In this document: positions 1-64,000 of the stretch, piece after piece
Position numbering within the stretch: position 1 is the first letter of the stretch
How the letters are laid out: each line of letters opens with the position of its first letter
Assembly: GCA_963784195.1 (NCBI GenBank)
Contig: CAWARA010000031.1
Span: 124,113 to 188,112 of the forward strand
Reading direction: 5' to 3'
Length of the DNA: 64,000 bases
Source: an uncultured Acidobacteriota bacterium
Lineage (GTDB): Bacteria > Acidobacteriota > Vicinamibacteria > Vicinamibacterales > 2-12-FULL-66-21
The notes under the pieces: generated by a model
Told to the model about the DNA's origin: nothing
Database searches by the model: none
What the model saw: the letters and a program-made list of their open reading frames with translations, nothing else
Made by a program: the position numbers and the translations under genes

Positions 1-461
1 CGTTCGCGAAGACTCCCTTCCGTGAGAGCTATGGTGTGTTCTCGCCGGACGGCCGCTGGGTGGCCTACCAATCGAACGAAACGGGGCGGCCGGAAGTCTA
101 TGTGCGGCCCGTTGTCCCGCCCGGCGCCGTGGGCACGGCCGCCGCGGCTGGAGGGCAGTGGCAGGTCTCCACTGCCGGCGGCGTCTTTCCCGCCTGGCGG
201 CCCGACTGCAAGGAGCTGTACTACCTCAACCCCGCTGGCGTGATGATGGCGGCGTCGATCACCGTCACCGGGACCGCGCTCGCACCGGGCGCGCCGGTGA
301 TGCTCTTTCCCACGCGCGTCTCCGGCGGTGGCGTGGACAGACAACAGGGACGGGAATACGACGTCGGCCCCGACGGACGGTTCCTGATCAACATCGAACT
401 TGACAGCGCCGCCGCGCCGATCACGCTGCTGATGAACTGGAAGCCCGAGGGGAGGAAGTAG
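1..461 (+). CDS. C-terminal fragment (5' end outside window) of a TolB-like/PD40 WD40-like beta-propeller protein
   Basis: Reading frame 3 is open from base 1. PD40-repeat-like motifs are present (FSPDGRWVAYQSNETGRPEVYV, GGVFPAWRPDCKELYY). Stop at 459-461. Confidence 0.6.
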   Translation, partial: FAKTPFRESYGVFSPDGRWVAYQSNETGRPEVYVRPVVPPGAVGTAAAAGGQWQVSTAGGVFPAWRPDCKELYYLNPAGVMMAASITVTGTALAPGAPVMLFPTRVSGGGVDRQQGREYDVGPDGRFLINIELDSAAAPITLLMNWKPEGRK

Positions 462-654
462 TTCCGCGCGGACTGAAGGTCCCGATATGTCGCCCAGTAT
501 TTGCCTATCCGCCCGGGACATGCTCGGATCGCGAGTCCGTCAGGGTTTTGTTACAGGCTCTTAAGCTCGGAGCTTGCTGAAAACGCATGAAGCGCAGCCG
601 TTGAAGCGCGCACTCGCCGCGTCGATAATATGATGGCGGTCGAGGAGCCGTCGC

Positions 655-1053
655 ATGAAGAAGACAGCGAGCGCCAGGTTCAGCATCAAGAGCTGGGACG
701 AGAAGCCGTACAGCGAAGGCAAGGACCTGCCGAAGATGACGCGCGCGAGCGTCGACAAGACGTTCACCGGCGATATCGACGGCGAAGGTCACGTCGAATA
801 CGTGATGATGTACTGCAGCGACGGGACGGCGGCCTTCGTCGGACTGGAGCGGATTACCGGGCGGATCGCTGGCAGGAACGGCAGCTTCGTGCTCCAGCGC
901 ACGGGCGTCTTCGAAGACGGCCAGGCGAAGGAATCCTACTTCGTCGTCACCGGCTCGGGGACGGGCGAACTCCGCAGTCTCCGCGGCGAGGGCACCTCCT
1001 CGGTCGGTCATGCCGCCGACTATCCCTTCGCGTTGAACTACGAACTGGACTAG
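655..1053 (+). CDS. DUF3224 domain protein
   Basis: ATG at 655. The 132-aa product has the DUF3224-like pattern (SWDEKPY...KMTRASV.KTFTGDI.GEG.VEY.M.Y...G.A.FVGLER.TG...GR.GSFVLQ..G.FEDG). A paralog lies at 28262..28771. Confidence 0.7.
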   Translation: MKKTASARFSIKSWDEKPYSEGKDLPKMTRASVDKTFTGDIDGEGHVEYVMMYCSDGTAAFVGLERITGRIAGRNGSFVLQRTGVFEDGQAKESYFVVTGSGTGELRSLRGEGTSSVGHAADYPFALNYELD

Positions 1054-1146
1054 ACACCAAGAGTGACGCTTCGTCTCGTTGCAGCGGCAACGATCCTGAC
1101 GCTCGCGCTGGCCGCGGCGACCGACCTTCCTGTATAAAACGGGATC

Positions 1147-1232
1147 GTGTGAACGATCGCGTGAACCATCCTGCGAACGATCGTCTGAACCCCCCTGTGA
1201 ACCCCCGTGCTGAACCCCCGTGTGAACCCCCG
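1147..1232 (+). promoter_or_regulatory. Phased array of about 7 'TGAAC(CCCC)' direct repeats upstream of the M20 peptidase gene
   Basis: Seen directly: gtgtgaacgatcg / cgtgaaccatcctg / cgaacgatcgtc / tgaacccccc / tgtgaaccccc / gtgctgaaccccc / gtgtgaaccccc. GAAC motifs recur every 11-13 bp, ending about 40 bp before ATG 1273. Confidence 0.4.
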
Positions 1233-1272
1233 TCAGAAAACTGCTATCCTGCGCGCCGCGGAGGTGCGGTGA

Positions 1273-2908
1273 ATGCGTGCTCGCAGATGGATCCTTTCCC
1301 TGAGCCTGACGGCAGCAATCGTTTCGACGCCGTTGGCGCAGAGCCGGCCGGCGCCGGCGCCGGCGCAGAAGGCGGCCGAGGTCAAGCCGGATGATCCGAA
1401 AACGGCGAAGCTGAAGGCCGAGGCAATCAAAGACGTCGAGGCGATGAAAGAGTTCTCGCAGCAGATGGTGGATTCCATCTTCAGTTTCTCCGAGCTGGGT
1501 TTTCAGGAAATCGAAACCCACCGCTACCTCGTCGACATTCTGAAGAAGAACGGGTTCACGGTTCAGGAGGGCATTGCCGGCATTCCGACGGCCTTCATGG
1601 CGACGTGGGGATCGGGTAAGCCTGTCCTGGCGCTCGGATCGGACATCGATGGCATTCCGCAGGCGTCACAGAAACCAGGTGTCGCCTACCACGATCCGAT
1701 GATTCCGGGGGCGCCCGGACATGGAGAAGGGCACAACTCCGGGCAGGCCGTGAACATCACGGCGGCGATTGCGGTCAAGAAACTGATGGAGCGCGAGAAG
1801 CTGCCGGGCACGATTCGCATCTGGCCGGGGACCGCAGAGGAACTGGTGGGCACGAAGGCGTACTTCGTCCGCGAAGGCTTCTTCAAAGACGTGGACATCG
1901 CGCTCTTCACCCACGTTGGCGACAACCTGGGCGTTTCATGGGGTGACGCGTCGGGCACGGGGCTGGTGTCGGTCCAGTACGCGTTTCCAGGGGCAGACCG
2001 CTCACTCGGCTGGCGCGCCCTGGCGCGGACGAAGCGCGCTCGACGCCGTGGAACTGATGAACATCGGGTGGAACTTCCGGCGGGAGCACCTTCCACTCGA
2101 GCATCGCTCGCACTACGTGGTCACCGATGGCGGCGATCAGCCCAATGTCGTGCCGCGAACAGCGTCGGTTTGGTATTACTTCCGGCAGACTACCTATCCC
2201 ACGATCAAAGAGCTGTGGCAGATTGGCGACGACATCGCAAAGGGCGCCGCGATGATGACCGGCACCGAGTTGCTCCCGATGCGCGTGCTCGGCTCGGCGT
2301 GGCCCCGGCACTTCAACAAGACGGTTGCCGAGGTCACCTGGGCGAACATCCAGAAGGTGGGGCTCCCCGAGTGGAGCGAGGACGATCAGATGCTTGCACG
2401 CGCGCTGCAGAAGGAACTTGGCAACAGCACCCAGCGCGGGCTCTCGGTGAAGCTGCCAGAGCAGCTCGAAGGACCGATCAGGGAAAACAGGGGCGGCGGC
2501 TCGGACGACATCGGCGACATTTCCTGGAACGTGCCGACGGTCACGATGCGCTACCCCTCGAACATTCCGGGGCTGCCCGGCCACAACTGGGCGAACGCCA
2601 TCTCGATGGCCACCCCGATCGCACACAAGGGCGTCACGGCAGGTGCCAAGGTCCAGGCGATGACCATGCTGGATCTGCTGCTGAAGCCGGCGCTCGTCGA
2701 TCAGGCGTGGGACTACTTCCGCACCGTGCAGACGAAAGAGATCAAGTACGAGCCGCTCATCCGTCCGGAGGACAAGCCGGCCGTCCATCTGAACAAGGAG
2801 ATCATGGACAAGTACCGGCCGGAGCTGAAGAAGTTCTACTACGATCCGTCGCGCTACAAGACCTATCTCGAGCAGCTGGGGATCGCCTATCCGACGGTCA
2901 AGAAATAG
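1273..2908 (+). pseudogene. M20 family amidohydrolase/peptidase (AbgB-like) with signal peptide and an apparent +1 frameshift near 1984-1993
   Basis: The N-terminal part (frame 1) carries M20 motifs. After 'VSVQYAF' the frame becomes nonsense, while frame 2 continues with conserved 'QGQTAHSAGAPWRGRSALDAVELMNIGWNF...' through to the stop at 2908. An extra T in 'gcgTTTccagggg' reconciles the two frames. Confidence 0.75.
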
Positions 2909-2918
2909 GCGGCGTCCG

Positions 2919-5300
2919 CTATTCGGCGCGCGGGGGTACGACGTGACGGCGGACGTCGCCCTGGACCTTGGACAGGTCCACCGCGGCGTCGTTCTGAGGG
3001 AGCGCGAGAAAGTATTCGGTGAGGGGACGATCGTCGGTCAGGATGGTTCCCTGACCGACGAATGCCCGCATCTCATCAGGTCCGGCCACGTACCGCGACA
3101 GCAACGCGCTGAAGCTGCCCATCCCCATAGATTCGAGCGCCCGGCGCGAATCCTCGTTGGCCAGCTTGCGATCGAACGCATCCTGATCGAGCACCAGCGG
3201 CCTGCGGGACCCGACCATCAGCGTCCCGTGTTCCCACAGCGTCGTGTGCGGAAAGACGCTGAGGAACGTCCGCATGATCAACTTGTATTCGGTGACGGTT
3301 CCGCTGCCGATCCACTGCACGGCGATGCCGTGATTGTTGAGCACGCGCGACATCAGCCGGTAGTACTCGGCCGAGTAGAGGTTGCCTGCGCCGGCGTGGA
3401 CGGGGAGGATGACGTCCGCTGTGACGATGTCGTACCGCTTGTCGGTCAGCAGCATGTAGTTCCGGCCGTCGTCGATGTGCACGTGCACGTTCGGCCGGCG
3501 CAGCAGGTCGAAATTGATGCCGCTGAACTGCCCTGCGGCGGCGACGACTGCCGGTGACAGCTCGATGACGTCGACGTCGAGTTGTGGACTGTATGCGCCC
3601 ACCGCGCCTGCGGTCGCGCCTCCGCCCGCACCGATGACGAGAGCCTTGTGCGGCTCGGGCTGAATAGCCAGACCGAGCGTGCCGATGGTGCGGTGATACG
3701 CGACCATGCTCGGCTCGTCGCTGGCCTGGTGCATGCCGTTGATGTAGAGGTAGTGGATGATGTTCTGGGCGAAGCGAGACGCGCGCCGGAGGATGGTCAC
3801 GGTTGCGTGGCCGTCTTCGTTCCGCCACACCTGAACCTGCCCGGGAAATCGGGCGTTCAGCAGGCTGGTCACCGGATCGGGCGTGGACATCGCGATGGCC
3901 ACGAACGCGAGCAGCGCCACGGCGCCACCGGCGATCGCGAGAACGCGCTGCTTCAGCTGCGAAAGCAGCAGCAGCCCGGTGCACAACGAGAGCGCGGAAA
4001 TGACGATCAGCGTCACCCGGCTCCCCAGCAGCGGCAACAGCGCAAAGCCCGTCAGGAGTGCACCCGCAACCGCACCCGCGACGTTGACCGCGTAGATGAA
4101 GCCGACACGCTCGCCCGCCCGCTCTTCGGTTACGTCTCCAGCCCACAGGGCGATGCCGATCGGAAACGCCATCCCCATCATCAAGGCCACAGGGAAAATC
4201 GCCGCGATGCTCGTGACCGCCATCGGGCCGAAGTACGCCAGGCGACTTCCCGCAAAATGCGGAGCCGCCCACCCGTAGACAGCGCCGGCCTGCCCGACGA
4301 CGGCCATCGACAGAATGGATGTCAGCGCGACGAGCACTTCGAGGATCGCCAGGAGCGCGAGAGGATTCAGCCGGCGCCGGTTCATGAGCGGCGTTGCCAG
4401 CGCACTGCCGAGCGCGATTCCCGCGAGCACGGTCGCCAGCATCACGGTAAACGCGTACGTCGTCGGCATCAGGAGCACGACGAGCAGCCGGAACCAGACG
4501 ATTTCGAGCGCGAACGATGCGAAGCCCGAGACCGCGAACGTCAGCAGGACCAGCGTGTGAACGATCGGTCGTTTGGCAGGACTCGCTGGAATCGCATCGG
4601 CCGCCGGTTGCTCGGGTGATTTGGCGGGGAGGGTGCCGGCCGTTCTTTCGTAAAACGCCGAAAGCGCGAAGGCGCCGACGCTCACGATCAGGTTGGCCAG
4701 GGCGCCGATGCGAAACGCCCACTCGATGCCGAGCTGGGGAACGAGCCACAGGCCGGCGAACAGCGCGCCGACGATGGCGCCGCCGGTGTTGAACGCATAG
4801 AGCAGGCTGATCTGACGGCCGAGAAGGGACCCCGTGCCAAGCGCCGACTTCACGACGAGCGGCAACGTGGCACCCATCAACGTCGTGGGGACGATGAGGA
4901 TCGCGAACGACAGCGCAAAACGAATGATCGTGACGAAAACCGGTGCGCCACTGAAGGTCGGGTAGAGCCGGACGTAGAGCAGTTCAACTGCGTCGAGGAG
5001 GAACGGCGTCGACAGCGCGGCCACGGCGACCAGCGCTTCGGCGATTGCGAACGCGCGGAGCGGCCTCCGCACGCGATCGGCGAATCGTCCCGCAGTCGCG
5101 CTCCCGAGCGCGAGGCCCATCATGAACGCCGCCAGCACGGTGCTCGCTGCGTGCACCGTGACGCCGAACACGAGGGCGAGCAACCGCATCCAGAGAACCT
5201 GGTAGATGAGGGCGCTTGCGCCGGACAGAAAGAAGAGCAGCAACAATGGCGCGAGCGGCGCACCCGCCTGGCGCGCACGCGTCGCGGGGGAATGAATCAT
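2919..5300 (-). CDS. Fused polytopic membrane domain / spermidine synthase (polyamine aminopropyltransferase) family protein
   Basis: 793 aa. The N-terminal two-thirds is hydrophobic with multiple TM helices. The C-terminal part has SpeE-like motifs (LVIGAGGGATA...VDVIELSP...DDGRNYM...YDIVTADV). Confidence 0.8.
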   Translation of the reverse strand: MIHSPATRARQAGAPLAPLLLLFFLSGASALIYQVLWMRLLALVFGVTVHAASTVLAAFMMGLALGSATAGRFADRVRRPLRAFAIAEALVAVAALSTPFLLDAVELLYVRLYPTFSGAPVFVTIIRFALSFAILIVPTTLMGATLPLVVKSALGTGSLLGRQISLLYAFNTGGAIVGALFAGLWLVPQLGIEWAFRIGALANLIVSVGAFALSAFYERTAGTLPAKSPEQPAADAIPASPAKRPIVHTLVLLTFAVSGFASFALEIVWFRLLVVLLMPTTYAFTVMLATVLAGIALGSALATPLMNRRRLNPLALLAILEVLVALTSILSMAVVGQAGAVYGWAAPHFAGSRLAYFGPMAVTSIAAIFPVALMMGMAFPIGIALWAGDVTEERAGERVGFIYAVNVAGAVAGALLTGFALLPLLGSRVTLIVISALSLCTGLLLLSQLKQRVLAIAGGAVALLAFVAIAMSTPDPVTSLLNARFPGQVQVWRNEDGHATVTILRRASRFAQNIIHYLYINGMHQASDEPSMVAYHRTIGTLGLAIQPEPHKALVIGAGGGATAGAVGAYSPQLDVDVIELSPAVVAAAGQFSGINFDLLRRPNVHVHIDDGRNYMLLTDKRYDIVTADVILPVHAGAGNLYSAEYYRLMSRVLNNHGIAVQWIGSGTVTEYKLIMRTFLSVFPHTTLWEHGTLMVGSRRPLVLDQDAFDRKLANEDSRRALESMGMGSFSALLSRYVAGPDEMRAFVGQGTILTDDRPLTEYFLALPQNDAAVDLSKVQGDVRRHVVPPRAE

Positions 5301-5390
5301 GAGGCTCCATCATAAGCCGGACGCAGGCGTCTATCGAGGATGATCCTATAATGATGGGATGATCGGCCTCGATTACATGCAACAAGCGTG

Positions 5391-6758
5391 ATGCCGGAGC
5401 ACACTCGCCCCGCGCGGGGCATGCGGGACTTCCTGCCCGAGGACGTCCGTCGCCGCGATTACGTGATCGCCATCGTCAGAGACGTCTATCAGCGGTACGG
5501 GTTCGAGCCGCTCGAGACTCCGTCGCTCGAGAACATCGAGACGCTGACCGGCAAGTACGGTGAAGAGGGCAACAAGCTCATATTCAAGGTGCTGCGGCGC
5601 GGCGAGCACGAGTCGTCGGGCGAAACCGATCTGGCGTTGCGCTACGACCTGACCGTCCCGCTGGCGCGTGTCGTTGCTGAATATCGCGGCAAGCTGCCGA
5701 AGTTCTTCAAGCGCTACCAGATTCAGCCCGTGTGGCGCGCCGATCGGCCGGCCCGCGGCCGCTTTCGCGAGTTCTATCAGTGCGACGTCGACTCCATCGG
5801 ATCGCGGTCGATGGTGGTCGAGGCGGAATTGTGCTCTGCGGTGTCCGACGTGCTGACCCGGCTCGGTTTTGACAACTTCACGCTGAAGTTGAACGACAGG
5901 CGCGTCTTGAGCGGGTTGCTGTACGCCGCCGGTGTTCCGGCGGAAATGCACGGCACGGCGCTCGTGGCGCTCGACAAGCTCGACAAGGTCGGCTTCGAAG
6001 GCGTCGAACGCGAGTTGCGGGAGCGCGGCGTGCCGCCCGGCGACGACGGCCAGTATCTCGGGCCATGGCGGCAACTGCTGCCGTTGTGGGAGAACGCGTC
6101 CGATCCGGCGAAGGCGAATCACGACTCGATCGATCTCCTGCGGCAGCTGCTGGCCGGGCATGTCGACGCCCGGGAAGGCGTCGATGATCTCGACGAGATA
6201 CTCAGGTACACGTCCCAGACCTCGGCCGGACGGCATCTGCGTTTCGACGCCACGCTGGCGCGGGGCCTGTCGTACTACACCGGCGCGATCATGGAGATCA
6301 CCGTGCCGGATCTCGCCGGCAGCCTGGGTGGCGGCGGCCGCTACGACAACCTGATCGGCATGTTCCTCGGCGAGAACATCCCGGCCTGCGGGTTCTCGCT
6401 CGGGCTCGAGCGGATCCTGGTCGTCATGTCGGAGCGGCAGATGTTTCCGGCAGACGTCCAGCAGGCTGCGGCCGATGTGATGATCACGTTGTTCGACTCG
6501 TCGTCGGTCGAGGATGCGCTGGCGCTCGCCGCCGAGCTGCGGGCCGACGGGCGTCGCGTCGAGGTCTATCCGGAGCCCGACAAGCTGGGGAAGCAGTTCA
6601 AGTACGCCGCCGCCCGCGGCGTCCGCTACGTGCTGGTCGTTGGCGCGGACGAGCGGGCGAGAAACGAAGTCACGGTCAAGGACATGACTACCGGCGACCA
6701 GACGTCGGTGCCACGGGCCGAGCTCGAGGCGAGGCTGCAGGCGGCGCGTCACGAATAG
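5391..6758 (+). CDS. hisS: Histidine--tRNA ligase
   Basis: Class II aaRS HisRS motifs (RGMRDFLPED, FKRYQIQPVWRADRPARGRFREFYQCDVD, GGGRYDNLIGMF). Confidence 0.9.
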   Translation: MPEHTRPARGMRDFLPEDVRRRDYVIAIVRDVYQRYGFEPLETPSLENIETLTGKYGEEGNKLIFKVLRRGEHESSGETDLALRYDLTVPLARVVAEYRGKLPKFFKRYQIQPVWRADRPARGRFREFYQCDVDSIGSRSMVVEAELCSAVSDVLTRLGFDNFTLKLNDRRVLSGLLYAAGVPAEMHGTALVALDKLDKVGFEGVERELRERGVPPGDDGQYLGPWRQLLPLWENASDPAKANHDSIDLLRQLLAGHVDAREGVDDLDEILRYTSQTSAGRHLRFDATLARGLSYYTGAIMEITVPDLAGSLGGGGRYDNLIGMFLGENIPACGFSLGLERILVVMSERQMFPADVQQAAADVMITLFDSSSVEDALALAAELRADGRRVEVYPEPDKLGKQFKYAAARGVRYVLVVGADERARNEVTVKDMTTGDQTSVPRAELEARLQAARHE

Positions 6759-6789
6759 ATGGCGATCGGGAATTGGGAGTAGCTGGCGA

Positions 6790-8559
6790 ATGAACGTACC
6801 TCTCGGAACACTTGCGCGCACGCACACGTGCGGCGAGCTCGGCGCCGCCGACGTCGGCAAGGACGTCGTGCTGCTCGGCTGGGTCCATCGGATCAGGGAT
6901 CTCGGATCGCTGGTCTTCATCGACATCCGCGATCGCCATGGCCTGACGCAGGTCGTGGCGCGCGAGAGCGGCGACCTCGTCGCCGCCGCGCAGCGTCTTC
7001 GGCCTGAGTACGTCGTTGCGATACTGGGCAAGGTCGAGGGACGCGCACCTGAGACGGTCAATCCCAAGATGAAGACCGGCGAGATCGAAGTCGCCGTCAG
7101 CGAGATCCGTCCCCTCAACGACGCGAAGACGCCGCCGTTTCCAATTGCCGACGAATCTCCGGTGTCGGAAGACACACGGTTGAAATACCGCTACCTCGAC
7201 CTTCGCCGCCAGCGCATGCAGCGAAACATGATCCTGCGGCACAAGACGACGATGGAGGTGCGGAAGTATTTTGACGAACAAGGTTTCCTGGAGATCGAGA
7301 CGCCGATGCTCACCAAGTCGACGCCCGAGGGGGCGCGCGACTACCTGGTGCCCAGCCGGGTCCACCCCGGTGAGTTCTACGCGCTGCCGCAGTCGCCGCA
7401 GATCTTCAAACAGATCCTGATGATCTCGGGAATGGACCGCTACTTCCAGATCGTCAAGTGCTTCAGAGACGAGGACCTGCGCGCCGATCGGCAGCCCGAG
7501 TTCACGCAGGTCGATCTCGAGATCTCGTTCGGGACCGAGAACCTCGTGTTCTCGGTCATCGAGCCGCTGATGGGCCGGCTGATGGGGCTCATCGGGCGCG
7601 ATGCCCCGCAGCCATTCCTGCGGCTCCCGTATTCCGAGGCGATCGCGAAGTACGGCTCCGACAAGCCCGATCTGCGGGTGGGCATGGAGATCAGGGAACT
7701 GGCCGCAGCGTTCGCTGATTCGGAGTTCTCTGTCTTCCGCGGCGCAATCGACAAGGGTGGCGTCGTCCGCGGTTTCGCGGCACCCGGCGTCGCGAAGTAT
7801 TCGCGGCGGGAGCTCGACGAGCTGGTAGAGCAGGCGAAGCAGCTTGGCGCCAGCGGCCTGGTCTGGGCGCGACTCGCGGAAGGTGCGGTGCAGAGCCCGG
7901 CACTGAAGGCGGCTGGCGAGCCGGCCATCCGGCGAGCGATCGAGCTGGCAGGTGCCGGTGCCGGGGATCTGGTGCTGATGGCCGCGGGTTCCGCGGATGC
8001 CACGTCGAAGGTCCTCGGACAGCTGCGCCTCAACATCGCGCGCAAGGAGAACCTGCTCGATCCGCAGAAGTTCGCCTTCCTCTGGGTCGTCGACTTTCCC
8101 ATGTTCGAGTGGGTCGAGGAAGAGCAGCGCTACGAGTTCATGCACCACCCGTTCACGTCGCCGCTCGAGAGCGATGCGAACCTCCTGGAGACCGATCCGG
8201 GGCGCGCCCGAGCTCGCGCGTACGACCTCGTGCTGAACGGCAGCGAGATCGCCGGCGGCAGCATTCGAATCCACGACCAGACCCTGCAGCGCCTGATCTT
8301 CAAGCTGCTGCAAATCTCGGACGAGGAAGCACGGCTGCGCTTCGGGTTCTTCCTGGAAGCGCTGGAATTCGGCACGCCGCCTCACGGCGGGATTGCCCTC
8401 GGGCTGGACCGTATCGTCGCCATTCTGTCTGGCGAGAGCTCCATCCGCGACGTGATTGCGTTCCCGAAGACGGCGCAGGCGGTCGACCTCATGGCGGGGG
8501 CGCCGTCAACCGTCAATGAGAAGCAACTGCGTGAATTGGGGATCGATGTGAAAGGGTAG
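6790..8559 (+). CDS. aspS: Aspartate--tRNA ligase
   Basis: AspRS motifs: N-terminal OB fold (RTHTCGEL...VLLGWVHRIRDLGSLVFIDIRD), class II core (FQIVKCFRDEDLRADRQPEFTQVD), GG..RIHD, GLDR. Confidence 0.9.
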   Translation: MNVPLGTLARTHTCGELGAADVGKDVVLLGWVHRIRDLGSLVFIDIRDRHGLTQVVARESGDLVAAAQRLRPEYVVAILGKVEGRAPETVNPKMKTGEIEVAVSEIRPLNDAKTPPFPIADESPVSEDTRLKYRYLDLRRQRMQRNMILRHKTTMEVRKYFDEQGFLEIETPMLTKSTPEGARDYLVPSRVHPGEFYALPQSPQIFKQILMISGMDRYFQIVKCFRDEDLRADRQPEFTQVDLEISFGTENLVFSVIEPLMGRLMGLIGRDAPQPFLRLPYSEAIAKYGSDKPDLRVGMEIRELAAAFADSEFSVFRGAIDKGGVVRGFAAPGVAKYSRRELDELVEQAKQLGASGLVWARLAEGAVQSPALKAAGEPAIRRAIELAGAGAGDLVLMAAGSADATSKVLGQLRLNIARKENLLDPQKFAFLWVVDFPMFEWVEEEQRYEFMHHPFTSPLESDANLLETDPGRARARAYDLVLNGSEIAGGSIRIHDQTLQRLIFKLLQISDEEARLRFGFFLEALEFGTPPHGGIALGLDRIVAILSGESSIRDVIAFPKTAQAVDLMAGAPSTVNEKQLRELGIDVKG

Positions 8560-8778
8560 CCATACCCGCCCCCCGGGTGTCCCGAGCGCGTTTGTGGTAA
8601 AATGGTTGCTAATTAGCTGTTTTTACTAGGAGTTACGCCAATACCTCCTGCCACAGTCGTCCGAAAAGTTGCAGTCCCTGACGAGGGGATCGAGTCGCTT
8701 TTCGGAACCTACGACGAGAATCTCAAGCACCTCGAGACGCTGTTCAACGTCCGCATCCGTACCAACGGCCATGACCTG

Positions 8779-9609
8779 GTGGTCGAAGGAGACTCCGGGG
8801 ATGTGGCGAAGGCCGAGCGGATACTCGATCAATTGACGGCGCTGATCCGCGGCGGGTACAAGCTCGCCAAGGGAGACGTGAAGACCGCCTCCCAGTTGTT
8901 CGTCCAGGACGAGAACGTCGATTTCGCCGATTACTTCCTGCGCGGTGCCCCCAAGACTTCGGGCAAGCGGCAGGTGCTGCCGAAGAGCGTCAATCAGCGG
9001 CGCTATCTGGACGCGATCGAGAAACACGACATCGTGTTCGGGATCGGTCCGGCGGGGACGGGGAAGACGTACCTGGCGATGGCGCAGGCGGTGTCGTACC
9101 TGCTTGCCAAGCGCGTCAGCCGGATCATCCTGGCCCGGCCCGCGGTGGAAGCGGGTGAAAAGCTGGGGTTCCTTCCGGGCGATCTCCAGGAAAAGGTGAA
9201 CCCGTACCTTCGTCCGCTCTACGATGCCCTTTACGACATGATGGACCTCGAGCGGGTCGAGCGGATGATCGAGCGGGGAACCATCGAGGTCGCGCCCATT
9301 GCCTTCATGCGCGGCCGGACGCTCAACGATGCATTCGTCATTCTCGATGAGGCGCAAAACACGACGTCCGAGCAGATGAAGATGTTTCTGACGCGCCTCG
9401 GATTCGGATCGAAAGCAGTCATCACGGGGGATATCACTCAGATCGATCTGCCGATAGGCCGGACGTCCGGTCTTGTCGAAGCCATGAAGGTGGTCGCCAA
9501 CGTCGACGGTATCTCGTTCATCCATTTCGACGACAAAGACGTCGTCCGCCACCAGCTCGTGCAGCAGATCGTGAAGGCTTACGAATCCTACGGTGGATCC
9601 CGACAGTAA
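8779..9609 (+). CDS. ybeZ: PhoH family ATPase (YbeZ-like). Minimal model from the first canonical start; homology extends upstream to about 8641
   Basis: P-loop [11 protein letters not shown] and the PhoH signature ([16 protein letters not shown]...YLRPLYDAL...[17 protein letters not shown]). The in-frame upstream 54 codons (8617-8778) align to the conserved PhoH N-terminus but contain no ATG/GTG/TTG. Confidence 0.85.
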
Positions 9610-10144
9610 ACGCTTCAGCGTCTCGGTGACCGACGGCGGCGGCCGCCGGATACGGGACGGCGGCCTGGGCCGCTGGCTCGAATCGATCGCGCCCGCCCGC
9701 GCCCGAGGCGAGGTCGCGGTGGCGCTGGCGACCGATGCACGCGTCCGCACCCTCAATCGCCAGTACCGACGCAAGGATCGGACGACCGACGTCCTGGCCT
9801 TTCCCTCAGAGGAGCACCGAGTCCCCGCCTTCGCCAAGGCTACGGCGGGCAAGCCGAGCACCGAGCACCGAATCCCGAGTCCCGAGTCCCGAGTTCTCGG
9901 AGACATCATCATTGCCACCGGTGTTGCCCGCCGTCAGGCGCGCGACGCGGGACACTCCGAACAGACCGAGTTGCGTGTGCTCGCGCTTCACGGCCTTCTC
10001 CACCTGCTCGGGTACGACCATCACGATCGGGCAGATCGTGGACGCATGGCGAGGGCCGAGGCGCGCTTGCGGAGTCGAGGCGGCTTGCCAGCGGGGCTGA
10101 TCGAGCGCGCAAGCGGACGCTCAGCCCGTCGGACGGATAGATGA
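9593..10144 (+). CDS. ybeY: Endoribonuclease YbeY (rRNA maturation factor) with an unusual repeat-derived internal insertion
   Basis: Motifs DVLAFP...LGDIIIA...[11 protein letters not shown] (zinc-binding H..H....H). The stop TGA 10142-10144 overlaps the corC ATG at 10141 (ATGA). Confidence 0.8.
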
Positions 10145-11391
10145 TGCCCGCGCTGCTGCTGGTCCTCGCGATGGCGGCCGTCTACGTGGGGACCATTGAG
10201 ACGGCGTTCAGCTCGCTCATGCGGCTATCGCTGCGGCTGATGGCCGAGCGCGGCGGCCGCAACGATCGCCTGGGCTTCTATCTGGACGATCCGGTCCAAC
10301 TGTTTCTCCCGGCCCGCCTGTTGCTCGGCCTGATCTTCTCGCTCGCCACGGTCGTGATCGCCGTCATGACCGGCCGCACCGGCTTCCAATCCATCGGCAT
10401 GCTGTTGCTGTTCGTGGCGGTGTTCATCCTGGTCTTCGAGCACATCCTGCCGTTGTTGATCGTGCGCCGGAATCCGGAGCGCGCGCTGGAGCTCCTACTG
10501 CCGCCGTTCGACGTGGCGGTCAGCTTCCTGCAGCCGCTGACGAGCTGGCTGATCAACCTGATCATGGACAAGAAGGACCGATCGCCTGGTCCGCCTACCA
10601 CGGTCGAGGAAGAGCAGCGTGAAGCGATGCGGCAGTTCCCGGAGCCGTCAGAGGAGCACGTGCTGATCGAGCGCGAGGAACGCCGCCTGCTGCAATCGAT
10701 CGTCGATTTCGGCGATACGCTGGTCCGCGAGGTCATGACCCCGCGCCCGGACATCGTCGCGATTCCCTCGGGTGCGACGCTGGACGAGCTGCGCGCGCTG
10801 TTCCGGGAGCAGGAATACTCGCGGATTCCCGTCTACGAGGAGAACCTCGACAACATCCTCGGAGTGGTCTTTGTAAAAGATCTGATCATGCTCGGCGACG
10901 AGGCAACAGGTTCACCGCCCATCGTGTCGCTGATGCGGCCCGTGTCGTTCGTGCCCGAAACCAAGCGGGTGCCAGAGCTGCTCAAGGAGTTCCAGCGCCA
11001 GCGCGTGCAGATCGCCATCGTGGTCGATGAATACGGCGGGACTGCTGGACTGGTCACGCTCGAAGACCTGCTGGAGGAGATCGTCGGCGAGATCCGCGAC
11101 GAGTACAACGTCGAGACCGAACCGGTCGTGGACGAAGGCAATGGGTCGTGGGTGTTCAGCGCGAAGGTGAATATCGACGAGGTTCGGGAGCGGCTCGGCG
11201 TGGCCATCGAGCTGGATGGCAGCGAGACGGTTGCCGGCTTCGTGCTGACACGGGTCGGCCGCGTGCCGAACCCCGGCGAGACGTTCGATCTCGATGGTCT
11301 CGTCGTCGAAGTCCTGGAAGCAGACCGCCGCCGGATTCACAAGGTTCGCTTCCGCCGGGCGCCGCAGCCCGCCGAGCTGGAACCGCGCTGA
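10141..11391 (+). CDS. CNNM/CorC-HlyC family transporter (DUF21–CBS pair–CorC_HlyC), YbeX-like
   Basis: N-terminal TM DUF21 region, two CBS domains, and a C-terminal transporter-associated domain (GGTAGLVTLEDLLEEIVGEI). It is the third gene of a ybeZYX-type operon. Confidence 0.85.
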   Translation: MMPALLLVLAMAAVYVGTIETAFSSLMRLSLRLMAERGGRNDRLGFYLDDPVQLFLPARLLLGLIFSLATVVIAVMTGRTGFQSIGMLLLFVAVFILVFEHILPLLIVRRNPERALELLLPPFDVAVSFLQPLTSWLINLIMDKKDRSPGPPTTVEEEQREAMRQFPEPSEEHVLIEREERRLLQSIVDFGDTLVREVMTPRPDIVAIPSGATLDELRALFREQEYSRIPVYEENLDNILGVVFVKDLIMLGDEATGSPPIVSLMRPVSFVPETKRVPELLKEFQRQRVQIAIVVDEYGGTAGLVTLEDLLEEIVGEIRDEYNVETEPVVDEGNGSWVFSAKVNIDEVRERLGVAIELDGSETVAGFVLTRVGRVPNPGETFDLDGLVVEVLEADRRRIHKVRFRRAPQPAELEPR

Positions 11392-11394
11392 CGG

Positions 11395-11556
11395 AATGGG
11401 CGATGGGCGATGGGCGATGGGCGAAGGCGTGAAAGACAATAGGAAGCCTGACCCATTGCCCATGGCCCATTCCCAATCGCCCATTGCCCATCGCCCATTG
11501 CCCATCGCCCATTGCTCTCCGCCCATTGCCCATTCCCAACGCCCATCGCCCCATCG
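11395..11556. repeat. Heptanucleotide tandem repeat array: (ATGGGCG)~4, about 25-bp spacer, then inverted (CCCATYG/CGCCCAT)~14
   Basis: Read directly: gaatgggcgatgggcgatgggcgatgggcga ... cccattgcccatggcccattcccaatcgcccattgcccatcgcccattgcccatcgcccattgctctccgcccattgcccattcccaacgcccatcgcccc. The forward and inverted arrays can pair into a long hairpin. It lies between the corC stop and the era start. Confidence 0.85.
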
Positions 11557-11570
11557 GCAGGAAGCGTGTG

Positions 11571-12494
11571 ATGGCGGCTGCGCCTCGCGCGGGATACGCG
11601 TCCCTGATCGGCCGGCCCAACGCGGGCAAGTCCACGCTCCTGAATCAGATCATCGGCGAGAAGATCGCCATCGTTTCCGACAAGCCTCAGACCACCCGCA
11701 ACCGGATACTCGCCGTCAAGAACGTGGAGGCCGGCCAGATCGTGTTCGTGGATACGCCGGGGATCCACCGGCCGCTCCACCGCCTCAACGTGCGCATGGT
11801 CGATGCGGCTGTGGACACGTTGCGCGAGGTCGACGTCGTCGCGCTCGTGTTCGATGCATCGACGCGGCCGGGGAGGGGCGACGAGTACGTCTCGAATCTC
11901 CTGCGTGGCGCGCGCACGCCTGTCGTGCTGGTGCTCAACAAGATCGATCTCGTCACCAAGCACAAGCTCCTGCCGCTCATCGAGCAGACGCAGAAATGGC
12001 ACGACTTCGCCGCGATTGTGCCGGTGTCTGCGGTCACCGGCGACGGTGTCGATCGGCTCGAGCGCGAGCTGCTCGCACACTTGCCCGAGAGCGATCCCAT
12101 ATACCCGGACGATTTCCTCACCGATCAGCCAGAGCGGGTCTTTGTCGCCGAAGCGGTGCGCGAGAAAGTACTGAAGCACACGCGGGCCGAGCTGCCATTT
12201 TCCACGGCAGTCGTGGTCGATCAGTTCGACGAGACCGAACGCGATCGCCTGCTTCGCCTCTACTGCACGATCTACGTGGAGCAGGAGTCGCAGAAGCCAA
12301 TCGTGATCGGGCGAGGTGGGGAGATGCTGAAGCGCATCGGCACAGAAGCCCGCCTGGATCTCGAGCGCTTCTTCGATACCAAGGTCTTTCTCGACTTGCG
12401 CGTCAAAGTCAACGCCGACTGGCGGAATGATGACCGCACGCTCGACGAGCTCGGCGTCCCCCGCACAACCCGCAGACCAACTAAGCGCCGATAG
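11571..12494 (+). CDS. era: GTPase Era
   Basis: G1 GRPNAGKST, G3 DTPG, G4 NKID, and a C-terminal KH domain. ATG 11571 is preceded by 'aggaag'. Confidence 0.9.
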   Translation: MAAAPRAGYASLIGRPNAGKSTLLNQIIGEKIAIVSDKPQTTRNRILAVKNVEAGQIVFVDTPGIHRPLHRLNVRMVDAAVDTLREVDVVALVFDASTRPGRGDEYVSNLLRGARTPVVLVLNKIDLVTKHKLLPLIEQTQKWHDFAAIVPVSAVTGDGVDRLERELLAHLPESDPIYPDDFLTDQPERVFVAEAVREKVLKHTRAELPFSTAVVVDQFDETERDRLLRLYCTIYVEQESQKPIVIGRGGEMLKRIGTEARLDLERFFDTKVFLDLRVKVNADWRNDDRTLDELGVPRTTRRPTKRR

Positions 12495-12642
12495 CGCACC
12501 CACCGGTCAACGATGAGCGGGGCGAATCTGACGTCGGCTGGCCGGTCACTATCTGTCGCACCTCAGCAGATCGCGCGGCGCTCTCAACATCCAACGTCTT
12601 TGGTTAGCGGCCATGAATGCCGGAGCATGTCGACCCGCTTAG

Positions 12643-12840
12643 GGGCCCGCTAACGAGCTCCGTCCGGTCCTGCCTACGTGCGACGGGCGCTCGAGTCTGT
12701 TGTTCGAGCTGCCCGCGTGGGACCCGGCGACGATCGCCTCTGCCTGTGTCGTGCTCGTGATCGTGGGCCTGGGTGCCGCGTTGATGCCTTCGAGGCGCGC
12801 GGTCAGGATCGATCCCATCGCTGCGATGCGGACGGATTGA
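12643..12840 (+). pseudogene. Relic C-terminal fragment of an FtsX/MacB-like (ADOP-type) ABC permease
   Basis: A 65-codon open frame with no canonical start encodes '...LLFELPAWDPATIASACVVLVIVGLGAALMPSRRAVRIDPIAAMRTD*'. This matches the last TM helix plus the characteristic PARRA.R.DP..ALR.E C-terminus of FtsX-family permeases. Confidence 0.4.
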
Positions 12841-12853
12841 GCGGCGACTTGCT

Positions 12854-13723
12854 TCAGCGCTGCCCACCCTGCTCGGTGAGCCGGGCCTCGAACGCCTTCT
12901 CCGTTCGCTCGATGGCGGCTCGGCAGCCCTGCGGATCGATGAACGCGTCTTCACCTTTCCCGCCGGCCGCCGCTTTCGCTTTCTCGAGCCCGTTGAACGC
13001 CGAAGCATGTGCCGAGAGGAACACCTCGCACGTCAGCCCCTTCTGTACGCGGAAGCTCTTGCGGAAGTCGCTGACGATCTGCGGGTACTCGCGGTTGTCC
13101 ACAAGCTTCACCCCATCGTTGACAGTCGTACTGCCCAGAACAACGACGTGACGCATCCGGCCGTTGCGATCCCGGGCCATCATCGTCCAGGTGGTTGTTC
13201 CTTTGGTGTGACCCGGTGTGATGCGCGCGGTCAGCGCGATGCTGCCGACGGTGACGACCTGGCCGTCATGGAGCTCGCCATCGACCTTGACCTTGGGGAA
13301 GTAATAGTCCGGCCCGAAGTGAAAGTCGCCCCTGCCGCCTTCGCGAACCAGGGGTGCGTCCTGCGCTGAGACCAGAACGCGGGCGCCGCTCGCCTCGGCC
13401 AGTCGCGCGTGCGCACCTACGTGATCGAAATGCGCCTGCGTCGTCAGGATGATCCGCACGTCCTCGACCTTGAACCCGGCCTGACGGATGCCGGCCATCA
13501 CCGCATCCGCGTTCTTCTCATGGCCGGTATCGATCAGGACATGGCCGGCCTCGCTCGTGATCAAGAACGACGACAGGTCCTCCGTTCCGACGTAGTAGAT
13601 GTTGTCGATAACACGGAAGGGCTGAGTTCGATTGGTCCAGGTGTCCGGGATCGAGACACTGCCGGTCTGGTAGAGAATGGCGCAGAAAGTCAGGATTGCA
13701 GCGAATATGGGCACGTTGGCCAC
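12854..13723 (-). CDS. Subclass B3 metallo-beta-lactamase fold hydrolase, secreted
   Basis: Motifs TQAHFDHVG (Q/HxHxDH), GHTKGTTTW, and an N-terminal signal peptide. The GTG start at 13723 has an AAGGTGA Shine-Dalgarno; the six-frame track extends to 13849. Confidence 0.75.
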   Translation of the reverse strand: MANVPIFAAILTFCAILYQTGSVSIPDTWTNRTQPFRVIDNIYYVGTEDLSSFLITSEAGHVLIDTGHEKNADAVMAGIRQAGFKVEDVRIILTTQAHFDHVGAHARLAEASGARVLVSAQDAPLVREGGRGDFHFGPDYYFPKVKVDGELHDGQVVTVGSIALTARITPGHTKGTTTWTMMARDRNGRMRHVVVLGSTTVNDGVKLVDNREYPQIVSDFRKSFRVQKGLTCEVFLSAHASAFNGLEKAKAAAGGKGEDAFIDPQGCRAAIERTEKAFEARLTEQGGQR

Positions 13724-13769
13724 ACTATCACCTTTCTGGAACCTCCTGACCGAGCCGTCTGAATACCAG

Positions 13770-14426
13770 ATGCCGGCGTCGAAACCGGCATCGAGGAGTG
13801 AGGCGGCTCTGACCCACGGACTGCCGGACGACGCGTTGATGGCCCGCATCGTGGCGGGTGATGCGCTGGCTTTTACGGAGCTGTTCAGGCGCCGTCAAGG
13901 CGAGGTGTATCGGTTCGCCCTGCACATGACCGCCTCGCCGCAGATCTCCGAAGACGTGACGCAGGACGTTTTCATCGCCGTGATGAAAGACGCTGCCCGT
14001 TACGACTCCGCGCGGGCGCCGGTGATCGCCTGGCTCTGTGGCATCGCCAGGAACTTCGTCCGGCGCCGGCTCGAGCGCGATCGTGCGCTGCTGCCGCTGG
14101 TGGACGACGACTCGGGCCTGGAACCGGAACTGCCCGCGGTCCTGGAGCATCCGCTCGACGACTTGACGCGCGCAGAGCGAATCGAGGGACTTCGCCGTGC
14201 GATTCTGACCCTCCCGCTGCGATACCGCGAGGTTGTCGTGATGTGCGATCTGCAGGAGATGACTTACGTGGATGCCGCTGAGGCAGTCGGATGCGCGGTG
14301 GGCACGGTTCGGTCGCGCCTCCATCGTGGACGAGCGCTGCTCGCGAGCAAGCTGACGGCGACCGGGCTGCCGGTTGAGGATGGTGGCCGGAGGATGTCCC
14401 TCCGTCGCGTGAGGTGCCTCGCATGA
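13770..14426 (+). CDS. ECF (sigma-70 family group 4) RNA polymerase sigma factor
   Basis: Region 2 (FTELFRRRQGEVYRFALHM...DVTQDVF) and region 4 HTH (LPLRYREVVVMCDLQEMTYVDAAEAVGCAVGTVRSRLHRGR). Divergent from the B3 MBL gene. Confidence 0.85.
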   Translation: MPASKPASRSEAALTHGLPDDALMARIVAGDALAFTELFRRRQGEVYRFALHMTASPQISEDVTQDVFIAVMKDAARYDSARAPVIAWLCGIARNFVRRRLERDRALLPLVDDDSGLEPELPAVLEHPLDDLTRAERIEGLRRAILTLPLRYREVVVMCDLQEMTYVDAAEAVGCAVGTVRSRLHRGRALLASKLTATGLPVEDGGRRMSLRRVRCLA

Positions 14427-15187
14427 CTTGCCATGAGCTGCGCGACGCGCTCGTCGATCACGCGCGTGGTGCACTGAACGGGGTTGGAAGCCGGGCGGCC
14501 ATCGAGAGTCATCTCGAGCACTGCCATGCGTGCGCCACCGAGTTTGCCCGCCAGCGTGCACTGAGTGAGGGCCTGCGGGCGGTCGCCAGGGCGTCCGCAC
14601 ACGAGGCTGCGCCGGCTGCGCTCGAAGATCGGCTGATGTCGGCCTTTGCCTCTCATCACTCTGCGCAACAGCCATCGGCGCCGGCCATCAGGCGCAGGCT
14701 TTCACCCTGGTTGGCGGCGGCCGCGTCGATTGTCATCGTCGGTGGGGTGTCGTATGCGGTGATGAATCGGGTGAAGCCGGAGGGGACGGAGGGCACGGAG
14801 ACGGAGGTGGTCCGGCTAAAGCCGGACACTACGGCGGCGAACGACGGGGTCAGGCCGAAGCCGGAGGCCACGGAGGTCCGGCTGAAGCCGGACGCTACGA
14901 AGGCCAACAGTGTCAGGAGGGCGGGCTCGACTACAGGGCCGAGGCCCGGGCTGAGGATGGACGATTTCGTGGCCTTGCCAGGCGCGGTTGGCTTGCCGAC
15001 GTTCGAGAGCGGGCGAATCGTGCGCATCGATCTTCCAGTGTCGTCGCTCCCGGCCTATGGCGTGGAACTCGTGCCTGACGCCGCCCGAAGCGAAGTGCAG
15101 GCCGATGTGCTCGTCGGGCAGGACGGCCAGGCTCGAGCGATTCGACTAGTGGCGACATCCAGCGCCCGGAGCGGGGTCAGACCATAA
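14423..15187 (+). CDS. Anti-sigma factor with N-terminal zinc-finger (zf-HC2: H..HL..CHAC) and one TM helix
   Basis: The ATG overlaps the sigma-factor stop (ATGA at 14423-14426). It has HLEHCHAC, a TM segment WLAAAASIVIVGGVSYAV, and periplasmic tail repeats (EVVRLKPDTTAAN / EVRLKPDATKAN). Confidence 0.75.
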   Translation: MTCHELRDALVDHARGALNGVGSRAAIESHLEHCHACATEFARQRALSEGLRAVARASAHEAAPAALEDRLMSAFASHHSAQQPSAPAIRRRLSPWLAAAASIVIVGGVSYAVMNRVKPEGTEGTETEVVRLKPDTTAANDGVRPKPEATEVRLKPDATKANSVRRAGSTTGPRPGLRMDDFVALPGAVGLPTFESGRIVRIDLPVSSLPAYGVELVPDAARSEVQADVLVGQDGQARAIRLVATSSARSGVRP

Positions 15188-15216
15188 GGAGCAGAGATCT
15201 TGGAAGGAGCCAAAAA

Positions 15217-16131
15217 ATGAAGCGCGGAATTCTCTGTGTCGCGGTCATAGCCGGCGCCGTGGCCACGGTAACGGCCCAGCAGCGCGGAGGTGGCGGTATG
15301 ACGGCCACCGCAGGGGCGGGGGAAGCCCAGGTCCCGTCGAGCATGAACATTGTTCGCCCGCGCATGGCAGTCGAGAGCCGGATCACCAAGAACGCGCCGT
15401 ACTCCGGCGATGCGGTGAACGAGTTCGTTCAGACGCTGTCAGATGGAAACCGCATCACGCGCAAGACGGTGACAAAGACCTATCGCGACAGCGAGGGACG
15501 CACACGGCGTGAGCAGACCATCACCAATTGGAGCACCGGGGCCGAGACCACGACGATCATGATCGGGGATCCCGTAGCCGGACTGAGCTTCGTCCTCGAG
15601 CCGGAGACGCGCACGGCTTACCGCGAGACGCAAATCGTGGCGAGAGCCGTGCCGTCGACGGACATGCCAGCTCCGGGTGCGCGGGGTGGTGGGGGCGGAC
15701 GAGGTGGTGCTGCCGTGAGGTCCTACGGACCGGAGGGCTCGATGGTCACGACGCTGCCGACCCCGGTGCCGCCAGGCGGAGCGGGGGGCGTGGCCGGTGT
15801 CAAGGTGCCGGACCCTGGCGCCACCACCGAACAGCTCGGCCAGAAGATCATCGAGGGGGTGCCCGCCGATGGCACCCGGACGACCACCATCATTCCTGCC
15901 GGCTCGATCGGAAACGAACAGCCGATCAAGGTCATATCGGAGCAGTGGTTCTCGCAAGACCTGCAGGTGCTGGTTTCGACCCGTCACAGCGACCCTCGCA
16001 GCGGTGAGACGGTCTACCGGCTGGTCAACATCGTGCGGGGTGAACAGGATCGCTCACTGTTCGAGGTGCCGGCGGACTACACGATCAAGGAACCGCGCAT
16101 GCGACAGCCGCTGATGAAGCATCCCGAGTAA
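15217..16131 (+). CDS. Secreted hypothetical protein (Gly-rich, signal peptide), third gene of the sigma/anti-sigma cluster
   Basis: ATG 15217 with an AAGGAG Shine-Dalgarno. The signal peptide is MKRGILCVAVIAGAVATVTAQQ. No recognisable domain. Confidence 0.6.
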   Translation: MKRGILCVAVIAGAVATVTAQQRGGGGMTATAGAGEAQVPSSMNIVRPRMAVESRITKNAPYSGDAVNEFVQTLSDGNRITRKTVTKTYRDSEGRTRREQTITNWSTGAETTTIMIGDPVAGLSFVLEPETRTAYRETQIVARAVPSTDMPAPGARGGGGGRGGAAVRSYGPEGSMVTTLPTPVPPGGAGGVAGVKVPDPGATTEQLGQKIIEGVPADGTRTTTIIPAGSIGNEQPIKVISEQWFSQDLQVLVSTRHSDPRSGETVYRLVNIVRGEQDRSLFEVPADYTIKEPRMRQPLMKHPE

Positions 16132-16181
16132 CGGGGGGTACGCAAGAACAATCGCGTCCTTTCGGGGACGCGTGCGAAGGG

Positions 16182-16225
16182 CAGCCGCAGTGTAGTCCTC
16201 CTACCGCTGCGGCTGTCCTTTTTTG
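16182..16225 (+). terminator. Rho-independent terminator
   Basis: cagccgcag-(16-nt loop)-ctgcggctg followed by tccttttttg. It is preceded by a second hairpin, gcgtcctttcggggacgc. Confidence 0.7.
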
Positions 16226-16277
16226 CGCAGCTTTCATGCTACATTGGGCAGTTCACGTCTCTCAGGCCGGACTGCCT

Positions 16278-17648
16278 ATGCCCCAGCGCAAGCTCGATGT
16301 CGTTCTCGACTCTGTCAAGCGTCTCCTGCGCGTAGGGGCCACGGCCAATCTCGTCAACCTGCTGCACAAACAGCATCCCGCCGACCTGGCGCAGCTGTTC
16401 TCGGACCTGCCGGAGAAGGATCGCCGCTCGGCGTTCGCACTGCTCGTTGAACGGAACAGCAAGCTGGCGATGGAGGCCCTCAGCGAGTTGGGCCCGGAAG
16501 CTGGCGCAGCCCTGCTCGCGGATCGCTCTGCGGATGAGATCGTCAAGCTCACGCAGGAGCTGCCGTCCGACGATGCGGCAGCGATTATCGATTACCTGCC
16601 GGAGACGCTCGCGGCAGCCGTGCTCGAGTTGATGCAGAAGCGCCCGGCCGGCGCTGACGTCGGCGAGCTGCTCGAGTACCCAGAGCAAACGGCCGGCCGC
16701 ATCATGAACCCGAAAGTCTTCGCACTTTCGGAGGACATGACGGCCGGAGAGGCCATCACCGCGCTGCAGGCCGCCCGCGACGTCGAGATGGTCTTCTACC
16801 TCTACGTCATCGACGCCCGTCGTCACCTGGTTGGGGTCGTGTCGTTGCGGCGGCTCCTGCTCGTCGCCCCCTCGACGCCGCTCAAGCGGATCATGACGAC
16901 CGACATCATCAGCGTGCGGGCTGACATGGATCAGGAAGAGGTCGCCCGACAGGTCGCGTCCTACAACCTGCTCGCGATTCCGGTCGTCGACGAGGAAAAC
17001 AAACTCGTCGGCGTGATCACCGTCGACGACGTGATCGACGTCATCAAGGACGAAGCGACGGAAGACGTCTATCGTCTGGCCGGCGTCTCGAGTGACGACC
17101 GGGTCTTCACCCGCCCGTCCGAATCCCTGCGCAAACGCCTGCCGTGGCTCATCGTCAACCTGGCGACCGCCTTCCTCGCTGCCTCCGTCGTGGCGCTGTT
17201 TTCCTCCAGCATCGGCTACCTGCCCATGCTGGCCGTCCTGATGCCGGTCGTCGCCGGCATGGGCGGCAACGCCGCCACGCAGACGCTCACCGTGATCGTC
17301 CGCGGCATCGCGCTCGGCGAGCTGACGTGGGGGAACACGCGCAAGGCGCTGTTGAAGGAAGCGGTCGTCGGGCTCGGCAACGGCATCGCCTGCGGCCTGA
17401 TTGGGGCCGTCGTCGTGATGATCTTCAAGAACGACGTGATGCTGGGGCTGGTTCTCGGCCTGGCGATGGTGGTCAACATGTTCATCGCCGCGACCGCGGG
17501 TACGCTGATTCCGCTGACCCTGCGCGCGTTGAAAGTGGATCCGGCGCTCGCCTCGTCAGTTTTCATCACCACGCTGACCGACATGTTCGGGTTCTTTTCC
17601 TTCCTCGGGCTGGCCACGGTCTTTCTGAGGTATCTGAAGGTAGAATAA
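16278..17648 (+). CDS. mgtE: Magnesium transporter MgtE
   Basis: MgtE N-domain, two CBS domains, and the C-terminal MgtE TM domain (PWLIVNLATAFLAASVVALF...GGNAATQT). Confidence 0.85.
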   Translation: MPQRKLDVVLDSVKRLLRVGATANLVNLLHKQHPADLAQLFSDLPEKDRRSAFALLVERNSKLAMEALSELGPEAGAALLADRSADEIVKLTQELPSDDAAAIIDYLPETLAAAVLELMQKRPAGADVGELLEYPEQTAGRIMNPKVFALSEDMTAGEAITALQAARDVEMVFYLYVIDARRHLVGVVSLRRLLLVAPSTPLKRIMTTDIISVRADMDQEEVARQVASYNLLAIPVVDEENKLVGVITVDDVIDVIKDEATEDVYRLAGVSSDDRVFTRPSESLRKRLPWLIVNLATAFLAASVVALFSSSIGYLPMLAVLMPVVAGMGGNAATQTLTVIVRGIALGELTWGNTRKALLKEAVVGLGNGIACGLIGAVVVMIFKNDVMLGLVLGLAMVVNMFIAATAGTLIPLTLRALKVDPALASSVFITTLTDMFGFFSFLGLATVFLRYLKVE

Positions 17649-17671
17649 GCGATTGGTGATAGCGGCCGGGA

Positions 17672-17757
17672 CTGTCGGGGCTCGGGACTCGTAGCTCGGT
17701 AAGCTACCGATCCCGGCTCGTATCGATGAGAATGCGAGTCCCGAGTCCCGAGCACCG
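17672..17757. repeat. Intergenic nested inverted repeat built from GGGACTCG/CGAGTCC heptamer units
   Basis: gctcgggactcg (17680-17691) pairs with cgagtcccgagc (17742-17753). There is an inner tcggta-agc-taccga hairpin. The right arm is cgagtcccgagtcccgagcacc, which also occurs inside ybeY (9855-9900). Confidence 0.5.
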
Positions 17758-17773
17758 GAACGCATCGACACGC

Positions 17774-18520
17774 ATGCCAGTATTCAAAGCCGACGCGCTG
17801 ATTCTGCGCACCTACAAGCTCGGTGAGTCGGATCGGATTGTCGTCTTCCTGACACGCGACCGTGGTAAGAAGCGTGGGGTTGCGAAGGGTGCGCGGCGGC
17901 CGCGGTCGCGGTATGTCGGAGCGCTCGAGCCGATGACGCGCGCCGGCGTGGCGTATTACGAGCGCGAGCAACGCGATCTCGTGCGGCTGAATTACGTGGA
18001 GCCGGTGCAGTCGCCGCTGGCGGCGTCAACCGCGGAGGCGTTCGGGCACGTCGGCTACTTTGCGGAGTTGATCGATGAGTGGGCGCCCGAGGCCCATGCC
18101 GACGAGCGCTTGTTCCGGCTGGGTGCCTCGATCGTCGACGCGGTGGCGATCGGAAGCCCGGTCGACCATCTGGCGCGGTACTTCGAATACTGGCTGTTGA
18201 GGCTTCAAGGAGTCTATCCGGCGCTGGCGTGCGCAGGCTGCCAGGCGGCGCTGGCAGAGGGGTCGGTGATGCCACCGCGGGATTTCGTGTTCGTGTGCCG
18301 TCGCTGTGCGCCCGGAAACGGAGGCACCGACCTGTCGTCGGAGTCGATGCGCTTTCTGGCGGCGTCGGGGACCATTCGTCCGGAGCAGCTGGCGTCGGTG
18401 CCGCTCTCGACGGCCGCGTCCCGCCAGCTGGAAACGGCCCACCGGCGATTGATCAATCTGCATCTGGAGAAGGAGCTGAAATCGGCCCGGGTTCTTCGTG
18501 AGATGCGCCAGGCCCCTTAA
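17774..18520 (+). CDS. recO: DNA repair protein RecO
   Basis: N-terminal OB fold (ALILRTYKLGESDRIVVFLTRDRGK) and a C-terminal zinc-binding CxxC...CxxC. Confidence 0.85.
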   Translation: MPVFKADALILRTYKLGESDRIVVFLTRDRGKKRGVAKGARRPRSRYVGALEPMTRAGVAYYEREQRDLVRLNYVEPVQSPLAASTAEAFGHVGYFAELIDEWAPEAHADERLFRLGASIVDAVAIGSPVDHLARYFEYWLLRLQGVYPALACAGCQAALAEGSVMPPRDFVFVCRRCAPGNGGTDLSSESMRFLAASGTIRPEQLASVPLSTAASRQLETAHRRLINLHLEKELKSARVLREMRQAP

Positions 18521-18526
18521 GCGCGA

Positions 18527-19438
18527 ATGGTCACCCTGCAACAACTGAATTTCAGGCTGTCCGAGTTCTGGAGCTCGCGCGGCTGTCTCCTTCAGCTGCC
18601 GCTCGATATCGAAATGGGCGCCGGCACGATGCATCCGGAGACCTTTCTACGCGTGTTGGGACCGGAGCATTGGAGCGTCGCGTACGTGCAGCCCGCCCGC
18701 CGCCCTGCGGACGGCCGGTTCGGCGAGAACCCCAACCGGCTCTTCAAACACCACCAGTTCCAGGTCGTCCTCAAGCCCGCCCCTGACGAAGTGCAGCAGC
18801 TCTACCTGCAGAGCCTCGAGGCGTGCGGGATCGATCTGCGCGCGCACGACGTGCGCTTCGAGGAGGACAACTGGGAGTCACCGACGCTCGGCGCGTGGGG
18901 CATCGGGTGGCAGGTCCTCTTCGACGGTCAGGAAATCACGCAGTTCACCTATTTCCAGCAGGCGGGCGGCATCGACCTCGCGCCGGTATCGGTGGAGCTG
19001 ACCTATGGGCTCGAACGCCTGGCGATGGCGCTCCAGGACACGGATAACGTGTTCGACGTCGAGTGGGCGCCGGGGGTGACGTACCGCAGCGTCCGGCACC
19101 GCGACGAGGTCGAGCAGTCGAAGTACACGTTCGGTCAGGTGGACATGCCCAAGGCGGAGCTGCACGCCATGCACCGCAACCTGTTCGAGCAGTACTACAC
19201 GATGGCTGACATGCTGCTGCGGTCGGGCCTGATCCTGCCTGCGCTCGACTACTGTCTGAAGTGCTCGCACATGTTCAATCTGCTCGACGCCAGCGGCGGG
19301 ATCGGCGTCACAGAGCGCATGGCTTATATCCTCCGCGTCCGCCAGGTGGCCTTGCGTATCGCAAAGGCATGGGTCGAACCGGTCGAAGCGAAAGAAGGCA
19401 AGCCGGAAGAACCGGCTGGAGAGCGAGCGACGAAGTAG
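18527..19438 (+). CDS. glyQ: Glycine--tRNA ligase alpha subunit
   Basis: Highly conserved GlyQ sequence (FWSSRGC...[13 protein letters not shown]...[21 protein letters not shown]). Confidence 0.9.
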
Positions 19439-19441
19439 AGC

Positions 19442-19546
19442 CGTAGTTCGTGGGCCGTGGTTCGTGTCTCGCCGAACGACAGTTTGAATTGAAAGAGGTG
19501 CGTAGCCCGTCGACGAGACACGGACTACGAACCACGGACCACGGCA
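19442..19546. repeat. glyQ–glyS intergenic long imperfect inverted repeat made of GTTCGTG/CACGGAC units
   Basis: cgtagttcgtgggccgtggttcgtgtctcg ... cgagacacggactacgaaccacggaccacgg. Confidence 0.5.
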
Positions 19547-19571
19547 GGAACACCAGGCAGATCGTCAGAAC

Positions 19572-21767
19572 ATGGACCGTGAGTTACTAATCGAGATCGG
19601 CGTCGAAGAGCTGCCCGCGGCGTGGATGCCGCGGGTGACGCAGCAGCTGGCCGACCGGCTGGAAGCGCGGCTCAAGGAGTTTCGTATCGCGCCGGGGGCG
19701 CCGGTCGAAACCTTCAGCACGCCGCGCCGGCTGACCGCCCGCATCGCGCGGATCGCCGAGCGCCAGGAGGATCTGGACGAGACGATCACCGGCCCGCCGG
19801 TGTCGGCCGCTTTCGGCGGTGACGGTCAGCCAACGCCCGCGGCGCTCGGCTTTGCCAAGAAACAGAACGTGCCGTTCGACCAGCTGACGCGCGTCCAGAC
19901 TGGCAAAGGCGAGTATCTCGCGTATCACAAGCGTCATCGCGGGCGCAGTGCCGTCGACACCCTTCCCGACATTCTGGGCGTCGTGCTCCGCGACTTGCCG
20001 TTCCCCAAGCAGATGCACTGGGACGCCAAGCTCGACGATGGGCGGGGAGAGCTGTTGTTCGGACGGCCGATCAGGTGGCTGCTGTTCTTGTACGGTGGCC
20101 GCGTCGTGCCGTTCACAATCACGCGCATGCCCGGAGCCGCCAGCCCACTGGTCGCTGATGTCGAATCGGGCGCGTTGACGTATGGTCATCGGTTTCTCGC
20201 GACGAGCGGTCGAGCGGGGCGATCGATCAAGGTCAGGAGCTTCGAGGAATATCACGCGAAGCTTGCCGAGCATTTCGTCGTGCTCGATCACGCCGAGCGC
20301 CGCGACCGGATCGGGCGCGATCTCGAGATGCACGCCCGCCGCCTGGGCGGCCGGGTCTCGCTGAAGGATCACGGGTCGCTCATCGAGGAAGTTGCGGATC
20401 TCGTCGAGTATCCAGGCGTGGTGGCCGGGTTCTTCGACCGGGCGTTCCTCCAGCTTCCCGAAGAAGTGCTCTCCACGACGCTCGTTCACCACCAGCATTT
20501 CTTCCCGGTGGTCGACGAGAAGGGTGACCTCAAGGAAGCGTTCCTGGCCGTCGTCAACACGCAGCCCTCGGACGAGCGGCTCATTGCCAAAAACGCCGAA
20601 CGAGTGGTGGCGGCGCGTCTGAGGGATGCGACCTTCTTCTGGGAGTCGGATCGCCGGATCCCGCTGGAGACCCGTCTCGACCGCCTGCACACCGTGCAGT
20701 TCCACAAGAAGCTGGGGAGCTATGGCGACAAGGCCGGACGAATCGAGCGGCTCGCCGGGTGGATCGCCAGCGAGGTCCTCGGCCGTCCTGACGTCGCAGA
20801 GCGCGCCGCAATGGCCGCGAAGCTGGCGAAAGTCGACCTGGCTACGGAGATGGTGTTCGAGTTCCCCGAGCTGCAAGGCGCGATGGGCGGCATCTACGCG
20901 CGTGAAGAGGGTCAGCCGGAGGACGTGTGGAAGGCTGTCTACCATCACTATTTGCCGATCGCGGTCGAAACGGATGCTGCACCGTCGCGCGCACAGCTCG
21001 GTTCGGCAGCGGTCACGTGGGCGGCCGTGTCGTTGGCTGACAAGCTCGACACCATCGCCGGCCTGACCCGCGCCGGCGAACGCTCTACGGGATCGCGCGA
21101 TCCGTTCGGCCTTCGCCGGCAGATGCACGGCATCGTTCGTATCCTGATGGACCTCCCGGAGCTGACCGGGATCGATCGCGAGATCGGCGTGCGTGGACTG
21201 CTGATCGAAGCGGGACGCGCCTTCGACGGGTTCGGCCCGGATTGGGACGTCGACGCCGCCGTCGCGTTCGCTCAGGATCGGGTCCGGTATGCCCTCGAGC
21301 AGCGGGGGATTCCCGTCGAGGTCATGCGCGGCGCAACCGCGCACGCCGCCGATGCCGCTCCGCTTCGCGCGAGGCGAGTTGCCGCCGCGCTGCACGGCAT
21401 GCGCAGCTCGGAAGATTTTCAGGGCCTCGCCGTGCTCTTCAAACGCGTGAAGAACATCGCGCGGGAGCTCACGTCGCACGCCGCGCTCGATCGGTCTGCG
21501 TTGACCGAGCCGGCGGAAACAGGGTTGCTGGCCCAGCTCGAGTCGGCCAGGCCGCACATCGAGGCGGCGTTGCGCGCGGCCGACTATCGCAAAGCGTTGA
21601 CCGCGATCGCGGCGCTCAGGCCGGCGGTCGATCGGTTCTTCACGGACGTCTTCGTCATGGCTGACGACCCGCGGCTGAGAACCGCGCGGCTCACGCTCAT
21701 GGCCGACCTGCGCGATCTCATTCTCGAGCTCGCGGACATTTCGGAAATCGTTCCTCAGACGGAGTAG
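19572..21767 (+). CDS. glyS: Glycine--tRNA ligase beta subunit
   Basis: GlyS N-terminus (LLIEIGVEELPA...) and 731 aa length. Confidence 0.9.
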   Translation: MDRELLIEIGVEELPAAWMPRVTQQLADRLEARLKEFRIAPGAPVETFSTPRRLTARIARIAERQEDLDETITGPPVSAAFGGDGQPTPAALGFAKKQNVPFDQLTRVQTGKGEYLAYHKRHRGRSAVDTLPDILGVVLRDLPFPKQMHWDAKLDDGRGELLFGRPIRWLLFLYGGRVVPFTITRMPGAASPLVADVESGALTYGHRFLATSGRAGRSIKVRSFEEYHAKLAEHFVVLDHAERRDRIGRDLEMHARRLGGRVSLKDHGSLIEEVADLVEYPGVVAGFFDRAFLQLPEEVLSTTLVHHQHFFPVVDEKGDLKEAFLAVVNTQPSDERLIAKNAERVVAARLRDATFFWESDRRIPLETRLDRLHTVQFHKKLGSYGDKAGRIERLAGWIASEVLGRPDVAERAAMAAKLAKVDLATEMVFEFPELQGAMGGIYAREEGQPEDVWKAVYHHYLPIAVETDAAPSRAQLGSAAVTWAAVSLADKLDTIAGLTRAGERSTGSRDPFGLRRQMHGIVRILMDLPELTGIDREIGVRGLLIEAGRAFDGFGPDWDVDAAVAFAQDRVRYALEQRGIPVEVMRGATAHAADAAPLRARRVAAALHGMRSSEDFQGLAVLFKRVKNIARELTSHAALDRSALTEPAETGLLAQLESARPHIEAALRAADYRKALTAIAALRPAVDRFFTDVFVMADDPRLRTARLTLMADLRDLILELADISEIVPQTE

Positions 21768-21858
21768 ACGACAGCACAATGGCAAAGAAAGTTGTATCAA
21801 GAAGAGCGCACGCTCTGCGCCGAAGGGTCAAGCAAGGAAAGCGCGGTCATCGAAGTAC

Positions 21859-24555
21859 GTGTATTTCTTCGGCGGCGGCAAGGCCGATGGCAATCGCACG
21901 ATGAAGGAACTGCTCGGCGGCAAGGGCTCCGGTCTCGCCGAGATGACGAATGCGGGCCTGCCGGTGCCGCCCGGTTTCACGATTTCCACGGAAGCCTGCA
22001 CGCTCTATTACCGCGAGGGCCGGAAGGTGCCCGCCAGCGTCGACAAGCAGATGCTCGACAACCTCGCCAAGCTCGAGAAGGCGGCCGGTGCCTCGCTTGG
22101 CGACGTCAAGAATCCGCTGCTCGTGTCGGTCCGTTCCGGCGCCAAGTTCTCGATGCCCGGCATGATGGACACGATCCTCAACCTCGGGCTGAACGACAAG
22201 ACCGTCGAAGGGCTCAAGTCCCTCACGAGCAACGGCCGGTTTGCGTACGACAGCTACCGCCGCTTCATCCAGATGTTCGGCAACGTCGTGCTCGAGATTC
22301 CGAAGGACGTGTTCGAGAAGGAGTTCGAGGCCGTCAAAACGGAGCGGAAGGTTCACCTCGATACCGACCTCAACGAAGAGGCGCTGCGTGACGTCGTCAA
22401 GCGCTACAAGGGTGTCGTCCGCAAGAAGAGCGGCCGCGAATTTCCGCAGGATCCGCTCGAGCAGCTGCGCGGCGCGCGTGACGCGGTGTTTCGCTCGTGG
22501 AACAACGCCCGGGCGATCGAATACCGCCGGATCTACGAGATCCCCGATTCGATCGGCACCGCGGTCAACGTCCAGCTGATGGTGTTCGGCAACACCGGCG
22601 ATCGCTCGGCGACCGGCGTCGGGTTCACGCGAAACCCTGCGACCGGCGCGAAAGAGTTCTACGGCGAGTTCCTGGTCAACGCGCAGGGCGAGGACGTGGT
22701 GGCCGGCATCCGGACGCCACAGCCGATCAGCGAGCTCGAGAAGGTGATGCCGAAGGCGTACAAGCAGCTCCGCGACATCACGACGCGCCTCGAGAAGCAC
22801 TACAAGGACGTCCAGGACTTCGAGTTCACGATCCAGGACGATCGCCTGTTCATGCTGCAGACGCGCAACGGCAAGCGCACCGGCTACGCCGCCGTGGTCA
22901 TCGCGACGGATCTCGTGGATGAGAAGCTGATCACGCCAAAGGACGCCGTGCTGCAGGTCGATCCGGAATCCGTGTCGCAGCTGCTCGCGCCGGTTTTCGA
23001 ACCCAAGGCCTGGAAGGCGCTGCCGGTCGCGACGAAGGGATTGCCGGCGTCGCCGGGCGCGGCATCCGGCCAGGTGGTCTTTACGGCGGACGACGCGGTG
23101 GAGTGGACGCGTCAGGGAAAGAAGGTCATCCTGGTTCGCAGGGAGACCGTTCCTGACGACATCCACGGCATGTTCGTGGCCCAGGGGATTCTCACAGCGA
23201 CAGGCGGTATGACCTCCCACGCGGCCGTCGTCGGCCGCCAGATGGGCAAGCCTTCAATCGTCGGTGCCGGCGCGCTCGAGATCGAGGAGTCGGGCCGGCT
23301 GTTCCGCGTCAACGGCAAGACGGTCAAGGAAGGGGAACACGTCTCCTTCGATGGTCTGAGCGGCGAGGTCAAGATCGGCCAGGTGGCCACGACGCCGAGC
23401 GAGATCCTGAAGGTCGTCGCCGGCGAGATGAAGGCGAATCAGTCTCCGCTCTACCAGCGCTTCGAGAAGCTGCTGGCGTGGGCCGATAAGTTCCGCCGGC
23501 TCGGGATCAGAGCCAACGCGGACCAACCCGACCAGGCGGAGACGGCGTACGCGTTCGGCGCTCGCGGGATCGGCTTGTGCCGCACGGAGCACATGTTCTT
23601 CGGCGAGGGCCGTATTCCCATCGTGCAGCGCATGATCCTGGCGGACAACGAAGCCGATCGCCGCAAGGCGCTCGACGAGCTGCTGCCGCTCCAGCGCGGC
23701 GACTTCTACGGCGTGTTCAAGGCGATGCACGGCACGCCCGTCACCATCCGCACGATCGACCCGCCGCTCCATGAGTTCCTGCCGAAGCGCGAGGAGCTGA
23801 TGGTCGAGGTCGCGACGATGGAGACGAAAGGGGAGACGGGACGCGAACTGGACGAGAAGCGGGCGCTGCTGCGGCGCGTCGAGGCGCTGCACGAGTTCAA
23901 TCCCATGCTCGGGCACCGCGGCGTCCGGCTTGGTATCACGTACCCCGAGATCACCGAGATGCAGACGCGAGCGATCATCGAAGCGGCCTGCCAGCTCGCC
24001 AAGGAAGGCGTCAAGGTCGTTCCCGAGATCATGATCCCGCTGGTCGGCCACGTGAAGGAGTTGCGCGACCAGAAGGCCGTCGTCGTCCGCGTGGCAGACG
24101 CGGTGATGAAGGAGCAGGGCGTCAAGGTGAAATACCTCGTTGGCACGATGATCGAGGTGCCGCGGGGTTCGGTGACCGCCGACGAGATCGCCCTGGAAGC
24201 GGAGTTCTTCTCGTTCGGCACGAACGATCTGACACAGCTCACGTTCGGCTTCTCGCGCGACGACATCGGCAAGTTCCTCTCGTTCTACCAGGACAAGAAG
24301 ATTCTCGACAAGGATCCCTTCGCGACCATCGACACGATAGGCGTCGGGCAGCTCGTCTCGATGGGCGTGCAGAAGGGCCGCTCGGCGCGCCCCGATCTCA
24401 AGGTCGGCATCTGCGGCGAGCATGGCGGCGATCCGTCATCGATCCATTTCTTCGAGAAGGTGGGGCTCGATTACGTGAGTGCCTCGCCCTATAGAATTCC
24501 TGTCGCGCGGCTGGCGGCGGCACAGGCCGCACTGCAGGTGAAGGTCGGGGATTGA
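21859..24555 (+). CDS. ppdK: Pyruvate, phosphate dikinase
   Basis: KYVYFFGGGKADGN...LGGKGSGLAEM, MPGMMDTILNLGLND, a phospho-His domain (GGMTSHAAVVGRQMG), and a PEP-utilising C-terminal domain. GTG 21859 is the only canonical start in the upstream frame. Confidence 0.9.
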   Translation: MYFFGGGKADGNRTMKELLGGKGSGLAEMTNAGLPVPPGFTISTEACTLYYREGRKVPASVDKQMLDNLAKLEKAAGASLGDVKNPLLVSVRSGAKFSMPGMMDTILNLGLNDKTVEGLKSLTSNGRFAYDSYRRFIQMFGNVVLEIPKDVFEKEFEAVKTERKVHLDTDLNEEALRDVVKRYKGVVRKKSGREFPQDPLEQLRGARDAVFRSWNNARAIEYRRIYEIPDSIGTAVNVQLMVFGNTGDRSATGVGFTRNPATGAKEFYGEFLVNAQGEDVVAGIRTPQPISELEKVMPKAYKQLRDITTRLEKHYKDVQDFEFTIQDDRLFMLQTRNGKRTGYAAVVIATDLVDEKLITPKDAVLQVDPESVSQLLAPVFEPKAWKALPVATKGLPASPGAASGQVVFTADDAVEWTRQGKKVILVRRETVPDDIHGMFVAQGILTATGGMTSHAAVVGRQMGKPSIVGAGALEIEESGRLFRVNGKTVKEGEHVSFDGLSGEVKIGQVATTPSEILKVVAGEMKANQSPLYQRFEKLLAWADKFRRLGIRANADQPDQAETAYAFGARGIGLCRTEHMFFGEGRIPIVQRMILADNEADRRKALDELLPLQRGDFYGVFKAMHGTPVTIRTIDPPLHEFLPKREELMVEVATMETKGETGRELDEKRALLRRVEALHEFNPMLGHRGVRLGITYPEITEMQTRAIIEAACQLAKEGVKVVPEIMIPLVGHVKELRDQKAVVVRVADAVMKEQGVKVKYLVGTMIEVPRGSVTADEIALEAEFFSFGTNDLTQLTFGFSRDDIGKFLSFYQDKKILDKDPFATIDTIGVGQLVSMGVQKGRSARPDLKVGICGEHGGDPSSIHFFEKVGLDYVSASPYRIPVARLAAAQAALQVKVGD

Positions 24556-25519
24556 TTACGATCTACGCTCACGAGAACGGTTCCACCCGGCTGGTCGATC
24601 GGGTGGAACCGGACTGGCTCCGCCATGACAGCGGGGTGTGGGTGTGGGTGGACATCATCAACCCCGATCCGGGTGAAGTGCGGATCCTGACCGACGTATT
24701 CAAGTTCCACGAGCTGGCGATCGAGGATGCGATCGCCGAGATTCACCATCCGAAAATCGAGTCCTACGGCGACTACTTGTACGTCATCCTCCACGGCATC
24801 GATTTCAAGGCGCGCGAGCACGCCTTCCACACGCAGGACGTCGATTTCTTCCTCAGCGACCGCTACCTGGTCACCGTTCATCCGGGCATCTCGCGATCGA
24901 TCGGCAAGGTGGGAGACATCTGCACGCGGAACAGCCGGGTCCTCGGGGAGGGCCCGGCGGCGCTGATGCACCGCATCATCGACACGATGGTGGATAACTA
25001 TCGCCCGGAGGTCGAGAAGCTGCAGGAGCGGCTGGACGAGCTGGAAAAGGAGGTCTTCGGACGCGCTCGCGCGAACCTGGCCCGCCGCATCATCGATTTC
25101 AAGCGGGACGTTGCGTCCCTCCGCCGCGTCGTCCTGCCGGAGCGCGATGTCGTCGGACGTCTCGCACGACGCGAGTTCCCGATCATTTCCGAGTCGCTCG
25201 CGTACCGATACCGGGACGTCTACGACCATCTGGTCCGGCTTGACCGACGAGTCGGTTTTTCTTCAGGACCGCATCTCCAGCCTTCTCGAGGCGCACCTGT
25301 CGGCGGTGTCGAACCAGCTCAACAGCGTCATGAAGGTGCTGACGGTGATCGCGACCATCTTCATGCCGCTGACCGTGCTGACTGGGATGTACGGCATGAA
25401 CGTCCCGCTGCCGCACTTGCCTGGCGGCGAGAACCTGCAGTTCTGGTGGATCGTGTTCGATCATGCTCGCGATCAGCGGCGTGATGCTTTACATGTTCCG
25501 ACGCCGGGGGTGGTTGTGA
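24552..25519 (+). pseudogene. corA: CorA-family Mg2+/Co2+ transporter disrupted by two apparent +1 frameshifts
   Basis: The N-terminus is in frame 0 up to '...VYDHLVRL'. The middle, including the GMN motif, is in frame 1 ('TDESVFLQDRISSLLEAHLSAVSNQLNSVMKVLTVIATIFMPLTVLTGMYGMN'). The C-terminal TM and tail are in frame 2 ('IMLAISGVMLYMFRRRGWL*', stop 25517-25519). Confidence 0.7.
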
Positions 25520-27297
25520 CCTCACGCATCCGCCGGTTGCCGCTGCAGCTCGCGAACCAGATCGCGGCGGGCGAGGTCGTTGAGCGGCCGGCGTCTGTCG
25601 TCAAGGAGCTCGTCGAGAACGCGCTCGACGCGAACGCCCGCCGCATCGCCGTCACCATCGAGCTCGGTGGCAAGAAGCTGATTCGCGTGGAAGACGACGG
25701 CGACGGGATGGTGCCGGAGGACGCGCGCCTGGCGATGGAACGGCACGCGACCAGCAAGATCGCCAGCCCGGAGGATCTCGGCGCGATCCGCACGCTCGGC
25801 TTCCGCGGAGAGGCGCTGCCGAGCATCGCGTCCGTCTCGCATTTCGTCCTGCGAAGCCGGGCGCGAGGGCAGGCGACCGGCACTGAGATTCGCGTCAACG
25901 GCGGCACGGTCGCGTCCGATCGCGAAGTCGGTGCGCCCGAAGGCACCTCTGTCGAAGTCGCCGATCTGTTCTACAACCTCCCCGCGCGCCGGAAGTTCCT
26001 CAAGTCGGACGCGGCCGAAGCAGGCCAGATCTCCAGGCTGATGACGCAAATCGCGCTGGGCTACCCGGAGGTGGGCTTCACCGTGACCAGCGGCGGCCGG
26101 CGGCTCCTCGAGTGTCCGCCGTCAGCCGGATTGAAGGAGCGGTTCTTTCAGCTGTTCGGCGAACGGTTCGACCTGGTGGAGTTGCGGAAGGAGGCCGCCG
26201 GGCTGAGCATCCTCGGCTACGTCGCCGTCCTTGGCGATCAGGGCCCTGTCCGTGGTCCCCAGAACGTCTTCGTCAACCGGCGCATCGTCAAGGACCGGAC
26301 CATCGCGCACGCGATCTCCGAGGCCTACAGCGTCGCGACGATCAAGGAACGGTCGCCGGAGGTTCACCTGTTCATCGACATTCCTCCGGACCGCGTCGAC
26401 GTGAACGTGCATCCGACCAAGGCCGAGGTCCGGTTTCTCGAGCAGTCGCTCGTTCACGAGGTCCTGCGCCGCGGCCTCGCTGATGCGCTCGGTCAGGGCA
26501 GGGCGCCTGAACTCTTCCTGACACCGGTTTCTCCCGATCCCGACGAGCCTCGACCGATGAGCATTCCGGGTGTCCTCGCCGGGGCGCAGATCGGCAGCCG
26601 GTGGACGCCGGCGCACGACGCCGTGCTTCGTTCCATGGGGTCGGGCTCAGCCGCCGCGGTTCAGGATGCTGCGCCTGTCGGCGCGATAGCCGGCGGCCAG
26701 GCGATCTCGCCAGCCGACATCCGGCCGATGATTCCACTCGGGCAGTTCCGCGACACGTTCATCATTGCCGTGGACGACGAGGGGGTCGCGATCATCGATC
26801 AGCACGTGGCCCACGAGCGGGTGCTGTTCGAGCAGGTCATGGAGAAGCTGACTGCGGGCCGTCTCGAGAGCCAGCGCTTGTTGGCGCCGATGCTGATCGA
26901 GCTGTCGCCCACCCAGCGGCAGGCCGTCGGGCAACACGCGGCGACGCTCGACCGTTTCGGCCTCGAGATCGAGGAGTTTGGCGGCGACAGCCTCAGGCTC
27001 AGCGCCGTTCCGGCCCTGTTGCAGCCGGCGGAATGCGAGGCGGCGATTCGCGCCCTCGCGGAGGACCTGGAAGGGCTGGATCGCGGGTCGCGTGTCGAGG
27101 ATGCGCTGCGGAAGATAGCCGCCACGATGGCCTGTCACGCGGCCGTGAAGGCGAACTATCCGCTCACGCTGGAGAAGATGCGCTACCTCCTCGAAGAGCT
27201 GCGGCGGACCGCCTACTCGAGCGTGTGCCCGCACGGCCGTCCCGTGGTGCTGCGGCTGTCGCGACGGGAGATCGAAAAGAACTTTCAGAGGATCTGA
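25516..27297 (+). CDS. mutL: DNA mismatch repair protein MutL
   Basis: LPLQLANQIAAGEVVERPASVVKELVENALDA (GHKL ATPase) and a C-terminal dimerisation domain. GTG 25516 overlaps the corA stop (GTGA). Confidence 0.85.
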   Translation: MTSRIRRLPLQLANQIAAGEVVERPASVVKELVENALDANARRIAVTIELGGKKLIRVEDDGDGMVPEDARLAMERHATSKIASPEDLGAIRTLGFRGEALPSIASVSHFVLRSRARGQATGTEIRVNGGTVASDREVGAPEGTSVEVADLFYNLPARRKFLKSDAAEAGQISRLMTQIALGYPEVGFTVTSGGRRLLECPPSAGLKERFFQLFGERFDLVELRKEAAGLSILGYVAVLGDQGPVRGPQNVFVNRRIVKDRTIAHAISEAYSVATIKERSPEVHLFIDIPPDRVDVNVHPTKAEVRFLEQSLVHEVLRRGLADALGQGRAPELFLTPVSPDPDEPRPMSIPGVLAGAQIGSRWTPAHDAVLRSMGSGSAAAVQDAAPVGAIAGGQAISPADIRPMIPLGQFRDTFIIAVDDEGVAIIDQHVAHERVLFEQVMEKLTAGRLESQRLLAPMLIELSPTQRQAVGQHAATLDRFGLEIEEFGGDSLRLSAVPALLQPAECEAAIRALAEDLEGLDRGSRVEDALRKIAATMACHAAVKANYPLTLEKMRYLLEELRRTAYSSVCPHGRPVVLRLSRREIEKNFQRI

Positions 27298-27396
27298 CGG
27301 GGCGCGTGCGGTTTCTGACGCACAAGAAAGGCGCAACGCGGTAATCTCTACGGGAGCAAAACGCCGAGTCCGTGTATTCCAAACAAAGGAGTGTCG

Positions 27397-27678
27397 ATGG
27401 CTAAGACTGCAAAGAAGACGAAGGCCCGGAAACCGAACGCTGCATTCATGAAGCCCGTGCAGCCCAGCGCGGCGTTGTCGGAGGTCGTCGGGTCGAAGCC
27501 AATCCCGCGCACCGAGGTCACCAAGAAGCTGTGGGTCTACATCAAGAAGAACAAGCTTCAGGACCCGAAGAACAAGCGGATGATCAAGGCGGACGCGACC
27601 TTGAAGGCGGTGTTCGGCGGGAAGGCCACGGTCAACATGTTCGAGATGACCAAGCTGGTTGGGAAGCACCTGAAATAG
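27397..27678 (+). CDS. SWIB/MDM2 domain protein
   Basis: A 93-aa basic protein (KKLWVYIKKNKLQDPKNKRMIKADATLKAVFGG). AAGGAG Shine-Dalgarno 9 nt upstream of the ATG. Confidence 0.7.
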   Translation: MAKTAKKTKARKPNAAFMKPVQPSAALSEVVGSKPIPRTEVTKKLWVYIKKNKLQDPKNKRMIKADATLKAVFGGKATVNMFEMTKLVGKHLK

Positions 27679-27736
27679 CACACCCCGGTGCCCGGCGGCA
27701 GCGATGGCGTAATCATCCGAGGCGAGTTGCAGTTGC

Positions 27737-28225
27737 ATGAGCGCAATCGGTAGCTATGTCGTTGTCCGCCGGAGCCATTGGCCTGACTGCATGGCCAGCG
27801 CCCGGCAAATCCGGTCCGAAACGACCGGCAAATGGATGTTCAGGAGCACGCGGGTCGTGGGCCTGGACGAATTCAAAGCGTCGTGGCGGACCGCCGCGGT
27901 CCGTGACGTGCCGTTCGATCACTCAGGTTACGTGCTCGGGAACTACCTGGACGCCCAGGACGCTCTCAACCACGTCCAGATCTTCGACGAGCAGTCAGAT
28001 GACGCCACGGCGCTCGCGAAGGCCTTCACGGCGGCGTTTCCCTTCGAACAGCCGGTCGCCCTGCCGGACCTCGCGCCGGCGCCGCTCGCGGCGTTCTGCC
28101 GTGAGGAATACGGGGATGAGGATGCGGCAGGCATGGCGGACGCGATTCAGGCGGCGCATCGCTTCTATCAACTTGGCTTTGCCGAGATCACCGCCGAACA
28201 TCTGGTCGTCTTCCTGATTGAATGA
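27737..28225 (+). CDS. Hypothetical protein
   Basis: A 162-codon ORF with coding-like composition and no recognised domain. The start is uncertain (ATG 27737 or 27791). Confidence 0.4.
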   Translation: MSAIGSYVVVRRSHWPDCMASARQIRSETTGKWMFRSTRVVGLDEFKASWRTAAVRDVPFDHSGYVLGNYLDAQDALNHVQIFDEQSDDATALAKAFTAAFPFEQPVALPDLAPAPLAAFCREEYGDEDAAGMADAIQAAHRFYQLGFAEITAEHLVVFLIE

Positions 28226-28261
28226 CGTGGTTTCCCCAGCGGGCAAAGTGCGGAGGTTTGA

Positions 28262-28771
28262 ATGAAGCGAGTCTGCCTGGCAGTCACGTGCGCGTGGTTG
28301 TGCTGGAACGTTGCCACGATGACCTTTGCCATCCGACACGAGTCTCGCGATGGGAAAGAGGAGGCGGTAGTGGCCACGCGCGCGAGCGGCACGTTCGACG
28401 TCAAGCTGGCTCCTCTGGCCAGCGAGGACCTCAAGGACGGAGCCTCTCTTGGAAGGATGTCGATCGACAAGCAGTTCCAGGGTGATCTGGAAGGCACGTC
28501 CAAGGGCGAGATGCTGACCGCCGGCACGCCTGTGAAGGACTCCGCCGGCTACGTCGCCATCGAACGGGTGACCGGCAAGCTGCAAGGGCGCAGCGGATCC
28601 TTCGCGCTGCAGCACAGCGGCACGATGAACCGCGGCGCGCCGCACCTGACCATCAGCGTCGTGCCGGACTCGGGCACCGGAGAGCTGAAGGGCATTGGCG
28701 GCACGATGATGATCAGGATCCTGGGAGGCAAGCACTTCTACGACCTCGACTACACCATCGACTCGAAGTGA
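28262..28771 (+). CDS. DUF3224 domain protein (secreted paralog of 655..1053)
   Basis: A GGAGG Shine-Dalgarno precedes the ATG. It has a signal peptide followed by the DUF3224 core (TFDVKLAP...KQFQGDLEGTSKGEMLTAG...GYVAIERVTGKLQGRSGSFALQHSG). Confidence 0.7.
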   Translation: MKRVCLAVTCAWLCWNVATMTFAIRHESRDGKEEAVVATRASGTFDVKLAPLASEDLKDGASLGRMSIDKQFQGDLEGTSKGEMLTAGTPVKDSAGYVAIERVTGKLQGRSGSFALQHSGTMNRGAPHLTISVVPDSGTGELKGIGGTMMIRILGGKHFYDLDYTIDSK

Positions 28772-28796
28772 CCAGGGCGGCGACCGCCATCGGCAC

Positions 28797-29598
28797 ATGA
28801 AATCGACGTGGGAGCAGTTCGCACAAGCGCTGATCGCCAGGTTCGGCGGCGTTCCAAAACGCCTGGAGCGTCAACGAAAGGCCACCCTGGCGACGCCGTT
28901 CCCAGGGACCGTGGGCCGACATCCTCCGCCGGCGCTCGCAGCATTACCGGCGTGTGCCGCCAACCTATCGCCAGAGTTTCGAGCAGCACATCCAGATCTT
29001 CATGGCGGAGAAGCGAATCACAGCTGTCGATCTCGATCTGACCGACGAGACGCGGCTGCTGGTCGCCGCGTCGGCCGCGTCGCTGACGGCAGGATGGCCG
29101 GACTATACGTGGGACCAGCTGTCGGAAGTGATCGTCTACCCGCAGGACTTCGATCGCGACTACAGCTTCGATCGAGCGCACGTATCCGGCCTCGCGCATC
29201 AGTGGGGCGTCGTGATTCTCTCGTTGCCGGCGCTGAACCGCAGCTTCGACGAATCGTCCGACGGCTGCCACGTGGGTTTTCACGAGTTCGCGCACCTGCT
29301 GGACCTCGCGGGCACCCGCTTCGATGGCATTCCGTCGTATCTGGACGACGACTCAATCCGGCGCTGGGTGGGGCTGCTCGAGCAGGAGGCGGACAGGCTC
29401 GAACGCGGCGATTCCATCCTCGATCCGTATGCGTTGTCGGGACCGATCGAGCTCTTCGCGGTCGCGGTGGAAGCGTTCTTCGAGACACCGATCGCAATAG
29501 CCGATCACCACGCGGACCTGTACGCGTTTCTTGCCGTGGTACTTTTGTCAGGACCCGGCGGTGTGGAGTCGCGACACCCATGGCTAGCGAGAAGGTGA
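28797..29598 (+). pseudogene. mtfA: MtfA-like zinc-dependent peptidase (M90 family, HEFAH motif) with an apparent +1 frameshift near 28905-28915
   Basis: The N-terminus is in frame 0 (MKSTWEQFAQALIARFGGVPKRLERQRKATLATPFPGT). It continues in frame 1 (WADILRRRSQHYRRVPPTYRQSFEQHIQIFMAEKRITAVDLDLTDETR...HEFAHLLD...). An extra G in 'ccgtGggcc' reconciles the frames. Confidence 0.7.
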
Positions 29599-30560
29599 GG
29601 TTTTTCCCGACTCCCGCTCATCTTCGCGAGTGGTTTGCCACGAATCATGAGACGGCGACCGAGTTGTGGGCCGGCTTCTACAAGAAGGAAACGGGCAATC
29701 CGAGCATCACCTGGCCCGAATCAGTGGATGAAGCGCTGTGCTGCGGCTGGATCGATGGAATTCGGAAAAGCCTCGACGAGAGCCGCTACATGATTCGCTT
29801 CACGCCGCGCAAGCCGACGAGCACCTGGAGCGTCATCAACATCAAGCGGGTCGCAGCGCTGCAGCGGGAAGGGCGGATGCTGCCTGCCGGCCTGAAGGCG
29901 TTCGAGGCGCGCCGCGAGAACAAGTCTGGAATCTACTCGTACGAGCAGAAGCTGGTGGACATGCCCGAGCCCTACAGCGGCCGGCTTCAGAAGAACAAGG
30001 CCGCGTGGAAATATTTTCAGGCGCAGTCACCTGCTGTGCGGAGGCGGCTGATCTGGTGGATCGTCAGCGCCAAGCGAGAGGAGACACGCCTGAAGCGGGT
30101 GCAGGAGCTGATGGCCCACGCCGCGAAAAACCGGCCAATTCCGTTGCTGGAGCGCGAGCCGCCAAAGAAGCGGCGGCCTCGCTCAGCGCGCTTTTCGCGC
30201 CCCGTTCTCGCTCAGATTCGCAACGGACTGCTTCTCAGGATCCGGGCGGGAATCGAGCCACATCGCTTCATCGGTATCTGGGCCGTGGTGGTCGACGATC
30301 GAGTGTTTGTCAGGTCGTGGAGCATCAAGCGACGCAGCTGGTATCGCACCTTCCTGACCGATCCCCGCGGCGCGATCCAGATCGGCGATCGAGAGATACC
30401 GGTTCGCGCTCGTCCGGCGACCGGCGAACGCATGCGGGATGCGGTCGATCGCGCGTATCTCGAGAAGTACCACACGAAAGGGTGGGCCAAATACGCACAG
30501 GATCTGGGCCGACCGAAGTCGCGTGCGACGACGACGGAGTTGCGGCCGCGAACGCGCTGA
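29580..30560 (+). CDS. YdeI/OmpD-associated family domain fused in-frame to a DUF2255 domain
   Basis: The N-terminal 190 aa match YdeI-type proteins (WPESVDEALCCGWIDG...). The C-terminus matches DUF2255 (HRFIGIWAVVVDDRVFVRSWS...). This could be a genuine fusion or two genes merged by an indel. Confidence 0.55.
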   Translation: MASEKVRFFPTPAHLREWFATNHETATELWAGFYKKETGNPSITWPESVDEALCCGWIDGIRKSLDESRYMIRFTPRKPTSTWSVINIKRVAALQREGRMLPAGLKAFEARRENKSGIYSYEQKLVDMPEPYSGRLQKNKAAWKYFQAQSPAVRRRLIWWIVSAKREETRLKRVQELMAHAAKNRPIPLLEREPPKKRRPRSARFSRPVLAQIRNGLLLRIRAGIEPHRFIGIWAVVVDDRVFVRSWSIKRRSWYRTFLTDPRGAIQIGDREIPVRARPATGERMRDAVDRAYLEKYHTKGWAKYAQDLGRPKSRATTTELRPRTR

Positions 30561-30630
30561 GCGTGCGAGAGAGGCGTGAGGTGAGTTGATCCTCGTTCGT
30601 CCAAACTGCTACAGTGAGCCCACCTCCCGA

Positions 30631-31171
30631 CATGAGCCTCCTTCCGGCGCTCAACGCGTTCTCGGTTTTTCTCGCGATCGCCGCCGTGGGTTTCCTGTTC
30701 CTGCTGGTATCACTCGTATTCGGCGAGATCTTCGATCACTTCGATGCCGGGATCGATCACGATCTCGGCCACGGCGGCCCGGGATTCTTCAGCAGCCGCG
30801 TGCTCAGCGTCTTCATCACGGCGTTCGGCTGTGTCGGCGCCATCGCCACGCAATACGGTTTCGGCCCGGTACCCTCATCGGCATTCGGTCTGATCAGCGG
30901 CCTCGTGTTCGGCGGCGGTGTCTACGCGTTCGCCAGGTTCCTCTACCAGCAGCAGGCCTCGTCCGACGTGCTGTCGACGGATCTGGTGGGGATATCGGCG
31001 CGCGTCGTGGTCACCATCCCGTCCGGCGGGGTCGGCCAGGTCCGCTGCCGGGTCGGCGAGGAACTGATCGACAAGGTCGCGCGCGCCCGTGACGGCGCGA
31101 CGATTCCCGAGCACACCACCGTGCGCGTCGAGGAGGTCCTCGGCGAGGTCGTCATCGTATCGCGCACATAA
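30631..31171 (+). CDS. NfeD family membrane protein (OB-fold C-terminus)
   Basis: N-terminal TM helices, a C-terminal beta-rich domain, and a position immediately upstream of flotillin. Confidence 0.7.
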
Positions 31172-31184
31172 CGGCGAGGTTGCC

Positions 31185-32816
31185 ATGAACTTCGATCCCG
31201 GTCTCGTAGTCCCGGCGCTGATCCTCGTCACGCTGATCGCTTTCGTCGTCGGCTTCCTGCTGATCAGCCGCAACTATCTGAAAGTGTCGCCGAATACCGT
31301 CGCGGTGCTCAGCGGGCGCCGCCGCAAGCTCGCCGACGGCCGCGTCGTCGGCTACCGCATGGTGCGCGGCGGCGCGGCGCTGCGTATCCCGCTGCTGGAG
31401 AAGGTCGAATACCTGCACCTGAACGTGATGACGATCCCGCTCGAAATCAAGCGGGCGTACACGCTCAAGGGTGTTCCCGTGTCGGTCAAGGCTGTGGCCA
31501 ACGTCAAGATCCGCGGCGACGAGACGTCGCTGCAGGCGTCGGCGGAGCGTTTTCTGGGCATGACGCCGATCGAAGTGCAGAAGGTCATTTTCCAGACACT
31601 GGAAGGGCACCTGCGGTCGATCCTGGGGACGTTGACCGTTGAAGAGGTGAACAGCGATCGTCAGAGCTTCGCGCAGAAGCTGACCAGCGAAGCGGCGGCA
31701 GACCTCGAGAAGATGGGCATCGGCGTCGACGTGCTCACGATTCAGGAGATCAGCGACGAAGAGGAGTACCTCAACGCGCTCGGCAAGCGGCGGACCGCTG
31801 AAGTGAAGCGCGACGCGACGATCGGCGAAGCCGAGGCGCATCGCGACGCGAAGATCAAGTCGGCGCAGGCGCTGCAGGAAGGCGAGAGCGCGAAGTACCT
31901 GGCGGATGCCGAGATCTCGCAGTCGCAACGCGACTTCATGATCCGTCAGGCGCAGTATCAGGCCGAGGTGGAAACGCAGAAGGCGCGGGCGGCGCAGGCG
32001 GGTCCGCTGTCGGAGGCCACCGCGAGACAGGCGGTTGTCGCCGAAGAGGTCAAAGTCGAGAAGACCCGTACCCAGGAGTTGATCTCGGTCCAGGAACAGG
32101 AAGTACTGCGAAAGACCAAAGAGCTCGAAGCGACCGTCATCAGGCCGGCGGAAGCCGATCGACAGGCGGCCGTCGTGCGTGCCGAGGCGGCCAAGCAGTC
32201 GGCCATCCTCGAAGCCGAAGGTCGACGCTCGGCGCTCATCGCCCTCGCAGAGGCCGAACAGGAGAAGCTGCGGAAGGAAGGTGCCGGCCGCGCCGCCGCC
32301 GTGGAGGCGGAGGGCAGGGCGGAAGCCGCGAAGATAGAAGCCATCGGTCTGGCGCAGGCCAAAGCCATCGAAGCGCAGGGCATCGCCGAGGCTGCAGCCA
32401 TCCTGAGGAAAGCGGAAGCCTGGAAGGAGTTCAACGAGTCGGCGCGCCTGCAGACCATCCTGGAGAAGATGCCGGCGATCCTTCAGGCGTCCACGGGGAT
32501 CTTCAGCGCCGTAGCGGCGCCACTCGGCAACATCGACAAGCTGGTGGTCATCGATCAGGGCGACGGCGGGAACGGGGGCAGTGGCGGTCTCGGACGGCTC
32601 GCGAAGACGAGTCCGGCCGTCGTGTTCAATCTGCTGCAACAGCTCGAGGCGCTTGGCCTCAACGTGCCGACGGTCTTGCGGCAGCTCGGTGTGGGTGCTC
32701 GCGACCGAGCCGCCGCCACCATCGCCACCACCACCGGCGCCAGGCGGGCGCGACTAAAAAGCGGTTGGTCCGGCCCTCCGGGCTCGCCGCGCGTCATAGT
32801 GATCGGAGTGCTGTGA
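31185..32816 (+). CDS. Flotillin-like SPFH/band-7 protein
   Basis: N-terminal TM, an SPFH domain, and a long Ala/Glu-rich coiled coil (EAEAHRDAKIKSAQALQEGE...). Confidence 0.85.
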   Translation: MNFDPGLVVPALILVTLIAFVVGFLLISRNYLKVSPNTVAVLSGRRRKLADGRVVGYRMVRGGAALRIPLLEKVEYLHLNVMTIPLEIKRAYTLKGVPVSVKAVANVKIRGDETSLQASAERFLGMTPIEVQKVIFQTLEGHLRSILGTLTVEEVNSDRQSFAQKLTSEAAADLEKMGIGVDVLTIQEISDEEEYLNALGKRRTAEVKRDATIGEAEAHRDAKIKSAQALQEGESAKYLADAEISQSQRDFMIRQAQYQAEVETQKARAAQAGPLSEATARQAVVAEEVKVEKTRTQELISVQEQEVLRKTKELEATVIRPAEADRQAAVVRAEAAKQSAILEAEGRRSALIALAEAEQEKLRKEGAGRAAAVEAEGRAEAAKIEAIGLAQAKAIEAQGIAEAAAILRKAEAWKEFNESARLQTILEKMPAILQASTGIFSAVAAPLGNIDKLVVIDQGDGGNGGSGGLGRLAKTSPAVVFNLLQQLEALGLNVPTVLRQLGVGARDRAAATIATTTGARRARLKSGWSGPPGSPRVIVIGVL

Positions 32817-32881
32817 CGTGCAGCGGCGTGCGCAAATGCTTATGCCTCAGCCATAACCGTCTGAGAACGTAAGAATTACGC

Positions 32882-32910
32882 TTGACTCTTACCCGCGTCC
32901 CGTCTACATT
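32882..32910 (+). promoter_or_regulatory. Putative sigma-70 promoter (TTGACT–17 bp–TACATT) in an unusually AT-rich 220-bp intergenic region
   Basis: TTGACT at 32882-32887 and TACATT at 32905-32910, upstream of the protease gene at 33036. Confidence 0.45.
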
Positions 32911-33035
32911 TTTTACATCCCAGCAACTAGGGTCTGAAAATTTTACCAAGCGAAAAGGCGACCCTCCGTCGAGGGTGCGCAAAGCTGTAAGCTCCGCTCG
33001 CGCGGGGTGGTTTAGCTGCCGAACTTGGAGTTGCT

Positions 33036-33905
33036 ATGTCTACGCGCCGAGCAGTACCCGCATTTCTCGCTTCAGCCTTTGCGCTGTTGTTCTTCGGTCT
33101 CGGTAACTTTCTCGGGGCACGACAGAACGGTAGCGACGAGCAGCTTGCCGCTCTGCGCGCCGAGATCGCGCTGCTGAAGCACCGCCCGCCGGAGCCCGCC
33201 GGCACGGCGGGCAATGGCGCGCGCGCCGGGTCGCTCGACCCGACCAATCGCGCGGCCATCGTGGCAGACGTCAAGCGCCAGCTTGCCGACGAGATGGGCC
33301 TCCTGCCCCTGAATCTTCTCCGCGAGCGCCGCGAGAGCTTCGTCGAACTCTACTCATACGACGACAAAGGCTCGAGCAGCTACGGCACGGCGGGGTATCT
33401 CGGCAACGGCTACTTCATCACGGTGAAGCACGGGGTCGTCGCGCTCGGTCAGGAAGGGCTCGCGAATCCCCGCAAGATCGTCTCCGTCAAGCTGTCTTAC
33501 AAGGGCAGGATGATTCCTGCTCGCGTGGTAGACGCTGGCGATGCGCAGGTGGAAGTGGATCCGGGCGACTGGGCGATCATCAAGGTCAGGGAGACGGTCG
33601 AACTGCCGGCGCTGCACCTGAACCTGGGCTACGGTTTCGATTTCGCCGATCCGATCTTCCGTCTTGGCAACGACTACTCGAAGGGCATCATCCTGTCGAC
33701 GGGCTATGTCGGGCAGAAGACGCCGAACAGCCTGGTCACGTGCCTGACCGACGGACATCCTGGTGTCTCCGGCGGAGGCGTGCTCAACCGCGACGGAGAG
33801 CTCGTCGGGATTCCGATCGGCCGGATGCAGGGAGACTATCGCTTCTCGTTCATCCTGCCGCTGCGGCCCGAGATGTTCCGCCGCATCGACCATCTGAACG
33901 ACTAG
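33036..33905 (+). CDS. Membrane-anchored trypsin-like serine protease (S1 fold, putative)
   Basis: N-terminal TM helix. HG..AL, D, and a GDSGGP-like 'TDGHPGVSGGGVLNRDGELVGI'. Confidence 0.6.
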   Translation: MSTRRAVPAFLASAFALLFFGLGNFLGARQNGSDEQLAALRAEIALLKHRPPEPAGTAGNGARAGSLDPTNRAAIVADVKRQLADEMGLLPLNLLRERRESFVELYSYDDKGSSSYGTAGYLGNGYFITVKHGVVALGQEGLANPRKIVSVKLSYKGRMIPARVVDAGDAQVEVDPGDWAIIKVRETVELPALHLNLGYGFDFADPIFRLGNDYSKGIILSTGYVGQKTPNSLVTCLTDGHPGVSGGGVLNRDGELVGIPIGRMQGDYRFSFILPLRPEMFRRIDHLND

Positions 33906-33939
33906 GTCTCGCCGGAGCGGCTCTGCCGCGAAAGGGACG

Positions 33940-35247
33940 CTACGATCGGCGTTTCCTCAACGCCTCCAGCCGCTTCTTGATCTCGGCCTCACGCCCGCGT
34001 TCGGTCGGCTCGTAAAAGTGCCGGCCGGCGTGTGCGGGTGGCAGGCACTCCATATCACTCACCGCCTCCGGCTCGTCGTGCGCGTAGCGATAGCCCTTCC
34101 CGTAGTCCAGCTGCTTCATCAGACGCGTCGGCGCGTTGCGAAGGTGGAGAGGCACCGGTTCGGCCACCTCCTTTGCCGCCGCCTCGGCAGCCATCGAGTA
34201 CGCGCGATACACCGCATTGCTCTTGGGTGCCATGGCGAGGTAGATCGCAGCCTGGGCGAGTGCCGTATTGCCTTCCGGCATGCCGACGAAATGGACGGCG
34301 TCCTTGGCTGACACCGCGACGGTCAATGCCTGAGGGTCGGCGTTGCCGATGTCTTCGGAAGCGAATCGTACCAGCCGCCTGGCCACGTAGAGCGGATCCT
34401 CACCAGCCTCGAGCATGCGTGCCAGCCAATAGACCGACGCGTCCGGATCGCTGTTGCGCATCGACTTGTGAAGCGCGGAGATCAGGTTGTAGTGCTCCTC
34501 GCCGGTCTTGTCGTACAGCAGCGAGCGGTTCTGCGCGAGGTCCGCGATCATCGCAGCGCTGACGCGCTTCGTGTCGGTCGCGGCCGCCATCTCGAGCAGA
34601 TTCAGCGCGACCCGCGCGTCGCCGTTCGCATACTTCACCATCGCTGTCAAAGCGTCCGGTTCGACCGACAGGTGCATCGCGCCCAGCCCTCGCTCGACAT
34701 CTTCGAGTGCTCTGGTCAGGATTCGCGCCACCGCCTCGGCGCTGAGAGGCTGGAGAACGTAGACCTTCGATCGCGACAGGAGCGCGGAGTTGACCTCGAA
34801 CGACGGGTTCTCCGTCGTGGCTCCGATCAGGACGATATCGCCCGCTTCGACGCGTGGCAGGAACGCATCCTGCTGTGCCTTGTTGAATCGATGGATTTCG
34901 TCGACAAAGAGAATCGTTCGCGTTCCACGCCGCCGCCGCGACTCTTCCGCCTCGGCCATCACGGCACGGATCTCTTTGATGCCGGACATCACCGCACTGA
35001 ACGACGTGAACTGCGCGCGCGTGATCCTGGCGATCAGGCGCGCGAGCGTCGTCTTGCCGGTCCCGGGTGGACCCCACAGAATGATCGACTGCAGGCGATC
35101 GTGCTCGATGGCCTGACGAAGGGGCCTGCCTGGCCCGAGCAGCGCTTCCTGCCCCACGAACTCGTCCAGCGTGCGGGGCCGCATCAGTTCCGCCAGCGGC
35201 GCCGACTGCGGCGCGGTGTCAGTCTCGGGTTCATCGAACAGCGACAT
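33940..35247 (-). CDS. rarA: Replication-associated recombination protein A (AAA+ ATPase)
   Basis: GPPGTGKTTLA, Walker B VDEIHRFNK, and the MgsA C-terminal domain. Confidence 0.9.
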   Translation of the reverse strand: MSLFDEPETDTAPQSAPLAELMRPRTLDEFVGQEALLGPGRPLRQAIEHDRLQSIILWGPPGTGKTTLARLIARITRAQFTSFSAVMSGIKEIRAVMAEAEESRRRRGTRTILFVDEIHRFNKAQQDAFLPRVEAGDIVLIGATTENPSFEVNSALLSRSKVYVLQPLSAEAVARILTRALEDVERGLGAMHLSVEPDALTAMVKYANGDARVALNLLEMAAATDTKRVSAAMIADLAQNRSLLYDKTGEEHYNLISALHKSMRNSDPDASVYWLARMLEAGEDPLYVARRLVRFASEDIGNADPQALTVAVSAKDAVHFVGMPEGNTALAQAAIYLAMAPKSNAVYRAYSMAAEAAAKEVAEPVPLHLRNAPTRLMKQLDYGKGYRYAHDEPEAVSDMECLPPAHAGRHFYEPTERGREAEIKKRLEALRKRRS

Positions 35248-35250
35248 ACG

Positions 35251-36072
35251 TCAGGTTCCAGCTTTCATCGTCCGCATTCCCGCTTCCGCGCGTTGACGTG
35301 CCGCCTCGTAAACGATCAGCGCCGCTGCGGTGGCCACGTTGAGCGACTCGACCGGTGGCTGCATGGGCACGGCGAGACGCTCGTCCGCCGCTGCGACGAC
35401 TGCCTCGTCGAGCCCGGAGCCTTCGCCACCCAGGACGATCGCCGACGGTCCGATCAGTCCGGCCAGCGGCAGCGGTGTGCCGTCACGCGGCACCGTTGCA
35501 AACACCCGCAGCCCGGCCCCCTTCGCGGCCCGGATTGCGTCGAGCGCCGAGGCCGGTCTCGCGATCGGCATTCGAAACGCGCTGCCCATCGATCCGCGCA
35601 GCGCTTTCCAGCCGAACGCGCCCGCGGATCCGGGCGTTGTCATCACACCGGTCGCGCCACACGCCTCAGCAGCCCTGACGATCGCGCCGACATTGCCGGG
35701 ATCCTGCACCGCGTCGATGATCACGACGAGTTGCGGCGCCCTGGCGAGCACTCGGTCGACGGCAACAGGACCGCACCGCGCGATCGCGACGATACCAGCA
35801 GGCTCTCGAACCGGGCTGATCGCGGAGAGCACTGCCTTCGAGACCGCTACCGCGCGCACACCGGACGTCGATGCGCGCCGCACGATCGCTTCCAGCTCAG
35901 CATCGGCCGCGCCGTCCGCGAACGCCACCACCTCGAGCGCAACGCCCGCATTGAGCGCTTCGGTCACGAGATGCGGACCGTCAACGAGCACCGCATCGTC
36001 ACCTTCACCCCCGCGCGTGACGTCACGGAAGCGCTTGACGAGTGGATTCTGACGACTCGAGATCCGCTCCAC
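35251..36072 (-). CDS. TrmH/SpoU family RNA 2'-O-methyltransferase
   Basis: SPOUT motifs (IIDAVQDPGNVGAIVRAAEACGA, VLGGEGSGL, ESLNVATAAALIVYE). Confidence 0.8.
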   Translation of the reverse strand: MERISSRQNPLVKRFRDVTRGGEGDDAVLVDGPHLVTEALNAGVALEVVAFADGAADAELEAIVRRASTSGVRAVAVSKAVLSAISPVREPAGIVAIARCGPVAVDRVLARAPQLVVIIDAVQDPGNVGAIVRAAEACGATGVMTTPGSAGAFGWKALRGSMGSAFRMPIARPASALDAIRAAKGAGLRVFATVPRDGTPLPLAGLIGPSAIVLGGEGSGLDEAVVAAADERLAVPMQPPVESLNVATAAALIVYEAARQRAEAGMRTMKAGT

Positions 36073-36343
36073 GGATTGTATTGTACAAGCGGCGTTCTGT
36101 CAGCTTTACTTAATGCGCGCGGGGCCCTCCGCCTCCGCGCGCCACCGATCCATGGCGCGCTACGGCGAGACCTCGCCGTAGCTGGTCGCAGAGTCACACG
36201 CGACCTGCGAAGGCGGGCACCCCCGCGCGCTTTTACGCGCTTCGCGCGACGGCCTTTGGCCTTGCCGCCTCCGCGTGCTTCATGCGCGGAGGCGGCCTAT
36301 CGTCACTGATTGGGCCCACGGGGCTTCAATAACTGCTACCATC

Positions 36344-36814
36344 ATGCCGATGAAAGGGCGGATTCTCAAGAAGTTCGAAGACGAGATTCATCAACTCGAG
36401 CGCGAGTTGAAGACGGAGTTGCCGAAGGAGATCAAGCGCGCTCGCGAGCTGGGCGACCTGCGCGAGAACGCTGAATACCATGCGGCGAAAGAGCGTCAGC
36501 GGCTGGTGGAGTCGCGCATCAGTCTGCTCAAGAAACGGGTCAGCGAGATCTCGCTGATGAATCTCGACAAGCTGCCTCACGGCCGCGTGGGGTTCGGTTC
36601 GACCGTGCATCTGAAGGATGCCGGTGGTCAGACGATTACGTATCAACTCGTCATGCCGGAAGATGCGGACGTGGACCAGGGCCTGATCTCGACCGCCTCG
36701 CCGATCGGCCGGGCGCTCCTCAACAAAGAGGAAGGCGACGAGGTCACGGTCACGACGCCGAACGGCAGCAAGCGGTTCGAAGTCGTCAAGCTGGCCACTA
36801 TCCATGACGAGTGA
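36344..36814 (+). CDS. greA: Transcription elongation factor GreA
   Basis: Coiled-coil N-terminus (LRENAEYHAAKERQ) and a C-terminal FKBP-like domain. Confidence 0.85.
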   Translation: MPMKGRILKKFEDEIHQLERELKTELPKEIKRARELGDLRENAEYHAAKERQRLVESRISLLKKRVSEISLMNLDKLPHGRVGFGSTVHLKDAGGQTITYQLVMPEDADVDQGLISTASPIGRALLNKEEGDEVTVTTPNGSKRFEVVKLATIHDE

Positions 36815-38259
36815 CGACGTGTGAAGACACGGGCGTGATCACCCCCGATTCTCCCGATCGACGGTACTCCACGCGGCTCCGCACCGCGCTCGTCCTCACA
36901 GGCACCGGAACCGGTGGCGCCTACCACGCCGGTGTGCTCAGAGCGCTCCACGAGGCCGGCATCCGCATCGATCTCGTCGCTGGCCGTGGCATTGGCGCGG
37001 TCGGCGCGTTCTTCGCGGCCGTCGATGGCGGGGCGCGTCTGTGGGAAGAGACTGGTGTCTGGCGCGCGCCGTCGGCGGTTTCGTTCTACGGCTGGCGGAA
37101 GCCGCTGCGTGTGGCGTCGTGGGCAGGTGCCGCCGCGCTCGCCATCCTCGCGATTCCCCTAGCCATCCTGGTCGTTGCGGTTCTGGTGGCCGTCCTTGGA
37201 ATGTTGCTGACGCTGATCGGTCTCGAGAGTGCCGGCGGCGCGGTGACGGGCGCCATCGGACGCTGGATCGCCTGGCTGTTTGCCCCAGGCAGCTTGCCAA
37301 CGGTCATTCCGCGTCTGGCACTGCTGGCGTTGTTGATTGCTGCCGTCGTGGCACTTGCCGGGGCGTTTCCTCTGCGCCGCGATCGCGGCAAGCGTCGCGC
37401 TCAGCACGGCCTGGCGGGACGCGTGCTCGGTGCGCCGTTCTCGCCGCACACTTTGATCGACCGGTGTTCGGCGGAGTTGTGGAACCTGATTCGAGGCGCG
37501 GCACCGCTCGCGTCGCCGCCGGCCGACGAACTGGGCCGTCGCTATCTCGAACTCCTGGCCGAGAACCTGGGGCAGCCGGGCTTCCGCGAGTTGCTCCTGA
37601 CGGTCCACGACGTGGACGCGCGGCGCGATCTGATCTTTGGCCTCCTCGGCACGAGTTACCGCGGACGGTTCTTCAGCCGGCCCGGTGTTGAAGCCAACGC
37701 CACCAGGAGCGTGGAGGCGTTCGATCTGATGGGTGCCGCGCGCGATCACGCGCTCGACGCGCTCAACGCTGCCGTCGCCGTGCCCGCCGCCTGCGAGTCA
37801 CACCTCATCACCTTTGCCCCCGAAGGACCGTGGCGCGGTGAAACACACCGTGTGTGCGACCGCCCCGGCGCGCTGCAGCGCTTGATTGAAGAAGTCGCCG
37901 CGGCTGGGGCAGAGCAGATCGTCATCGTGGCCGCATCGCCACTCCCGGGCCGTCCGCACGAACTGAGCGCCGGGCGCGCTGACGTTCGCGGCCGCGCCGC
38001 GGAGCCGCTCGCTGCCTTCGAGGCCGCCGCCCTCCGCGACGTCGTCGAACACGCCGCCGGACGATTCGCCGGGCTCTTCATGATTCGGCCGGTGCACAAT
38101 CCGGTCGGTCCGCTCGACTTCGCCGGCATCTATGACGAGCGATCGGACCGTATCCACACGATCGCGGAGCTCGTCGATCGCGGATACGAGGATGCCTACC
38201 GCCAATTCATCGAGCCGGTCGTGGCAGCGACCGGAGACCGCATCGAAACGGTCCAATAG
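36811..38259 (+). CDS. Patatin-like phospholipase domain membrane protein, with the catalytic Ser apparently replaced
   Basis: Patatin oxyanion motif GTGTGGAYHAGVL. The nucleophile elbow reads AGRGIGA instead of GxSxG. There is a central TM region. Confidence 0.65.
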   Translation: MTTCEDTGVITPDSPDRRYSTRLRTALVLTGTGTGGAYHAGVLRALHEAGIRIDLVAGRGIGAVGAFFAAVDGGARLWEETGVWRAPSAVSFYGWRKPLRVASWAGAAALAILAIPLAILVVAVLVAVLGMLLTLIGLESAGGAVTGAIGRWIAWLFAPGSLPTVIPRLALLALLIAAVVALAGAFPLRRDRGKRRAQHGLAGRVLGAPFSPHTLIDRCSAELWNLIRGAAPLASPPADELGRRYLELLAENLGQPGFRELLLTVHDVDARRDLIFGLLGTSYRGRFFSRPGVEANATRSVEAFDLMGAARDHALDALNAAVAVPAACESHLITFAPEGPWRGETHRVCDRPGALQRLIEEVAAAGAEQIVIVAASPLPGRPHELSAGRADVRGRAAEPLAAFEAAALRDVVEHAAGRFAGLFMIRPVHNPVGPLDFAGIYDERSDRIHTIAELVDRGYEDAYRQFIEPVVAATGDRIETVQ

Positions 38260-38363
38260 ATGGTTGGGTGTCCTGTTGGCATCCGGGTTCTGACACCGTT
38301 GGCGTGACTTCGGGTCGGCGAGCGCGATCTGCCGAACCACGAACATTCGCGATCGGTATATTT

Positions 38364-39528
38364 ATGAAACCAGCCACGGAATTGATCCACCGACCCGGAC
38401 GATGTCGCGGTCAAGGCCGCTGCGCCTCTGACGTCGCCGATCTACGAGACGACGACGTTCCTCTTCGAGAGTGCGGAAGAGGTCCGGGACTACAACGAGG
38501 GGCGATCGGAGAAGTTTCTCTATTCCCGCTACTCGAACCCGACCGTCGTGGAGGTCGAGCGGACGATTGCCGCGCTCGAGGCGGCAGAGGCGGCGCTCGT
38601 GCTGTCCAGCGGTCAGGCTGCCACCGCCACCGCGCTCCTCGCGCTGACGAAGGCTGGCGACGAGGTCGTGTGCAGCTCCGCGATCTACGGCGGCACGCTT
38701 CACCTGCTCAACGATCTGCTGGCCCGATTCGGTATTCGCGCGCGGTTCGTGTCGATCGACGAGCTGCGTCGTCCGGAGTCGGTGCTGACGGACGCCACAA
38801 AGGTCCTGTGGTTCGAATCGCCCATCAATCCGACGTTGCGCTGCGTGGATATTGCGGCGATAGCCAGCGCCTGCCGCGCTCGGGGCGTGACGTCAGTCAT
38901 CGACAACACGTTTGCGAGTCCGATGAACCAGCAGCCGGTCACCATGGGCATCGACGTCGTGATGCACAGCGCGACCAAGTATCTCAACGGTCACAGCGAC
39001 GTGACCGCCGGCGTGCTCGCTGGCCGGGCGGCGCTGATCGCGGAGGTGCTCAAAGCCCGCAAGCTGATTGGAACGGTTCTCGACCCGTCGGCGGCGTATT
39101 CCCTGGGCCGCGGCGTGAAGACGTTGTCCGTTCGCATGGAGCGACACAATGCGAACGCCCTCGCCGTTGCGAAATGGCTCGACCGTGACGACCGTGTGGA
39201 GACTGTCTACTATCCCGGTCTCGAATCGCATCCGGATCATGCGATTGCCAGGCGGCAGATGCGCGGCTTCGGGGGCATGGTCTGTATCGATCTCGGCGGC
39301 GACTACTCGCGCGCGGCCCGGTTCTTCGATCGGTTGCAGGTCTTCCGGCGCGCGGCGAGCCTTGGCGGCGTCGAGAGCCTGTGCAGCCTCCCGGTGCTGA
39401 CGTCACAGTGGGGGCATTCGGACGACGAGCTTCGCCGCGCTGGTGTGACTCGCGGCATGGCCAGGCTGTCGGTGGGTCTCGAAGATCCGGAGGACCTGAT
39501 CGCCGATCTGGATCAGGCGCTGGGCTAG
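38364..39528 (+). pseudogene. Cys/Met-metabolism PLP-dependent enzyme (cystathionine gamma-synthase/lyase family) with an apparent +1 frameshift at about 38390
   Basis: ATG 38364 gives MKPATELIHRP in frame 0. The conserved body is in frame 1 ('DDVAVKAAAPLTSPIYETTTFLF...', PLP-Lys motif SATKYLNGHSD). Confidence 0.7.
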
Positions 39529-39940
39529 GGCAGGAGGGGACGAGGGGACGGAGGGAACGGAACAAGCTTCAACTCGGAGACTCAGAGCAACGGAGTTCCT
39601 CTAACCTGAGCGCTCGGAGCCGATGCCGGCCCGGCCGTAGGCCGGGCCGGGCGATCGACCGACACCCCGCGGGCACAAGCCGCCTCCACCCTTCGCCCGC
39701 GGCTTGTGTCCGCGGGGTGTCGGTCGATCGCTCGCCGCGCTGCGCGCGGCGGCATCGGCGGGTTGGCGCGTGGTGTCTCGTGGCCTGTCACGAGATGTGT
39801 AGGATCATCAGGCCACGGCCGGCCGGCGATTCCCGCCGCGTGCACGGCGGCGCGTCGTCCGCGCGCTGAAGCCGCTTGCCTCCGTTTCTCCGAGTCTCTG
39901 AGTTGAAGCTTGTTCCGTTCCCTCCGTCCCCTCCCCCTGT
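39529..39940. repeat. MITE-like nested palindromic element, about 410 bp, with about 45-bp terminal inverted repeats and about 7 internal GC-rich hairpins
   Basis: Left arm 39541-39586 'cgaggggacggagggaacggaacaagcttcaactcggagactcaga' is the reverse complement of right arm 39888-39935 (one mismatch). An internal 30-bp stem cgaccgacaccccgcgggcacaagccgc//gcggcttgtgtccgcggggtgtcggtcg and several shorter hairpins are present. CTAGG flanks both ends. Confidence 0.6.
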
Positions 39941-39960
39941 GCCCTCCGTAGAACTCCTCC

Positions 39961-41424
39961 CTAGGACGACTTGGCGAGTACTTCCTTTTTCTTCTCGGCT
40001 GCCGGCTCGTGGAGGAAGACCTCAGCCAGTTCCGCAATCTTGAGGCTGATGTCGGGGCCCGAGAGGTCGCCGAACTTCTGACGGAAGCGTTCGATCGGGA
40101 CGACGGCCTTGGCCATCGCCCGATGACCACCGGCGCTGCCAACGTCGCCGAACCACCGCCGCACGAATTCCCCGGCGTTCCTGGAATACCCGAGGTTCCG
40201 CACGCTCACGATGAGCGAGCCGTTGACCACGCCTGCGACGATCGTCCACTTCACGTCTTCGAGCTGCAGGAAGAAATCAGCGGTGTAGGGGATGAAGTCT
40301 TCGCGTGGCGCTTCGCCGATGAAAGCGCTGAACACCTGCTCGCGCATGATCCCGCCCTGGCTCGCGCGTGTCACATATTCCAGCCGCTCGAGCGTGATTT
40401 CCGCCCCCTCCATCTTGCGGATGAGCGCCGCGTCGGCCAGCGGATACAGGAACGTGAACGCCTCGAGATCCACCCGGTTGGTGTGGCGGGCGAAGAACAG
40501 CGTGTCCGACTTGATCGCGTAGAGCATTGCGGTCGCTGTGCGCTCCGAGATGTTCACGTCGACGGCCCTGAGATGCTCGGTCAGGATGGTGGACGTTGAC
40601 CCGTAGTCGGCGCGGATGTCCTTGAAGACGGCGCTGTAACCGGGCTGCTCGGGATGATGATCGATGACGAGATCGGCGCGGTCGAGCAGACCGCCGAAAT
40701 AATGCGGCTGCACGTCGACAGTTGCGATACGTTCGAACTCTTCGAATGATGCCGGCGTGATGCGCTCGACGTGGATGTCGAGCATGTTGGCCATCCGCAG
40801 GTTCTCCGGCCGTGTGACGCCCTGCATGGCGCCGATGATCGCCGTCGTTTTGGTTCGGCGCAGCAGGTTGCGAAGCGCGAGGCCGCTGGCCAGCGCGTCA
40901 GGATCCGGATCGTTGTGCAGGAGGATCAGCACGCGATCGGCGTCGGCAAAGTAACGCTGATACTGCTGCACGCGCGCGCGCGTCATCGAGCGGCTCAGCT
41001 CCGTCACCAGCGTCGGGCGAATCAGCTCGGCGACGTCCATGTGCGTGACGTCAGCCATCGCCTCCCGCGCCGCCTCGGACATGCGCGTGTTTCGCGGACC
41101 GGTGTGCAGCACGTAAATCAACGTGCCTCCCGCGTCACGCACCGCAGACACGACCTTGTGGATGCTGCGGCGTCCGTTGTCTTCGATGATGAAACAGGTG
41201 CTGGGGGAGATGTCCGCTTTCAGGTAGGTATCGATGCGGCGCGGGTCGGCGGCGCTTATGCGGATGCCGGCGTCGTGGAGGCGCCTGGCCAGGGGGCGGC
41301 TTTCCACGAGGAAATCCACCTCGAAGCTCGGGAGCAGCACGTCGTCCAGCGAGCGAATGACCAGCTCGTCTTGACAGATGGCGAGGACGCGCACGTCAGC
41401 CGAGCCTCCGGTAGCGGCTCGCAC
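39961..41424 (-). CDS. DHH-family phosphoesterase (DHH + DHHA1) with an extra N-terminal domain of about 150 aa
   Basis: DHH motif region (ILLHNDPDPDALASG, VIDHH) and DHHA1 (GGHRAMAKA). Confidence 0.75.
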   Translation of the reverse strand: MRAATGGSADVRVLAICQDELVIRSLDDVLLPSFEVDFLVESRPLARRLHDAGIRISAADPRRIDTYLKADISPSTCFIIEDNGRRSIHKVVSAVRDAGGTLIYVLHTGPRNTRMSEAAREAMADVTHMDVAELIRPTLVTELSRSMTRARVQQYQRYFADADRVLILLHNDPDPDALASGLALRNLLRRTKTTAIIGAMQGVTRPENLRMANMLDIHVERITPASFEEFERIATVDVQPHYFGGLLDRADLVIDHHPEQPGYSAVFKDIRADYGSTSTILTEHLRAVDVNISERTATAMLYAIKSDTLFFARHTNRVDLEAFTFLYPLADAALIRKMEGAEITLERLEYVTRASQGGIMREQVFSAFIGEAPREDFIPYTADFFLQLEDVKWTIVAGVVNGSLIVSVRNLGYSRNAGEFVRRWFGDVGSAGGHRAMAKAVVPIERFRQKFGDLSGPDISLKIAELAEVFLHEPAAEKKKEVLAKSS

Positions 41425-41524
41425 GTGCGGTCCGCAAAGCGCTCATGGGCAACTACCGATTATACGCCACTCCGCGTGAAACGGCGGCGGTAAGCCGGCG
41501 CCGTTTGAGGGGTGTACCATCTCG

Positions 41525-43996
41525 ATGAGAAACCCTGTGCAACTTCTTCCACTTCTGGCGTGGACGCTGCTGCCGGTCATGCTGGCGGGGGACGCCCGAG
41601 CCCAGCCGCCCTGCGCAACCTGCGTGGCGATACTCGTCCCGGCAGGCGCCGCCGACCTGCTTCCCGGTGGGCTCGATGGCCTGACAGTGATCGTGGAGGT
41701 GTCTCCAGGCGAAGAGCAGAGAGCAGCAGGGAGTGTCGACTTGATTCGGCGCAAAGGCGGGAAGGCCGGAGTGCTCGTCACAGGTGCGTCCGAAGCATCG
41801 ACCAATTTGCCGCGAGTCGATCTGCTAATCGTTGACGTGAGCCGGGACCGGGCGAATGAGGGGACACCGTTCGAGCTTCGGAAGCGGCTGGCCGCCCTTC
41901 GGGGCGAGCTCCCCGCTGGGCGCCTCGGCATCTTGATGGCGTCGGCTTCCGATTCCGGAAGTCTCGTTCACGAGCTCGCCCCGTATGTGGATTTCGTCGT
42001 CTGGGGCAATGGGCCGCCGGCCTCTTCAGTTACTGCAGTCTGGCAACACGGCGGCGAGGTAAGTAGCGCCCTCGATGCGATGAATCTGACGAGAGCCAGC
42101 AGTGCTGAAAACGTGCTCGTTCGTCCCACGCTCGACAGCCTCACCCGGACGGTCTCGGATCTCGTCCACGCGAGATCGATGCTTGCTTCACACCTCGACG
42201 TGGTCGCGGCACGTGCATTGAGGATTGACGAGATCGTCGCGAGGCATCAGGCGTCGGTGGCGAGACAGGCGGCACGCATTCACTCGCTCATCTCGACCGG
42301 GACGCTGACGGTGACGTTCGAGGCGCCAGGTTTCCCGGCGCCAATCACCGTCAGCGCCGAATCGATCGCCTACGCAGTTGGCCCGCACGCCGACATCGAA
42401 TTGCGCTCGGTGCGCGTCAACGGGATCGAGTTCCGGGGCTCGGGCATTCCGCGTCTCCCAATCATCGAGCCTGAACGCGTCTCGACGCCTCCACTGACGA
42501 TCGCGTTGACGGACGCGTACCGTTACGAGTTGCGCGGCACCGACGAGGTCGAGGGGACTCGATGCTACGTCGTGGACTTCGAACCTGTCTCGCGAAAGGG
42601 TTCGTTCTTTACGGGCCGGTCGTGGATCGATGTCGAGACCTTCGGCCTGGTCCGTGTCGAGGCGCGTCAGACCGGTTTGCGCGGGCCGATCGTCGCGTCC
42701 GAGCAGGTTGACGAGTACCGCCGCGCGAGCGGGAATCTCTGGCTGCCCAGCCGCTCTCATGTGAAGCAGCTATACGAAGGGGCTGCGCACCGGACGCCTA
42801 TCGATCGCGTGCTCGTTACGGCGAACCACGAGATTGATGCGCCGGATTTCGAGACGCGCCGACTGGTCGCACACGCGTCCAACGCGTTGATGCTGCGCGA
42901 CAGCCCTTCGGGCTTCCGGTATGTCCGGCCATCGACGGACGCCGGGATCCGGCCGTCAGGCGCGCCAGCCGAGACTGAGCCCGACGCCGGCGATCGCGCC
43001 AGTCATGTCCGGACGATCGTGATGGGGGCGATGTTCGATCCGAACATCAGCTATCCACTTCCATTTGCCGGCTTGAGCTACGTCGATTTCGATCTGTTCG
43101 GCACGGGAACGCAGCTCAACGGCTTCTTCGGCGGGTCGTACGGACAACTGGCCATCTCGGTGCCGTCGCTCGGAGGCACCCGCTGGCAACTCGGCGGCCG
43201 CGGGTTCGCGATCCTGACATCGTTCAACGACCGGTCATTCGTCGACGGCCGCGAACGCTATGACGCGAACATCAGCCAGCGTCCGGCGCACGGTTCAGTC
43301 TGGCTCGTTCGCCCGCTGACGACGCGGGTGTCGGTCAAGGCGGGATACGAGCTGGACTACGTGCGGTACCGCGCCAACGACACAACGGCAGACACGTTCG
43401 CCGTCCCCGCCGATCAGCTCGTCCATGGCTTCCGCGCATCGGTCGAGGCTCAGCGGGGCGGCTGGCGGGCGAGCGCATGGTGGAACCCCGCCGTCCGTTC
43501 CGGCTGGCGTTCATGGGGGGCGCTCGAGAACAGCGAGTATCGCGCCGATCATCACGACTTTCAGCGGGCCGGCATCTCGCTGACGCGGATCACCGTGCTC
43601 TCTCCGGCGCTCGTGGTTCGAGGTGAGGGGAGCTGGATGATGGGCCGCGACCTCGACCGGTTCAGCCGGATGGCGTTCGATGCATTTGAGAATCGTCTTC
43701 GTGGTTTTCCTGCGGCCCTGATCCGGTATGATCGCGGCGCGGTGCTGCGTGGCACCGCCGCCTGGTCGCTCGGATCGCGAATGCGCCTGGACGGGTTCGT
43801 GGATACGGCGTTCGTCCACGACCCGGGACTGAGTGACGGATTGACCCGGCTGACCGGTGTCGGAGGCGCACTCGAAGTGCCGGCGCCCTTCGGCATGCTC
43901 GTCGCTGCGGAGTGGGGCTACGGCATTCAGGGACGTCGCGCCGACGGCGGCCGGGGCACACAGGTCGTCCGCATCACGGGTTACAAGATTTTCTGA
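41525..43996 (+). CDS. Large secreted/outer-membrane protein: signal peptide, a LolA-like central domain, and a C-terminal predicted beta-barrel ending in ...YKIF
   Basis: Signal peptide MRNPVQLLPLLAWTLLPVMLAGDARA. A C-terminal aromatic residue (F) is typical of OMP barrels. No close family recognised. Confidence 0.55.
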   Translation: MRNPVQLLPLLAWTLLPVMLAGDARAQPPCATCVAILVPAGAADLLPGGLDGLTVIVEVSPGEEQRAAGSVDLIRRKGGKAGVLVTGASEASTNLPRVDLLIVDVSRDRANEGTPFELRKRLAALRGELPAGRLGILMASASDSGSLVHELAPYVDFVVWGNGPPASSVTAVWQHGGEVSSALDAMNLTRASSAENVLVRPTLDSLTRTVSDLVHARSMLASHLDVVAARALRIDEIVARHQASVARQAARIHSLISTGTLTVTFEAPGFPAPITVSAESIAYAVGPHADIELRSVRVNGIEFRGSGIPRLPIIEPERVSTPPLTIALTDAYRYELRGTDEVEGTRCYVVDFEPVSRKGSFFTGRSWIDVETFGLVRVEARQTGLRGPIVASEQVDEYRRASGNLWLPSRSHVKQLYEGAAHRTPIDRVLVTANHEIDAPDFETRRLVAHASNALMLRDSPSGFRYVRPSTDAGIRPSGAPAETEPDAGDRASHVRTIVMGAMFDPNISYPLPFAGLSYVDFDLFGTGTQLNGFFGGSYGQLAISVPSLGGTRWQLGGRGFAILTSFNDRSFVDGRERYDANISQRPAHGSVWLVRPLTTRVSVKAGYELDYVRYRANDTTADTFAVPADQLVHGFRASVEAQRGGWRASAWWNPAVRSGWRSWGALENSEYRADHHDFQRAGISLTRITVLSPALVVRGEGSWMMGRDLDRFSRMAFDAFENRLRGFPAALIRYDRGAVLRGTAAWSLGSRMRLDGFVDTAFVHDPGLSDGLTRLTGVGGALEVPAPFGMLVAAEWGYGIQGRRADGGRGTQVVRITGYKIF

Positions 43997-44098
43997 AGAG
44001 CGGGAAGAGAGCGGCCGATGTCAACTCCCGACTCCCAAGCTCCGACTCCCAAGCAGAACACAGTCGATCGGCCGAGAGGTCATTGGGCTCACCGCAAG

Positions 44099-45070
44099 AT
44101 GGGAGTTAGAGGAGACCGCGTGAACGCGGTAACGGCTGTCGCTGCGTTCCTTGTCGTCGCCACTGCGGTGCCGTTGCTGGCGCAGACGTTCCGCGCCCGT
44201 GTCGACCTGGTCCACTTCCCTGTGGTCGTCACCGACAAGGAAGGCGCGCCGATCACGGGTCTCACGAAAGACGACTTCGAGATCGTCGAGCAGGGCAAGC
44301 CGCAGTCGATCACGTACTTCTCGGTCGGCGATCCGAACGACAGCAGCCGTCTCGGCGAGGTCCTTCCCCTGCACATCGGCCTGGCCCTCGACACCAGCGG
44401 CAGCATGGATCAGGACATCCACGAAGTCCGCACCGCGGTCGTCAAATTCCTCAACGCTAATCCAGCTGCGGTCGACGTCACCCTGGTGAACTTCGACACG
44501 GAAGTGCGCGTCTCGCGGTATGGGTCCAACGAGTACGCGCGGCTGATCGAGCGCATCCGGACGCGCAAGCCCGAGGGGTGGACGGCGTTCTATGACGCCC
44601 TGGGCGTCTACCTGAACGGGGCCGTGAGCCAGGACGGCCAGAAAATCCTGCTCGTCTATACCGACGGCGGCGACACCCGCAGCTCGCTGACGTTCTCCGA
44701 GCTGCTCGACCTGCTGAAGGCGTCGGACGTCACCCTCTACGCGATCGGCTATCTGGAGAGGCAATCGAGCTCCTCGCGCAACGAAGCTCGCATGCAGTTA
44801 CAGAGGATGGCGGCGATGACCGGCGGTCAGGCCTACTTCCCGGCGAGCGTCAAGGAGCTGGACCGGATCTACGAGAGCATCCAGAAGGAGATCGCGGCCC
44901 GCTACAGTCTGGGCTACATCTCGAGCGACGCACGCATGGACGGCAGCTGGCGGAAGGTGGAGGTCAAACTGAAACGAAAAGACCTCAAGAACGTGAAACT
45001 CCGCACCCGATCGGGCTACTTCGCTCCCTACCGCGAAGGATCCGGCTGGCTGTTCCCCCGCATCCCCTGA
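44099..45070 (+). CDS. VWA domain-containing protein (VWFA-related Acidobacterial-type domain)
   Basis: Signal peptide, a MIDAS-like DTSGSM, and the VWFA-related pattern (VNFDTEVR...GWTAFYDAL...TDGGDT). Confidence 0.75.
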   Translation: MGVRGDRVNAVTAVAAFLVVATAVPLLAQTFRARVDLVHFPVVVTDKEGAPITGLTKDDFEIVEQGKPQSITYFSVGDPNDSSRLGEVLPLHIGLALDTSGSMDQDIHEVRTAVVKFLNANPAAVDVTLVNFDTEVRVSRYGSNEYARLIERIRTRKPEGWTAFYDALGVYLNGAVSQDGQKILLVYTDGGDTRSSLTFSELLDLLKASDVTLYAIGYLERQSSSSRNEARMQLQRMAAMTGGQAYFPASVKELDRIYESIQKEIAARYSLGYISSDARMDGSWRKVEVKLKRKDLKNVKLRTRSGYFAPYREGSGWLFPRIP

Positions 45071-45160
45071 TCGACAACGGACTTATGGTACGATCGGCGG
45101 TTGTCGTCCCTGCCGTAGGGGACGTCTGTACTTCGCTGGGCATTGGCCAGGATCTTCTCC

Positions 45161-47170
<2,010 letters not shown>

Positions 47171-47175
47171 CGACC

Positions 47176-47949
47176 GTGCTGTCCCGTTTCGTCGAATGGC
47201 TGAAAGCCGCGTTGCTCGAGCTGCAGGAGTACGTCCTGATGCTCGGCAAGGTCGGACGCGGACTCACCAGCCGCCCGTTCTACTATCGCGACGTCATCGA
47301 ACAGTTCGAAGAGATCGGCATCGGGTCGCTCACGGTCGTTCTGCTCACCGGCATGTTCACCGGGATGGTGCTGGCGCTGCAGTCGGGCCTGACGCTCGAT
47401 CAGTTCGGCGCCCGGTCGATGGTTGGGCGCCTCGTCAGCGCGTCGATCGTCAAGGAGCTGGGGCCGGTGCTGACCGGCTTGATGGTGGCCGGGCGTGTCG
47501 GCTCGGGGATCGCCGCCGAGCTCGGCTCGATGGTCGTCACCGATCAGATCGCCGCCCTGCGGGCGTTGGGCACGGATCCGATCAGAAAACTGGTGCTCCC
47601 GCGCATTCTCGCCGGCCTCATGATGGTCCCGGTGCTCAGCGTCATCGCCAGCGCCGTCGGGATGGTGGGCGGCTGGGTCGTCACGGTGTTCCTGCTGCGG
47701 GTCGCGTCGTCTGTGTACTGGAATTCCGTGGTGACCGGCCTGTACATCCAGGATGTGTGGATGGGGCTGATCAAGCCGTTTTTTATCGGGTTCACGATCG
47801 TGAGCATCGGCTGTCACGTCGGGATGCGCGCTCACGGCGGTACGCAGGGCGTGGGCCGTGCGACGACAAATGCCGTCGTGGCCAGCTCGGTAGCCGTGAT
47901 CGCGGTGGACTTCCTCGTGACGCAGCTGCTGATCGTGCTGATGTACTGA
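47176..47949 (+). CDS. mlaE: ABC transporter permease MlaE
   Basis: MlaE/Ttg2B family sequence. Confidence 0.85.
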   Translation: MLSRFVEWLKAALLELQEYVLMLGKVGRGLTSRPFYYRDVIEQFEEIGIGSLTVVLLTGMFTGMVLALQSGLTLDQFGARSMVGRLVSASIVKELGPVLTGLMVAGRVGSGIAAELGSMVVTDQIAALRALGTDPIRKLVLPRILAGLMMVPVLSVIASAVGMVGGWVVTVFLLRVASSVYWNSVVTGLYIQDVWMGLIKPFFIGFTIVSIGCHVGMRAHGGTQGVGRATTNAVVASSVAVIAVDFLVTQLLIVLMY

Positions 47950-48803
47950 TGGACACCGGTGTCACTTCGCGTCACCCGTTGCTCGACGAGGCGCTGGCCC
48001 ACGGCGGCCCGATCATCGTGTTCGACGGGGTGTGGCTGGCCTTCGATGAAAAAGTCATTCTTCGCAACGTCAGCTTCACGCTGCAGACCGGTCATACGAA
48101 GGTCTTCCTCGGCGCCAGCGGTGCGGGGAAGTCGACGATTCTCAGGCTGGCGCTTGGCCTGCTCAAACCGGACGCCGGAAAGATCTTCGTCAACGGCGAG
48201 CAGATCGACGGGATGAACGAGGACGAGCTGATGTCGGTGCGTGCCGACCTGGGCATGGTGTTCCAGGAAGGCGCGCTCTTCGACTCCCTGACCGTCCGCG
48301 AGAACGTCGGGTACAAGCTGTTCGAAGAGCTGAACTGGCCCATCGATCGGGTCAACGCGCGCGTCGAGGAAGTGCTGGGGTTCATCGGCCTCGGCGACTT
48401 CATCGATCGGATGCCGTCCGTACTGTCCGGCGGTCAACGGCGCCGCGTGGCCATCGCCAGGGCGATGGCGGCGAAGCCGCGCATACTCCTGTACGATGAG
48501 CCGACAACCGGCCTGGATCCGATCATGTCGCTCACCGTGGACGAAGAAATCGTCAAGCTGCGCGACCTCGAGGGCGTGAGCTCGATACTCGTGACGCATC
48601 AGCTGCGCGATGCGTTCTACGTGGCCGAGCATACGGCGGTCCGCGAAGGCCGGAAGATCGGCCTCAAGCGCGCCGCTGGCGCGAAGGCCGACGAGGCGGA
48701 GTTCATCATGTTGCGCAACGGTGAAATCGCCTTCGAGGGGAACGCGTCGGAGCTTCGTCTCGCGGCCCGGAAAGACGACTACCTGCACGCGTTTCTGAAC
48801 TAG
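47949..48803 (+). CDS. mlaF: ABC transporter ATP-binding protein MlaF
   Basis: Walker A GASGAGKST, signature LSGGQRRRVAIARA, Walker B ILLYDEPT. The ATG overlaps the mlaE stop (TGATG). Confidence 0.8.
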   Translation: MDTGVTSRHPLLDEALAHGGPIIVFDGVWLAFDEKVILRNVSFTLQTGHTKVFLGASGAGKSTILRLALGLLKPDAGKIFVNGEQIDGMNEDELMSVRADLGMVFQEGALFDSLTVRENVGYKLFEELNWPIDRVNARVEEVLGFIGLGDFIDRMPSVLSGGQRRRVAIARAMAAKPRILLYDEPTTGLDPIMSLTVDEEIVKLRDLEGVSSILVTHQLRDAFYVAEHTAVREGRKIGLKRAAGAKADEAEFIMLRNGEIAFEGNASELRLAARKDDYLHAFLN

Positions 48804-48849
48804 CGAGGTTGCGCCCGGAGTTGCGGCGGTAACACATTGAAAGCTCACA

Positions 48850-49891
48850 ATGCCTAAGACACGCTCACTTGCCTGGTCCGAACTGAAGATTGGCATCGTC
48901 GCGGCCATCGCCGTCGGCCTCACGTCGCTGCTGGTCGTGTCCGTTGGCGGCACCGGCGGGTTCCCCTGGCAGCAATACCAGTTGAAGACGCGGTTCACCA
49001 ACGTGCAGGGCCTCAAAACGGGTGCCGTCGTCCGCGTGGCAGGTGTGGAAGTGGGGAAGGTCGACGAGATCAAATTCGTCGGGTCGGAGGTGGAAGTCGA
49101 TCTCAAAGTGAACAAGGATCAGCGCGAACGCATCAGGACCGAGTCACGCGCATCGATCGGTTCGCTCAGCCTCCTCGGCGAGCCGGTCATCGACATTACG
49201 CCGACGACACAGGGCACGCCGCTCGAGGACGGGGCGTTCGTCCCTTCGGTTCGCGCGCAGGGGCAGCTTTCCGACGTAGCAGCCGGTGCGACCGAATCAC
49301 TCGAGCAGGCAACCGCCCTGCTCCGCGATATCCGGGCTGGAAAGGGGACGGTCGGCAAGCTGTTCAGCGACGACCAGCTGTACAAGGAGATCACCGCGTT
49401 CGTGCAGGCGGCCGAAGGCGTGACCGAAAACCTGCGCAAAGGCGATGGGACGCTCGGCCGTCTGATTCGCGATCCGGCCGCTTACGAACGGCTCAGCACA
49501 TCGCTGGACAACCTGCAGGGCATCACCACGCGCATCAATTCCGGGGAAGGCAGCCTTGGCCGGCTCCTGACCGATGACGCGCTGGCGAAATCACTGACCT
49601 CGGCCTCGGGCAACATCGATCAGCTTGCCGCCAGCCTGCGAAAGGGCGAGGGGACCGCGGGAAAGCTGTTGACGGACCGGGAGCTCTACGATCGTTTCAA
49701 CGCGCTGGCCGGCCGGATCGACAAGGTCCTCTCGGACCTTCAAAGCGGCGAGGGCACTGCCGGCCGCCTGCTGCAGGATAAGCAGTTATATGAGAACATG
49801 AGTGCCGCGGTAGGAGAGCTGCGCGCGCTCCTCGGGGACATTCGCAAGGATCCCAAAGAAGTACTTGAACGTCCGGGTCAGCATTTTCTAG
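48850..49891 (+). CDS. mlaD: MCE-family protein MlaD with five about 35-aa C-terminal repeats; an apparent +1 frameshift 40 nt before the native stop
   Basis: TM + MCE domain. Frame 1 ends '...IRKDPKEVLERPGQHF...' and runs to 49947. Frame 2 gives the family-typical 'KYLNVRVSIF*' (stop 49889-49891). There is an extra base in 'cccAAAGaag'. Confidence 0.7.
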
Positions 49892-49922
49892 TGTCTCGAG
49901 GACACTCGCCGGAGAGCAGATC

Positions 49923-50225
49923 ATGGCCAGAGACGACGCGGGAGTAGCGGGAACCATCATCGTGTCATTCCTGCTGGGCGCAGTCGCGGGAGCAGCGGTT
50001 GCCCTGCTCGTCGCGCCCGCGACCGGCGACGAGATGCGGCGAATCCTGGCCGAGAAGGCGAAAGAGGGCCGCGATCGCGCGACCGATGCCGCCAGGCAGG
50101 GACGCGAGTTCGTGAACAAGCAGCGCGACACGCTGACGTCGGCCATCGACCGCGGACGCGAGGCCTATCAGCAGGCGCGCGGCGGAGGCGAGCCCGGCCC
50201 GGCAGGCGGTGGGCAGGACCTGTGA
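49923..50225 (+). CDS. YtxH-like membrane-anchored protein
   Basis: N-terminal Gly-zipper TM (GTIIVSFLLGAVAGAAVALLVAP) and a charged helical tail. Confidence 0.6.
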   Translation: MARDDAGVAGTIIVSFLLGAVAGAAVALLVAPATGDEMRRILAEKAKEGRDRATDAARQGREFVNKQRDTLTSAIDRGREAYQQARGGGEPGPAGGGQDL

Positions 50226-50647
50226 GCTGGAACGAAGCTTTCCTCGGCGTGATTGCGCTCGCGACGCTGATCATGGCGCTCATCCAGATCGGCGCCGTGA
50301 TTGCCGCCGCTCGCATCGCAAAGCAGGCGCAGCAGGCCCTGACGACGGTGCAGCAGGACATCCGGCCGCTCATCGCCAAGGTGAACGCTGTGGCCGATGA
50401 GGCATCACGGACGGCAACGCTGGCCACGGCACAGGCGCAGAAGTTCGATCGGCTGGTAACCGACCTGTCCCAGCGCGTCGAGGAAACGACCGCGATCGTC
50501 CAGCAGGCGATCATCATGCCCGCCCGGGAAGGCATTGCGGTCGTGGCCGCCCTCAAGGCAGGGCTGAGCGCGCTCCGTGGCTTCCGGGACACGCACCCGC
50601 GGCATGGCCGAACCGCGGACGAAGAAGATCCCCTGTTCATCGGTTAG
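50222..50647 (+). CDS. DUF948-like membrane protein
   Basis: N-terminal TM plus coiled coil. GTG 50222 overlaps the preceding stop (GTGA). Confidence 0.55.
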   Translation: MSWNEAFLGVIALATLIMALIQIGAVIAAARIAKQAQQALTTVQQDIRPLIAKVNAVADEASRTATLATAQAQKFDRLVTDLSQRVEETTAIVQQAIIMPAREGIAVVAALKAGLSALRGFRDTHPRHGRTADEEDPLFIG

Positions 50648-50727
50648 GCCAACCGGCGCCCCTGACGAATTGACGACCTCGGGTGCTGAGTGGTAGAACG
50701 TGACCTTCCATTCAGCCGAGGTTGCCC

Positions 50728-51306
50728 ATGACTACATCGAGCCTGATCTCTCACCGCGGTCGGGCCGCGGCGGTGGCCATTCTGACCGTTACGGTCGGTG
50801 TTGCCGCAGCCGTCCGACCTGCAGTCGCCCAGGAATCGAAATCAGCAGCCGCCGCCAAGGCGCTGGTGCAGGCGCTCGACGCCGCCAAGCTCGAGGCGAT
50901 CGCGGCCGCCGATCCCGCCGACCCGGGCACCTTCGTCGCCGCCCTCTATTTCCCCGGCTCGCAGATTCTGGTCGTGTCTGCGAAATACGCCGCGCCGCCC
51001 CTTCTCACGACCAAGATGGCCGCCAAAGAGTTCCGCGATATCTACATCGATCTGAACTCGGCGTCGGTTGCCGGCACCAAGGTGTTCGTCATCGATCAGG
51101 GCGTTGATGGCCTTGTCGCGAAGCCTGAGGGCAGCCAGGCCGCCGACACCTACGAGAACGGCAAGACGACGCTGGCGTTCGACGGGGACCATAAGAAAGC
51201 CAAGATGAGCGAAGAGGAATACATGAAGGTCTTCGCGTCCGCGGACGAGCGGTACGCGAAGATCCTCGCCCTCCTCGCGGCGCAGGCAAAGGCGCCGAGT
51301 CCCTAG
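50728..51306 (+). CDS. Secreted hypothetical protein
   Basis: Signal peptide (AAVAILTVTVGVAAAVRPAVAQ). No recognised domain. Confidence 0.5.
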   Translation: MTTSSLISHRGRAAAVAILTVTVGVAAAVRPAVAQESKSAAAAKALVQALDAAKLEAIAAADPADPGTFVAALYFPGSQILVVSAKYAAPPLLTTKMAAKEFRDIYIDLNSASVAGTKVFVIDQGVDGLVAKPEGSQAADTYENGKTTLAFDGDHKKAKMSEEEYMKVFASADERYAKILALLAAQAKAPSP

Positions 51307-51323
51307 ACTCACTGCCTTCGCTG

Positions 51324-51878
51324 TTATTCGCGGTACGTCCAAGGTGACCGCCGTTCGCGGCCAACGTCGCGTTCTGCTCGGCTCAATTCGGATGCCACCC
51401 GCCTCGAGATTTCCTTCGCCTCTCCCGTCTCGAATCCATCCGCGTGCTTCCAGCCGCTTGATCCGAATACCTTCCCAAAGGAGGCCGGGTCGGTGATCTC
51501 CGGTTTGGACGCCACCTCGTTTGCGTGCTGAAGCTCGTGCGCCAGCAACGCCGTCAACTCGTCGGGTGAGCGCCCGAATCTGTCTAGCTTGATCAGAAGA
51601 TGCCGGCGGCCGGCACCTGCCGGAGCCCAGAGCAGACACGCCGGGACGCCTCCGGCGCAGCGCGAAAACCTGACGTAGACGATGACGTCTCCCTTTTCGA
51701 GCCGGGCGTTCAGGTCGCGAAACGTCGCGGAACGTTCCATGCCGTTGGCGATCAGCGCCCGGACGCCGGCGTCCTCCGGCCGAACCGCGGGTGACCCGCT
51801 CTGCGCGGCTACGGTGTCCGCACCCGCCGCCGCGATCGCCGCGAGCGCCACCCCCACCATCCCTCGCCACATAGCCAC
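51324..51878 (-). CDS. Secreted hypothetical protein with a HExxH-like motif (AHELQHA)
   Basis: Signal peptide MAMWRGMVGVALAAIAAAGA. Convergent with the preceding gene. Confidence 0.5.
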   Translation of the reverse strand: MAMWRGMVGVALAAIAAAGADTVAAQSGSPAVRPEDAGVRALIANGMERSATFRDLNARLEKGDVIVYVRFSRCAGGVPACLLWAPAGAGRRHLLIKLDRFGRSPDELTALLAHELQHANEVASKPEITDPASFGKVFGSSGWKHADGFETGEAKEISRRVASELSRAERDVGRERRSPWTYRE

Positions 51879-52026
51879 CTCCCGCGGGGACCGATCGGCG
51901 GCCCCGCGAAGGTGAAGGTGGCGTAGCGCGGCTCACGAAATCCTTAGCTGCACCTCACAAACGCGCTCAATTCCTCTCATGCGGATGGAGAGAGGTCTGG
52001 GAAGGCGGTAAGATCAGCGCCAACTC

Positions 52027-54198
52027 ATGCCCAACATCGCTCCCTGCGCAAACTGGGAGTTCGACGGATTCCAGGTGCTGACGGAGCTGCGCCTCCTCCT
52101 CAGCGACGGCACAGCTGTCCCGTTGACGTCGAAGGCGTTCGATACGCTCGTGCTCCTCATCGCGAACCGAGACCGCGTCGTCACGAAAGACGAACTGCTC
52201 CGGTCGGTCTGGCCGGATGTCGCGGTTGAAGACGGCAACCTGACGCAGCAGATCTTCCTGCTCCGCAAGGCGCTGGGGGAGAGCGCGCAGCAGCCGCGGT
52301 ACATCGTCACGGTTCCGGGTCACGGCTACCGATTCACGGCACGCGTGAAGGCGATCTCTGACGACCCGGCCACGACCGGCGTCGCGACAGCCGGTGCGGC
52401 ATCGCTGCCGACCGCCTCGAGACCCGGTGTGAGGTCCATTGGGACAGGTCTCGTGGTGTTGGGCATCCTCGCCCTTTTGGCGATGGTGTTCGGCTCGGGC
52501 TGGATGGCGGTGGACAAGGCAGGGCCGGCCCTGGACTTGACGAAGGCTCGCATCATCAAGATCACCGAAAGCGGCAAGGCCACGAATGGCGCCATCTCCG
52601 CCGACGGCCGGTACGTCGCCTATGTCGAGAACGATGGCGATGAGTACAGCCTCTGGGTGAAACAGGTCGGCACTGGTGGGAAAACGCAAGTCGTTCCACG
52701 CCAGCCGCTCGCGCTGGCGCATCTGAGCTTCAGCCCGGACGGCGAGTACCTTTATTTCGCGCGGCGCAGTCCGGGTAGTGCGATGTTCATTCTCTCCCGA
52801 GTCCCGGTCATCGGCGGCCTCGAGACGCCAATTCTTGACGATGTCGATTCGCCCGTCAGTTTCTCACCCGATGGACGCGAGTTCGTGTTCCAGCGCGGCG
52901 CCGGCCCCGAGTCTCACATCGTCGTTGCCGCTGCCGGAGGCGGCTCTCAACGGATCCTGGCGACGCGAAAGTTCCCGGTCAGGCTTCTCGCTGTTCGCGC
53001 CGGACTGGTCCCCCGACGGCAAGGTGGTGGCGGCGGCCGTCGATCGATGGGAGCAACGCTCGCGGTGGTCCATCGTTCTTCTCCCGGTGGACGGCGGCAG
53101 CAGCCGCGAACTCTACACGAGCGACAGTCGCCTCGGCCGTCTCCGCTGGCTGCCCGACGGATCGGGGCTGCTGACGGTCATCTCGGAAGGGCTGGGAGCG
53201 ACCGCCAATTCGGCCGTCGTCTCTGGGAGGGGCGATCTGGCGCATCGGGTACCCAAGCGGTCGAGCCGAACGCCTGACGTCCGATCTGGCCAACCACGAT
53301 CCTTGTTGCCTGGACATTCGGCGCGAATGGCAGCGCGTCGCGAACGTCATCAATACGCTCGTGTCGGACCTCTGGATTGCGCCGGCCGATCGCCTGGACG
53401 CGCCAAGGCAGGTCACCTGGGATCACCCCGTGGTCTCGCGTCACAGCTGGTTACCGGACAACGACACGATGGTGTATCGCGACTTGAGCGGACGCTTGAA
53501 TGCCGTCCACAAAGACGGCCGGGCATTCAGCCTGCCGTTGCCTGACGGGCAGGAGGTGGTGGGAGGCGTCTCCGCCTGCGGCGACGGCCGCTACGTCGTC
53601 TTTTCAACACTCCCGGGGAAAAACATCTGGCGCGTGACGCCCAACGCCGGCGGCGCGGTCAAACTCACCAGTGGCTTTAACGACTTCAATCCGGCGTGTT
53701 CTCCTGATGGAAAGTGGGTGTTGTACGCCTCGCGGGAACCAGACCATGTCTCGCTCTGGCGGGTCTCGATCGAGGGCGGGAAGCCGACGCCGTTGGACAT
53801 GGTCGATAGTTTCGACGTGCTGCCGTCGCCGAGCGGTCGGATGATCTACTACTCGACGGCCGATGGAGGAGCGCCCCGTTCGCATCAGACAGGACCGGTG
53901 GGTCGTCATTTCGTCCAGCGATCGGAAGCGGCTCTTCGCAGTCGATGCAACCGGCGACGCGACCATCGGGGTGATGACGAACTGGGCGCCGGACGAGAGC
54001 GGCCTCGACTACGTCGTGACCCGGAACGGCGTGTCCAATATCTGGCGGCAGCCGCTCACCGGCGGGCCACCCGTGCAGATCACGAACTTCAGCGTCGGAA
54101 AGATCTTCAGCTTCGCGTGGTCGCCCGATGGCCGATGGCTGTCGCTCGGCAGCGGCGCCAACAGAAGTGACGTCGTCCTGATGTCACGTCAGCCTTAG
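52027..54198 (+). pseudogene. Winged-helix (OmpR/CadC-type) DNA-binding domain + TM + TolB-like PD40 beta-propeller fusion protein, with three apparent +1 frameshifts
   Basis: N-terminal trans_reg_C (WEFDGFQVLTELRLLLSDGTAVPLTSKAFDTLVLLIANRDRVVTKDELLRSVWPDVAVEDGNLTQQIFLLRKAL...GHGYRF) and a TM helix. PD40 repeats continue in frame 2 from about 52970, frame 0 from about 53225, and frame 1 from about 53877 to the stop at 54198. Shift sites lie in aaag/gggg/cccc runs. Confidence 0.7.
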
Positions 54199-54296
54199 CC
54201 CGGCTTCCAGTCCGCCGAGTGGCGTGTCGATGCGACAAGCACCGGTTGGGAGCAGATCATTCAGTGGCAAAGGCGGCGAATGAGTAGCGACACGGA

Positions 54297-55841
54297 TCAA
54301 CGTGGGTCCGATGGATGTCGCGATCGCGAGCGTGCTTCGCGGCGGAACTGCCGCCAGGCTGTTGCCAGAGTGTGATCTCTGAGCCGCTCCGCGTCGACGT
54401 CATCCTCGGTCCTGCCTGCCATCGCAATCGCGGAATTCCGCTGTCCGTACACCGTGAACCCGGCTCTCCCTGGGAACAGGTGCCCGACCAGGTCGAACCT
54501 GGCTAACGGCACGTATCCGGGCGGGGCGGCCTGGTGCACTTCCGTTGGGACGTTCTCTAACACCACATAGGTTGACGGCAAGATCATGCGTGAATTGAGC
54601 CCCGAGCCGTCGATGAACGTACGGCGGCCTTCATAGGCGACCCAACCGAATCCGCTCTCCACGACTTCGGTTGGCGCTGCAAACTGATCGATGAAAACGC
54701 CAGCCAGGCGGCGATCCGAATCGATGGCGTTCGCCAAAGCAATCGACGGTGGATTCCTGGCCTCGGCGAGCATCTGGCGCCAGTGGGGAATCGCTACGAG
54801 GACGAGGACGACGGCGACCACCGCCTTCCACCCGTTCGTGCCCGCCGCGGCGGCTCCTGATGCGGCCAGCCAGGTCAGAGCAGCCGGAATAGCCAGGTAC
54901 CAGGGGTAGAGGTCACCGAGATTCACCACCGAATAACCCGCGCTATGGATAAGGAACCACCCGAAGATACTGACGACGATCATCCGGCGCGAGGGCGTTG
55001 CCTTTGCCGACACAACTAGCCCCATCACGCCGAGCACCCAGAGCAGGTAGCGGGTGTCGAAAGCCATGAATTCGACGACCCACAAGTGATGCATCGCCTT
55101 TTCAGATCCATGCGTCAACTTTGCGGTGAGCGATTGAGGCCAGGGCCGGCCGAAGTAGGCCCAGGCGAACAGGAACCACGGCAGGCTGACGAGCGCTGCG
55201 GAAACAAGCGTGCGGACAGGCAGACGCCGGTGCGCGATGATTGACGCGGCGGTTATCGCCAGGATCAGAGCGGCCGCATCCAGCTTCGTCACGAGCGCCA
55301 GGCCGAGAAATCCGCCTGCGACGACGTCGCGCCTCGCGTTCGAGGCGAGGATTGCCGCCAGTCCAAGGGAAAGCGCGAGCGGCAGTTCGAGACCCGCGAG
55401 AGCCTGGGTTCGCCAGAACGTGTCGACCGGGACTGCGAATGCCACGAGCAGGCCCATCCACACGCCTGCGGCCTGCACGGTGAGAGCACTCGCGAGCACC
55501 GCGGCGAGAACATAAAACGCAGACGCCAATACTCGCGCGGTGCGTTCGACATCCAGCCCCACCCGCGGCCCGAGTGAAATCAAGAGCGTCCACAGCGGAT
55601 TGCTGGCGCCACAGACGCGCTCGTGGTCGTTGTAGGTAAAGCCTTGACCGTTGGCCAGGCGCTCGGCGTATCGCAGTCCAATCGCCGCATCGTCGCCGAG
55701 GATCGTCGGCTGCGCCGCCACGCTCAACCAGGCCGACAGGATTGCTGCGAGGGCGTAGATCGCGATGTGCTGCCAGGGGATCTGGCGGTTGCCGGACCAG
55801 GAGCGCGCGCCGCTTGCCGCGATCGACTCCGATGCGATCAC
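54297..55841 (-). CDS. Polytopic membrane glycosyltransferase (GT-C fold, ArnT/PMT-like)
   Basis: More than 10 predicted TM helices. The N-terminal region resembles GT-C/GT39 loops (YAERLANGQGFTYNDHERVCGASNPLWTLL). Confidence 0.55.
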   Translation of the reverse strand: MIASESIAASGARSWSGNRQIPWQHIAIYALAAILSAWLSVAAQPTILGDDAAIGLRYAERLANGQGFTYNDHERVCGASNPLWTLLISLGPRVGLDVERTARVLASAFYVLAAVLASALTVQAAGVWMGLLVAFAVPVDTFWRTQALAGLELPLALSLGLAAILASNARRDVVAGGFLGLALVTKLDAAALILAITAASIIAHRRLPVRTLVSAALVSLPWFLFAWAYFGRPWPQSLTAKLTHGSEKAMHHLWVVEFMAFDTRYLLWVLGVMGLVVSAKATPSRRMIVVSIFGWFLIHSAGYSVVNLGDLYPWYLAIPAALTWLAASGAAAAGTNGWKAVVAVVLVLVAIPHWRQMLAEARNPPSIALANAIDSDRRLAGVFIDQFAAPTEVVESGFGWVAYEGRRTFIDGSGLNSRMILPSTYVVLENVPTEVHQAAPPGYVPLARFDLVGHLFPGRAGFTVYGQRNSAIAMAGRTEDDVDAERLRDHTLATAWRQFRREARSRSRHPSDPR

Positions 55842-55903
55842 AGTGGTTGGCAGAAGGGGGTTGGCAAAGGTGTGCCCGGTTAAGTATTCTACTCTTTCGA
55901 GTT

Positions 55904-55978
55904 GGGCGCTTGGCTCAGCGGTAGAGCACCGCCTTCACACGGCGGGGGTCAGTGGTTCGAATCCACTAGCGCCCACCA
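55904..55978 (+). tRNA. tRNA-Val (anticodon CAC)
   Basis: Cloverleaf readable: acceptor gggcgct/agcgccc, D-loop tggctcagcggtagagca, anticodon stem ccgcc/ggcgg with loop ttCACac, T-arm ggttcgaatcc, 3' ACCA. Confidence 0.9.
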
Positions 55979-56232
55979 ACTAAAACAGAATTAATCAGTA
56001 ATTACAGCGAACGAGGCGCCACCGTTGGCGCCTCTTGGTGTCTCAGGTGTGCATTAGTCGTGCGCTGTTGAAGGCGGGGCCTGGATGGCTAAAGCAGAGC
56101 TTGATCTCCGGAAGAACCTCTTACAAATTGCAGGGAGCCGTAGCATCGGCTGGTGCGGCGTCCGGGGCTTTGTCCCGGTCGTCGCTGCCGGAGCGTTTTA
56201 CAGAATGAACGCTACCTGGCAGCCGGTCTTGC

Positions 56233-56265
56233 GCCAGCAAGGGGGAGAGATGCGTGGGACTCGCC
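56233..56265 (+). repeat. 33-bp direct repeat, copy 1 (GCCAGCAAGGGGGAGAGATGCGTGGGACTCGCC), containing the Shine-Dalgarno and ATG of the lipoprotein gene
   Basis: 30 of 33 identity with 57020-57052. Confidence 0.7.
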
Positions 56266-56996
56266 CCGCACACCACAGTGCAGATGACCAACGTGAGGAA
56301 TCCATGACGCCTCGACTGACACGCCTCTCGGGGACCCTGGCTGTCGCGCTCGTCGTCGGCGGCATCGGTTGTTCACCGACCGCGCCGGCGACACCACCGA
56401 CCGCGCCGTCGGCACCGCCGTCGGTTTTGAACGACCTCGTGATTAAGGGAATCGTGCCAGTAGCTGGAGAGCCGGCGGAGCATACGGACGTGCGGATCTC
56501 AGGTGACGGCTTTCAGCCCGGTGCGACCGTGACATTCGATGGTAGCGCGACGACAGCAACTGTCGAAAGTGGACACTATATCCTCACGACGGCGCCGCCT
56601 CATCCAGCTGGCGCAATCGACATCGTCGTCATCAATCCGGACGGCCGAACGAGCCGCTTGGAGAAGGCGTTTACCTACGTCGAAGATCTCCTAGCGAGCG
56701 GTGACATCACTATCGGCTCCGGCGACTCGGTCAAAGCAACGCTTAATCCACACGATAGAACGTGCACGTTCGACGATACTGCCTGCCGATTGATATTCAT
56801 CCGGGCACCTGCTGATGACATGGTCGAGGTAGAGCTAGTATCGTTAGATCGTCGGGAAAGCATCGGCTTGTACGACCCGATGCCATTTAGGGCGCCGAGT
56901 CACTTCCCGAAGCAATTGACAGTGAGGGGCGGTCAACAGGTGTGGGTCATCGGAGAGGCGGCGCTGTTCAGACTGACGGCTCGCCTTGCGAAATGA
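56250..56996 (+). CDS. Lipoprotein with an IPT/TIG-like domain
   Basis: Strong Shine-Dalgarno AAGGGGGAG before ATG 56250. Lipobox VVGGIGC; a second possible start at 56304. Pro/Thr/Ala linker, then ISGDGFQPGATVTFDG (IPT/TIG-like). Confidence 0.6.
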   Translation: MRGTRPAHHSADDQREESMTPRLTRLSGTLAVALVVGGIGCSPTAPATPPTAPSAPPSVLNDLVIKGIVPVAGEPAEHTDVRISGDGFQPGATVTFDGSATTATVESGHYILTTAPPHPAGAIDIVVINPDGRTSRLEKAFTYVEDLLASGDITIGSGDSVKATLNPHDRTCTFDDTACRLIFIRAPADDMVEVELVSLDRRESIGLYDPMPFRAPSHFPKQLTVRGGQQVWVIGEAALFRLTARLAK

Positions 56997-57019
56997 CGAC
57001 CGTCGACCGCAGCCAGTCG

Positions 57020-57052
57020 GCCGCCAGTAAGGGGGAGTGATGCGTGGGACTC
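57020..57052 (+). repeat. 33-bp direct repeat, copy 2 (GCCAGTAAGGGGGAGTGATGCGTGGGACTCGCC)
   Basis: It sits immediately after the lipoprotein gene stop and encodes only an 11-codon ORF. Confidence 0.7.
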
Positions 57053-57064
57053 GCCGATCGAGAC

Positions 57065-57346
57065 TCATAGCGATGACCGCAGCGAAGGCACATGAAGCTC
57101 TGTTCCCACTTTTCTGCTTGAGGGCGTTCCGAGCGCGAGCTTCATCGTTTCGTGCAGTCGCCGCAGCGTGTTCTTGCCTACGCCTCGCCGGATTGACGAT
57201 CCACCGTTGAAGGATAAACCGGGGCTGAGGGCCGGCCTGATCACGTTCGGGTCTACTTCTGCCGAACGCACGGTTTCTTCCACTTCAGCGACACCAAGCA
57301 ACTCACGGCCGGTCTGTAGCCAACCCAAGCGCACGTCAGAACTCAA
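57065..57346 (-). pseudogene. Possible decayed C-terminal fragment of a tyrosine recombinase/integrase (very tentative)
   Basis: 'LQTGRELLGVAEVEETVRSAEVDP' loosely matches the integrase C-terminal 'IQELLGHSSITMTERYAHLSP' (about 8 of 19 identical). Low-GC context about 1.1 kb from the tRNA-Val 3' end. Confidence 0.2.
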
Positions 57347-57457
57347 GGGGAAGTCCTCAGAGACCCAAGGGGAGGTCCCGAGAGACTTCGGGCTCTCTTG
57401 CTGGTAGCGTGCAAACCCTCGCGTTGTGTCGCAGTAGTAGCAGGCTCGGAGGCAGAA

Positions 57458-57664
57458 ATGATCACTCCACCGTTGCCGCTGAATTGCCCCTGCCCGTTCT
57501 GCAAATCCAACGACGTCGATTTCGCGGCCATAGGTGAGCGCATCTTATTCTGTCGGTGCAAGCACTGTTGGGCCCAGTTCAGCATTAAAGATTTTGATGC
57601 GCGCGAACAGCGAGTCGTGACAGCGAACCCACCGCGCCGATCTGGCTCGCGCGTTCAGCGCTGA
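57458..57664 (+). CDS. Small zinc-ribbon protein (CPCPFC...CRCKHC), hypothetical
   Basis: A 68-codon ORF with two CxxC pairs, in a low-GC region. Confidence 0.35.
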   Translation: MITPPLPLNCPCPFCKSNDVDFAAIGERILFCRCKHCWAQFSIKDFDAREQRVVTANPPRRSGSRVQR

Positions 57665-57801
57665 TCCAGCTACCAGCGGCGCGGATGACATATCTGGCAA
57701 ATCCGGTCATCGCCAGCGACAAATCTGACGCCCGCTAGAACACGCTCTGTGGTGGAGTAGGTGTGTGGATGTCATAACGCCGTTGATCGGTGCTTGGGCC
57801 G

Positions 57802-58095
57802 TCAACGTCCCCTCCACCCGTCTCGGATCATCGCGTCTCGCCACTCGTTTGCGATCCTCTGGATGTCGGCGGGATCGCGCACGAACTGACTTCGTGTGAA
57901 CGTGTCGTTCACGAGCAGACGGATCTCCCAGCCGAGCGGATGCGTCCAGAGCAAACAGACGGCGCGGACGCCGGTCACCCTCGTGAGGGTGAATAGTTCG
58001 CGGATCTGCTCGGGTGGACCGTTCCAATGCTTTCGTTGTGAGACGGACACTGGCCGATCACTTTCACACGTGCGTTTGCTAAAGCGGCGGAGCAT
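57802..58095 (-). CDS. Hypothetical protein (islet-borne)
   Basis: The C-terminal about 75 aa look protein-like (WNGPPEQIRELFTLTRVTGVRAVCLLWTHPLGWEIRLLVNDTFTRSQFVRDPADIQRIANEWRDAMIRDGW). The N-terminal part of the longer ORF is low-complexity. Confidence 0.3.
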   Translation of the reverse strand: MLRRFSKRTCESDRPVSVSQRKHWNGPPEQIRELFTLTRVTGVRAVCLLWTHPLGWEIRLLVNDTFTRSQFVRDPADIQRIANEWRDAMIRDGWRGR

Positions 58096-58612
58096 GTCGG
58101 CCCTGCGATGACCGACACGCTCCTGACCACACGCCGCTGACAGGGCGGGAGCGTGTGGTGCTGTACATCGTAACCGAGCGGCGTTCGTCCGATCGCCGTG
58201 TGTCAAAAGCGCACAGCTCAACGGACAACGTCCGCGAAGCAATAGGCTCGCGATATTCAGTTAAAAAGAGCCGCAGCTTCGAAGCCGACCTTGTCCGCCC
58301 TGATATCGTCCTCGTCGAGATACCCGGCATCGATAAGATCATCCGTTATTTCGCCGAAGTCGATTTCCTTAATCGAGGCATTGAAATGCGCGGCACTGAC
58401 GCCACCGAGCACGAAGGGCCGCACGGGTCCGCCGGTCGGCACGAGAAACTTAACGCCCCCACCGTAGTACGTGGCCGGTATCGTGCCGTCCAACTCCCAC
58501 CGCACACCGGTGAGACTTGTGAGCGACGCGGCTGCCGAATCGAGATCCGCTTGCCGCAGTCGGCAAGCGCGAAAACGAGAGGCCACACGCGGCTCCCAGG
58601 TGTGCGCAGGCG

Positions 58613-59743
58613 TTGACAGTGCGCGTGCTTGTCTGTACAAAGTCCTTTGCAATGCTGCGGATGTGGGTCCGGCGGATTGTTCTTGCACTCCTCGGTGCCG
58701 GTGCCGCCGGCGTGCTCGCGCTGTGGCTGGAGCACCGCCTGCCGACCGAGTTGCCCGCGCCGACTGGGACCTTCGCACTCGGACGGACAAGCTACACGTG
58801 GGACGGCATAGGCGCCTGGGTGTGGTACCCTGCCGCGATCGCAGCGCCCGCCGATGACTATTTGCCGCCGGCGATTCGCACCAACTGGGAGCACGAGCGG
58901 CCCGCGTTCATCAACTTTCTAACTCGCGATCTCTCGAGCGTGCGCGGCCACAGCGCCAATGACGTAGCGATTTCGAACGCGGAGCCAAACTATCCAGTCG
59001 TCATCCTGCGCGCCGGTGGATCGGGGTCGGCGGCGCTGAGCTTCTCGTCGCTGGCCGAAGACCTCGCCAGCCACGGCTATGTCGTCGTAGGACTTGATAT
59101 CGCAACCACAGCTAATCCGGAACTCTGCGCGGGCCGCAACGACGACGAAGACTGCGCGACGAAGATCATGGCGCCGCTTATCAGCCGCATCGGCCACGCC
59201 ATCGATCACCTTCAGGAGCTCGCGGAGTCCGATGCGCGCTTCAAATCGAGAGTCGACCTCACACGCGTTGGCGTGTTCGGTCACTCCTTCGGCGGCGCGC
59301 AGGCCGCACAGTTCTGCTCGCAAGACACCCGCTGCAAAGCCGGCATCAACATCGATGGCCGGCCGTTTGGCACCGTCATCACGAACGGAATACCGGTGCC
59401 GTTCATGTTTCTGCTCTCCGATCACGGCACGCCGAAGGACGTCGTGAGCCAGCGCATTCTGAGTCAGATACAGGCAATTTACGATCGGCAGCCGCACGAC
59501 TCGCGCCTGCGGGTTGTCATCCGCGGCTCGCACCACTTCACGTTCAGCGACGATGGCGCGCTGCTGAAAAGCGCCGTGTTCCGAGGAGTGCTGCGCGTCC
59601 TTGCCGGCCTCCGGATCAATGGCCGCCGTCAAGTGGAAGTCACAGCTTATGCTGTGCGAACGTTCTTCGATCAGCATCTCAAGGGTGGGGCCGACAGTCG
59701 AGGCATTCTGGCAACGGTTCCTGAAATTGTGGTGGTACCTTAG
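58613..59743 (+). CDS. Alpha/beta hydrolase, PAF-acetylhydrolase-like lipase family, N-terminal TM anchor
   Basis: Nucleophile elbow GHSFGG and a plausible catalytic Asp/His downstream. The start is uncertain (58613 or 58652). Confidence 0.65.
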   Translation: MTVRVLVCTKSFAMLRMWVRRIVLALLGAGAAGVLALWLEHRLPTELPAPTGTFALGRTSYTWDGIGAWVWYPAAIAAPADDYLPPAIRTNWEHERPAFINFLTRDLSSVRGHSANDVAISNAEPNYPVVILRAGGSGSAALSFSSLAEDLASHGYVVVGLDIATTANPELCAGRNDDEDCATKIMAPLISRIGHAIDHLQELAESDARFKSRVDLTRVGVFGHSFGGAQAAQFCSQDTRCKAGINIDGRPFGTVITNGIPVPFMFLLSDHGTPKDVVSQRILSQIQAIYDRQPHDSRLRVVIRGSHHFTFSDDGALLKSAVFRGVLRVLAGLRINGRRQVEVTAYAVRTFFDQHLKGGADSRGILATVPEIVVVP

Positions 59744-60039
59744 GCGGCAGGCACCCCAGCGGCGAATCACTTTTGAACTTTAAAACTGCGCCGCTGGCGG
59801 AGACGGAGATCTGCCTATCGGAGACTTCAGTGGGGTTTGCAGACGGCCTGCCTTAGTGTCGCAACGCGACGCTACGAAGCGGCATCGTGCTTGTTAGACT
59901 TCGCTGGGCTTGGCCTAGTAGCCTCGACGATGAATCAACCACCGGGCGCGGAATCACGCGGCTAAGAACGGGCCCGTGAATCGCGCTATTCAGCTGGCGA
60001 CGAACTGCAGCGCGTCGTTGTCAGGTTTTGGTAGAGGCT

Positions 60040-60543
60040 CTAAACGATTCGGTGGTCGACTCGCATGGCGGGGTACCCGACGACGCCGATCCGGGCAAGA
60101 ACTCTAAGCGGCAGGATCGCGTCGGGGTCATCGCCACCGGACGCGAGGGTATAGGCACTCGCGTCGCTCGCCCACAGTTCAGCGCCCGACTCCTGCTGGA
60201 GCACGCCCAGCCCGCCGGCATGGTCGGGATGAGGCTCTGAGTTTAGGAGCACCTTGACGTCCTTGATGCTGAAGCCAAGCTTCGCAATGCTCGCGATGAT
60301 CATCGGCGCGGTGCTGGGATAGCCGCCATCGAGCACGATATGGCCCTCGGGCCCAGTGATGAGAAAGGCCGCGGCATCGGTCGCGCCAACGTAGTAGAGG
60401 TTGCCAGCGATGCGGAACGGTTCGGCGGGCCCCTGCCCGCCTCGCTTTGTCGCGTTCAGCCACCTACCGACGAGCACCAGCGCAAGAACACTGGCCAGTG
60501 CCAGGAGGACTACCAACCGGTATCGCTTGGTGAAGTGGGGCAA
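60040..60543 (-). pseudogene. Truncated B3 metallo-beta-lactamase-like paralog (N-terminal half only)
   Basis: The 167 aa are homologous to the N-terminal half of the 12854..13723 MBL (signal peptide, ...NLYYVGATDAAAFLITGPEGHIVLDGG..., first metal motif as SEPHPDH). The stop comes before the GHT.G/His motifs. No continuation in other frames. Confidence 0.45.
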
Positions 60544-60896
60544 CCGTCACTCTCCCCGTGCCAGTTCGCTCAACCCGGACTGATTCTGGCAGCCGAGGGC
60601 AATGCCACGACGCTCCGCGCGCGTCAAGGCCACGCCGCCTGCGGCGGTGCGCTGCGTGCAGCCTTGACCCGTGCTCGCGCCGCGGCCGTACTGCACCTAT
60701 GCGACGAAGGAGACTCTCGTCGCTCAGCACTCGAAGAGTTGAGTAATGGAGGAAGCAATTTGCGGAGGAGTCCAGATACGTCTGTTAGCCACAGTGCCAC
60801 CTCTCCATGGGCGAAGGTAGAATCATGCGTGATCGTTCGCCCCGTCGATTACTGGCGCCAGATGACGAAACGATCGGACGACCGGGTCCATGTAGA

Positions 60897-61295
60897 ATGA
60901 CGCGCATGAGACGACACCTTGGAGGCTTCATAGCGGGGATCGCGATCGGTGCGGCGCTCGCTACCGGCGCGTTCCTGGCGGATTCCCTCGGCGCGGCCGC
61001 CGTCGAGGCGGGCGCGCAGGGTCAGGCGACGTCGACGATCGTGTTCGAGAACGCGCGCGTGCGCGTAAAGAACGTCACGTTCCCGCCGGGCGTCACAGCC
61101 ATGCACACGCACGACCTCCCCCACGTCGGCGTGGTCATCCAGGGGGGTACGCTCGAGTTTCGTTATCCGGACGGCAAGTCCGAGACTATGAAGCTGGAGC
61201 CCGGCGGCGCCGGCTACCGCGATGCCAACGTCACGCACCAACCGGTCAACCCTGGGAAGACTCCGGTCCAGGTCATCGAAGTCGAGCTGAAATAG
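60897..61295 (+). CDS. Cupin domain protein, secreted
   Basis: Signal peptide [28 protein letters not shown]. Cupin-like motifs ([14 protein letters not shown]...). Confidence 0.55.
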
Positions 61296-61317
61296 GCTCG
61301 CAGCCAGAATCCAGTCC

Positions 61318-62181
61318 CTACTTGCGACGCTCGGGTAGTCGGCGCGCCGACGGGCCGTCGTAGACGTGTTCCTTCGGGTCGATCTCGCGCATCGGCGAGT
61401 GACGATCGATTTCTTCTTGCGCGTGCGCGGCGATCCCTGGAACGCGCGAAATGATGAACAGCGCGTTGGCCACGGCCGGGGCAATGCCCAGGTCTCCGCA
61501 GACAGCGGCGATCGCACCGTCGATGTTCACCGGCAGGATGCGGCCGGCGCGATCGGGCTTGTCGTGGAGCACGAGTTCCACGGCGCGGATCATCTGCACG
61601 TGTTGGCCTTCGACTTCCAGCTCGAGCGCCATCTGGAACAGCCGCGCGGCCCTCGGATCCCGAGTGTGAAATCGATGTCCGAAACCCGGGGGCGTTTCGT
61701 CTGCGTCGACGCAGCGCTGCACGATCTCGGCGGCGGCATCGCGATACGATCGCCCGGCGCGCACGAGCTCCAGCCCGGCATCGAGGAAATACATGCAGCT
61801 CTCGATGTCGCCGCCGTGGTGCCGGCCGAACCCGAGGACGCCTGCAGCGACGCATGCGCGCAGCGGTGCGCCCGTGGTCGCCGTGTTACGCGCGGCCAGC
61901 GTGGATGGCGGCGTGGCGCCGTGGTCGATGAACGACACCAGCATCGCTTCCATGAGGCTGCCGATCCCAGGTGACGGCACCTCGCCGATGAGGAGCAGAT
62001 AGATCGCCTCGCCGAACGTCAGCCGGCCCATGATCTCGTCCAGCGGATAGCCGCGAACGAGGATCTTGTTCGGCTCGATACAGGTCAGCGCCGTCCGCCA
62101 GCGCTCTTCGACGATCCGCTTCTGACTGCGCCGCTCAATGGTCGGCGACGCGTCCGTCCCGTCTGCGGCGGGAGGTTTCAT
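61318..62181 (-). CDS. Citrate synthase-like family protein (short form, citryl-CoA lyase-like)
   Basis: Conserved citrate synthase catalytic-domain motifs (GYPLDE..., HGGDIE, GFGHRFH, DPRA). Confidence 0.7.
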   Translation of the reverse strand: MKPPAADGTDASPTIERRSQKRIVEERWRTALTCIEPNKILVRGYPLDEIMGRLTFGEAIYLLLIGEVPSPGIGSLMEAMLVSFIDHGATPPSTLAARNTATTGAPLRACVAAGVLGFGRHHGGDIESCMYFLDAGLELVRAGRSYRDAAAEIVQRCVDADETPPGFGHRFHTRDPRAARLFQMALELEVEGQHVQMIRAVELVLHDKPDRAGRILPVNIDGAIAAVCGDLGIAPAVANALFIISRVPGIAAHAQEEIDRHSPMREIDPKEHVYDGPSARRLPERRK

Positions 62182-62226
62182 GTGGAGCTCCTTGGCCTGG
62201 ATAGCCCACTGCTTTCCGCGATCCGA

Positions 62227-62862
62227 CTACGTCCCGTAGAGCCTGTCCCCAAAATCGCCGAGTCCCGGAACGATGAACTTGTGCTCGTTCAGACACTGAT
62301 CGACGACCGGCGTATAGATGTGTACTTCCGGATGGTGCTTCTCTACGAGCTCGATCCCTTCCGGCGCGGCGACGATGCAGATCATCCGGACGTCGCGGGC
62401 GCCGGCTTCGGTCAGCATGTCGAGTGCGGCGACTGCGCTGCCGCCTGTCGCCAGCATCGGATCGATCATCAGCACGTAACTGCCATCGAGCCGCTTGGGC
62501 AGGCGCGAGTAGTAGCGTGATGCGACAGCGGTCAACTCGTCGCGCTGCAATCCGATGTGTCCCACGCGCGCCTTGGGAATCAGCTCCAGGACGGCGTCGA
62601 GCATCCCCAGACCGGCCCTCAGGACCGGCACCACGACAACTTCACCGCTGATGCGGCGGCCGTCCGCAGGGCCGAGCGGCGTCAACACCTGCACGTCGGT
62701 GACCGGAATGTCGCGCGTCGCTTCGGCCGCCAGCAACAAGCTGATCCTGACAGCCATCCGCCGGAAAAGCTCCGGAGGAGTCGCGGAGTCGCGCAACGTT
62801 GCCAGCGCATCGTGAACGAGCGGATGTGTCACGCGGTGTAGCGGCACGGGAACACTATACAC
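62227..62862 (-). CDS. upp: Uracil phosphoribosyltransferase
   Basis: VTHPLVHDAL..., VVPVLRAGLGM, MIDPMLATGGS, PGLGDFGDRLYGT. The start is tentatively the GTG at 62862. Confidence 0.85.
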   Translation of the reverse strand: MYSVPVPLHRVTHPLVHDALATLRDSATPPELFRRMAVRISLLLAAEATRDIPVTDVQVLTPLGPADGRRISGEVVVVPVLRAGLGMLDAVLELIPKARVGHIGLQRDELTAVASRYYSRLPKRLDGSYVLMIDPMLATGGSAVAALDMLTEAGARDVRMICIVAAPEGIELVEKHHPEVHIYTPVVDQCLNEHKFIVPGLGDFGDRLYGT

Positions 62863-62877
62863 AAAGGACGGCGTTAA

Positions 62878-62926
62878 ATGGGCGATGGGCGATGGGCGAT
62901 GGGCGATGGGCGATGGGCGATGGGCG
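62878..62926. repeat. (ATGGGCG)x7 perfect heptanucleotide tandem array directly upstream of upp
   Basis: Seen directly: atgggcgatgggcgatgggcgatgggcgatgggcgatgggcgatgggcg. This is the same unit as the array upstream of era. Read on the upp coding strand it is (CGCCCAT)7, the same orientation as before era. Confidence 0.85.
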
Positions 62927-62986
62927 ATGGGTACGGGCGGTGACGATGGCCGGGGGTGGAGAGAAACGCTGATAGAATTTCGGCCC

Positions 62987-64000
62987 ATGCTGTCGCGCGT
63001 GTGCGCGCTCCTCGTGCTGTCGGGCGCTCTGCTATCGGCCTGGCAGCCGGACCGGCGTCCGATCTCGCTCGTCGTGGCGGGCGGAGCGGTGGTCACGATG
63101 GACGCGTCGGGACGCATCCTCGATCCAGGCGCTGTCGCGATCGAGGGCCGCGACATCATCGCCGTAGACACGCCCGAAGCAATCGCCGCGCGTTACGCGC
63201 CAAAGGAGACGATCAACGCGTCCGGCCACGTCGTGCTCCCCGGCCTCATCAACACGCATACCCATGCGCCGATGGTGTTGTACCGCGGTCTCGCGGATGA
63301 CCTGGCGCTCATGGAGTGGCTGCAGAAATACATTTTTCCCGCGGAGGCGAAGACGGTCAGCCCTGAATTCGTCAGGGCCGGCACGCGGCTCGCGGTTCTC
63401 GAGATGATCCAGTCCGGGACCACGGCGTACGCGGACATGTATTACTTCGAGGAAGAGATCGCGAAGGCGACGAAAGAAGCGGGCATCCGCGGCGTGCTCG
63501 GGCAGACGATCATCGAGTTTCCGGTGCCCGACGCCAAGACACCGACGGAAGGCATCGCGCGGGCGACCGAGTTCATCCGGCAGTGGAGTAATGACGAGCT
63601 GATCGTGCCGGCCATCGCGCCGCACTCGATGTACACGCTCGACACCGCCACGCTCAAGGCGATCAGGGCGGTTGCCGACCGGGAACGTGCGCCGGTCATA
63701 ACACACCTCGCCGAAACGCGTGACGAGATCAAGATTGGCAGGGATCGCTACAAGCTGACGCCCACGCAGTTTCTCGAATCGATCGGATTCTGGGGACCGC
63801 GGACCATCGCCGCGCATGGCGTGTGGCTGACGCCAGCCGACATTCGCGTGCTCGCCCGGCGGCACGTCGGCGTCGCGCACAATCCCGAGAGCAACATGAA
63901 GCTCGCCAGCGGCACGGCGCCGGTCCTCGAGCTGCGGAAAGCAGGTGTCGCGGTCGGGCTTGGGACCGACGGCGCGGCCAGCAACAACGACCTCGACATG
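62987..64000 (+). CDS. Amidohydrolase-superfamily protein (MtaD/SAH-deaminase/chlorohydrolase-like), signal peptide; 3' end outside window
   Basis: ATG 62987. Motifs include GLINTHTHAPM (HxH metal site), HLAET, AHGVWL, and VAHNPESNMKLASG. The frame is open to the window end. Confidence 0.75.
   Translation, partial: MLSRVCALLVLSGALLSAWQPDRRPISLVVAGGAVVTMDASGRILDPGAVAIEGRDIIAVDTPEAIAARYAPKETINASGHVVLPGLINTHTHAPMVLYRGLADDLALMEWLQKYIFPAEAKTVSPEFVRAGTRLAVLEMIQSGTTAYADMYYFEEEIAKATKEAGIRGVLGQTIIEFPVPDAKTPTEGIARATEFIRQWSNDELIVPAIAPHSMYTLDTATLKAIRAVADRERAPVITHLAETRDEIKIGRDRYKLTPTQFLESIGFWGPRTIAAHGVWLTPADIRVLARRHVGVAHNPESNMKLASGTAPVLELRKAGVAVGLGTDGAASNNDLDM

Follow-up and report, generated by a model that had tools for sequence, protein, structure and literature searches.

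The window analysed here, meaning the whole stretch of 64,000 nucleotides, has a G+C content of 64.4%, and those homologues of its Era and Upp proteins that have named sources come from the Vicinamibacterales (Acidobacteriota). A look-up of the exact Era sequence of the window gave no record. The genes phoH, ybeY, corC and era run in the same direction and are tightly packed, in what looks like a phoH-ybeY-corC-era operon. Between corC (10141-11391, with CNNM, CBS and CorC_HlyC domains in Pfam) and the era ATG at 11571 there is a repeat locus made up of the following parts.

11396-11424, plus strand: G-rich arm, (ATGGGCG)x4.1, perfect (from TRF and the inverted-repeat pairs I2-I12)
11425-11451, plus strand: hairpin loop or spacer of 27 nt, unique sequence (from the sequence and its comparison with relatives)
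11452-11556, plus strand: C-rich arm of about 15 units, CCCATTG/CCCATCG, the reverse complement of the G-rich arm (from TRF and folds)
11559-11564, plus strand: AGGAAG, a motif resembling a ribosome-binding site, followed by the era start ATG at 11571-11573 (from the sequence and Era homologues)

The two blocks of 11395-11556 are reverse complements and hence form an inverted pair with a stem of about 30 bp. An earlier note on this DNA had described (GGCGATG)n arrays at two loci and had read 11395-11556 as one array in a single orientation. Heptamer arrays are indeed present at both loci, as seen with TRF and with a two-unit pattern for which, at up to two mismatches, the window has 18 matches where 1.46 would be expected; none of 100 shuffles reached 18. 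The geometry had to be corrected, however, as the four units before the 27-nt loop are the reverse complement of those after it.

The G-rich arm begins 4 nt past the corC stop codon (TGA, 11389-11391), on the sense strand, and contains four G3 tracts, at 11398-11400, 11405-11407, 11412-11414 and 11419-11421. The long C-rich arm is imperfect, with 72-80% matches, and TRF describes it best with a 14-nt dimer, CCCATTGCCCATCG. From its end to the era ATG, a distance of 14 nt, the plus strand reads CGGCAGGAAGCGTGTG; on the era sense strand the arm itself reads CGCCCAT. As the array ends before AGGAAG-N6-ATG, which lies wholly downstream of it, changes in the number of units leave the spacing for translation initiation of era unaltered. 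The loop is in part conserved in two relatives, L115 and L199, and was not found elsewhere, the BLAST matches to it being the window itself and L115 only. The L115 loop is partly different from that of the window.

As RNA, the corC-era hairpin has a calculated minimum free energy of -97.8 kcal/mol for 191 nt (z = -7.0 against dinucleotide shuffles), and in computed folds the stability of the stem is kept across alleles, at -87 kcal/mol for the window and -67 kcal/mol for L115. There is no U-tract 3' of the stem, where the sequence is CGGCAGGAAGCGUGUG. No site resembling an intrinsic terminator was found in 11000-12000 or 62500-63300, and scans for promoter and terminator consensus sequences gave nothing at either repeat locus. 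In Rfam 15 no family reached its gathering score at either repeat locus, and only a tRNA elsewhere in the window passed; a local E-value scan returned only sub-threshold models of eukaryotic miRNA hairpins (at most 34 bits, against gathering scores of 60-137), matches that merely say 'long hairpin'. A small ORF in the loop or C-rich arm was also considered and rejected, its ATG at 11462 being out of frame with era and not conserved.

The second locus is situated between two divergent genes, upp on the minus strand and a gene for an amidohydrolase, as assigned by Pfam, on the plus strand (ATG 62987).

62854-62859, minus strand: TATAGT, a -10-like box 6 nt upstream of GTG 62847, within the block TGTATAGTG (from alignment A1)
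62878-62931, minus strand: 7.7 perfect units in a single array; the upp sense (minus) strand reads CGCCCAT, the plus strand ATGGGCG (from TRF)
62970-62978, plus strand: TGATAGAAT, an extended -10-like box 8 nt upstream of the amidohydrolase ATG 62987 (from alignment A1 and Pfam)

The run of perfect copies that had been reported before upp was recovered here by TRF. On its G strand, which is antisense to upp, the array carries eight G3 tracts; a partner arm is absent, and no structure or hairpin is predicted for it. Both arrays had been said to read CGCCCAT on the sense strand and to end 10-20 nt before the start codon. While this is correct for era, the upp array lies 30 nt from the best-supported start, GTG 62847, and the distance is only 15 nt if the start of a 211-aa Upp is used instead. 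From GTG 62847, Upp has 206 aa, with residue 7 as the first one covered by the Pfam UPRTase profile; most homologues have 206-207 aa. In the relative L197 the reading frame upstream of GTG 62847 is not conserved, a frameshift separating the upstream GTG from the main part of upp.

Two blocks are invariant at the nucleotide level in five strains, namely ATTCTATCAG, which holds the amidohydrolase -10-like box on its other strand, and TGTATAGTG(N4-5)CGTGC. In the same five strains the segment between them varies from 0 to about 105 nt of array. Given the frameshift in L197, the start supported by Pfam and the lengths of the homologues, the invariant block upstream of upp is more likely to be a promoter element than coding sequence. 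A consensus promoter scan at upp gave nothing, as no -35 match exists. Judged from the sequence, both upp and the amidohydrolase gene look leaderless, and the array probably lies upstream of both transcription starts, outside the upp mRNA and not between promoter hexamers.

Further heptamer repeats are found in the window, one of them within a coding sequence.

9854-9894, plus strand: in-frame array of CCGAGCA/CCGAGTC, six units or 42 nt, inside a surface loop of ybeY
17676-17757, plus strand: sister hairpin GGGACTC/GAGTCCC, G-rich arm first, -67 kcal/mol (from inverted repeats I14 and I22)
19440-19545, plus strand: sister hairpin of the GTCCGTG/CACGGAC type, G-rich arm first, -62 kcal/mol (from inverted repeats I4 and I24)

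The first of the sister hairpins follows the mgtE stop (17648) and precedes the recO ATG (17774), and the second fills the glyQ-glyS spacer; the window therefore holds three heptamer hairpins, each filling the spacer of co-directional housekeeping genes. The array in ybeY shares its unit family with the hairpin at 17676. To these we added 80 era loci of relatives, giving with the window a set of 341 kb of Vicinamibacterales DNA. By TRF, period 7 accounts for 28 arrays of at least four copies in this set and any other period for 4 at most, and the units of the period-7 arrays are very diverse. Hairpins made of other short repeats are present between corC and era in L127, L143, L187 and L192, with a 9-mer type in L180-L186, and in L187 and L192 (Era 62-66% identical) the arrays at the corC-era junction are of a related CCAAT/CCCAT type. 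Because nine relatives carry arrays directly 3' of the era stop codon, and most of the 80 era loci have neither a corC-era hairpin nor an array after era, the position upstream of era is not special. Heptamer repeats are a general phenomenon, in this clade as in many others, of which the two loci are one example.

The arrays had been proposed to be hotspots of slipped-strand mispairing, with a count of copies across strains as the check, and unit counts do differ among relatives at both loci, from 0 to 15 C-units at era and from 0 to about 12 units at upp. At era the window has 4 G-units and 15 C-units. L115, with flanks of 96-98% nucleotide identity and a 99% identical Era, has about 3 G-units, still with four G3 tracts, and 6 C-units, and L199 (Era 95%) has 4 C-units, its contig beginning within the loop. 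In L200 (Era 87%) there is only a degenerate G-arm, called as the first codons of era, and no C-units; it is an example of an array fused onto the era reading frame. No array is present in L201, L202 and L203 (Era 88%), which have a 16-nt spacer or overlapping genes.

At upp the corresponding series starts from L197 (Upp 85%), with no units and 4 nt between the invariant blocks, and continues with L198 (Upp 85%; about 3 degenerate units), L195 (Upp 94%; about 6 CCCATYG units), the window with its 7.7 perfect units and L196 (Upp 88%; about 12 CCCATTN units). The unit itself drifts at this orthologous position, from CCCATCG to CCCATTA or CCCATTT. A graded series of this kind, with the flanks fixed, suggests that the array grew where it is and was not inserted ready-made. 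Array length is thus polymorphic between strains with conserved flanks, and the arrays are dispensable, because close relatives do without them. Replication slippage would be the cause of the changes in length.

To see how widely the unit occurs we scanned one genome per species for exact (CGCCCAT)3, requiring at least three perfect units, with genes called by our own crude GC3-based caller. At least 114 loci were found across many phyla, the taxa listed being Acidobacteriota, Gemmatimonadota, Burkholderiales, Lysobacteraceae, Photobacterium, Streptomyces, Planctomycetota, Chloroflexota and others, and several single genomes supply 3-6 loci each among the matches listed. By our gene caller, 106 of the 117 arrays among the matches listed are intergenic. 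Their length, with at least three perfect units required, ranges from 3 to 48 units, 4 being the most frequent value (29 of 117 among the matches listed), and 19 of 77 flanking-gene configurations among the same matches are convergent 3' ends. A scan of viral contigs for (CGCCCAT)3 gave zero matches.

The orientation of (CGCCCAT)≥3 relative to genes, which the earlier note had suggested tabulating, is non-random among the matches listed. The nearer neighbour is on the 5' side of the G strand for 57 arrays and on the other side for 20 (p = 3e-5). In the 50 nt before a start codon, 19 arrays are C-rich and 5 G-rich on the sense strand (p = 0.007), and in the 50 nt past a stop codon 21 are G-rich and 12 C-rich, again among the matches listed. 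The rule is that the G-rich strand has its 5' end against the nearest gene, irrespective of the direction of that gene. With the 5' end of the G strand at the gene, the sense strand is G-rich after a stop codon and C-rich before a start codon, and arrays on both flanks give a convergent inverted pair with the G-arm first.

About a quarter of the heptamer arrays among the matches listed have an inverted partner within 160 nt. The inverted pairs of GGGCGAT are G-first in 23 cases and C-first in 1, among matches listed in which a few hairpins are counted by both arms. The G-first arrangement is independent of the direction of the flanking genes since it is strand-symmetric, the complementary strand also reading the G-arm first. 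The flanks of the loci listed contain 50 further heptamer arrays with other units, and inverted pairs of other units are G-first in 20 cases and C-first in 9 among the matches listed. One genome of the Nitrospiraceae (L009; Era 49% identical) has the same design of G-arm, loop and CGCCCAT-arm right before era. This recurrence could be a coincidence among at least 114 loci (rough p of about 0.05).

The arrays had been thought not to be a described element. The same anatomy and placement rules were, however, described by Rehm, Wurmthaler, Li, Frickey and Hartig (PLoS One 2015, PMC4692102) for GGGAATC in Xanthomonas and GGGGAYT in Nostoc/Anabaena, the 'GGGNATC type'. Those repeats are dispersed and 89-93% intergenic, have 2-26 units with a clear preference for four, and include 70-75 cases of two convergent arrays able to form stem-loops (PMC4692102). 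They lie nearer to the 5' neighbour (28 versus 160 nt), vary extensively in length and sequence between Xcc and Xac, and have neighbours from across the housekeeping functions (PMC4692102). Rehm et al. (PMC4692102) judged phase variation unlikely and left the cellular function of the class unresolved. Earlier work, as relayed in that paper (PMC4692102), found heptameric SSRs to be over-represented in bacteria, perhaps through the footprint of DNA polymerase.

The GGGCGAT arrays resemble the Rehm repeats in having a 7-nt tandem unit with a G3 tract (G3N4) in at least two copies. They share the non-coding bias, both window loci being intergenic as are 106 of 117 arrays among the matches listed, and the variable unit number with a mode of four, the G-arms of the window and L115 each carrying four G3 tracts. 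They are also alike in forming convergent inverted pairs, of which corC-era is one, in the rule for distance and strand (corC stop 4 nt, era 14 nt, upp 30 nt), and in varying in length between close relatives next to housekeeping genes. The window unit is GGGCGAT, unlike the consensus GGGNATC, with CGAT rather than NATC at the positions outside the G3 tract. Compared by sequence and arrangement, the GGGCGAT repeats are of the same kind as the Rehm repeats but not of the same sequence family. The host differs as well, being an acidobacterium of the Vicinamibacterales, with the GGGCGAT unit also present in many other phyla, and in the Vicinamibacterales G-rich units are only part of a wider heptamer repertoire. 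For GGGCGAT the G-quadruplex is a computed fold of the isolated G strand. ViennaRNA with its G-quadruplex option predicts the quadruplex for that strand by itself, and the hairpin wins when both arms are present.

Heptanucleotide repeats in cyanobacteria, the STRRs, were reportedly described by Mazel and co-workers in 1990, for example in Calothrix PCC 7601; Rehm et al. (PMC4692102) cite them. The likeness lies in tandem heptamers that are intergenic and dispersed, with several unit families per genome; the units and the phylum are different. REP and BIME elements are stable hairpins found in operon spacers and at convergent 3' ends, with possible roles in stabilising mRNA, and REPs are fixed palindromes of about 35 nt with a family consensus. 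The heptamer hairpins are similarly located in operon spacers, but REPs are not built of variable tandem 7-nt units.

The TAACTGA intergenic direct repeats of marine Beggiatoaceae, some Cyanobacteria and Bacteroidetes (MacGregor 2015, PMC4679880) are another case of one heptamer in direct repeats across distant phyla. They too lie mostly a few nucleotides upstream of start codons, essential genes included, and the genes downstream show no functional pattern (PMC4679880). Unlike GGGCGAT they are AT-rich, lack a G-tract and are almost never inverted, with 169 direct sets and one indirect (PMC4679880). Binding of a translational regulator was proposed for TAACTGA (PMC4679880). GGGCGAT arrays are also found after stop codons and in inverted pairs. 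Contingency SSRs, for example those of Haemophilus and Neisseria, are, as outlined in PMC2651432 and PMC12721329, short tandem repeats that vary by slippage, some of them intergenic. The window loci share with them the hypervariable length among close strains. In contingency loci, however, the repeat lies in the coding sequence or between promoter elements and toggles expression, and the window arrays lie elsewhere; contingency genes act at the surface or in restriction-modification, whereas the neighbours here are CorC, Era, UPRTase, an amidohydrolase, MgtE, RecO and GlyQ/GlyS. A 2025 survey of short tandem repeats (PMC12699852) does not mention heptamers.

Our preferred reading, to which we give a probability of roughly 0.6, is that both loci are G-rich heptameric intergenic SSRs with the unit GGGCGAT (CGCCCAT on the other strand) that are prone to slippage and do not act as an on/off switch. 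Repeats of this class are predicted to be able to form hairpins or G-quadruplexes. The arrays would lengthen and shorten in place through replication slippage, in steps of 7 or 14 nt, and would be tolerated almost only in intergenic spacers. At corC-era the pair would give a very stable stem-loop inside a probably polycistronic transcript, ending just before the ribosome-binding site of era, and its effect, if any, would be graded and structural, on the processing or stability of the mRNA. Here the fold is a computed one, and co-transcription of corC and era, together with any effect of the hairpin, is what we infer from the arrangement. At upp the G strand could form a G-quadruplex in negatively supercoiled DNA, upstream of back-to-back core promoters, and the folding prediction suggests that a G strand with no partner may do so.

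The G-rich sense strand of GGGCGAT has an AUG in every unit and a stop codon in no frame, and upstream initiation from such a strand, of which the fusion in L200 is an example, would be one passive reason for the bias in orientation near start codons. AUG content explains the polarity only in part, since GGGAATC in Xanthomonas shows the same orientation bias. Nor does plain slippage on random seeds explain why a genome should have a preferred unit of its own; GGGCGAT, and also GGGACTC, is shared by two dispersed loci within 64 kb. The G-first polarity (23:1 among the matches listed) is unexplained by the stability of the hairpin and hints at selection or a polar mechanism.

It is possible, though on balance unlikely, that the G-first hairpin is maintained as a selected RNA structure acting on polycistronic mRNA. 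Possible roles would be an RNase III site, a barrier to 3'-5' decay that uncouples the levels of corC and era, or shielding from Rho to allow read-through into era, recO and glyS. The stems are very stable in spite of the changes between alleles (-87 kcal/mol in the window and -67 in L115, with -67 and -62 for the sister hairpins), and the hairpins exactly fill spacers in operons that need co-expression, such as glyQ-glyS. The 23:1 excess of G-first pairs among the matches listed is strand-symmetric, as an argument from co-transcriptional folding or Rho predicts, and corC-era hairpins recur in several lineages with different units as well as in the Nitrospiraceae genome. Complementarity of the arms, on the other hand, follows automatically from one shared unit and hence is no evidence of selection. 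L201-L203, with an Era of 88% identity, and most of the 80 era loci have no such hairpin, arrays are equally common directly downstream of era, and single arrays such as that at upp have no partner arm. The recurrence next to era, in L009 and in L187 and L192, could mean a selected role there.

Somewhat more doubtful is an active or selected process, either a polar and sequence-specific seeding or extension of heptamers at gene boundaries or selection for G-first hairpins. It would fit because one genome can have the same unit at dispersed loci, many phyla share that unit, and the polarity is near-absolute and strand-symmetric. One can imagine G-first hairpins being selected as a shield of C-rich RNA against Rho, or as RNase III sites, in corC-era, mgtE-recO and glyQ-glyS. 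The idea behind the shielding is that the G-arm would be transcribed first and the emerging C-arm would pair with it at once, which fits the strand-symmetric polarity.

Reiterated sites for a sequence-specific protein, that is a regulator on CCCAUCG repeats near start codons or a factor for G-quadruplexes or i-motifs, seem improbable. The window does carry one unit at two loci, and individual genomes carry it at several; among the matches listed, arrays with a C-rich sense strand are over-represented in the 50 nt before start codons, and the hypothesis for the TAACTGA repeats of Beggiatoaceae offers a precedent (MacGregor 2015, PMC4679880). Against this, units differ between loci of one genome and drift at orthologous loci, many arrays are at convergent 3' ends (19 of 77 among the matches listed), the upp array, apparently situated ahead of the promoter, would be outside the mRNA, and there is no co-occurring candidate protein.

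We consider it very unlikely that the arrays are a classical phase-variation switch, in which slippage would alter the spacing of the promoter or 5' UTR and toggle era or upp, as the earlier note had proposed from their architecture. Copy number does differ between close strains at both loci, and a 7-nt unit keeps its changes clear of reading-frame constraints. Their position largely refutes it: the upp array is upstream of the invariant -10-like boxes and the era array upstream of AGGAAG, so both are outside the -10-to-start region and the spacing from ribosome-binding site to ATG. In addition, the neighbours are essential or housekeeping genes, arrays are absent in close relatives, the same class is found at 3' ends and between convergent genes, and Rehm et al. 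(PMC4692102) likewise came to a negative view for the class.

A MITE- or REP-like miniature mobile palindrome inserted at both sites is scarcely credible: the inverted repeat at corC-era and the dispersal of the unit within genomes and across phyla would agree with it, but the loop is unique to the corC-era locus and its orthologues, upp has no second arm, neither terminal repeats beyond the arrays nor a target-site duplication was identified, the graded upp alleles point to growth in place, viral contigs gave zero matches, and Rehm et al. (PMC4692102) report no association with mobile elements. Two candidates specific to era were rejected, a regulatory hairpin and a C-rich mimic of the 16S rRNA 3' end bound by the KH domain of Era, with the same counter-evidence for both, namely that the GGGCGAT unit also precedes unrelated genes, that arrays are equally common downstream and that close relatives do without.

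The GGGCGAT arrays, read as slippage-prone intergenic SSRs, do not reveal a new regulatory system. They extend a poorly understood class of repeats from Xanthomonas and Nostoc to the Acidobacteriota (Vicinamibacterales), and to many phyla by way of one identical unit, and they show that the published placement rules hold for another unit. In practical terms, heptamer arrays break short-read assemblies and mislead the calling of start codons, as with the Era of L200 and the 211-aa calls of Upp, and they may serve as strain-typing markers for uncultured soil Acidobacteria. The polarity, about 20:1 for G-first among the matches listed, and the series of alleles provide handles on possible roles of the G-quadruplex, of the hairpin or of shielding from Rho.

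Heptamers other than those of the corC-era and upp arrays build hairpins in further gene spacers of the window, and one array lies inside a coding sequence:

17676-17757, hairpin with GGGACTC/GAGTCCC heptamer arms, filling the mgtE-recO spacer
19440-19545, hairpin of GTCCGTG/CACGGAC-type heptamers, filling the glyQ-glyS spacer
44024-44054, ACTCCCG/ACTCCCA heptamers, downstream of a gene whose stop ends at 43996
within 9813-9895, CCGAGCA/CCGAGTC heptamer array of six units (42 nt), in frame in ybeY (9593-10144)

The mgtE-recO hairpin ends 16 nt upstream of the recO ATG (17774) and shares a common unit family with the ybeY array. The unit of the glyQ-glyS hairpin is also found in L159, a homologous locus from a relative, where it builds a hairpin directly downstream of era (1864-2026). 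The glyQ-glyS hairpin is placed within an operon whose genes must be co-expressed. About 45 nt downstream of the ACTCCCG/ACTCCCA heptamers there is a short inverted TGGGAGT (approximately 44098-44106), ahead of a GTG start, and these repeats together may represent a weak and decayed example of the heptamer hairpin class.

The ybeY array sits in a loop of YbeY with the LAFP motif on one side and the LGDI motif on the other, and comparison with the relatives L115, L201 and L203 showed that this loop is hypervariable. In L115 the insert is 57 nt longer and unrelated in sequence to that of the window, and the loops of L201 and L203 are shorter, with SPES/SPET still encoded.

In nine relatives (L142, L156, L159, L161, L168, L169, L175, L188 and L202) heptamer arrays of various units are found a few to approximately 45 nt past the era stop, several of them with an inverted partner. 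L200 carries a degenerate G-rich array (362-400; ATGGGCA ATGGGCC AGGGGCA AAGGGCA AGGGGCG) without the C-rich inverted arm, which continues directly into era, such that the gene call takes the array as the first codons of Era (MGNGPGAKGKGRSGYASL...). Several metagenome contigs, including L199, L116, L130, L157 and other short contigs, terminate in or beside heptamer arrays, which fits with short-read assemblies breaking at these repeats; array lengths read from such assemblies should therefore be treated cautiously.

The window contains other repeats, a palindrome and further features:

1143-1233, degenerate tandem repeats with the 12-nt unit CGTGTGAACCCC, about seven units in two overlapping arrays
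39529-39945, large nested palindrome between convergent genes, one encoding a Cys/Met PLP enzyme and the other a DHH-family protein
55904-55975, tRNA
57336-57386, 22-nt tandem repeat
62854-62859 and 62970-62978, back-to-back -10-like boxes TATAGT and TGATAGAAT, between upp and the divergent amidohydrolase gene

The CGTGTGAACCCC repeats fall in a stretch of about 1 kb without a confident gene call. The outer arms of the palindrome, of approximately 65 nt (39529-39595 and 39881-39945), contain GGAGGGGAC 9-mer repeats, and its inner arms (39643-39739) make up an inverted repeat of 41 nt with 90% complementarity. The tRNA and the 22-nt repeat both lie within 55842-58711, where our GC3-based caller assigned no gene with confidence and the flanking calls (54297-55841 and 58712-59743) scored low.

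Each -10-like box lies 6-8 nt from a start codon, one from that of upp and the other from that of the amidohydrolase gene, and both are unchanged across the five strains aligned at this locus, in one of which (L197) just 4 nt separate them. The boxes suggest that the upp and amidohydrolase mRNAs are leaderless.

Follow-up and report, generated by a model that had tools for sequence, protein, structure and literature searches.

A 64,000-nt stretch of DNA from an uncultured Acidobacteriota bacterium, here called the window, contains two convergent genes whose stop codons are held apart by a set of nested palindromes. This locus raises the question of what the palindromic segment is and how it came to occupy exactly the gap between two genes. 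A first-pass annotation had proposed a mobile MITE- or BIME-like composite or, alternatively, a structured RNA gene. The segment proves to be a member of a hitherto undescribed family of mobile repeats, small and non-coding, in soil Acidobacteriota. It is probably a non-autonomous, MITE/REPIN-like nested-palindromic mobile repeat of a Vicinamibacterales-type Acidobacteriota lineage, moved in trans. Further copies and a polymorphic site bear out the mobile composite, and "MITE-like" is the right strength for it. No published description of such a repeat family in Acidobacteriota was found in the literature.

The window element and its flanking genes

The window element lies between a gene for a Cys/Met-metabolism PLP enzyme and a gene for a DHH-family phosphoesterase. 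The two genes are convergent, and the element spans the gap from stop codon to stop codon (39528 to 39961), as first annotated. The PLP gene matches PF01053 at profile positions 57-380 of 381, and a frameshift in the window leaves its N-terminal ~56 residues out of frame. The DHH gene has its true start 10 codons downstream in a 487-aa ORF; its protein is identical to P0001 and P0002 and has hundreds of close homologues in Vicinamibacterales-type Acidobacteriota. The parts of the locus are listed below in window coordinates, with L numbers denoting the loci compared.

38386-39528, plus strand: Cys/Met-metabolism PLP enzyme gene, 3' part, with stop codon TAG at 39526-39528 (Pfam PF01053, E = 2e-115).
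39530-39960, no strand: whole inserted segment, 431 nt, standing where empty alleles have the 10-nt spacer CGCGGTTCGT (BLAST against L001 and junction sequences).
39530-39540, plus strand: left outer G-rich lead GCAGGAGGGGA, immediately following the stop codon of the PLP gene, with an identical junction in L051 and L053.
39541-39597, plus strand: left arm, ACGGAG-type 9-mer repeats followed by AACGGAACAAGCTTCAACTCGGAGACTCAGAGCAACGGAG (inverted repeat; nhmmer arm profile, E = 1.9e-17).
39598-39618, no strand: left variable spacer, common only to copies L020 and L029.
39619-39626, plus strand: core stem P1, 5' side, GCCGATGC, pairing with 39752-39759 (core alignment and consensus structure).
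39626-39650, plus strand: core hairpin A, CCGGCCCGGCC-GTA-GGCCGGGCCGG, an 11-nt inverted repeat with 100% complementarity and a stem sequence that is invariant in the family.
39651-39731, plus strand: core hairpin B, 33-nt arms (39651-39683 and 39699-39731) around a 15-nt loop, differing in sequence by copy with pairing retained.
39733-39751, plus strand: core hairpin C, CGCCGCGC-TGC-GCGCGGCG, with an invariant stem.
39752-39759, plus strand: core stem P1, 3' side, GCATCGGC (alignment; inverted repeat).
39760-39879, no strand: right variable spacer, with local hairpins of its own in minimum-energy folds.
39880-39934, minus strand: right arm, the reverse complement of the left arm (inverted repeat; nhmmer arm profile, E = 5.8e-17).
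39935-39960, minus strand: right outer tail CCCCTGTGCCCTCCGTAGAACTCCTCC, with one further CCCTCCGT repeat, ending at the DHH stop codon.
39961-41394, minus strand: DHH-family phosphoesterase gene, 477 aa, with its stop codon read as CTA at 39961-39963 (Pfam PF01368).

The outer arms form an inverted repeat of 54 nt (39542-39595 and 39880-39933) that is 94% complementary, with 284 nt between its halves. The arms had been described as 45 bp long with a single mismatch; the inverted repeat itself stands, but its length was underestimated, and the 34-nt arm core by itself carries 2 mismatches between the left and right copies. These are the only two occurrences of the arm in the 64-kb window (chance expectation 0.00). 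The GC-rich hairpins annotated inside the arms are also present. The long inner stem is longer than described, with 41-nt arms at 39643-39683 and 39699-39739 and 90% complementarity, and further stems, several of them shorter and GC-rich, lie within 39733-39852. The right variable spacer (39760-39880) has no significant BLAST match outside the allelic copies L051 and L053 among the loci compared; it is common to both and partly duplicated in L051. L051 and L053 conserve the right outer tail, and the decayed copy L054 has a similar one.

The element folds with high stability as either nucleic acid. As RNA, the plus strand reaches -325.8 kcal/mol (z = -17.8) and the minus strand -311.8 kcal/mol (z = -16.2), while the plus strand as DNA reaches -194.1 kcal/mol (z = -19.5); all shuffles fell short of each of these energies. 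The ORFs through the window element have zero homologues among 5.8 billion proteins, in line with their earlier dismissal as artefacts; the search used the translated element, so as to pick up spurious ORFs over other copies as well, and returned nothing. Rfam 15 gave nothing at gathering score in the element region and no family at E <= 10, the best sub-threshold match scoring 21.8 bits against a gathering score of 112. Neither promoter-like sites nor hairpin and T-tract terminators were found in 39200-40300 on either strand.

Filled and empty alleles at the window site

The orthologous locus was compared in 20 other assemblies. In 13 related assemblies, just 9-10 nt separate the two stop codons, and these empty alleles read ...GCTAGG-CGCGGTTCGT-CTACGACGAC... 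across the junction. By BLAST, the empty locus L001 and the window share 99.0% identity over 21 kb, and the sole large indel between them is the exchange of 10 nt for 431 nt at 39530-39960. Filled alleles occur in the window (431 nt), L053 (419 nt), and L051 (637 nt). The latter two are independent assemblies from other samples and carry the element at the identical site with junctions identical to those of the window; the L051 allele contains an additional ~105-nt piece plus a ~100-nt internal duplication. With 13 empty and 3 filled alleles, the close relatives do not share a position-conserved, single-copy terminator.

In the DHH gene tree, the window, L053, and L051 are monophyletic with at most 0.56% divergence and are nested among the empty alleles (0.6-1.7%). 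The flanks of the filled window allele match the empty alleles up to the very junction. Because the filled cluster is nested in this way and the flanks match to the junction, the comparison points to a recent gain of the window copy in the ancestor of the three filled strains.

The same site is also occupied in a clade that is ~10% divergent in the DHH gene. One form found there is a decayed 225-nt relative whose right terminus is similar and which retains a diverged arm and a remnant of P1, and the second is a 59-62-nt G-rich remnant. In L031, which belongs to a lineage ~10% divergent in the DHH gene, the site is empty. This distribution reflects either two insertions at one stop-to-stop site or an old polymorphism, and the former is favoured because the flanks of the window allele are clean.

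Two other histories of the locus were rejected. Import of the filled allele by homologous recombination from a diverged donor does not fit flanks that equal the empty alleles up to the junction. An excision footprint as the source of the empty allele was discounted because spacer length is the same in L031, an outgroup at ~10% divergence.

The junctions define the nature of the event. CTAGG is present at both borders of the window element (39525-39529 and 39961-39965), as the first-pass annotation had pointed out; however, it is not a target-site duplication. Both stop contexts of the empty alleles already include such a motif, CTAGG for the PLP gene and CTACG for the DHH gene, 10 nt apart. 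Because these motifs pre-exist and the 10-nt spacer has vanished, the window event was a replacement and not a duplication. At the right border, CTAGG in place of CTACG goes with the three full alleles and the 225-nt copy; the G-rich remnant does not share the change. No copy showed a target-site duplication, and the search covered the minimal ends of the arms in 10 full copies.

In several copies, the outer ends read stop-G-GAGGAG or TAGG(G)AGGAG, the latter also written TAGG(G)(C)AGGAG. This recurrent motif is suggestive of a preferred terminus or of microhomology, in a pattern that is inconsistent among copies. Every resolvable copy has a gene 3' end on at least one flank, often 0-11 nt from the stop codon; at four sites, the element takes up the whole gap between the stops of a convergent pair. 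Location at a 3' end alone is no evidence for targeting, because compact genomes tolerate insertions there.

A dispersed repeat family with a structured core

The window element has relatives elsewhere: its arm occurs at 12 other sites, and its core at 5 sites in another MAG. The exact arm 20-mer AACGGAACAAGCTTCAACTC has 0 matches in 185,579 representative genomes. It is found in 19 rhizosphere metagenome contigs, which represent the 12 distinct sites, and these metagenomes also contain the species of the window. An arm profile search located a second, inverted arm in 10 sites, which gives full elements of 208-409 nt; allelic copies included, family members range from 208 to 637 nt. Solo arms occur at L019 and, in the thiS-thiG spacer, at L011 and L016. 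The family plan consists of ~60-nt inverted outer arms, variable unique spacers, and a ~140-nt four-way-junction core. Degenerate arm and core patterns gave 0 matches in viral contigs.

Arms were aligned from 22 copies, and outer flanks were compared for about 30 arms. An arm starts with 2-8 tandem (G)ACGGAG(GG) units, two in the minimal form and as many as 8 in some copies. In the minimal arm, these are followed by AACGGAACAAGCTTCAACTCGGAGA-NNCRGAG-NN-ACGGAG, and a second arm subtype reads ...AGCTTCAAAAACGGAGA. Arm identity is 0.85 within one element and 0.83 between different elements. Because identity within an element barely exceeds that between elements, the arms are conserved as sequence and not merely as a covarying stem, as would be the case for a protein-binding site.

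Most copies hold the core between their arms. It is laid out as GCCGATGCC, hairpin A (GGCCCGGCC-N3-GGCCGGGCC), hairpin B with a ~33-bp stem, hairpin C (CGCCGCGC-N3-4-GCGCGGCG), and GGCATCGGC. When representative genomes were scanned for the pattern of P1 and hairpin A, 16 loci came up. The 5 true loci all lie in MFD05176.bin.2.157, a MAG from an uncultured Acidobacteriota bacterium, where 4 of the 5 have diverged arms of equal plan and one core copy (L042) is without typical arms. The other 11 loci were chance matches in coding DNA of Planctomycetaceae, Actinomycetes, Myxococcales, and Alphaproteobacteria, and were discarded on profile check. A core away from arms was not seen among loci of the window's lineage.

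Alignment of 12 cores yields a four-way junction of 55 pairs in which 96.4% of cells are paired. Two-sided changes affect 21 of the 55 pairs, compared with 6.5 +/- 1.8 in shuffles (0 of 500 reach 21) and 1-7 in slid controls. These changes are unevenly spread across the helices. In hairpin B, 20 of 31 pairs change on both sides. Pairing is 100% in the helices of hairpins A and C, where 9 of 10 and all 6 pairs, respectively, are invariant. P1 is mostly invariant, and one of its pairs covaries as C-G, U-A, and G-C. Core mismatches on one strand comprise 11 G.U and 13 A.C. This balance favours neither strand, as a DNA-level palindrome predicts and unlike an RNA made from one strand.

Arm-to-arm correction in a DNA palindrome could also give compensatory changes, without selection.

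The modules of the element vary from copy to copy. The core is missing in the short form (L015 and L022), hairpin B is missing in L020, L014, and L048, and L029 has a symmetric A-B-A arrangement. Relative to the arm subtypes and to the neighbouring genes, the core is found both ways round.

A second site, between the convergent genes for priA and an M50 peptidase, records change over a longer time. Three lineages that share ~90% PriA identity all carry the element there, with equal outer junctions. In L050, the whole interior is inverted relative to L049 with the arm subtypes in place, and interior identity between the two is 0.857 when inverted and 0.794 as read. This inversion is attributed to the two inverted arms recombining with each other. 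L048 has lost hairpins B and C together with most of one arm. L049 and L050 diverge by ~14% in the element, compared with 9-12% at third codon positions of the flanking genes, and pairing is retained. The priA-site element thus drifts in sequence at about the neutral rate while its structure is maintained, which could be due to selection, for mobility or host function, or to arm-to-arm correction.

Proposed mobilisation, rival explanations, and known systems

No gene for a mobilising enzyme accompanies the copies examined. Pfam searches of the genes adjoining 10 other copies returned housekeeping functions only, with no transposase and no Y1/HUH gene, and neither the window nor about 400 kb of related loci contains an autonomous insertion sequence with arm-like ends. 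An IS256-family insertion inside copy L013 was considered as the autonomous partner and rejected, since its ends are unrelated.

The element would be non-autonomous and depend for its movement on an enzyme whose gene lies elsewhere in the genome. The most plausible substrate for that enzyme is single-stranded DNA in folded form, which RAYT/TIRYT-type HUH/Y1 transposases recognise. The invariant hairpins or the arms would serve as binding sites, and the covarying stem B would be a structural requirement. Once inserted, the element may persist for a long time at gene 3' ends, where its interior would flip through recombination between the arms, and it would grow by internal duplication and decay by deletion. 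A single-stranded-DNA route via an HUH/Y1 enzyme is proposed because target duplication is lacking, the element depends on hairpins, and the host genomes contain canonical GTAG REPs. These REPs read GTAG[TC]GTCCGGCTT[TC]AGCCGGAC, a sequence unlike the arms. GTAG REPs are RAYT substrates in other bacteria (PMC3733652). A probable side effect of the very stable hairpin is that read-through from both convergent genes is blocked or trimmed, and the element may plausibly serve both transcripts secondarily as a barrier or 3'-end stabiliser.

A target deletion of 10 nt is atypical for most transposition chemistries, and recombinational or repair-mediated insertion is equally possible.

A bolder version of this reading is unlikely. 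It holds that the family is a new class of structured non-autonomous transposon borne on single-stranded DNA, in which the four-way junction, through its invariant hairpins A and C and covarying stem B, and not terminal repeats, would be the substrate of an as yet unrecognised HUH/Y1-type or other enzyme. Integration would then proceed by spacer exchange without duplication, the same stop-to-stop site would have been reached twice in two clades, and the interior would be invertible between the long arms.

Several other explanations compete with the non-autonomous mobile repeat. A host-selected cis element, either a bidirectional transcription barrier or an mRNA 3'-end stabiliser that was spread and kept for its usefulness and not its mobility, is quite unlikely. 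All resolvable copies do abut a gene 3' end, with four convergent sites filled stop to stop, the hairpin is extremely stable on both strands, and the priA-site copy retains its structure across lineages of ~90% identity; however, tolerated selfish insertions would likewise sit at 3' ends. In addition, the 13 related assemblies do without the element and have a 10-nt spacer, a T/U tract follows no stem, and divergence is at or above the synonymous rate (~14% versus 9-12%). Decayed and truncated copies (L048, L054, L055, and solo arms) also speak against usefulness, and a conserved 60-nt arm with an invariant core exceeds the needs of a terminator. The earlier view that the structure is more than a bidirectional terminator holds, given the spacer of just 9-10 nt in 13 relatives and the lack of a T-tract. 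A classical MITE would be a deletion derivative of a DDE-transposase IS, moved by cut-and-paste with a CTAGG (or CTAG) target-site duplication. The IS5 group duplicates CTAG-type targets, and CTAGG stands at both ends in 3 of 3 filled alleles. The long terminal inverted repeats, small size, lack of an ORF, many copies, and insertion polymorphism also fit. Nevertheless, this origin is very unlikely: CTAGG and CTACG pre-exist in empty alleles, the loss of the 10-nt spacer makes the event a replacement, other full copies are without flanking direct repeats, and no IS with such ends occurs in about 400 kb of related loci, the ends of the IS256-family insertion in L013 being unrelated.

A structured RNA whose working fold is the four-way junction, be it from the RNA gene offered by the first-pass annotation or akin to a ribozyme or viroid, is highly improbable despite the strong covariation of the junction, the invariant short hairpins, and the very high fold z-score. 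The Rfam search yielded no family even at E <= 10, no promoter- or terminator-like site is present, and the balance of G.U and A.C mismatches leaves no strand bias. The core is found in either orientation, and orthologous copies can have it in opposite directions; it is deleted in some copies and absent from the short form L015/L022. Finally, the window comes from a long-read metagenome and has indel errors of the long-read type, including the PLP frameshift, and palindromes assemble poorly. A fold-back chimera or a mis-joined repeat is nonetheless scarcely credible and is ruled out as an assembly artefact because three independent assemblies agree, L051 and L053 having the identical insertion and junctions. 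Members of the same architecture also occur in short-read JGI assemblies from several samples, and the interior is no copy of adjacent genome sequence.

The non-autonomous mobile repeat favoured here has its nearest counterparts among known palindromic repeats. REP units are 20-40 nt long with a GTAG or CGTC tag, and REPINs are mobilised by RAYT (Y1, HUH) transposases (PMC3116915; PMC3733652). RAYT-like TIRYT genes are flanked by long inverted repeats, and an Acidobacteria-specific TIRYT group and a TIR repeat family in Koribacter versatilis have been described (Di Nocera et al. 2013, PMC3733652). Like REPIN and TIR repeats, the family consists of non-coding, multi-copy intergenic palindromes that lie mostly downstream of genes and lack target duplications. 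It also resembles REPINs in its inverted dimers, which fold into long hairpins, and in its long persistence with pairing kept. Unlike REPs, its arms are ~60 nt long, are not self-complementary, and start with tandem 9-mers, and GTAG or CTAG near some outer ends has no fixed position. Unlike REPINs, the family encloses a second layer, the 140-nt four-way junction, and the whole element measures 200-640 nt. In contrast to RAYT and TIRYT systems, in which the repeat flanks one single-copy Y1/HUH transposase gene, no RAYT or TIRYT gene lies next to any copy examined. GGGGWSAS is a shared motif reported for some TIRs (PMC3733652). In the family arms, GGGGACGG is off at one position and the GGGGACAG of a few copies fits, the motif being too short for this to have meaning.

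The presence of terminal inverted repeats, the lack of an ORF, and presence/absence polymorphism among strains are shared with bacterial MITEs such as Correia/NEMIS of Neisseria and ERIC/IRU of enterobacteria. Further parallels are the 100-400-nt length, the dozens of dispersed intergenic copies, and the capacity of the whole element to fold as a hairpin in transcripts. Correia elements duplicate TA. Unlike them, the family shows no target-site duplication, deletes the target spacer, and has very long arms with tandem sub-repeats and a covarying core. No cognate insertion sequence is known for it, also unlike MITEs. BIMEs of E. coli and BOX of Streptococcus pneumoniae are modular mosaic repeats. 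The family likewise has reusable modules (arms, hairpins A, B, and C, and spacers) that are present, absent, or duplicated by copy, and it lies at gene 3' ends and in convergent gaps. However, its sequences are unrelated to BIME and BOX, it forms a strict nested palindrome and not tandem alternating units, and no IHF or gyrase sites are known in it. As in an intrinsic bidirectional terminator, a GC-rich hairpin lies exactly between convergent stop codons, but the window element is about ten times larger, has no T/U tract on either strand, is multi-copy with a conserved sequence, and is absent at the same site in most close relatives. The family falls outside classical MITEs, REPs, and terminators because it has no target duplication, no 20-40-nt GTAG or CGTC unit, and no T-tract. 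By analogy, it appears to work like a REPIN, TIR repeat, or MITE and to be built as a BIME- or BOX-style mosaic.

Much is known of small palindromic repeats such as REPs, REPINs, MITEs, and BIMEs from Proteobacteria, but they have hardly been described in Acidobacteriota, which are among the most abundant soil phyla and mostly known from metagenomes. The two-layer design with its covarying four-way junction provides both sequence and structure handles for finding the mobilising enzyme. Filled and empty alleles in 99%-identical strains make insertion, growth, inversion, and decay traceable in natural populations. If the insertion truly alters PLP and DHH read-through, these strains would form a natural test of repeat effects on expression. 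In these Acidobacteriota MAGs, such repeats are also a source of false ORFs and of broken or confused assemblies and gene calls.

Genes flanking the element

The Cys/Met PLP enzyme gene, which ends on the forward strand beside the element, is split by a frameshift at window positions 38386-38560, with indels at ~38400-38430. Compared with L001, an empty allele from another assembly, the window gene carries 4 additional bases grouped within ~40 bp, and in relatives the gene is unbroken and encodes 385-386 aa. The frameshift is probably a consensus error of long reads; genuine inactivation of the gene is possible. On the other side of the element, the DHH phosphoesterase gene (reverse strand, 39961-41424) was mechanically called as an ORF of 487 aa. 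Every database homologue starts 10 codons downstream of the called start, which corresponds to a protein of 477 aa.

Copies of the element at other loci

One element copy, at ~2780-4150 of locus L013, is interrupted by an insertion sequence of the IS256 family with ends GAGTGTCAGAGATTTTGTGTGTGGGG, and this insertion sequence is missing from the allelic contig L012. The thiS-thiG spacer of two loci (L011, ~6900-7010; L016, ~7050-7160) contains a solo arm that follows the ThiS C-terminus ...VGGG without a stop codon. Because the stop codon is absent at both loci, the thiS ORF extends ~50 codons into the arm, an odd arrangement for a protein that requires a free C-terminal Gly-Gly. At two loci of MAG MFD05176.bin.2.157 (L033, ~5700-5890; L042, ~6800-7040), one arm is replaced by an array of tandem repeats, each ~35 nt long (...GATCCGCGAGAATCCGCGTCCCGTGAACCCAAGGGT...), that directly adjoins the core module.

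REPs, hairpins, and variable spacers in the window

Two canonical GTAG-type REPs, short palindromic repeats with the pattern GTCCGGCT[AG]AAGCCGGAC[AG]CTACG, are located at 14776-14900, both within a putative anti-sigma factor ORF (14414-15187). They are preceded by ACGGAG 9-mers identical to those of the element's arms, and the REPs are read as ...EGTEGTETEVVRLKPDTT... within this ORF. The same REP family is also found at other loci (L018/L021, L022, L025, L026, L027, and L045).

A long intergenic hairpin at 11395-11545, between a gene end and an Era-like GTPase gene, pairs tandem heptamers (ATGGGCG)n with (CGCCCAT)n and shares with the element's arms the style of short tandem repeats opposite their complement. 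The arms of another hairpin, at 17676-17757, consist of the heptamer repeats CGGGACT and AGTCCCG.

Two intergenic spacers are strongly strain-dependent in length: 36095-36327 measures 233 nt in the window versus 168, 307, or 30 nt in other strains, and 43995-44090 measures 96 nt versus 56 or 3 nt. Each spacer is a patchwork of small hairpin modules; CTAC...GTAG bounds some of these modules, and some are flipped in orientation from strain to strain.
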